64,000 bases of DNA, taken from NCBI GenBank assembly GCA_051362555.1, contig CM120647.1, forward strand, positions 11,880,651-11,944,650. Direction: 5' to 3'. A model generated the notes under the pieces. The model saw only the letters and a program-made list of their open reading frames with translations. It ran no database searches and was not told the origin of the DNA. Shown here one piece after another: positions 1-64,000 of this stretch. Made by a program: the position numbers and the translations under genes. Each line of letters starts with the position of its first letter. Positions within the stretch are counted from its first letter, which is position 1. Source of the DNA: Lingula anatina. Its lineage: Eukaryota; Animalia; Brachiopoda.

Positions 1-75
1 GTCTTATGGAGCAGTACATGGATTTAAAAAAATTATATACAAGCAGTCATTTGTCTTGTGTCCACCACTACTTAC

Positions 76-1212
76 CGACTATGTTTCCACTCTGTTCTGA
101 CATCTTTCAGCTTGGAATTCCTCATATTTTGAACAGAAAAAAGAAAAATTCTGGCATATTTGTCTACACAGTTCTGAATCTAGAAGGTAAAATATGATGA
201 AAATTAGTCATATACCTTGTGTTTTCATTGGAACAGGAACATATATTGAAAGGAATTGTAGACAAAATTATACTTCATCCTCAGTTAAGAAACAGTGACA
301 CAAATACTCAGCAAGTGTAACACAATTTCATGGGATAAAATGATACCTCCTAAAATAGAGGAACAAATTAATGATTAAGCAAACAAATAGATGAAAAGCT
401 GGATACATTACCTCTTGCACAAGCCCCTGTTTGAGCTCCAAACCTTTCTTTTTGGTCTGTGTTAAGGAAACTAAAAGAAATGAATAAAAAATAAATACAC
501 ATGCATATATATATCAGTACTAAAGATCCACTTGGGTACCGTCTCATAATCATAACATTGTTACACTGTGCACCTTTATCAAACAAGGGAACTTGGTGGA
601 TTAATCTAGTCTGTACCAAATATTTTTTTAGACCACTAGACCTTCGGGCAAGCAGGCTATAAACGATACTGGTAGGTGGCTTAATCTATATGCATGTACA
701 ACTTACAAGTACAGTACTAGTAAAGTATCTAGGCTAATATTTTACTGCAAAAACTGATTAAAAACTTGGCGGAACTCTCTTCTAGCAACAAATGCCTTTA
801 AAGAAACTTGATTTGGGGGCAATTCTATTTGATATACCTCCCCCCCCCCCCACCATTACTTCCCATCCCGTTAATTATCTACTTGTTTAACATGCCCATT
901 CAGTCTATATACAGTTAGCGAATTCACCACGCCCATGCAAATAATATGTATTTTTTTCGTCAATTCTGAACCTAACTTCAGCTTCAAAGTATTCACAAAA
1001 ACCGTCGGGACAAATTATGATATACTGTCATTAGAGTTGACTTGATACTTCACTTGTTTGCAGACTATCACAAGAACCTAATGTTTATAAAGCGTATCAT
1101 TGATACATAATGAAGATCAAACCGTGCTAACACTCCACACAATATATCATTTCAACCTGGCCAGTTGAAAGTCAGTATACCTACTCTTTTTGTCTCTTTT
1201 CGACTTCGGCAT
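76..1212 (-). CDS. MRTO4: mRNA turnover protein 4 homolog (60S biogenesis factor), 5' three coding exons; gene continues off the left edge
   Basis: Exons 1212-1185, 470-412 and 179-76 have GT-AG junctions and consistent phase. They splice to [64 protein letters not shown], matching the recognisable Mrt4 N-terminus ([13 protein letters not shown]...[14 protein letters not shown]). Confidence 0.95.
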
Positions 1213-1771
1213 CTTGAAGCTTTCCACACGTGTTTATATTTTCCGGAAGTTAGCGTATGTTTTACGCAGGCGCAATGGCACGGGTCGAAAAATAAGGCTT
1301 CCCTGTGGTCCACCTGGAACGCGCACGCGTTCGGTCTTGAAATGTTAAGATATCGTTATGAATGAGAACGCCAAGGGATCATTAATAATAATAATAATAA
1401 TATTAATAAAAGGCCTACATTGAATTTTATTTTTCACCATAGGACTATTGTCAGGGACCACAGAATTAAAAAATAAAATAAAAGAAAGAAAAAAAATAAT
1501 AATAAATAATAATAATAATAATAATAATAAATTATTTCCCAAATCTGTGGCCCCTTACACATAATGTACGTGCCATGCTCTGACGTTGGTTTGCTGTATT
1601 TTATCTCGGCTGTCACCTTGATCGGTTAATTAACGAAAAAAAAAAAACGAATGGACTTTAAAACATCACTCTCGACTAGGCCTACCACAGCGCAAAGAAA
1701 GAAAGAAAGAAAGAAAGAAAGGAAAAATTAGCATCGGGTGAATTTTTTGAAGGCATTATACGGTGCTTAAC

Positions 1772-1805
<34 letters not shown>

Positions 1806-2627
1806 GGTTCTGCCCCCTCCCCTAAAAAAGATCAGATCACCCTCAAACCAAGTCGACGTAGGCTACATGTTACTTCTATTTAGCCATTACTACATCATCC
1901 GAGCCCTACAGTAGGGCCCTATATCTGAATTTCTTTTTTCGTACTCGGAAGACGGGAGTAGACCCCTATTTAGTTCAGAATAAGTTTACTTGAAAATGCT
2001 CGATTGGTGTGATTCTTTGCAAATGCCACCGCCATATTTTTTCGGAGGAAAATTATTATGCGATTAGTAGAATTTTGTTCACTATCAAATGACCAACTGA
2101 AGTAACAAAATGCCTGCAAGCATTTGGCGTCTGTTCTTTTTCTCTTGCCGTATCAGTATGTTGTGGATGTGACAAAATGAAACAGTTACGTGTGATTTTT
2201 CCCAGTCCAGAAGTGATGAAAAGGAAGCACAGTGACATGAAATATATTACACCTGTTAAAATGACATTTGAGCATTTTTTGGGGAATTCATACAAAAAAA
2301 GAAAAAAAAATGGAGGTTGATTACCATGCAACAACTTAGGAGCTTTCGTCTAACTTGGGTTTTCCGTGCAGAAATGCGTCTCTGATTCATTAGGTTCGTT
2401 AAACGATCAATGCGACAGCCGAGCTTGCTTCTGTATACGTGACTTGTTAACAGATAAATGAAGACAGATTACATATCGACGCAAAGTGTTTTTTTTTTTT
2501 TTTTATTCATAAGGATTTGATAAAAAATTACATGTGCATCTAAATAAATTTTGAAGTATCATGAAAAAGACAACACAAATGATAAGCCTAAGTTATTCAA
2601 TCAAATTCAACCTCAATTATTATCATT

Positions 2628-2685
<58 letters not shown>

Positions 2686-3795
2686 TTTTATTAAGTGCAC
2701 GGGAAGGGGCGAATTGAAAAATAATACGAGAGTGGGAGAAAATTGCTTTTTTTCCAAAGAAAATTCGATTTGGCAGATTGTACACGTTTAATCATTTAGG
2801 CCCGACTATGAATTAACACATAGAGCTGTTTTTTTCTGCCCCCAGCCCGTCTCTCCTAGGCCCTTTATAGGCCTACACCGTGATAAAACTTTCCTAGCAT
2901 CCCTTTTTGTCTTTTATTTTCCAACTAAAAGTGAAATCAAATTTTTTAATATCTTACATGTTGGTAATCAATGAAATTTTCCACTTTTTGTTTCAAGTCA
3001 ATCCAGATCACCCACTGCAAATTTACCATTTATCTAAATAATGCACCTTAATTCTAGATTTTTTTCTTAAATATTTAAATAATAGGCCTAAGTGTTTTAA
3101 TAAATGATAATTCCTTTGGCAGCTATAAGCAGATTGCCTCGAATGGCGGTGGGGGAGTGGGGAGGGGAGGTCTAGGCCTATTAGGCTATATATAGGCCTA
3201 TATTGTAGGCCTACCGAGGCGGAGTTGGCTGGGGAGGAAGCTCCCTCCCTCCAACCCCTAGCTCGATCTCCACCCCTCCCTTTGTCGTAGGTCACATAAT
3301 ATGTCTTTTATCCCTTGTTGAAATACTGAGGTTAAATTAATTAGTTTTCAAGCAAAGAAAATCGGGTCGCAAGGTAGCGCGTCGGGGTTTTCCACAAACT
3401 GTAATAAGTTTACTTTCGTTTGGTATTGTTTTATTTAGACCTTATAATGTTGGCTATTTATAAATCGACAGCTGCCGGGGGTATCTCGTCTAGATCTGTA
3501 GACAACTACAGACGATCTATTGACTTGTTCTGCGTATATACTGAACGGTCGATCGCTTGGAGGCTTACTTTTCATCCATACCCCCGCAAACTACCAGATG
3601 CATACTTTAGTTATTATTTATTGAACGATTTAGTCTACTACTTTCAGTCTGATTTCACAGCGACCCGGTATCGTAGCAACAATTGACGTCATCGACCCTG
3701 AAATTTGCTCCAGTAGTCCCCGTATAAGGAACTGCGGAATCCAGCGCTGGACTACTTTCAACTTGGGCACTATTTTCTCATTTTCAAATATTCTG
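1213..3795. promoter_or_regulatory. Divergent promoter region between MRTO4 and 14-3-3, including a probable non-coding first exon of 14-3-3
   Basis: Genes are head-to-head. Perfect CRE palindrome TGACGTCA at 3684-3691 with an X-box-like GTATCGTAGCAAC just upstream. YY1-like CCGCCAT motifs near 2030 (and just downstream near 3930 and 3985). Candidate donor CTG|GTAAAT at 3795/3796; the ATG exon has an acceptor directly before it (TTTTCAG|CATG), so an upstream exon is required. Confidence 0.55.
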
Positions 3796-4052
3796 GTAAA
3801 TTTTTATCAAAAATTCAGTCATGTTTATCCCGCATATACTTGGCTTACCGCTTACTCAGATAATTATTCAATGCTTATCTCAGTTACATGAAAATATGAT
3901 TTGTAACATGCAATTTTATACCGGTTCCCGCCATATGGCGTAGTAATAATTGATAACATATGTAAGTTGTTCGGTTAAGGAAATCCGCCATTTTGTGTTA
4001 ACCAGCAAGGGACAGGCTAACACTTTGATCATTTTTGTGCACAATTTTCAGC

Positions 4053-5728
4053 ATGTCTGATTCGGCCAAGAAAGATGAGCTGGTTCAAAAAGCCAAGCTC
4101 GCGGAACAAGCTGAGCGATACGATGATATGGCTGAGGCGATGAAAGAAGTAACAGAACTCGGCGCAGATCTGTCCAACGAGGAGCGAAATTTACTCTCTG
4201 TTGCGTACAAAAATGTGGTGGGTGCTCGCCGTTCCTCGTGGAGAGTTATCTCCAGCATTGAACAGAAGACGGAAGCAACTACGAAAAAGCAAGAAATGGC
4301 TAAACAGTACCGGGAAAAAGTCGAATCTGAATTGAAATCTATTTGTCAAGATGTGTTGGTAAGTGTTGCCTGACATTTTTGTCTGATGATGACTCATCCG
4401 GCTATTTCAAATTCAGATTTTGCATAATACGTGCATATTGAATATAATAAGGGAGTAACTTCAGTTGAATTGGTACGATAATGTGCACTGTTGACAGTAA
4501 TGCTTTAGACATTTGCATTATTCTTTAAACTGTTTTAATTGCTGTCAAGTTACATTCTTGAAAACCGGAAGTATAGTTGCACATTTTGGGACAAGGTCAA
4601 GCAGGTTTCCCGGTGAAATGAGTGACAGTTGGATCTTTTGTCTGAAAGTCCCTTTCATCCATCAGACTTTTGTTATCTGGAAAATCGCACTGACACCTCA
4701 AATAATCTGTTCAATCACTATTGTAATGTAGACAGGTACGGAAGTGTGCAAGTGCCCCACCCATTTTGGTAATGTTTCTCACTGTAACGTTTACAGTGAG
4801 GACATTAGGCATTTATTTCATACTGTCATATGAAATAACACAAATATTTTGATGTTTACCGTAATAACGTGCTTATTGTTTATCAGAGAAATGCATTTTA
4901 TGAAAAATATTTTGGTTGCAAATGCAGTTTCAGGAGTCTCTCTTTTTCTCACTGTTTCAAATGATTTTCACTATTTAGAATTATGCACTGCCAGGAAATA
5001 GGCTACTTATACAATTCATTTGTGTAATGAATATTTGTTTGGATTTGTTACTTGTGTTTTTTTTTTTTTTTTTCATTTCCATCAGTATGGCGAACATTTA
5101 ATGGAAGTCTTAGCAACTGTAGTAAAATGCCCCTCCCCCTTCTTTTATGGGCCATTTTATTATGAAGTAACTGATATCTATCTAACACCTGACTTGTTAG
5201 ATTATCACAATATTTCTCTGACCTATACTGATTGATTAATAGTCTCATCTTTATTTCTATACTTCATGACATGTACTAATATCCCTTCTAAAACAGTTTA
5301 TAATTTTCAGATTTTGAAGAAATTTTTGAGGTAGATCATCCCTTTAACTGTAGGGTATGCCAAGGATTCTGTGTGGAAATAAATTATGCTGCATGCTTGC
5401 AGAATGTCTGGTTGCAAAATGTGTGGTTTGCAGGTTATTGCTCTGCATTGGTATTGATTCTTTTTGTGGACCACATAGTTGCTGTGAGTTTAATCATGTG
5501 AAAAAAAGTCATCTTGATAAAATCTGAACAGGGTTTCTTTTGCTTTTAGTATGCTTTGAGTGTTTATAAAGAAGCCTGTTAACTCCACATAAATCAAATG
5601 ATGCTCTGCAACAATAAATTAAACTGGAAAGGAAGATTGCAAAAATAACAAAAAAAAATCCACTTTTTAACTTGAGTGAAAGCGAAGAAGTAATAAATGA
5701 ATTCATGAGATTACTACCCTTAAAATAT

Positions 5729-5767
<39 letters not shown>

Positions 5768-8700
5768 TTTTTGTGTGTAATATGTTTTCAGTGTGGACTA
5801 ATATTTATCTCCAGTAGGAGAAACCTTCCCAAACCTTTCAATTGCCTAGAGATTTGTAGGTGCAGACCAAGTGTCCAGACTAAGGCAATAATTGACTGAT
5901 ATTGAGCATGTTTTCCTCAATAAAATGTTGTTTAGTTATTAGTCATGGTGGTGTGAGCCAAATGTATTCATGCTAGATAACATAAGCTGTATTTGTTGGA
6001 GCAGAGGGCGGGCCTTATCTCCAGGTGGAATCTGCCCAGAGCCGGGCAGTAGGTCTGTCTCTGGCCGAGATCTAGCCGTATCTGACACTGTAATGTGGCC
6101 ATTTTGTTGGGACATATCAAGATCTGGTTTGAACTGGGACCGACTGTGCATGCCACTGGTTAGAGTGTGAAATTATACATTGACACAGTAGCTGGGTTTA
6201 TAAAATGTTTTCAGTGAAACTATCTGAATGAATGATATATATTTTCCCCCATTTTATATGGAGTTTATTTTTATGTGACAACTAAAAATTATTATAATTC
6301 AAGTAGACCAAAAATTAAGTTGAGAACAACTTTGTCAAGTTCTTTTGTGTCCCTGCAATCCATAGCAACCAGACTGAATGGAAACGACTCCCTTTTGTTT
6401 ATTGGTCTCGCCTTGTGCCTCCAGTATCAGACTGGCTGAAGTAGCTCTTTTAACACAAATCTTCCCATTTCTACTACCAGGAAGAAGAGTAAAGAAGTAT
6501 TTTTAAGAGAACAGTGGAGGTGAATTTGGATGACTGGATTGTGTTGTCTTTGGCAAAGTCCTATTGTATTACCCCAAGATGACTCGCATGAATGATCTAC
6601 CTATCTTGAACTGGTTTTCGAGTCAGAATTTTGACAGCTTTAACTGCAGCAAGTTGTGAGGTTCATATACTTCACAGTCTTGGGAATATAATGTTTTTTA
6701 AATTGGGATAAATCGTTTGTTTTTGGAAGTGATTTGTATGATAGAAATTTGAGTGTGAAAGTTTTCTGGCGGAAGTTGCTTCACTGAGCAAGTCCCAGGT
6801 TTTAAAATAGTGTGTCATGTTGTCAACTGAAACACCCATCATCCATCACTGCTGACCTGGACACCATAGGGCATTGCAGGTTACTCGATTTACATTTAAG
6901 ATTTGTGAAATGACAACGAAGTTAGAGTTGGGAGGGGAGGGGGTTGGGTTCTACTATTTAGTGTGGACAAATTTTGAATCCACTCATTGATTTGATTGAT
7001 TTAGGGATAAATGCACCGAGCAGAGATCAGGGACTGGCTTGCTTCCACTGTCCAACTACTATCTTGACAATTTCTGGTATGGCTGACTTAGTACCATCTA
7101 GGCAACCTCTGCTTTGACTAACTTGGTTTTATCTAGGCAACCTCTGGTATGGCTAACTTGGTTTTATCTAGGCAACCTCTGGTATGGCTACCTTTGTTTT
7201 ATCTAGGCAACTTCTGGCATGGCTGGCTTAGTACTAATATCTTGACAACTTCTGGTTTAACCTCTGGTTTAAGCTAGCTCATTGATCTAGCTATCAGCGT
7301 GAAGGGCCAGCTTGCTACACAGCAGTAGGGAAACCATGTGAGAAATCAATGAGCTGCAGCAGCGTAATAATCCTGTGATACATCCAACAGTTGGGTTAAT
7401 TGCATCCTCATATGTGTTCTTGCATTTCTATTGCATTTCCATGTGCAAGTAAATGGGGCGTGCAAGTATGTGATGCTAGCATTGTAATGTGGCTTGAATA
7501 TAACAGAGATTGGTATAGAACTAGGTCAAAAGCCGTGGAAAGGGCCGGGAGCCTGAACCTAAAGCTTAGATGGCCTCAGTCAGTGCATTAGAAAGTGAGC
7601 ACTTGATGCTGTTCTTTAGGGAATTGGTGAAATAAAGTATTCAGAGGGAGACATGCCCTAGAGTGAATATATGTACATAATTCAGTGGCAAGTGGGATTG
7701 CTATGATATTAAGTATTATTTTGTGAAAAACAGTTTGTTCACATGGGTTGGTTTAGAATGCTGTTCTTTTAGTTCTGTTGCCAAACTGATTATGAAGGAA
7801 TGTGAGGTTTCAGGAACCGCATAACCTTGAATTCTTGCAGCATATTAAGGTTTATTCATCTGCCATTTGGTTAATGGGAGTAGTTTAATGCTTATTTTAA
7901 TAGCACTGCACAGTATATTGAATGTGATTTATTCAGTTTGCAGCTCTGAGAATGGCTCAGTGTCATTCTTCACTTTTGTCGCAAAAAGAGGAGGGATCTC
8001 AAAGCCAGGTTTGAATCAGTATTGCATCAGTTTTAACAAAGCAAACAGAGCTCAAAACTCCAAAGAAAAATAAATCATCTTAGCCACGATGTTGTGTCTG
8101 AAAGTTACATCTGGCATCTTGTAGTGCAAGTCTTATGTTTTATTTCAAGTTTCAGTATTTCCAGTCAGATTTTGAAAGTAAATGAAATAGGCCATCCTGC
8201 ATTTGCATAGACATGCACAGGGCTTGTTGAACTTTGGTTAACTAGTCAAATGTTTTTGTGATATAATGCACAGTCAGAGCTTGGTCAACATCTTAGTGTA
8301 TTGAACTTTTTTTCATGACCAAGTAGAGCTGCCCAGTCTGTTTATCTCTGTAACCGTGGCAGCCTTTGGGTAACCATGGCAGCCTCTGTCCTGCTCTGCC
8401 GGGGTGGGGTGTGGAGTCAGGCAGGGAATCAATGCTTCAGTTCAATTCCATGTACATTATGAAAACATGACCTTTGGCGTTACCATGGCATTGCTATGAT
8501 GACCTTTCTTCTACCAGATAAATCATCTTAAGAATTGGTTTATAAGTGTAATTTAACCTTCAATTATTTGATTTCTTGGCAGTTACCCTTTCTCCCCCCC
8601 CCCTCCCCACCCATTTCCCTTCCAATATCTACCTGTATAATCTCAATACATCAGTGTGATGCCTTCTCCCTGTGGTGACTGTTCCTGTTGGACTGTGGAG

Positions 8701-11700
8701 GTATGTTGCTGTAGACCACAAGGTAGCCCTACCTCCATGAGTCAGGTAGTCTGTTATAGATCAGTAAGAATACGCTCTAGGCTGCCTTCAAACTGGGGTT
8801 CCTTTGGGTTGAAAGTGTACAGGTTTTAGCATAGGCATGTGTGTTAGTTGATCTTTATCTGTAAATGACACAACCTCCTCCCCTTCCATTCATGCACATG
8901 CACAGCCCACCCTACCAATGTGAACAAGCACACAGAATACAATGTTAATATAGGTACGTGGATTGAGTATGGGATATATATGTCATATGTTGGTTGTTCA
9001 CTGTGTTTATTCTCTGGTACAGGATCTACATACACCCTCAGTTGGCCTTATACCACAAAGCCAAAGGTCAAATATTTCATATCTAAGATTTTATTTCGCT
9101 GAACCATGACTACTTTTCAGATGACATTATGATGACTATGCTCTGCTGTACTCCTTGAAGGAAGTTGGAATAAAGTGCATATGATTTGTCATGGTCTTGA
9201 TGAGAAATTCTGTGAGGTTTTGTTTTGTCTCTGTTAGGAAACTCCCTTTGTAATGGGCCCTCCTGGCCTGTTTATATGACTATATGTATCATAATCAAAT
9301 GTATGTCTAATGTGTGCATTTTGATTGGTCTTTTTTAGAGGCTGTTGGACGAACACTTGATACCTAAGTCAAAGAATGGTGAAAAACATGAAAGTAATGT
9401 ATTTTACCTCAAAATGAAAGGGGACTACTACAGATATCTAGCAGAAGTGGCAACTGGGGAAGACAGGACGAGTAAGTACTACGGAGATAAGCCAAGGGTA
9501 AAACTACCCTGCTTCTTCCTGCCCCCCCCCCCCCCCCCCCTGCCCTTTCAATTCACAAAAAAAAAAAAAAAAGTATGTAAGTCATAATAAGCTGGGAATT
9601 CCCCAGGATTTGTGGCACACGGAGTCCAAAATATACATCTGTAATTTGGTCATCAAGTTTCAGGGGTCCAACCCAAGCAAGCCCAACCAAAAAATTCTAA
9701 GCCATTTATCTGTTTTTGGAAATATAGACCATGTTTTGAGGCTTATGACTGTCCAAATGCTGGGTGGACAGTTCTCTTTGGAAAGTCTTTGATAATGAGT
9801 CAGTTTTTGGATTAAAAAATAACTTTAGAATGTTTGCTGTGCATCAGCAACCAGTGCATAGCAGATCAAACGGTGAACTTGACCTTAATATATTATTCTT
9901 GAAGTTAAATGGTTACCTTTTAATCCTGTTATATTGAGAGGTCTCTGACCAAATAGTATAAACCCAAGCAAGATGCATCCAGTTTTCATGCAAAAATAAT
10001 AAGTAAATAATGATTAAATAAATAGTTATATTCTCAAGGTGCAGGCAGTCAGTGGCTTGCTTTACTGCTTCAGAAAATAAGTAGTCAACCAGTTGTTTAT
10101 CAAGCTTAATGATTTTTAAAACAAAAAACTTGCCATTAAGTAGTTAGTAAAATAAAGTGTCAGTGTAGTTGTTACGTAAGTGATTCAGATATACAGAGAT
10201 TAATCTGTTTGAAGAAAGTGTGCTGTGATTTTATTTCCTAGTCTGTTTATAATATATCTGTTTTAATTTATAACCGTCAGCCTTCTTTCATTCCTTCCAA
10301 TTTAATATTGCATCACCAGTTTAGAGCTACCAATCCTTATTTGAATAACTGTGTCCTTGGGCACACAGCACACATGCCTCATACGTCACTATGTACATCA
10401 TTTTTTTGGACTTAAGTTTATCACCAGAAATTTGAAGAATTTTCACATTTGGTGAAATTGAATTGGCATACTTAAGTGCAACCTTGAGCAACATATTTTG
10501 CAAACTAACCAAACATAAAGCAAACCATACTCATCTTTGTATTGATTTTCTCCATTCAAATGGATGTGAAGAGGTAAAATGCATAAACACTAGTGCATTG
10601 GTTGGAAAGGACTTGATGCCATTCATTAACATGACGTGCATCTCATTTTTTGTTGCTTTCACATTTTGATGGTCATTGAATTTCAAGCTTTTGAAATTTC
10701 CAGATTTTACTGTCAATACTAACATTAGCCCCTCTCAGGCAAATTCTTGGCTGACTCTTATGGTCTCCATACCTAGTTTCTTGTAGCCATCCTGTTTAAC
10801 TTCTCCTGGTCACTGTAGTGGGTAGGATGACTCTTAGCAATAATGCTCTTCTAATGCATGCCTTCTTGCAGCTTGACACTGCCTAGTTCCCTCCTTGGTG
10901 GAAGAAGTGCACGCGCCTTTGGTTGGCAGCAGTTAGAAACTTGCTTTTCAATCTTCATTTTCTGATCTTATTTGTTTGTTTATAAGTCTCTGGTTCAGAT
11001 GGGAGGAGAGGGGTATTGTTTTGCTTTTATGTACAGACACTGCGTGTTTGTGCATATAGTCAGCACCTGCTTCTGTCATTGATTTTGTCGTGATTTTTTT
11101 CACTGTTCGCACGCGCACACACACACACACACAAAAAAATGAATAAATAAAAAGACTTTTGCTCAAACTTACTACAGTCATTTATGGCAATTTTTCCCCT
11201 CATTTTTTCATTTTCATTGAGTAGATTTGGTTGGAAGCCCCTTCGTAATTGCAATTTCATAATGCTCATGTAACCTATATTTACATAATTGAAAATGGAT
11301 GGTGGTTATACTTTTCAGTATTATGTAATATTGCATCAAAATTGACAATAACTCTTTTTGTCCACTACCACCATAAGCACTATTTAAGAAAAACCAGTTT
11401 GCTAACTATTCCCTAACTTAATAATACAAGTAGAATTCCTATGGATTCTTAGGACTAAAATACACTCAGATAAGAAAACCAGCTTTATTGTAATATTTAA
11501 TCTTGAAGTAATGCAGTCCTTTTTTCCACAATTTGGTAATTTTAGTGCTGTCAGTGATGTTACCCACTCGTCATATATATTGTGCACAATATTTTTTTCT
11601 CTTTTTGTCTGTACATTTGACAGCTTTGCTGCCTTGTTATTAGTGTGGACATGTTTTATTTGGCTTTGTATTGTACTACAGTTTAACCATTTCAAATGGC

Positions 11701-14547
11701 TTTCCAAACAGCCCTGTCTGCTAAGACCTTGTAAATATTTCCCCAATTTTTTTAAGGTGCCTTATCATGATCTTGGGTATTTTGTTTAGAATATATATTT
11801 TTCCCTTTGGAAGTTCAAGGTGTGCCTAACAGATAGTTTGGTGTATAAGACGGTGTCAGTAACTAGAAATAAAGTAGAGGAAAGACAACATGTATATTTT
11901 GTGTACCTCTTTCATTTGTGTCTACATTATCTCTTCCTCTCCATCAAACAATTTCACAAATACTAATGTGATGAGAGTGCTTTAGCAATCAGCGGGAATT
12001 GTGAAGACTCCTTAATGGGTCTTTAGGGTTTGCGTTACCCGAGGATTATATTTCGGAAGAGAATTGCTGGAAGATTGTATCCTGCTTGCCACCTATAATC
12101 CAACGTGTGCTGTTCGCGTATGTTTGTTTGAATTGTTCGCCAACCCATTGAGTGCTACATCGCCTGACACTGCTAACGTCACAGCCCCGACCTCCGATGC
12201 CAGGCTAACACGCAGAAAGGAGCACGGGAGAAATAGGTAGGGATAATGCTGTGTACGACCAAGCTCTCTTGCTCCTTTCCGCAGTGGTTCTTTGTGTCCA
12301 TCAAACAAAACAAAGCAAAACAAAAATTCATCAGTTTAGACATAACGGTCAAAATGTACTACCTTATTTGGAAAAATGAAAGACGTATTGTTAAAAGAGC
12401 TCATTTGCGAAATGCACCTTTGATTTTTCTTTCATTTCACGGATGTTAATAATGAATTTTTTTCAAAAAGAAAAAGAAAAGTCCTGGCATGTGTTTGTTT
12501 TATGATGGTTGATTTATTTTGAGATTTGTTCTTCGCTTTGCACAGAAGAACCTCTGGTGGGAGCTAGGGAGTGGAGGTGACAACTTCAGGATGCAGGGCT
12601 TTTCCCAGGATTGGGGGTACAGGCCGTCCAAAATTATTACCTGTAATTGCCTACAAAACTTCAGGGAGTCTAAGCCATCATTTAAAAAAAAAAAATTCAT
12701 AAGCCGTCCAGTCGTCTTTGAAAAAAAAAATTACCCATCTGGTGGTGCTGGTGGCCATCCAAATTACAGCTGGACGGTTTGCTGGGAAAGGCCTTGACTG
12801 GATGGGATAAGGCACCTTGGCAGAACTCAAAGCATTCGTTTTGTTACACATTCATATCCAGATAGAAAATAATCGGGAAGTCATTTGTAGCGGCTGACAT
12901 GACAGTGATCCAGAGTGTGTGCAATGAGTTTGGTTCCAGCGCTCTAATCCCATTTCTGTCTGCTGTCATTTCATTATTCCCCATTTTCCTGTTTGGATGG
13001 AAAAGAGTGAGGCAGATTGCTGCATGCGAACAGGAAACTGCTTTATTTTTGTGCGTGTGTGTGTAATTCCATTGCATCTCCCTTGCATCGGCAACTTTTC
13101 CTTTTGGCTTGTGCTCAGTGGCTGAAGTTTCTCCTTAACATCAGTGTCTGTAAAGTGTTAAGACAGCTCCTAAGGTGTTTTCAGGCATCATTGAATTTTT
13201 TGTTAGATATGCTGCTTTGGGGGGGGGGGGGGGGTATTGTATTAGGATTTGTTGTTTTCTTTCAGTTGTATACTTGGCAAAACCTTAACCCTAAGTTATA
13301 ATTTATTTTCAGCAAATAGCCAAAATTCGGATAATGCCTATGAAGAAGCGTATAAGACTGCCAAAGATGAAATGAAGCCTACACACCCCATACGACTTGG
13401 CCTGGCATTAAACTACTCAGTATTTTTCTATGAAATTATCAATTCTCCTGACAGGGCATGTCAGTTAGCAAAAACGGTGGGTTGAATGCAGTTGTATCTA
13501 CTATTATCATTGCACTGTCTTTTATCTCAGTGTTGGGCAATGATGTGGTAATTACTAAAATTCCAACTCTGTTTAACAAATAGTAATTGGTCCTTAGGGA
13601 CTTTGAAAAAAGTGCCTTGTGAGAGGAAATGTGAAGGTATTGCTTTAAAACTTCAGAAAATAAATTGTGAGAGTCTTGATTAAAAAAAAATGGACAAGGT
13701 GAAAATATCTTCAGCAGGAATGAGATTTTTCCCATTATTGGCAAATGTCTTACTTTAATGGAACCAAAAATGTCATTTTGGAAATTGATGCAGATCTGAA
13801 ATTAAAAAAAAATGGAGAGGGGGGGGGGTCTGGACCCCATGCCACATTTTCAGATTTTCTCACTAATGGCAGTCTAATCACTGCTCTAGACTATTCTACT
13901 TTTAGAACCTAAGGCAGTGTGAAGCTGTTTTTGATTCCTGTTGTATATATTCTGAATCTCTTTTCAGGCTTTTGATGATGCTATAGCCGAGTTGGATACT
14001 CTGAGTGAGGATTCGTACAAGGACAGCACACTAATCATGCAGCTGCTTAGGGACAATTTGACGGTAGGGCAAAGCAGGGCTGGGGTTTTGTGCACTGTCA
14101 CTGTAACAAAACTGAGGGTCTGTGTAACAAATTCTGTCCTCCATTTCGTTATAATGGTTAAAGATAGCCTGACCTAAGTGGGTCAAAATTTTGGGCGAGG
14201 CTTACCTGTACAGCTGCCTCTCTATCGTTGCGGACTCTGCCACGTTACACCACCATCAGCAAAAAGCAGCATAATGGCACAAAATTAAAATATGGTGGTG
14301 ATGATGCTGTTTTGCATTAAGTAACATTGCATCAAAATTGACAAAGTAATGCTCTTGGCGGATCCTTATTTTCTGCTTAATGTCTATTTTTAACAGCTTT
14401 GCTGCAATTTTATTACTACAAACCCTGTTTATGTATCTATATATACATATACATAATAGTAAGTTGTGTTTTCGTTTTATTTTACAGTTGTGGACTTCAG
14501 ACACGCAGGCAGAAGGGGAAGAAGCGCAAGATCATGAGAATAATTAA
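4053..14547 (+). CDS. 14-3-3zeta: 14-3-3 protein (zeta-like), isoform A, 252 aa
   Basis: Coding exons 4053-4358, 9339-9471, 13313-13476, 13968-14063 and 14488-14547, all GT-AG and in phase. Motifs [87 protein letters not shown]. The zeta subtype is inferred. Confidence 0.96.
7060..7270. repeat. Minisatellite, about 35-bp unit (TCTGGTATGGCTAACTTGGTTTTATCTAGGCAACC), roughly 5 degenerate copies
   Basis: Direct reading of repeated ATCTAGGCAACCTCTGG units in the 14-3-3 intron. Confidence 0.85.
12594..12796. mobile_element. Short non-autonomous DNA element, hAT-like termini
   Basis: Imperfect TIRs CAGGGCTTTTCCCAG...CTGGGAAAGGCCTTG; flanks TCAGGATG / ACTGGATG resemble a decayed 8-bp TSD. A more degenerate relative appears at about 9592-9790. 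Confidence 0.5.
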
Positions 14548-17543
14548 CCTTTTTCTCTGCTCATTGAACAATATCAGAGACTACTGAAACTGATATAAAA
14601 CTTTCAACAATTTATCGTAAAGCAAACTAAGCAAAGTGAGAATTTAAAAAAAAACGATGAGGAAAAAAATGTGCTCATGTGGTCAGACTTGGCACGGTGG
14701 AAATCGACAGGAAATTTAACACTTTGTTTGAGCTACTTTCTTAATTGGTTTTTGATTTCAACAACAACATGGTAAACGTGAAAACGTGACAGTACCCCCA
14801 CTGCCCCCCACCCCCACCCCCAAGAGACGAAGGCAAAAATATGGGGAGGTGGGTGGGAGGGCAGCTGCATAGCGTTTCATTGCCAAAATAATGTATTCAT
14901 TGTCGTGACAAAGGGGGAGTAAGGCACTTTTGCTAGTACGTAGACATCTACAGTTGCTTAATTCCAACAGGTGCACTCTAGATAGTACCAGTAGGCGCAC
15001 CTCTGTTTCTCTTTAGAGTTCACTTTAAGCAAACTCCTGGTTCCCTATATCACAGCAGGGCAATGGCCCTGTTTCTGTCTCACCACTAAAGGTACAGCTT
15101 GCCCTTGTACTATCATTTTTCTCTGCAAGGAGGAAAAAACGTCTTTCATGTACTTTTCAGTTCAGCTTGGGTATTAAGAGGGTGGTTATGGATCGATTCT
15201 TATAACATGCCAAAATGAAGTTAACTTTACACCACTGCTGGCTAAGTTTCAGCTGTGTGGTTTGTGAAGTGATTAACAAGGTGAAGGGATCTGTATTCAC
15301 GTTAAGGCTTACTTCCCCCTTTTTCTTGATGTTGTCCCATTTCTTCCTCTGTCTGAAAGACTCGACCCAAACATTTACAGATCAGATGCCATATTACCTT
15401 AATATTGTCCCATTTCATCTTTTAACCAGTTTAGAACATTTACAGATCAAATGTTATAATTAAAATGTTTCAGCAGTTGACCATAAGCACTGCAGTGCGT
15501 CATCTCTAGTAAGTGGTCTTTCATAGGGCATTCAGAATTTGGTCTTGAAAAGTGGCATAAATGCTGTTAAATGTGCACATTCATACGTTACTTGCTGCCC
15601 GTAGCAAGACTGGCAAGTTTTGACCATCCTAGACAAAACCTGGCTGATTTCTACAAGACCACGTGACTAAGCCAACTGTATGTGTGTTAAGTTTGTGTAT
15701 TGCCATAACTGTATTGACTTTTAATAAACTTCCCCTAAGCCACAGATGTTACCTTCTCAAGTGTCAGCTCATTTATGTAGATCATTATTAATTGTACTAT
15801 TATTTGTTTTGAATGTTATTGAAATCAAAAATGGCAATGAAGACCTGTGCATAAAGTATAGACAAGTCGAGCCCACTGTGTTTATTAAGTTTGCTTTAGC
15901 AATGGAAAAGTTCCAATTGTGCTTTTGAATGTGTTCGTAGCATGATCATATGGTATCGGTTTTTAAGTTGTAACCCACTTTACTATGGAGCATCAGAAGA
16001 AAAAAAAATTGACAAAATCTTGTTGTTATTATTAGCATTATTATTATTTGAAGATCAAAACGAGGTCACACGAAGTGGAGATAGAACTGCGTGGTAGTTT
16101 TCCATCACTCGTTTCAATAGTTATAACATCTTTTTGACTCGTAGAATAGTAAATAAGTAGGTCTAGAAAACTCCCTTGAGGGTTGACTTTATTATTATAA
16201 TAATTATTTAGTTAACTCTAGTTGTTACTGCAAGATTGTATTTCTGAATACTATTAAATGTTGTCAACTTTGAATGCAATGAAGTGGATGTGATGTAAAA
16301 CACGAATAATAATGCTTCATTCGTTATATAGTCCGAGTCTTGTGTGGTATCTATCTCTGTACTAGAGTTATCTGTGTAATTTAGCTAAAGGTGCATTTAA
16401 AGTCAATTTTTGCCATCAAAATGCCACCATACAGTTTTGAATAGTATGACTAAGAAATGAACGAGGACTTCGCATATTACTGGAAAAATGAAATTTTTAT
16501 GACCAAACATTTGAAGAAGGTGCAGTTTTAAAGCTCTCTGATGGCTGATTGAGTGATTAAATCAGTTTATCCTTTTTCACGTCGACTTGGAGTGGTATGT
16601 AAAAAAAAAAAAAGTAAAAGTGGTTTATATGCATTAATGGGAAATTGTTTGCTGTATATGCTGAAAGTTGCATATAATTTGTGAAAAAGGTGAAAAGAAG
16701 TTGGAATGGGCTTGTCTCGCTTACCCTTTTTTTCAGCCCCCCCCCCCCCCCCCCCCCCAATCCCCAATCAGCTAAAAAAAAAAAAAATTCTGTAGCAGGA
16801 GCTGTAGCATATGTTGATAATATGCTTCCAAAGGAATGATAATCGATTTATGGTAGGTTCCATGAATTCTTAATGAGGTTTAAATTGGCCGAATTTTGGT
16901 TTGCTGTTGAATTTTACGTAAATGACAAGGTTTGGGCCAGTCACAGACGTGAATTTTGTCAAACACTGATGACAGTTCTTTGATTTTGAAAAACGGACTT
17001 CCGTACATGTGTAACTTTGTGCTACTTAATATATGACATCTCTTTTTCCTCCCCCCCCCCCCCCGAAAAAAAAAAATAATAATAATAATATAAAGAAGTA
17101 AAATAACTTGGGCTTTTAAAATAAGAAAGTAGAAAGGGAGTTCAGATTTTCAACCCATGCAACCTTATTGCTCAAGTAATATTATAGTTATCCCTTTATG
17201 TGACACTGGTATGCTTGGGCTATCAATTTGATATTAAGAAATACCTGCTATTTGTGGGTCACAATGTAGCTAGTGAAAGAATGTGCTCTTGAGATCTTAT
17301 GTTGAAGGAAATAAGCTTGAAGCCCTATTTCAAATAAATAAATAATAAAAACAAAAACTTGAGTCTTACATTTGTTTTCATGTTATAACATCTGTAACTT
17401 CCGAGTATTGTCCTAGATTGAGTGGCAATAACAGACTCACGTCAACTGGAAACTCGCCTATTACATCCCTGATCTATTATATTTTACTGCACATCTCATA
17501 AAAACAATTTTAGTTTTAAAGAGGTAGCAACTGTTTGATTTGA

Positions 17544-17584
<41 letters not shown>

Positions 17585-17796
17585 GGCTAAACTACAATTT
17601 TTCCATACTTACCAGTGGCTGTATAGAAATATCATTTTGTGATTATACAATTATGTATCTGAAAGTTGGATAATGTTTGCCATTGAAAAGATAAAGAGTT
17701 ATTACACCACATTACCCATCAGCCCTGCATCAAAGGGCAGCCAACCTCTGCTTTTGCATGATGCATTGACAGCATTTGTTTTGCTTTAATTCACAG

Positions 17797-20700
17797 GTAT
17801 AGTGGAAAATGCAGAGAAAGCATACAAAGAAGCCCACGAATATGGGAAGGGTAACATGGCACCAACCCATCCAATCCTCCTGGGGTTGGCCCTCAACTTC
17901 TCCGTGTTCTACTACGAAATCAAAAATTTGCCGGATAAGGCCTGTCAGTTAGCCAAAGAGGTAAGCTGCCCCTATGGTCCTATTCTCTGTGATTGCATTC
18001 ACACTGAGTTGAGCCATGGCTTTACAAATACTGGAACTAAATATGACGGACGTACATGAAAGAAAAACTGCCTTATCTTTTAATAGTCTCTCTGCCTCTC
18101 ACACGCCTCCCCATGTGTCGTCCCAATGGAGAATGGAGCGGAGATTTAATGACAGTACCCCCGCAGGAACGACGCATGGGGAGGCATGTGAGAGGCGGAG
18201 AGACTATTAAAAGATTAGGCGGTTTTTCTTTCATGTATGCCGCCATATTTAGTTCCAGGATTTGTAAAGCCATGGCTCAACTTGTTGTGATTCTTTGGAG
18301 ATTGAACCTACTCGGACTCCGTGGGGAATCTCGGTGAATGTAATCAGATTAGCAGATTAAGGCCGGTGATAGGGTTAAATACGCTTAAAATCATGTTTTT
18401 GAGTTTTTTGTGTGTTTATATTAATCAAAAAAGTATCTAACGTTGGATGTAATAACTTTTATGAATTTGCATCGCAAAATGTGTCTTTTGATGAGTTTTT
18501 CAACCGGCACGCGCCCCAGTCAGGCTGACAACTAAGCCACGCCTCTGTTACTAAGGGCCGTTGCCATGAGGGGGTCGGAGCACAGTTAATGAGTTATAAG
18601 CCGATTACGTGTGCGGTAATAGGTCATAAGTCTTACATCAGCTTAGCAGCGAAGAAGTCTAGCTAGTATACTATGGGGAAGAGAAAAGTTCGTGTTAAAA
18701 GTCCATTTCCAGAGGAAAGAAAGAAAATTTTGAAAGAGAGTAGGGCCTATGCGTGGCGGTTGGGGAAAACCGGCCCTATTTGTTCAGTCGGATAACTGAT
18801 TTCTGTATACCTAATAAATGGGTGAAAGAGTTCGAATCACCTAAATTAATTGACAAATGAAAGGAAAATCGATAAATAAATTTTAAAAAAATGCTAAAAA
18901 GGATACTTTTAGCCTAGCTCTTAATTTTTGCGATATATATCGGCGAGCGTATCTGCGACACGTTACGAAACCGGAAATGATTGTTGGTCGCCGTTTGCAA
19001 AAGGTAAACTTAATGTTGACAAAATAAAATTTTATTCTCCAAGATATGATATCATGGAGCTTGAGAGACACGCGAAAAATTGTGATGTGAATGGCCAAAC
19101 GAGAGAAATCCAAGCAAGGGTTGACAGCATGATTAAAACAATAAAAATAAAATCACATGTTAGCGGCTTTGCATTTTACGATGTTTGGAGAAAAACAATT
19201 TCAAAATCACGGATCAAGCGGGAAGAAAGAGTTCAAAATGTATCCAAAAATGAAAATCACAAAAAGACACCGAAAATAGTCAAGACTAGCAGGTAAAAAG
19301 CAAATAGGGTCTAAGTGTCATGTGTGTAAAAATAAAATATTTATTCAAAAGCCTTCTCTCAGCCACTTTTACCGCTGAATCTTGTGCAGCTGAGAGTCTC
19401 CCCTTTATCTTAGCTGGCATTTGAGAGAGACCGCTCTGAAGTAATCACTGGATTTTTCCGTTGATCTGACGATTACCAAGTGCCGTGCAAAATAATCCTG
19501 CAGCGTTACCCGTCAAAAAACTCTTATTAACACAAGTGACGGCCACTTGCTCTCGACAGACAGTTTTATCTGATCACTTTGTCGATAACAAAGAAGGAAT
19601 CTCTCAGGTAAAATTACTCGTTTGCCGAGGAAGAGCCATTGAAACTTTTAAATGCAACTTCACACCTCTTAATTGCGGTTAAACGTAATCGCCTTTGTTA
19701 GCGCTTCCTTCTACATATCCTTGACACCCTACTGGGCATCACTAGGCTAGGGCCCTCTCCAGAGCTGTCAATCAAAATGGCGGCACGCTTACATGCCTAA
19801 CGAGTGGTCGGAAAATGTAACAAAAGCACGATTTTCTGCCCCTTCAAAGCACCCAAACAAAATATTTTTAGATGACAATAAGCAATGGTTCCATCTGATC
19901 GTATAACCGATAACAGGTAAATTTGCCAGCTAAGCATTTGACTAATAAGCCCTGTTAACCAACCTGTGAACGTTTTTGGCTGTTTTAACAGCTTTCTATA
20001 TTGACGAGATAAGTGAATCGCTGCCAAGTATATCTCACTATCTGAGCAACCGATCGTTACAAAAGTTGCACCTATTGTTGTTAGGAATGTGGACTACAGC
20101 ATGATATCAGGGGTTTAAGAGGAAATTGTTTGTTTGAAAGTTATCGCCTTTTGAAGTGAATAACCCATTGAAATATGGGCTGATTTAACGTAAAAGATGA
20201 TAAAATCAAAAGTAAATAGTTTAAGACAATTCCCTGGTACCGCGCTGTAGTGTTTTCACCCAGCTTTATGAGGCCTTTTGAATCACTTGAATAGCTGTCT
20301 TGGTTATAGAGAAAATCCCAATACCGAAAACGGCATTTTTCCCCTCAAATTGGCGCCAGAGCGTCATCCGTTGGACACTGTACTTAATCCCCGTCTTTAA
20401 TTGGCCTTTTGGGAAGTTTGTTTTAATTTTTTATAAAAACTTATAAGCCCAGGGCTTTGTTTCTATGACTTTGGTCCTTTTACTATTAGTGGCCTTAACA
20501 GGCCACCATTTGGTGTTGTGTAGAATACAGAAAAGCTGGTGATGATGTGAGTGAATTTGAGACGAGGTTGTGTTAATCTGATTGGATTCAGCGAGAACCC
20601 CTGCGCGGAAGTTGATCTTCTCTAAATGTAGAACGATAGTTGCATTGGGAATGACCCCAAACTCTTATTTCATTCTTACTATGTTTTGAAGTTTTTTTTA

Positions 20701-22403
20701 ACACTTATGCAGAGCAATTTTCTTAACCATGTTGTATATTTTATGTTTGTCTAAATAAACCTCTATCTTGTCTGTGTTCAATGTATGATACAGAATACTC
20801 TTAATCGGCCAGTAAGAATAGAAGATCCAAGTACTAAATGATCCACTGGGTACATATGGCAGACCTCTCTTCAAAAGCAATGCCGCTGATTCCGGATGGT
20901 CACCCTGCCTCCACACGTGCCATTAAATGGATTAAATCTTGGCTCCGTGGTTTAATTGCTAGGACCGTGCAGTGACGGCATGTGTGGAGGCAAGGAGACC
21001 ATCATGGTTGGCCATATTTAGGCCGCATTCACAGCGAGTTGAGCCATGGCTCTACAAAGGCACAACCTAAATATGGCGGATGTACACGAAAGGAAAACTG
21101 CCTAATCTTTTAATAGTCTCTCTGCCACTCACACGCCTCCCCATGCATCGTCCCTGCAGGGGTACAGTCATTAAATCTTGGCTCCATTGAGACGACACAT
21201 GGGGAGGCGTGTAAGAGGCTTTCTTATTTAATAATAAGTATTATTATTATTATTATTATTTATTTTTTTTTTTCTCTCTCCAGGGCTTTGATAATGCCAT
21301 CAAGGAGCTTGATACGCTCCAGGAGGATGCCTACAAGGATAGCACTCTGATTATGCAGCTTTTGAGGGATAATCTCACGGTGAGTCTAACCCTCTGCTTC
21401 TGCAACTGCCTTTCTTGCTTTACCTCTCTCTCTCTCTCCTTCCTTTTCTCTTTCTCCCTCACTCTAACGCTCTCTCCTTTCTCTTTCCCCTTCTTGCCCC
21501 CTCACCTTTCTCTCTCTCTCTCTCTCCCTCACTGACTTAGGCTTCATTCACATGCAATGTCTATTTTCTAAATTCTATTTTCTATTCGCACTATCTTATG
21601 ATCACGGTCCGTGCCCTGAATATCCCGCGGCGTAATTACTGGCAGCGCGAGCCAGTTACTTATAGTAACTTATAGTAACTGGCTCGCGCTGCCAGTAATT
21701 ACGCTGCGGGATATTAAGGGCACAGACCGTGATCATAAGACATACCGCGAATAGAAAATAGAATTTAGAAAATAGACATTGCATGTGAACGAAGCCTTAT
21801 CCTCTGTCTCTCTCTCTCTGTTTCTCTTCCCCCTTCTATCACTTCTTCCCATCCTCTCAATCTCTCCTTCCTTCCTTCTCTCTCCTCCTCCGTCCCTTTC
21901 TCTCCTTTCCTCTCTCTCTCTCTCTCTCTCTCTCTTAGCCTGTCACTGTCTCTTTTGTGTGTTGGCAGAGAAATGCTTGCCATATCTGGAGCTGTTTTTG
22001 TGATAAATTTTTGTCTTTAATTTATGATTCTCAAAAGTTTTCAACCTAGCATGCCCCTCCTGGCATTGAGTATGATTATATTATGAGTACATAAGACCAA
22101 GAGGTGTGTTAGTCCATTAATCTGATTACATTCAACTAGAGTTATTGTGCAGTTGCTAGGCTTATAAAATTCATTGTGAACTGTGCTTTTAAAACAGGTA
22201 GGATCAATTTCTAGGCTTAAGTCTGACTGTAAAGTCATCCCCAGAAGACAATGTTGTTTTAACAGTTATTGCAACAAATATAGTGTGTAGAAAAAAATTT
22301 TATTATTTATTCTACTTTCTGTTTAATTAATTTTTTTTTCTTCAAGCTTTGGACATCCGAGAGTGAGCCGGGGGATGACCAGCAGGAGGTCACAGATGAT
22401 TAA
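17797..22403 (+). CDS. 14-3-3zeta: 14-3-3 alternative 3' cassette (isoform B C-terminal half; 251 aa when joined to shared exons 4053-4358 and 9339-9471)
   Basis: Exons 17797-17960 (164 nt), 21284-21379 (96 nt) and 22347-22403. First two have the same sizes, and all three the same phases, as cassette A. They encode [55 protein letters not shown] / [32 protein letters not shown] / [18 protein letters not shown]. No second copy of the N-terminal exons was found. AATAAA at about 23010 and at 23340-23345. Confidence 0.9.
17994..18292. mobile_element. Palindromic MITE (PIF/Harbinger-like), copy 1
   Basis: Long imperfect inverted repeat: GTTGAGCCATGGCTTTACAAAT...ATTTGTAAAGCCATGGCTCAAC. The ORF track shows mirror ORFs on both strands. 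Confidence 0.85.
18361..20396. mobile_element. Putative non-autonomous TTAA-flanked DNA transposon (Kolobok-like)
   Basis: TTAA at 18357-18360 and 20397-20400; weak TIR (GGCCGGTGAT vs reverse-complement AGACGGGGAT); interior more CpG-rich than the surrounding intron; no recognisable transposase. Confidence 0.4.
21021..21220. mobile_element. Palindromic MITE (PIF/Harbinger-like), copy 2, truncated on the right
   Basis: TTA|GGCCGCATTCAC terminus; closely similar to 17994-18292 (GTTGAGCCATGGCT..., ATCTTTTAATAGTCTCTCTGCC...). A related fragment lies at about 20890-21020. Confidence 0.85.
21540..21796. mobile_element. Near-perfect hairpin MITE with TTA target duplication (PIF/Harbinger-like)
   Basis: TTA|GGCTTCATTCACATGCAATGTCTATTTTCTAAATTCTATTTTCTATTCGC...GCGAATAGAAAATAGAATTTAGAAAATAGACATTGCATGTGAACGAAGCC|TTA, inserted in a CT-rich tract. 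Confidence 0.9.
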
Positions 22404-23938
22404 TTCATCCGATCAGAATGACCAAATCCAACTCAGACATTGGTCATTGGAAAGTGGACTTAATGATTTGTAGTGGATATTGAGTACAGACACATTAAAG
22501 ACAGAGCTGCCCTATAATGAACAGATGTGTATTGATGGGAGCCAACACGGAGGCCTTCCCAATTATGTTGTCAAATTATTATAATGCGATGAAAATTTCT
22601 TTTTTGTACTGATGCTCTGGACTTTGTTAGTTTGGGAACACTTGGATACTCATACCAATTGCCTCTCCCGTCACCATACTGGAGACTTAATGGGAAATTA
22701 TTTCACATCCTTCTCCTTATTAATTTTGCTTCACTTAACTAACTTGTTAGAGCTCGTTTGAGGAGTTGACCACTTACTGTTGTACTGTGGTACACTGCCA
22801 AAATATTGGAATAATTTGTAAGATACTTTACTGGAAACATTTTTTACATGCAGTAACTTGGTGTTTTTATTTATTTATTGTGCAGACTAATTTGTTATCA
22901 CCATACGATCAAATCCCTTCATTGGGAAAGTTAATCTTTACCAACCAATCAGATTGTATGTCACAGTGAGCATCATCCAATTGCAGCCTTGCTTTCTTCT
23001 TGTCATTAGAATAAATATTGTGTGGTGTGATTTGTTGGTTTGAAGCTAAGCTCTCTTCATTTTCTAATGGAAAGATTGTTTTGAAGGATGGCTGCAGTAG
23101 GGAAAGTCATGATGTGGGAAGTAACAGCAGCGCAAGAGAAATAAGCCAAAATGTGGTATAATAATAATCAGGGGATGTCTTGATATTGTCAGCATTACAA
23201 TTCTGAAGCTTGTCGCAGTTACTTATCATGATATTAAAATTGAAACATCCGTACTAGATGCCTTGTAGGACTTGTTTTTGCATCAGGGGACAGCTGTCAG
23301 TTTATTTAAGAAGCTTACTTAGACACAATGCTTTCTTGCAATAAAAAGAAATCAATAATGAGATGTAGTTAGTCCTTCTGCGGTGTAGTATTTCTAACAT
23401 GATATTTTTCTTTATTTTGAATTCACTTGTCATTGTAGCCCATTTTGCTCAGGTTATTTGGGGGCAACCTAAAACAATCCTCGTTATGTAAGGGTGTTAA
23501 AATTGGTGTCTTATATGAAAGACATAAAAAGGATAATGCAGCTTTTTTTCCCCTCTGGGCCTAATCAAAAAAGCGTGTTAATAATTTTGATATCACATTA
23601 TATTATTTCCACTTAAAACCACCATAGTTTGTTGTAGATGCCAGTCGCAATCAAAGTTGCCATAAGTAATTGATGAACAAAACAAATTAAGCAAATCCAT
23701 GAGAAGTTACAAATTTGAATATATCGAAAAAGAATGTTATTTATTATCGGTCAATGGTGGAATACATCCACTTTGAAATTTTAATGAAAGACTTGATTTT
23801 TTGTGTTAGCGTAAGTCACATGCTACTTGTTAGATTAGAATTTAACTCGTCCCGTTATTATGTCATGGCACAGCGTAATATTTTGTTTAGAGATGCAAAA
23901 TGTGGGTATTAGCCAGCGAGTAACTCTGTCGATTTATT

Positions 23939-23977
<39 letters not shown>

Positions 23978-24304
23978 TTTTTTGGTCATATTCCATTGGA
24001 GTCCAGGGCAATTTGATATAAACTGTAGTGCTTTGTAGTGTAGCTAGTCTAAGAGAGAGAAAATAAATAAATGTACTCATATTGTATTTTCTTTCTAGTT
24101 TTTTATAACTTGTGTTATGCAAATTACTTCAATGAGTAACTTATTTTTCAAATGGGGGGGGGGGGGGGGGGGGGGGTATCGGTATGGGTAGTTTAGTGTG
24201 CCAACCAACATGTGGTGCTTACTTTCTCTCTGAAAATGTCTCTTACAGAAAAAAAGGCTATGTGTGATTACCTGGATTTTGTAAGCATGCGAGAAGCCTC
24301 AATT

Positions 24305-24478
24305 GCCCTATTCAGAATAGGGGACTAACTAGTCCGAGGGTCAAATATGGCCGACCCACTTGAATACTTCCCCAAGTGATATCTATTCAGTGTCTATTAG
24401 CAGAGTAGAGTGCAAACTTTGTAGTGGGTCGCCATATTTCACACTCGGACTAGTTAGTCCCCTATTCTGAATGGGGCC
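24305..24478. mobile_element. MITE with TIR ATTCAGAATAGGGGACTAACTAGTCCGAG
   Basis: Inverted termini ATTCAGAATAGGGGACTAACTAGTCCGAG / CTCGGACTAGTTAGTCCCCTATTCTGAAT; second copy at 62313-62450. Confidence 0.85.
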
Positions 24479-24680
24479 ATTTTGTACAAAGTGTGCCTGC
24501 GCGCTCAAGTCACGCTATGATTGATTCACGTCACACTTATACTCTGACCACAGGGTCCGCCAGTAGTCTGTTACAAAATTATATCTCACATACTTATTTA
24601 CAAGCCCCTGATGTCATAGGGTACGCAGGGGCGGATCCAGGATTATTTGAAGGGGGGTCCGTGGATGCGAAGCCGACCCT

Positions 24681-24716
<36 letters not shown>

Positions 24717-26005
24717 CTCCCAAAATTGTGGTATTTTAGAGAGCGAAAGGTGCCATTTGGTACGATTTAGAACTATGATTCAACTAGTCAAAATTCTTAT
24801 TTCAAGAGGGGACCATAGGATTTTCAGAAATAGAAGGTGTGTGTGTGTGTGGGGGGGGGGTCAGGATAGTTTTAGCTACAACACCGGTCACTATTTTTAA
24901 CGCATATCCACTATTCCGATAAATGTTCACGACGACGAGATTTGTAGATGGAGCTTGCATGCTCTGGAAGGGAACCGCAAATTTCGGTAATATGAACAAT
25001 TGGCAAACGTTATTCATCCTCTAACGATTCATGATTTTGATAAGGGTCGGGGGTGGCAAGGAAAAAGTTTTTTATCACCCTTCGGACAGCATCTATTAAA
25101 CGGTAAACGGTGACAATAGTGTAATATGTCAGGCAAAGTAAGTGACAAGTTCGTTAGCTGTACGGGTTTTGTTCATTTATTTCAGGTTTGGTGGGGTGGT
25201 ATCTGCACCAGCAGGGGAAGGCTGATCAAGTGGTAACGGGGGCAAGTTGCATTCAACGCGAAGTTGGAATTTTAAAAGGGAAAAATGCGTGACGGGGAAA
25301 GGGGTTGTATCTCAATTAGTAATAATGCAAAAAAATCCCTTTCCCTATTTTATGGGAAAATCTACAAGGACACGTGCACTTTGTGAAGCCCTTTTCATTT
25401 CCTCTGACCTTAACGTCATATGACCTTAACGTCATTTGACGTCATATGACGCTCAAAACACACCAGCTGTTTTAACAATGCAGAACACCCAAGCATATTT
25501 TCTCATACACATTTTTATATAAAGGTTCAGCAAATTAAGCATCTGACCATACTAGATATTACACCTGGAATCTAATGATAAAGTCTTCACAATTTCATCG
25601 ATTCCGAATAGCCTACATAGCAAACCGTCGGCTTTAGACGCACTGAACATTGTCGTGAAGTTCAATTACAACAAACCTGAAATGCAGAATATCTCCTTAT
25701 CATGAAATCCAAAATTAATAACCACAGTTATACTGTAAATCCCCTCCCCCACTCCCAAAAAGAAGATAATACATGTAGGCCTACATACAAGAAAAGACAA
25801 TTAAATGAAAGGAATTCCAACGCATATCAAAGACCGTTATTTATTTTTTTTAATAGAATGTTTTCAGTCCAAGCGGAAATGGACTGGTTGAAGCCAATTT
25901 TAGGACAATGATGCCAAGCGGGTTTTCCGGCAATTTTTAATGGATCTCGATCATGTTTATTTAGGTTATCTGCATCTTTTATAGGCCTATAACATTAAAA
26001 TGTCA

Positions 26006-26535
26006 TCAACGCCAGATCTGTAGAAATAGTATCAGGCAGAAGAATGGTCTCAGTCCACGGTGGTAAGAGGCCGCCGAGGAAGCTTTTTTAGTCTGTTGCC
26101 CATACAGCGCGTCCACATCGATCTTCAGGTGCCGTTTGCAGGACTCTGGCAACATTATCAGTTCGTACCGATAGATGGCGTCGGCTTGCTCCTCCAAGTA
26201 ACAGTGCCTCATCAAGACGCCCCGCATACACTGTATCGCCTGGTAGGAGACCCTGGAATGTGGTGAATGGTAGGCAATGAGTGTTACGCCTTTATATCGC
26301 TAATTTTAGCTTTAGCACGTTTCCTTTAATCACCAGCTGGTCCCAGTTTTACACACAAAAAATAAATAAACAAACGAATAATTAAATAAATAAATAAACG
26401 AATAAATAAATAAATAAAGATGACTAGGATTTTCATGACAGTACTGTAACACTGTTTTTGATTGGGTAAGATGTCCGCATGTAACCATGACATGTAACGT
26501 TGGGAATTAATTAATTAATACTGTTGACAAAATTA

Positions 26536-26609
<74 letters not shown>

Positions 26610-29529
26610 TGGCTCTGACCTGCAAATATGATTTTTGGCATCATTCTGCGACATTTTTGTCTTGGACGGTTTCTGGGCCGCCTGGGAAGACTTCTTCCGG
26701 CAGTCGTGCATCTCCTTCTTGGCTGTATTGTAACAAGGAATGCCACTTTTAAAGGCTGGAAAAACAATATGAGCAACAATTAATGGTCAACCTGAGAAAA
26801 AATCAGAGAGCGAAAACCTCCGCTAAGACAATTAAATATATGATTAATGATAAACCATTAATTAATTCACTGATCATCATATAAATCTATTCACTTTTAA
26901 GTTAACCTATTTCTAATAACCCGAAAATTTCATCAAAAGCCATCCATAAATTTTAGAGTCAGGCTGGTGACGAACGGACAAGCCAACAGACAAACGGATG
27001 GGACAACATAGCCTCCATGGCCGAGGTAAATATCACATAAGGCCCGAAACACTGATGACTAAGGAAACCATCGTATCTTACATGCAACTGGGGCATAATA
27101 ACATAATATATCCAAGCATGCAAAAACCGGGAATCAGTTTTTTTTTCTTTTTTTCAAACGAAAACAAAGTCTCGAGCAGGAGGGTGTTTTGAACTTTTAT
27201 TAAAGGCAGAAATATTCTTTTGACCTCAGTGACTATTAAATGCTCTGAAATGGCCAATGGTGTGAATTTGACAATTCTCCATAGACACTGAGTTGATGTG
27301 CTGCTTAAATGTATGGCAGTGTGCGATTATAAATAAAAATACATGTAAATAAATAAATAAATAGATTCTTTTACAGACCATGTTTACAAAAAATTGCCTG
27401 TCAATAACCAATTATCGAGTTTGCCTGGTCTAATGATAGATATATAAGCACCCAAGGGAAAAAAGCGACAAGATCTGTTCCCACGGTGAAGTAATCATAA
27501 ACACGACGGACAACAAAGTGATTAGTTCTCTCACTTAATCAATGCTGATCGTGAAGGAGCGACAAAACAGCTTTCTTCTTTATGTTGAGTTAATCGCATA
27601 CACGCAGTTGCATTAGAGAACATGGCCTAAGATGAGCCGCCATAACTTCAATGCAAATTCGACCCAATGATGCTCTGTAATAATTGGAGATCACAGCTGC
27701 AGGTGTCACTGGTCTGTTATGTATATCCACAATCTGTGCTTCTGACGAATATGACAAGTATGTGACAAGTATATATGTGTATATTTAGCAGCATTGATCA
27801 TATAAATTCTATATTGCCATCGCTCACTGTTGACATCGGTTTTAACTTAGACGTTTTTTGAAGGTCTACAAGTGACCAATGGGCAGTCTTACTAATGTGT
27901 AAGTGATTATTTTTGCAAAGAATTTGAAAGAAAAAAGAAAAAATGTAAGAAAAAGAGAGAAAATCAAGCAATTTTCAAACCCTATGCCCTAAGCACTGCA
28001 GTTAAATAATTGTCACCGGGAACAATTTCTAATCAACTATCCTTGTGTGTGCTCTGCCCCTAATATATCATCAGTACTTCTCTGTCCTACATGTACATGT
28101 ATAACCATACAAAACTATACCTACTTTCAATATCCCCACAGATGGAGCCAACAGCATGCTTCAGATTCTTAATATTAATACCCAGGCTTTTCACTGCGTC
28201 CGCTACCTCGTTACACGAGTGGGTCACCCGCTCAATGCACTGAAACTTGGCAAAGTACGAGCTGAAAGATGAAAAAGACGTTCTTAATTCACGCGGTGAA
28301 ATAACGCAGACGGATTGTCCATAACCAAGAGAGGTTCAGGGACTCGAATGAGCCACCCTTTTTGCTGGGAAAGGTCCACTTTGGGTAAAATTGATCTAGG
28401 CACACGAGTTTTCAGGGTTAAAGGTCCAATTTTTCAGAAGAAAAGATCCCCAACCTTTTGAAACTGCTGGCTTTGGGCCTGACACATCATCAATTCCTAG
28501 CAGGAGCAGACCTTTTCCCGGCGAAAAGGGCCCAGTTTGCTGCCCCCCCCCCCCCCCTGCCCCCCTGGCTGCGGGACTGAACTTTATTCTCAATACCACC
28601 CTAATATTAAGATGAATCGATAATGGGCCTTTGGTAAAAGTACAGGAAAAGATCCAAAACAATCGTACCCACAAATGTTGGTGGCGATGGTTCTGTTGGC
28701 GTTGGCAAAGATCGGGAAATCCCCTTCCGTGGTCTGCGGTAAGATATCCACCATGCATTCCCGGAATTTCAAGACGTCTTCCTCCGAGCAGTCGGAACTT
28801 GACACTACCAACCAGAGAGCAAATCGAAATTTAGAGAAAAAATACAGGAGGAAAATACTGTATGTCTGGACTTAATTACACACACAGTTTCTGAGCGTGT
28901 CGGCCATTTTACATGGCGGCTCCAAGGGCGCATCCAGAACAAGTTGATCCGCGGGCTAACAGATCCGAGCATCTAATATGGCATCTCACTTGAAAGCTTG
29001 TCTCATAATCTCCTAATAGACACTGAATAGATTCCCCGCGGTGCTTACGCGGTAAGCTTTCAAGTGGGTCGGTCATATTTGATCTGCGGATCTATTAGCC
29101 CGCGGTTTAACTAGGGTTGTGAACGCAGCCCTGAGCTCTACTCATCTTTATATGGTTATACTTGATTTGAATGGACTTGAATTTTCATTGGAGCCTGATG
29201 GTTTTAGTACATTATATTACCAGATAATTAAATTTTATTCACGTCAATTAGATCCTCATATAATAATATTACCATTAAAAGTAAAAAAAAAAATAATAAT
29301 CGTAAATCTATTGGCATATTGTCAAATATAAACATCGATCAGATTTAAGCATCAAATAGTCCCTAAGTGAGATAAAATAAAAATGAAAACAAGTACCAAG
29401 TACTAAGTACGTTGAACCTCAAATCACAAGAGACATTAGGGTGGGAAAAATAAATATATATCACTTACCTGAGGTCACGCAGTACGCTAGTAAGCCAATA
29501 AACAGCAAAACTGTATTAGACCTTCCCAT
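26006..29529 (-). CDS. Uncharacterised secreted or GPI-anchored cysteine-rich protein, 238 aa, two tandem 6-Cys repeats
   Basis: Exons 29529-29469, 28804-28669, 28261-28125, 26755-26620 and 26252-26006 are all GT-AG with matching phases (1,2,1,2) and total 717 nt. Signal peptide MGRSNTVLLFIGLLAYCVTS; regularly spaced Cys; C-terminal ASSAAS followed by hydrophobic PFFCLILFLQIWR. Confidence 0.85.
26538..26605. repeat. (TA)n microsatellite
   Basis: Direct reading. Confidence 0.95.
28926..29131. mobile_element. Palindromic MITE (PIF/Harbinger-like)
   Basis: Termini GGGCGCATCCA.../...GTGAACGCAGCCC; inverted arms CCGCGGGCTAACAGATCCG / CGGATCTATTAGCCCGCGG; core CTAATAGACACTGAATAGAT shared (reverse complement) with the 24305 element. 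Confidence 0.75.
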
Positions 29530-31839
29530 AGTTTTCCGCAACAAACACAAAAATAATTTGGGTGCTCAAATGGGTAACCAATTTTCCTGATATAGACAGG
29601 CTTGTCTCCACGTGAGAAAAAACCTGGACTACACCTCTGATAATAATGAAATTACAAAATTCAAAATGTGTTATTAGGTGCCACTGAATTTTCTCGACTT
29701 CCTTCACCTTGTCACCTTGGGAGAACAACGCCCTTGTCTGCCGTACACCGTGATGATAACACCGAACAGAGTGTAAATCAACCGCAACAAATATAATGTA
29801 TTTTTGATAGTCGACTATATCGGGCGATAGACCACTGCTTTAATCAACAAGAAATCTAAAAGTAATTTTCTCGAGATTCTGTGGACTAATTTCTTTGTCA
29901 GAAGGTGACATATGGCGGTAAAGACAGCACACCTTTCACCGGGGAAAGTTATGTACGGGTCGTAACAGATGTTCGGGGCATAACGCAGAAAGCGCCCTTT
30001 AAGTCGATCATGGTTAACGAAAACGATTTAAGTTGTAAATGTGGCTTTCGTTTGAACGGACTCATTATATTCATGAATTATATTAGCCAGTAGTTTTGTT
30101 TTATTGTGCTGCCCTTCAAACTCAAAGAAAGAAAGAAAGAAAGAAAGAAAGAAAAACTGGGATTTTTTAAAACTAGCAACATTGGAGGTTTATAAGACTA
30201 GACATTAACATTAAGTTGTCTGAGGTTTGAAATGGATGGCATAGGCTATGCAACAAAATCTTCATGTTTATCTTGGATTATCAAGAAAATGAATTCTCTC
30301 TCTCTCTCTCTCTCTCTTCGTCTGTGGTCTCCCCATAGAGTTCAGCTTGATAAAATAACATCAACATGCCTTTTTTGGCTATTTCAGTAGAAAACTGAAA
30401 ACGTTAACACTGGTTACGTGTACAATTTCACAGCTGGGAGGAGTTCTCCTTTGGACATGTATTGTTCATAATGAAAATGTAGACACACGTCACAATGGTC
30501 TGTTTATGTCAATACAGCGGGTGACGTGAACCCACCGCCTTAAGATCGCGAGTTTCTCACTCTTAAGGTGTTATTGTATAAATCAATATAAGGTCTACCA
30601 TATGTAAGTCCGGAGCGTTCGGTACTACGTCATTGAACCCGGGGGGGGGGGGGGGGGGGGGGGTAGAGATAGCTGACTACGTATTCTTCTCCAACATTGG
30701 TCTGTCATATCTCTCACTTCAGAATTCAATTTTTTAAAGAAAGTGTAAAGTGCAAAGAGAAACAAAATTAAGGAAATTTTCAACTTTGTGCCTTACGTAT
30801 TGCAGAGAAAAATTCTCGTCAATTTGAAGTTTTTTATCCTGTTGCTCACCTCTAGGAAAAACTGAACGTCCTTAAGAAGCGTGTTGATCTCTGTAGTAAT
30901 CATCTCTACTTTTGTTATTGTATAGATCAATGCCTATACTGCCTATCAATGATTTTTTACGTCTTTGCTTAGCTCCGGAGATCGGCAAATAGACAAATGA
31001 GTAAATAGGTCAGTAAATTTACAAAATAAATAAATAAATAAATAAATAAAAAGAGAAAAACTCAAGCAATTTTCAGTTTCTGTTTGCTGACGTATTACAT
31101 TTTAATAATTTTCCCCATGAACAATTTTAGTCACTTATCCTTGCACACCCTTGACCACCACCCCTCTCACCCCTGCCCCCTCCACCCCTCTCACCCCTTC
31201 CTCACCCCTCCCCAACAAAACCCTGGATCCTACAGAGAATGTGCAGATCCACAAGAGTTAGAAGCAGAACGCGAAGTCGAAATCGGTGAGGAATTTAATC
31301 AATATGACAACACGTCAAAATACCGCACGAAAGGTCTAATGGTCGTGCGGGTCTCTAGCGTGTTAGTGAACCATTGCCACAAAACGATTGCAAATTATGT
31401 ACTTTCATTAGCAGACGTTAACGGTCAAATTATCCGTTCATTTTACCCCCGAGACCTGCAATGGTTGGCGGGGAAGACAAAAATGTCCTTGTTACAGAGA
31501 AGAGATGCTCATCGGGGAATGTTTTCTTTTTTAATTGCCAAAAGCTAAAGTAGGAGATGGTGCCGAGACCTGCCATTAATCAATAGTGGAGGTTCTGCGT
31601 ATTCTGACACACGACCCACACGTAAGATAGCCACGACGCGCAGTTGATCAATTGGTGCGTTTTGATTGGTCGTTACAAGAAGACGCTGCTCGTGTTACTG
31701 ATAGCGCTATGGCAAACGATTCAAGCGAAGAGACGCCAGAAATGAGCATATAAGTAAACGTCGACACGGATTTAGACACTCAAAGAAACACCTGTCTATT
31801 GAAGCAGACGACCTGTTATTGAGACGTCTCTCAGGAAAG

Positions 31840-34689
31840 ATGAGTCGGTTGTCCGTAGCTGTGATTTTGATCGTCTGCGGCCTTCTTGTCGCGCTTTTTG
31901 TTGAAAACTGCCACAGTTTACCTGCACGTAAGTAGTTTTTTATTGTTATTATTTAATCAAATTTTATGCTTGACATATATATATACTATAATAACGAATT
32001 AGCTATTGTCAAATGTAGTATTTGAACGGTATGACAACTTTGGATGCATACAGTCTTGCAGTGTCGCAAGAGATAGACCGAATCTGCCAAAATATTAAAA
32101 TATTTTCCTTTTTTTCATTGTTTTGGTTTACCCTTACTTTAAGGGAAATAGAGAGAAGGAGATTGAAAAAGAAACAAATACCTGAAACTGAGTTCTTGTT
32201 AACCAAAAGTTTCGAAAACTGTAATATATTGCCAATTAGGTATTTAGAATTGAGTTCTAATTTCCTGCTTGTTTCAAGCTAGCAGTCTCTGTGATTTGCA
32301 GATTAGCTGAAGAAGCGAAACAATGTCACATAATTTTGCATTTTTTTAAAGAGGGAAAGCGATTAGAAATTCTACAGTTTATGAGAACGTTGTACACATG
32401 TATTTATGCTTGCTGTGGGCCTATTAAACCTTAACTAATATGCACACCACAGATTTTATAAGAACATTATTCTTCGACATGACCAGTTCATCTGGCTTCA
32501 TCAGCTATACTAAGATAAATGTGCCAATGGCGTAATCCAAATATCACGCTGGTAATTACATGAACCAAAAATGGCGTATATTTGGCCGTTAAACTGTCTA
32601 AGATTCAAAACTTAAGCCTCCGTTTAAGGGAGACATTTACAAAGGAACCCAAATAAATGAAAACATTAGAATTGTGTATCAGAGAGTGCATTTGTATCTA
32701 TGTATTCATTTATTTGTTTGATTACATTATATACTGATGTATATTCATACTGAGAGAGTGTGTAAGTGTGCGTAAGCTGGACTCACGGGTTTATTATTTT
32801 TTATATTTCTGTGTTTAAAAAATTTACATGATGGTCTTTCTGCAGTGATAAAAAATATTGGCTGTAAAGGTTAAAGGTTAACAAGGGGGCATCGTGCGAA
32901 CTAGCTAGTTTTTTTTTCTTTTTTACTTTTATCAACAACCCCCCCCCCCCCCCCCACCACCACCACTACCACCGCCACCAACACCACCAAAAATAGTTAC
33001 TTTGGATAAAACACCATTTAAATTTTTGAATGTGTGAAGCACAATATGTTAGGGTATAGAGTTTGGATGTAGGCGTAAAAAACCTTTTGCATATACCTAC
33101 GTAGATTCCACGTGGATTTATCCGCATGAATGCCACTTATAATTTACGTATTATAATGACGCGAAACCCACATAGATTGCGTAAATTCAACCCAGTTTCT
33201 ATTAATTATCACGTGCGACATGTAGTTCAAAGTGATTAGCTGCTCGCCAGACGTCAGAGCGCGCATTGTCATAACTGTCTTATTTATCATGATAACAGTT
33301 GATGCGGGAAAATTGCAACCCGATGTTAACGATAAACAATGCTAAAAGAGAATTGAACTAAATGGACTTACATGATCTTATAAGTAAAACTATTCTTAAT
33401 GAACCCCCTAAGAGTACTTGAAATTAAAATAATTTGTTAATAAAAAAGTTTTCAGAACGTTCAGTTTTGACTAATGGAACTTTAATTTGGGTAAGAGTTA
33501 ATATATCAAAACTTAATCGTTTCTAAATCACCTAAATAGGCTAAGGGAACTTTAAAATTAAAAAAGACTAATTTATAAAAAAAAAAATCTCAGAACGATC
33601 AGTTTTAACCATATTTAAATTACAGTGGAATCTTCTCTTGTTGTTTACATCAGAGTTCAAGGTAACATAGGCTCGCGTTATGTAAGTTAACCAGGCGCTT
33701 GATGGTTTACGTGATACCTACCTTGTGTCTTTTTGGTTGATTTAAATTGATATCTGAGAGCGTGTGTTATGTGGGTGACTGAGCTGTCTATTGGGTACAG
33801 ATACTTTATTAACTTGGTAAACACTGAAACAAAAACAAAGTACAAAACCTGAAAAACCGGCGATACTTTTGTTGTTTCTGTGAAGTAATAAAAAGGGATA
33901 TTAAGGGGATATTAATCAAGTCTCTCTAACGTTGGTCAATTTGGATGTCATTTGTGAGACAATAGTAATGCTGTTACGCCTAATCAAACAAGAGCCATTT
34001 CTTACAAAAATGCAAATATACAGTTATTCGATTCGGATGACCAAACTGGTTTCAGTTCTCAACACAAAAGATGTATCGGGATTGCTCTTTTAAAGATTTA
34101 AACGTTCGGTTTATATTTTGCTGCTGAGACCAGTAACAATCGTATGTCGCCGGAGACTGGAGTAGATTCCTTTTCCATCCCTGACTTGGTGGTATTTTAT
34201 ATCGTCACGAAGGACCGTAACCATCGTGCATACTATCGGCCATGACATATTCGTTTGGTAGGATAGTGAGCAATGCAATTTCCATCGTCTTTCGGTCCGC
34301 TTACCAACAGTTTCTGCAAGTGAAAAAATGGCTGGAGTCGGTTTTGAGTCAATTCCATCTCTAATTTAAGGCAATTAATTCGTCTTCATGATTGTGTTTC
34401 AGTGAATGTCTTCATCTTGTAGAAAATGAAGTTTTACTAAAAATGTGTTGAGTAAACGACAATCTTGGCTGCCAATCCGGTTCGAAGGGAACGCTGGTTT
34501 CTCCATGTAAACGCGACCATTTGAAAAGTGCCAATAGCGCCAATGTGTCCGTGAGCGACTGGGGAAGTCGTATTCACACTCATAGAAACGCATTACAGAT
34601 ATCTTCGCTGTTATGCAGAGAAGTAAAAAAAAATAGACAAGGTGTTAAGTAATCTTCTCCTTGACACAAGAAGAACACACGCACTAGAC

Positions 34690-34734
<45 letters not shown>

Positions 34735-35135
34735 GCTTAATAATAATGATGGTGATGCATACCTTATTGAGATTTTATAAAGAGTAATATATAAAATTTC
34801 AAATATTTCTTAATCCGTCAAATTGTTCCGCTTTCAAACCCAAGACGTCGAGTGAGGTTACTTTGATTGCACAAATATGCCACCATATGTTTAATATCTT
34901 TTAGAGTTAAGATCAGAATTGGAAGAAGGCATATTTAAGAAAGGCACACGAATTACTGGACAAGATGTTATTAAAGTCCAAAGAAAAAAGAAAAGCGAAT
35001 TGTGAAAATAAACAAGAAATCGCCTGTCATATTATATACTGTGCAAACATTACTTTTCATTTATTTATTACATCGGTCACTTCGTATAGTGTACAGTATT
35101 GATATATCCGGCTGATATCTTAGCTTTGTTGTTAT

Positions 35136-35201
<66 letters not shown>

Positions 35202-35212
35202 TATATGCGTGT

Positions 35213-35259
<47 letters not shown>

Positions 35260-36095
35260 AACTCGACGATTTACAATGTTGAAATGAAAACACGGCGTGC
35301 CAAGTATCTAAGCCGGCCAAAGCAATCGCACTGATAGGATGTCTGGGTAGCTGAGGAAATGATAGAGATAGTCAACTTTCACTTGACCGATTTCTTGGCA
35401 TTTTCAATTTGCCATACTGCCTGGTCAAGCGTCTGTCTTCTAAGAACATTGATTGTTCCTTCTATGTCTGTCTTTGTCTCCATATCTTGTATCTTTTTGT
35501 TGTTTTACAGACGATAATTATGGCAATAAACTAGGACAGGACAGCCATAGATGAAATGCAATTGTTTAAAATTAGATTGTTGGTGTGCTTTGACAGATTT
35601 TGAGAGTTTTGTAATCCCTTTTTGAGTTCTCGTTTTCTCCAGGGAAATCTACTTCTCCCAGTCGTCGTCTACTAATAGTCAGTAATATACTTAGTATATT
35701 TACTTAAACATTCTTTTTCACAATTAGAACACCGATTTTTAGTCCAGGTTCTGGAAACATCAATAAGCAATTTTGTTTCATGGTGCAAACTATTTGCTTT
35801 TCAAGTGATCCTTGTAGTAAATAGCAAATTGTTAGAAAAAACCCTAGCCAATTCCGTAAAATGGCTTAAATGATCTCTGGTAGATAAAATAAAATTTATA
35901 TTTTGCCTTTTCGTCTTCTTTTTTATTTCAGTCAAAACAAAGCGTTCGTTTTTTGACACAGACGACACACAAAGGGAGGATGAGAGGTTTAGGTATCTTT
36001 GGAAAAGGTTTAATTATCCAGAGGAAAATCATCCTTGGAAACGAATGAAACCCAACCAGGATCTCTTTGGTTTGTTCCACCCAGAGTACGCATAA
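31840..36095 (+). CDS. Small secreted prepropeptide (neuropeptide/hormone-like precursor), 83 aa
   Basis: Exon 31840-31927 (signal peptide, donor GTAAGT, phase 1) plus exon 35932-36095 (acceptor TTTTATTTCAG): MSRLSVAVILIVCGLLVALFVENCHSLPALKTKR-SFFDTDDTQREDERFRYLWKR-FNYPEENHPWKR-MKPNQDLFGLFHPEYA*. Probable 3'UTR intron 36099-37091; AATAAA at 37384-37389. Confidence 0.75.
35137..35255. repeat. Compound (TG)n(AG)n microsatellite
   Basis: Direct reading. Confidence 0.95.
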
Positions 36096-36185
36096 AAGGT
36101 AATCCATACACTCACCAGATGTCTCTTCTGGTAGCTGAACTTTGGAAAACTTTACGTGAAATATTTCGAGTGATTTTTCCGAGAG

Positions 36186-36299
36186 CCCAGCAAACGTATA
36201 ACGTTACTATAACGTTACCATAACGTTATTATAACGTTTCCATAACGATGATGCAAAAAGTTACGGTAACGTTATAATAACGATATGTGTTTGCTTGGG
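36186..36299. mobile_element. Short foldback element with CCCAGCAAAC termini and 11-bp internal repeats
   Basis: CCCAGCAAAC...GTTTGCTTGGG with tandem ATAACGTTACC-like units in both orientations. Confidence 0.7.
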
Positions 36300-38909
36300 G
36301 GGATATTTCAGTCCAGTGAGTATTTATTTTCTGCTTACTCAGAGGCTAGCAACAAGCTGACCTAAGTGGTGCACATTACAAAGAAGAATGGAAATGTATA
36401 AAGGGAATGTTACATGTACCTCCCGACCAACTTAGTCCAACGTTTTAATGCACTGAGTTTAATGACAAGAATAGAGCATGCTTACATTGGATAAATAAAA
36501 TAAAGAGAAAAAGAGAAAGAGAAAGTATGGAAAATAATTAGAGAATGGGTGAAACACGTCTAATCCATCACATATATCTTCGCAATATACCTGCAGTATA
36601 TTTAAATCCATGCCATGTTTTACACCTATTAACAAGCTGTCAGCGTTTGTGTACGTGCGTCCCTATGGTTACGACTGAGTTATTTGCACTTGTGATAACC
36701 TTAAGCCATTAGGGGATGATGTTCTCATGTTCCATACGGCCTTACAAATAGTTTTATTCGTCCATGATACACAACTTCGACACTCATAGGTGATAGTAAA
36801 GAGCTACCAATTATAAGAAACATTCTCAAATACCCTGTATATGTGTATATTATGTATATATTTTTAAAAAAGATAAATCCTGTTCTGTCTGTGCACACTT
36901 CCGTTCCATCAAACAGTTAAAATAGCAGTAGTAAGGATCTTTACATCGTTTTACATTTCAATGCATACGATCACGTTACTCTCTTTTGTTCAACTGAAGA
37001 CAAAATAGTGCTTTAAATTTTAAATTGTAATTTAAAATATTATTTGAGTGCATTTATTTTTTTTATCAATGTCCATTTTTTTCTCACCTAGGTTGACACA
37101 AAGAGGATCATCACCTTTGCACAAACATCAGCGCCATCTCTCGTCCATAACCAACGTCAGACTGTCTCATCACTCTATATCAAAGAACGAGAACAACGAT
37201 CTCGACGAAGAGATTACGTCTACCACTTAAATGATCTTTTTAGTTAGAAATGGACTTCTGTATTCATTTGTTTCTTTGCCAATCGACTGGCATATTGTAC
37301 TAGCCAAACGGCCATCCTCTGTGCTCTGTATGTTATTTTTCTGTTTTTTTTTTTTTTTCATATAAGGTGTAAATGGTCAAGGAAATAAACACTATGATAA
37401 GCAGATTCAGACCACTAGTAACATCTTTCGTCTATTTTCTATACTGACGGCAGATGGGTCCTAAATATCGGCACTAAAGTTGGAGAGTTTCCAATTTTTT
37501 ATCATTTCAAGCAAAATATTATTTCGATATTTATTTTATTTTCTTATTGTTTGACGAGTATTTTAGTTTTGTGGCTGTTTAACTCCAATGAACTGATATC
37601 CTTTAATACCCATGTACATTGTTATTGGTGCCAATAACATACGAGACTATGAGAATACTAGCATTTGGATATTTTAAATGAATTTGCCTACTTATATTTC
37701 TCTGCAGAGTATTAAAGAAAGGATAAGTATATTAAATCAAAATTGAAATAAAAAGGGCATATTCCTTTTGTGTATGTGTGCGTGTTTATGTGTCTACACA
37801 CTCTCCGTTCAACCTTTTGATTTTCCCCATTTCTGAAGGAATTGTGAAATCGTAAAATCCAACGGTATTATTCTCATTAAAAGCTTTATGTCAATTTCTC
37901 TTTTTACACCACCTAGCCTCTTTTTGACACTGACTGAGCATTTCTAAAGCCAAAAGTGTTCGACTGACTGTTACCATTACTGTATCAAGCAAATGACTGG
38001 CAGGGGACGCATTGCGGTGCTAATAGTCATCTTTCACAGACTCTATGATGGGTTAATTGTGCCTGGAGATACATTACGGTAATTCCCAGATTAATTTATC
38101 GTTTTGAAAAGAATCAAATAATCGTGATTAATGTCAGCATGCCTTTCTATGCAATGCATGTGCTTGGTATGCGTTTTGCCTACAAAAACGAAATACTTAA
38201 AAAATACTCATTGAAAAAACAGTTTGAGTATGATAGTGGTCAATAGTGTCCTTATATCAACAATTCTGGGTTCCTTAGCACAGGCAGAGGAGAGTTATAT
38301 TCGTAGTTATTTTGATCAAAACAAGTAGATGATACTGAAAGGCGATACGGCATTCGAAAAGAAACGACGTCCATGAAGCCACAGCAGGGCTATATTTAAA
38401 ACAACACGAATATCGAAATTAGAGCCTCTGCCACGCTGACACGCGCACTTGGATCAGAATCATTAGTACACATGCCAAAGAACTTGCTGCAAGACGCGGT
38501 GAGCTCATTACAAACCTATCATACCTGCCAACAAGTAGTTACGTAGGAGCATTAGTCCGCCTCTTAATGGCATAACGGCTTCTCTCCTTATCAGTCAGCG
38601 TTCAAAATTTACTGCAGTACAGAATAGTGTAGGAGTATAATTCGCCAGTGATGGTTAAAAGTGATAGGCTATGTTTCCGAGCGCGACCTATTAACGCGGT
38701 TGCACATTTTGTACAGTTCTGACGAGTATTCGGTTTCTTTTAATCCCGACTCTTGGAAAAACGTCAAGGTTTGTCCGGAAACACCGACTTCCTTTTTATT
38801 AAAAAGGGATAAAATGGTTAGATTATGGGAGTAAAGAAAACTTCCAGGGAATATCCAAGGCGTCTGAGTGCGATTTTGGCTTGTGTAACACTGCCTAATT
38901 CAAATGTCG

Positions 38910-38945
<36 letters not shown>

Positions 38946-39715
38946 TTTGGAAGTGGGTGTATGCCCTGACTTTTAAAGGACGCAGGAAACTTGCCTACCC
39001 TCTGATTTAAAGGGCTCCTAAAATACTATACAAAATAACACTGTGTTCAATACAACGTGTATTAACTAGCGCACCCTGTGGTCAGAGAGTATAACCCCTA
39101 CATGTATCTACTCTCCGCGTGCATCTATATTAAAACGGCAGCGGCACGCGTTAGGCATTACGCATACCTGAATGCTGGAAACATTAGACATTTTCTCACG
39201 GTACTGTACATACTGTATTGATATCAAACACGTTATATCAAATGATATAACAACTTATTATATGCACGTATTGGAGCAAAACCAAATCATTCCCATCAGC
39301 AATATAGTCAATGTGTGAATTGGGATTGAGCTGGCTGAAATCAAAATATCTACGTATATATACACAATTTTATCTTTGGCCACTATTATAGTGTGGAGAG
39401 TTGTCCTCTAAACGTACTGGTTTGCCCGTGGACAATCAAGCTTAGAGCATACTGTTTCACGGATATGGTGTATTATTTCTAATGACAAGATAATTGTTGC
39501 TTTCCTCGACCTGTTTGATGAGTGGACGACCTGGTTTGGGGGAAATTGACGAACAAAAATTGATATCCTGCCACAGGTAATTGACATGAAGTACATGGCA
39601 CTTCAGAAACGTGTACTAATAAAAATTGAGAATTGCATAGAAAATGAAGCTACTCGGAAATTATGTCTTTGGATGTTTTAGTGTCGGTGAGGTTCGTATC
39701 TGTTTAATGTTTTTT

Positions 39716-39756
<41 letters not shown>

Positions 39757-39777
39757 AACCTTAACTCTGAGTCCATT

Positions 39778-40071
39778 ATGAGGAACGCTCTTGAAGATTA
39801 CGAAAGAAATGTCAAAGTCGGAGGAATAAATTTGTCAAACCTGAGATATGTCGATGATATAGTCCCTTTTGCAAGCTCTATGTCCAAACTTCGAGAAATG
39901 GATGACAGGGTGAGAAAAAAAGCGAGAAAGTTGCTCTTTTTCTTAACGCTTAGGAAACTAAGGTCTGGAATAACCAAAAACATTTCTCTTAACACAAAGC
40001 AGAGACTGCTCAACTCTAGTTTTTCAGTAGCTTCATATGGCGGGGAATGTTGGGTAATGAATAGAATTTGA
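39778..40071 (+). mobile_element. Degraded LINE reverse-transcriptase fragment (RTE-like)
   Basis: ORF contains VKVGGINLSNLRYVDDIV (RT YADD-type motif) joined by an internal deletion to ISLNTKQRLLNS...YGGECW, typical of the post-RT region. Confidence 0.8.
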
Positions 40072-40868
40072 ACGTCTAAAACAGCAGGACCCAAATGCAG
40101 TGACAAACCAAGCAATGATTTCAGAGTAGGAAAAAATTGCTATTTTTTTTCGAAAAGATTTGGCTGAAAAATCACGGATTTTATACCTTTATAAGATTAA
40201 GTGTAACATTTAAGGCCTGATCAGTCACAGTATTGCATTGATTGGGTTTGAACCTGCGATGCCCATCAATTGTTACAAGTTAACATGTGTAACCAGACGT
40301 GAACAGCGAACTACTGATTCTATACTATCACCTGACGACTGCTAGCTTAGCTCTTTCTCTTGGTTCTTGGATTGATCTCCAGAAGGCGCTGTGTGCCAGA
40401 AATAAAATACGCTTTCAGAATGAATCAAAACATGAAATCGCAGCCTAACCTTACATAAAATAGCACACCGTACAATTATTTAGCACCAAGAAAGCTATAC
40501 CTTGCACTAACATTCACCCACTCTGGTAGTGGTGGTTAATTTGTGGGTAAGGTGGTTAATATGGTTGTTAGTGCTAAAAGATCTGCAGGTAGTGCTAGTA
40601 AACGCCTTATCCGTTTGTAAGTCCTGCATTTGCTCGGGGAATTTTACACCTTGTGCTCTGACCGGGATTGCAGCTTTATTTCCCTTGTTACTAGTTTGTA
40701 TTTCTGCAAATTGACACAGTGTGTAGAAGATGATTTATAGTCGGCTCCGATAATTTGTGCTCGGTTCGTTATATGATAATGACGGTCTTAATCACTTATA
40801 ATTTGCTAGTAATCTAATCCTAGTAATCCTAATCTCCGGTTATAACAGTATCTGTACCTGACGTTTGC

Positions 40869-40876
40869 TATATAAG
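40869..40876 (+). promoter_or_regulatory. TATA box of the knottin peptide gene
   Basis: TATATAAG about 97 nt upstream of the ATG at 40966. Confidence 0.55.
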
Positions 40877-40965
40877 TGGCACGCAACTGCCCTGCGTCTA
40901 TGCTATTTGCCCAGGTCGACCAAAGACACATTTTGCATCGATTGTAAGAACATCTGACGCACAGC

Positions 40966-41393
40966 ATGAGAGTTAAAGTTGTTCTTGTCATTTGCGTATT
41001 GGCTACCATATGCGCATGTGCGTTCGCTGACGAAGGTAACGTGTCTCATACTTACTTTTACTGTCTATTTTTTCCTATAGAAATAGATAATTATTTTTTC
41101 GACTTAAATCATAGCGGGAGATGCACTTCTTCGAATGTATGCATATATAACTTGCTGAGTGATTGTGCCTTTTAAAAGGTTATTCCACGACTTATAATAT
41201 TCTGAACGATATAATTTAAAACATATTATCACTTTGCCATTCGCTAATCACGTGTTTGTCCGTAACAATAAATAATAATAAATAGATAAAATTAACTTTA
41301 TAAAAAATAATAATATAATCATTATTTTAATTACAGAATCGAGACTAGGCTCCAATCTGGAAAAATCAAACAGGTATTATAAGACTGTGCATC

Positions 41394-41455
<62 letters not shown>

Positions 41456-41780
41456 CTTACCTTGCTCAATGTAATTCTAAAAACATTTCTAATTGATTGA
41501 TTTGAAAACTGGCTGTGTATTTTTTTTCCACATAATCAGTAACAATTTTGTTAGTAAGTTAGATAGCATAATGTAAAATTAGTTTTCAGATATTTTCCAA
41601 TTTTCCAGCCTCCTTAGCCTTTTCAAGAGACGCCATAGCAATCGCACATGCGTAGAGCTGTTTGATCGGTGCAATTTCCATAAGCGCTGTTGTCATGGTT
41701 ACTGTGTCAAAAAGAGGGCACATCACAATAACGGGGAGTGCGAGATGTACAAGGGGAAATATCTGGTGTATCAGCCTTAA
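40966..41780 (+). CDS. Inhibitor cystine knot (conotoxin framework VI/VII-like) prepropeptide, 92 aa
   Basis: Exons 40966-41035, 41337-41373 and 41609-41780 (GT-AG; phases 1,2): MRVKVVLVICVLATICACAFADEESRLGSNLEKSNSLLSLFKR-RHSNRTCVELFDRCNFHKRCCHGYCVKKRAHHNNGECEMYKGKYLVYQP*. Cys spacing C-X6-C-X5-CC-X3-C-X11-C. Confidence 0.88.
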
Positions 41781-44302
41781 AGATACTATTGCGCCATCTA
41801 TCGTCAAGTCCAGAAAAGACAGAAAAGGACCTTCTATAGCGTAAAGCACCAAAATGTGTATGGTTCTACGGTATGTTTATCATTGTCAAAAGAAAAGAAA
41901 CATTGTGACGTTAACTGGAAAATGAAACAATGTTGAAAATGCTTTAATAATTGCTTATGACTAGTTATTGGGTATATCGTTTATGTTAACCCGTGGCGGC
42001 GCCTACAGGTCGCAGTATTAATATTCTTCTTTCACACTTTGCGACTCGAGACAATTTACGCAGGTTCCGTTTGGTACAGCCCTTTTAAACATTTCAAGGG
42101 AGCGTGGACTAAACCACATCTACTAGTTTCTTATACGACTGAAATAAAGTCGACATGTCAAGTCATAAACCAAATCGGTCTCTCTTCTAAAACTGCCCCT
42201 TTAAATACATATATGGATTTGTTGTATTTATTTATTTATGAAGGTGATATTTAGGGCATTAATAACAAAAACAGAACACAATTACCATTTTGATATGTAT
42301 ATTTTGATGCATGAAGTAACGACGCATACGTGCATGTCAGAGATGCAGAGAGACATATTTATTTACTGAGATACATAAATTATATGCGAACTCTACATGA
42401 TTAAAATAATGCCAATTCCATTATGATGCGCATATGTCTAATTCCAGTTTTGATAATATAAAAATTTCTAAGTGACGTAACAACATAAACAATCTATAAA
42501 TCTTGTCATAAAATGTTTTTGATTTGAGCAAATCGCTATTGATGTCGGACGTTGTAATTTTTCATATGTTTTATAATAAAGCTGTTCGTGATAATATTCG
42601 CATGCACACGAAACAGTAGTAAGTGGGTTTGAGTCCATTGTTTGAAATACAAATAAAAATAGCCTTAATGTATTTAACCGAACATGCAGTCATTTGCTTT
42701 TCTGTTATTAGACCACGGTTAAGTGACCATAAGAATAACAGCGAACTTATCTATACTGACCACTACTCGAATATATTGACAAGAAATCTTTAAATCACAA
42801 CCAACTTAGCATGAATGGATATTCCCTGTTTCTTTAAAAAAATAAAAACAGGGTGGAATGTACAGAATGTCTAGATTAACCACTTTACATGCAGTGGTAT
42901 GATATTTTGATATATGTCATGTGGTTTGTATATAACAGTTGTGATACACTGTATATTATATACGCGTAACATATAACATATTTGATATGTTATGTGTTAC
43001 AGGTATGTAAATAACGTGATATCTATCACGACTGTCACGTGTTATATATATAACATCTGGATAACAAATGAATATTGAATACTATATTCATTCAGCTGTT
43101 CGAGTGGATAGGCATCACCCCACACCATCACGTTGGACGGGTATAGCGCCATGCGCTGGATGTCAACATCTTGGTGTGATAAACGTTTTGCTTTTTCAGG
43201 CTGTTTTAAATAGTGAAATGTTACTTACATTATACATGTCAAATGTAGTAAAATATATGAAAGTGCAAAGTAATAAAATTCATATAAATACATATGTTAC
43301 AGACTTCATAAAACATTATCCCATATGTATATATGTGTGTGTATATATAAATATATAGGTAAAGAAGATACATAATAAACAAAAAAATCCCTTGTTCCCA
43401 TAAAACATTAAAGCATAACATGGACATATAAAAACTAAAGTAAATTATAACGATATATGCTAGAGATATGTGTAGAGATATTTCGGACGACGGCAAACAA
43501 ATACAAGTGAAAGTGATGGTAAAACTAAACGCGTCCTAATATGAATTTCAATATAAAACATAGAAATGTGAAAAATGCATTTGGTTTGGTGTTTAAATGG
43601 TTACATTCGTGCACACCCTTTAAGTGCAATAAAATACTATGTACTCTTAAATATTCCTATACCTACTAAAGCCACAGTGCTGGCTATCATTAATTCTAAA
43701 ATCATTAAGTAACCTGTTTACTTTTACAACATATTTTAACAACATTAACTTTTAAGATGCTAGGCATGTAATAATAAATCATTATGCAAATTTGTGAAAC
43801 ACACGTGAAGTGCTTCATTGATGTCAGTAAGTTAAAAGAAATTTTCGTAAATCTCATTGATGATTATGCTGAAGCGATTACTTATAAACACTATTTCCAT
43901 ATTTGGATGTTTTTATGAGGCAGCACCGATTAGACTTGAGCTCAGTTTTATAAAAAAAAAATACCAAGTGCCATTTGCGTACATCAATATAAAATAAAAT
44001 TCAAAATAACATATCATTTTTCTTTTCGTCCTTTGTACGGAATTTCCGACAATATTCAGTGCTGAATAGCAGTTGATACAGCAATGATCATAAAATCGTC
44101 TTAACCTTAAAGCATCCCAAAAAAACAAAACAAAAATAAATAAATAAATAAAATAAATAAATAAAAATCAGTGCCCGCCCATGACACTTGACAATAGATA
44201 AATATTCCTAACAGAATTCTTCAACAATCTTCCGCTTGGTGACATTTTGGGAGCATCTTCTTTAAATACCACTGTAAGTGTCTGTCACTGCCTTGCATGA
44301 AG

Positions 44303-63859
<19,557 letters not shown>

Positions 63860-64000
63860 CTGGAATGAGAGGGGAAATTATGGACGTTTTATTTATATCG
63901 GTGATAACGAGGATATAGTTCTCGTGGTAGTTTTCTTAGCTCGAGGTCTGTATAATTTGTCTTTCTAATGTTTTTTGACATTTCAATAATCTCCTCTATT

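What the first reader, a model, noticed from the sequence alone, without database searches (positions are those of the whole stretch)
9339..23345. One 14-3-3 gene with two complete, diverged C-terminal halves (duplicated three-exon terminal cassette)
Seen: after the shared exon ending at 9471 (phase 1) come two intact cassettes, A (13313-14547) and B (17797-22403). Internal exon sizes (164 and 96 nt) and phases are identical, each has its own stop and 3'UTR with poly(A) signals, and there are many substitutions but no frameshift or stop. No second N-terminal half lies between them. Known: the N-terminal helices carry dimerisation and the phosphate-binding K49/R56/R127/Y128 equivalents; insect 14-3-3zeta diversifies through mutually exclusive internal exons. 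Inference: here a coupled splice/poly(A) choice swaps the whole C-terminal half, giving two paralog-like proteins that can heterodimerise. Matching phases also allow chimeras (4a-5b-6b, 4a-5a-6b).
Basis: partly seen in the sequence, partly recalled or inferred. Interest (0 to 1): 0.8.

Follow-up and report, generated by a model that had tools for sequence, protein, structure and literature searches.

The report
Brachiopod 14-3-3 with swappable back half
A lamp-shell (Lingula) gene for the signalling hub protein 14-3-3 splices one shared front half onto either of two old, diverged copies of its back half, making two proteins with the same core binding residues that likely differ in regulation and partner choice; the design is known from other genes and both forms are already in automatic annotation.

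Summary
Real and expressed. The gene is Lingula anatina 14-3-3 zeta; both products match NCBI models X1 (A, 252 aa) and X2 (B, 251 aa) exactly. RNA reads join shared exon 3 to both cassettes in 4 of 4 runs; B takes 10-42% of those joints. All internal joints of both cassettes are seen. No second N-terminal half is in the window. Synonymous sites are saturated (pS 0.82, pN 0.20), and B looks constrained. The proposed chimeras were not among the listed reads (about 2% at most). Core groove residues are identical; B changes otherwise near-invariant positions and lacks the Ser184-Pro site that JNK phosphorylates in mammalian zeta. Exon 4a/4b repeat three diagnostic differences of the nematode alternative exon pair, but a tree cannot tell descent from convergence (p-AU 0.18). 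The architecture is a known kind (PGRP-LC, pipe, GNAO1); ten searches of the held library listed no paper on a 14-3-3 case. The scan found this kind in other genes on other DNA, not in 14-3-3. Tissue control, heterodimers and conservation in relatives are untested.

The parts
4053..4358 (+). shared first coding exon (residues 1-102; K49, R56, R60 equivalents)
   Evidence: joint 4357->9338 in 4 of 4 runs; molecule ends pile up near 3978-3986, a likely transcript 5' end
9339..9471 (+). shared exon 3 (K120, R127, Y128 equivalents); its donor chooses between cassettes
13313..13476 (+). exon 4a, 164 nt; 'R-type' signature (Y174, F178, R187 in human zeta numbering); keeps S184-P185
   Evidence: (9471->13313; 13475->13967)
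13968..14063 (+). exon 5a, 96 nt
   Evidence: 14062->14487
14488..17349 (+). terminal exon 6a: coding to 14547, then 3' UTR with hexamers at 15459, 15723, 16253, 16556, 17333, 17344 (3' end approximate)
   Evidence: depth by bin
17797..17960 (+). exon 4b, 164 nt; 'K-type' signature (F174, Y178, K187); R167L and S184L
   Evidence: (9471->17797)
21284..21379 (+). exon 5b, 96 nt; A195G, D198N, A201K, S207Q, S210A relative to A
   Evidence: (reads running off the 5' side carry the end of exon 4b: 343, 373, 97, 82 reads)
22347..24067 (+). terminal exon 6b: coding to 22403, then 3' UTR with hexamers at 22494, 23010, 23233, 23340, 24062 (3' end approximate; reads laid only to 23890)
   Evidence: 21378->22346/7: 416, 420, 101, 139 reads

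Best explanation
One Lingula 14-3-3 zeta gene splices its shared exon 3 either to the near three-exon cassette A or to the far cassette B, each used as a whole and with its own stop and 3' UTR, giving two proteins with identical N-terminal halves and core groove residues that likely differ in phosphorylation control and in surfaces outside the groove. Shown: both splice paths, whole-cassette use, sample-to-sample change in the ratio, saturated synonymous divergence, constraint on B. Inferred: using the 4a acceptor commits the transcript to the short A introns (491 and 424 nt) and to cleavage in A's 3' UTR, while skipping it removes the whole A unit inside an 8.3-kb intron; this would explain why mixed forms are rare although their frames match. 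Inferred from 14-3-3 structure: A and B would form homo- and heterodimers. B, which lacks Ser184-Pro and Ser210 and has Leu at the near-invariant Arg167, would be a form that a JNK-type kinase cannot switch off at that site. The cassettes most likely arose by an old tandem duplication of the gene's 3' half; whether that duplication reused an older alternative exon-4 pair is open.
For: Joints exon 3->4a and exon 3->4b in 4 of 4 runs, on the + strand in the stranded libraries. 4b->5b shown by loose ends with agreement 1, 1, 1, 0.98, and 5b->6b by joints in 4 of 4 runs. B share 0.42, 0.16, 0.10, 0.38 by exon-3 joints and 0.71, 0.11, 0.15, 0.37 by 5->6 joints. pN 0.20 against pS 0.82 over exons 4+5. 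In run X8, whose reads differ from the window at many fixed sites, 6 of 6 listed coding differences in exons 5b/6b are synonymous (chance 6e-5, or 1.4e-3 for transitions only). Both proteins cover Pfam 14-3-3 positions 1-223 of 223. K49, R56, R60, K120, R127, Y128, L172, N173, V176, Y179, E180, L216, I217, L220, N224, L227 and W228 are identical in A and B (K49, R56, R127, Y128, N173, N224 named in PMC9523730 passages; the rest recalled). L at 167 occurs in 1 of 385 motif copies, B itself. JNK phosphorylates zeta Ser184 and releases Bad and FOXO3a (PMC2171419 abstract).
Against: No functional difference between A and B was tested. The runs carry no tissue or stage label and come from different individuals or populations, so the ratio shift need not be regulation. 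The two B-share estimates disagree in X1 (0.42 against 0.71). Only 6-26% of each run was read, 7 of 9 listed runs were laid, and 22 joint rows and 48 loose-end rows were hidden, so the bound on chimeras assumes that hidden rows are weaker than shown ones; X8 gives no useful bound. 121 substitution rows were hidden, and one replacement (D to E at 17936, exon 4b) appears in X8. Ser184-Pro is not universal: 294 of 385 motif copies have SP and 54 have AP, and its phosphorylation is shown for mammals only. No docking/selector pairing beyond chance was found. No relative with the same zeta arrangement was found among the 430 proteins fetched, but close relatives were poorly sampled.
Confidence: 0.8

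Rival explanations
1. Origin: the two exon-4 copies descend from an alternative exon-4 pair already present in the protostome ancestor (the pair seen in arthropod and nematode zeta). A duplication of 4K-4R-5-6 followed by reciprocal loss turned an internal either/or exon into two terminal cassettes, which also explains the reversed order.
For: Of 94 fetched read-through models with tandem exon-4 copies (mostly arthropod and nematode by name; 2 are unrelated whole-gene fusions), 88 have K187 first and R187 last; 22 match the Lingula B/A difference at three sites with none opposed; 81 have at least one concordant and no opposed site. In 24 of 94 (23 nematode-type, 1 butterfly) the K-type copy also lacks Ser184-Pro, as B does. 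Two free trees never joined 4a with 4b and placed 4b near arthropod K-type copies. The annelid Lamellibrachia zeta has the A-type Y174/F178/R187.
Against: The models are kin, so the counts are not independent. Most arthropod pairs agree at K/R only (57 of 94 have one concordant site), and 8 of 94 have an opposed site. The changes are conservative and R187 is also the state in epsilon, plants and fungi, so convergence is easy. The tree has 54 columns, no starred branch holds either Lingula copy, and holding 4a with 4b is not rejected (p-AU 0.184; 11 misaligned, chimeric, duplicate or long rows dropped). No decayed extra exon 4 was found. No lophotrochozoan model with tandem zeta exon-4 copies was among the hits.
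Confidence: 0.3
2. The point of the switch is the 3' UTR (stability, localisation, translation); the protein differences are tolerated drift in a relaxed second copy.
For: The cassettes have unrelated UTRs. B departs from the family consensus more than A in exon 5 (27 against 31 of 32 positions) and at positions otherwise 93-100% conserved.
Against: B keeps every groove residue checked, its listed recent coding changes in 5b/6b are synonymous, and both copies are equally far from consensus in exon 4 (38 of 54 each). Constraint on B does not by itself show a distinct protein function, so this rival stays open.
Confidence: 0.2
3. The locus is a combinatorial system that also makes 4a-5b-6b and 4a-5a-6b chimeras in useful amounts.
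For: Both chimeras are in frame. Hidden rows could hold rare ones.
Against: No 14063->22347 joint among the 15 joints shown, the weakest of which total 12 reads, against 1537 reads for 5a->6a. Reads entering 5b carry exon 4b with agreement 1 in X1, X2 and X6; the smallest loose-end rows shown there have 6, 5 and 7 reads against 343, 373 and 97.
Confidence: 0.07
4. Cassette B is the remnant of a separate tandem gene, a pseudogene, or an assembly duplicate of another haplotype.
For: Tandem whole-gene 14-3-3 duplicates occur in Watersipora, Babylonia and Mytilus models. The rest of the genome could not be searched.
Against: Reads join the shared exon 3 directly to 4b in 4 of 4 runs; no second N-terminal half in 64 kb; saturated synonymous divergence excludes alleles; B's frame is intact and constrained.
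Confidence: 0.02

Closest known systems
NCBI models XP_013383454.1 and XP_013383455.1, 14-3-3 protein zeta isoforms X1 and X2, Lingula anatina
   Same: Identical, residue for residue, to isoforms A and B built from the window.
   Different: Names from an annotation source only; none of my paper searches listed a description of the arrangement.
Tandem 3' multi-exon cassette clusters of Drosophila PGRP-LC, CG42235 and pipe (PMC6191721: passages and Introduction read)
   Same: Shared 5' exons, duplicated multi-exon 3' cassettes, choice coupled to polyadenylation, different C-terminal parts and 3' UTRs.
   Different: There whole domains are swapped and competing RNA pairings were shown by mutation; here half of a single helical domain is swapped, there are two cassettes, and no pairing beyond chance was found.
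Human GNAO1 and other C-terminal tandem exon duplication-derived substitutions (PMC8373072: passages read; 77 C-terminal cases of 236)
   Same: GNAO1 swaps its last two coding exons for a duplicated pair that is always used together, within one conserved signalling protein.
   Different: Other family; here three exons and about 105 of 252 residues.
Mutually exclusive internal exons of insect 14-3-3 zeta (PMC6071210 and PMC8373072: passages read) and the tandem copies in nematode and arthropod zeta models
   Same: Same gene group; the duplicated stretch in those models is the one encoded by Lingula exon 4, with the same K/R and, in nematodes, Y/F differences.
   Different: There the downstream exons and stop are shared and a downstream docking site controls choice; here exons 5, 6 and the UTR are duplicated too and the order is R-type then K-type.

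Membership tests
14-3-3 proteins (PF00244) | full-length match above the curated cut-off | tested here: met
   A 352.9 bits, B 343.8 bits, cut-off 33.2, profile 1-223 of 223
14-3-3 proteins (PF00244) | phosphate pocket K49, R56, R127, Y128 and backbone clamps N173, N224 | tested here: met
   present in both (numbering from the alignment to human zeta; residues named in PMC9523730 passage)
14-3-3 proteins (PF00244) | dimer formation and phosphopeptide binding | not tested
   inferred from identical N-terminal halves; no fold or complex job was run
zeta (non-epsilon) group | groups with zeta-type proteins against epsilon, plant and fungal ones | tested here: met
   tree of the shared half, 28 rows, 136 columns: 100/98 for the 21-row non-epsilon group; place inside it unresolved
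tandem 3' multi-exon cassette cluster (PGRP-LC / pipe / GNAO1 kind) | shared 5' exons spliced to either of homologous cassettes | tested here: met
tandem 3' multi-exon cassette cluster (PGRP-LC / pipe / GNAO1 kind) | each cassette has its own stop, 3' UTR and poly(A) site | tested here: met
   stops and hexamers, UTR depth behind each; exact cleavage sites not mapped
tandem 3' multi-exon cassette cluster (PGRP-LC / pipe / GNAO1 kind) | cassette exons used together, not mixed | tested here: met
   no chimeric row among those shown; about 2% at most in X1 and X2, under 1% for 5a->6b, short reads only
competing RNA pairing (docking/selector) control | one intronic docking site complementary to a selector before each cassette, conserved across species | tested here: inconclusive
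   first 400 nt of intron 3 against 400 nt before each acceptor: after masking homopolymers 12 of 60 (A) and 44 of 60 (B) control windows pair as well; only these regions were tried and no related genome was on hand
insect-type 14-3-3 zeta mutually exclusive internal exon cluster | duplicated exon is internal; downstream exons and stop are shared | tested here: not met
   exons 5 and 6 are duplicated and each path has its own stop
insect-type 14-3-3 zeta mutually exclusive internal exon cluster | exon copies orthologous to the ecdysozoan K- and R-type copies | tested here: inconclusive
   three matching sites with nematodes; tree unresolved, p-AU 0.184

The most novel reading that the evidence does not exclude
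The either/or exon of 14-3-3 zeta known from insects dates to the protostome ancestor, and in the brachiopod line it was rebuilt into two complete terminal cassettes. Across nematodes, chelicerates and Lingula the exon choice serves as a hard-wired switch for the Ser184-Pro stress-kinase site (33 of 94 tandem pairs differ there), so one gene makes a kinase-releasable and a kinase-deaf protomer that can pair in asymmetric dimers. Doubled C-terminal halves in three bivalve epsilon-type models may show the same solution reached again.
Probability: 0.2. Interest if true: 0.7.

Novelty: new variant of a known kind. Interest (0 to 1): 0.45.

Why it matters
14-3-3 proteins with near-identical grooves show isoform-specific partners for reasons that a 2022 review calls largely unknown (PMC9523730 passage). 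This locus is a natural controlled pair: the same N-terminal half and groove residues, with 27 differences in exons 4+5 plus the tail. It lets one test which outside-groove positions and phosphosites set specificity. It also links the insect either/or exon to a terminal-cassette design in another phylum, a possible route from internal alternative exons to paralog-like products without gene duplication. The splicing design itself is ordinary.

Tried and rejected
No whole genome is held for this window, so other Lingula 14-3-3 loci and related genomes could not be read. The run search listed no indexed RNA holder; the nine runs came by species label. The 4b->5b joint was absent, probably dropped at the low-complexity run before the acceptor; one search showed it as loose ends. 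Docking/selector scan: nothing beyond chance once homopolymers were masked; the raw signal for A (2 of 60 controls as strong) is a poly-C/poly-G pair, and such runs are common in the window. Low-stringency tblastn for decayed exon copies: none. Exon-4 trees: unresolved. The search of 50% representatives gave no further model with one N-half and two C-halves among the 150 listed. Bivalve epsilon-type models with doubled C-halves: the first scallop half belongs to a full-length divergent protein labelled isoform X3, but its sister isoforms were not retrieved, so shared 5' exons are not shown and fused tandem genes remain possible. A homolog search aimed at cassette A's relatives was not carried out, so lophotrochozoan zeta sampling is thin and conservation of the arrangement is open. 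No structure or complex prediction was run, since a pass would follow from likeness to solved 14-3-3 dimers. Paper searches listed nothing on this locus or on a duplicated 14-3-3 terminal cassette; I judged those lists by title and start of abstract, the library lacks most subscription papers, and no supplements were read (catalogues of tandem exon duplications could list such a case).
Full report
Observation. After exon 2 (4053-4358) and exon 3 (9339-9471, phase 1) come cassette A (13313-13476, 13968-14063, 14488-14547) and cassette B (17797-17960, 21284-21379, 22347-22403). Internal exon sizes are 164 and 96 nt in both, splice sites are canonical, and the frames give 252 and 251 residues. 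Over exons 4+5, 60 of 87 residues match, pN is 0.20 and pS 0.82, beyond correction. tblastn of six 14-3-3 proteins over the window finds one N-terminal half and no further copy of exons 4-5; the introns and UTRs of A and B share no alignable sequence beyond two short matches. The duplication is therefore old and cannot be allelic.

Identity. Two database proteins are 100% identical to the shared exon and equal isoforms A and B in full. They are XP_013383454.1 and XP_013383455.1, 14-3-3 zeta isoforms X1 and X2 of Lingula anatina. Both cover the whole Pfam profile, and the shared half falls in the non-epsilon group with support 100/98. Both products are thus already in automatic annotation.

Expression. 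Nine RNA runs were listed by species label; seven were laid, 6-26% of each. Exon 3 joins 4a in 178, 487, 236 and 657 reads and 4b in 127, 95, 142 and 73 reads (X1, X4, X7, X5). Joints 4a->5a, 5a->6a and 5b->6b are listed in the same call. The 4b->5b joint was not listed there, reads entering exon 5b carry the end of exon 4b (343, 373, 97, 82 reads in X1, X2, X6, X8; agreement 1, 1, 1, 0.98). B makes 0.42, 0.16, 0.10 and 0.38 of exon-3 joints, and 0.71, 0.11, 0.15 and 0.37 of last-intron joints. The ratio differs several-fold between samples, but tissues are not given and individuals differ, so regulation is not shown. B's UTR reads continue past 23345 to at least 23890.

Chimeras. 4a-5b-6b and 4a-5a-6b are in frame. 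No such joint is among the 15 shown, where the weakest total 12 reads against 1537 for 5a->6a; 22 rows were hidden. In one search the smallest loose-end rows shown have 6, 5 and 7 reads in X1, X2 and X6; 48 rows were hidden and X8 gives no useful bound. If hidden rows are the weaker ones, as the tool states, chimeras are about 2% at most in X1 and X2. The cassettes behave as units.

Constraint on B. Reads of run X8 differ from the window at many fixed sites. The six coding differences listed in exons 5b and 6b (five from the substitution table, one from the joint table) are all synonymous; chance is 6e-5, or 1.4e-3 for transitions only. 121 rows were hidden, so the list may be incomplete. In exon 4b one synonymous variant (17810) and one D-to-E change (17936) were seen.

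What differs between the proteins. With human zeta numbering taken from the alignment, 17 pocket and groove positions checked are identical in A and B. K49, R56, R127, Y128, N173 and N224 are named in PMC9523730 (passages); the other positions are recalled. That review also says groove residues are conserved while the surface outside the channel varies, and that the basis of isoform-specific binding is largely unknown. B departs at positions that are 88-100% conserved among 161 single-copy relatives: R167L, A195G, D198N, A201K, S210A; it also has S184L (S in 77%). Leu at 167 occurs in 1 of 385 motif copies. In mammals JNK phosphorylates zeta Ser184 and frees Bad and FOXO3a (PMC2171419, abstract only). 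That B escapes such control, that these positions lie outside the groove, and that A and B heterodimerise are inferences; none was tested.

How the choice likely works (inferred). Use of the 4a acceptor would be followed by the short A introns and cleavage in A's UTR; skipping it removes all of A as one 8.3-kb intron. A scan for a docking site in the first 400 nt of intron 3 found nothing beyond chance after masking homopolymers (12 of 60 and 44 of 60 controls as strong). Without related genomes this test is weak.

Relation to other zeta genes. Many arthropod and nematode gene models read through two tandem copies of the stretch that Lingula exon 4 encodes. Of 94 such models, 88 have K187 first and R187 last; 22 match the Lingula B/A contrast at three sites (F/Y174, Y/F178, K/R187) with none opposed, 57 match at one site, 8 have an opposed site. 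In 33 of 94 one copy lacks Ser184-Pro, while 59 keep it in both. Lingula has the reverse order, R-type first. This fits descent from an ancestral pair by duplication and reciprocal loss, but the models are kin, the changes are conservative, and trees of 54 columns are unresolved: the free trees keep 4a and 4b apart, yet joining them is not rejected (p-AU 0.184 after dropping 11 rows). No lophotrochozoan zeta model with tandem exon-4 copies or with this cassette pair was among the 430 proteins fetched; sampling of close relatives was thin.

Comparison with what is known. [quoted passage not shown] Human GNAO1 swaps two terminal exons as a unit (PMC8373072, passages). Insect 14-3-3 zeta has an internal three-exon cluster with a downstream docking site (PMC6071210, passages). 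This locus meets the features of the first kind and fails the 'internal, shared downstream exons' feature of the last. Ten searches listed no paper on a duplicated 14-3-3 terminal cassette or on this gene; I saw listings and abstract starts only, and no supplements. Earlier notes of this scan report the same kind in other genes and nothing like this sequence.

Verdict. The feature is real, expressed and constrained: a new variant of a known kind, in a family where I found it undescribed, already captured by automatic annotation. Interest 0.45. The bolder reading, an ancestral exon switch for the Ser184 site rebuilt as terminal cassettes, has probability about 0.2.

Noticed in passing
window 17999-18290 and 21029-21219: A 292-nt palindromic element just after the 4b donor and a partial copy (83-87% alike) 65 nt before the 5b acceptor; the two can pair across the 3.3-kb intron. 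They are the only copies in the window. They look like miniature transposons; a role in 4b->5b splicing is untested.
   Followed up: partly
window 18324-20601: 31-nt inverted ends (81% complementary) enclose about 2.3 kb with low read depth on both strands and a 123-aa open frame (18925-19296) without a Pfam match; probably a decayed DNA transposon in intron 4b.
   Followed up: partly
window 21539-21797: A second palindromic element in intron 5b; reads with loose ends pile on it, as for a repeat transcribed elsewhere.
   Followed up: no
window 11290-11640 (short match at 14289-14344): Hundreds of reads with loose ends in all four runs: a transcribed repeat family inside intron 3, with a short related piece in intron 5a.
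   Followed up: no
P0123 (Pinctada), P0124 (Mizuhopecten), P0127 (Mimachlamys), P0230, P0232: Three bivalve epsilon-type models hold two diverged C-terminal halves in tandem; the first scallop half also occurs in full-length proteins labelled isoform X3 or X2. Either a convergent cassette swap or fused tandem genes. The scallop first halves share A201K with Lingula B.
   Followed up: partly
P0102 (Lamellibrachia satsuma, KAI0242859.1): Annelid zeta model that reads through two diverged copies of the exon-5 stretch: a likely either/or exon 5.
   Followed up: no
runs X7 and X8 over window 14572-16000 and 21284-23890: These runs differ from the window at many fixed sites (only 45 of 958 reads 99% alike in X8), as from a distinct population or cryptic species under the same label.
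   Followed up: no
window 9522-9540 and 13219-13234: A poly-C run after the exon 3 donor and a poly-G run 80 nt before the 4a acceptor could pair; such runs are frequent (7 C and 3 G runs of 12 or more in the window), so probably chance.
   Followed up: partly
window 39691-40071 (+) and 59309-59800 (-): A weak reverse-transcriptase match below Pfam's cut-off, and an open frame that looks by eye like a trypsin-type protease exon (recalled motifs, not scanned).
   Followed up: no
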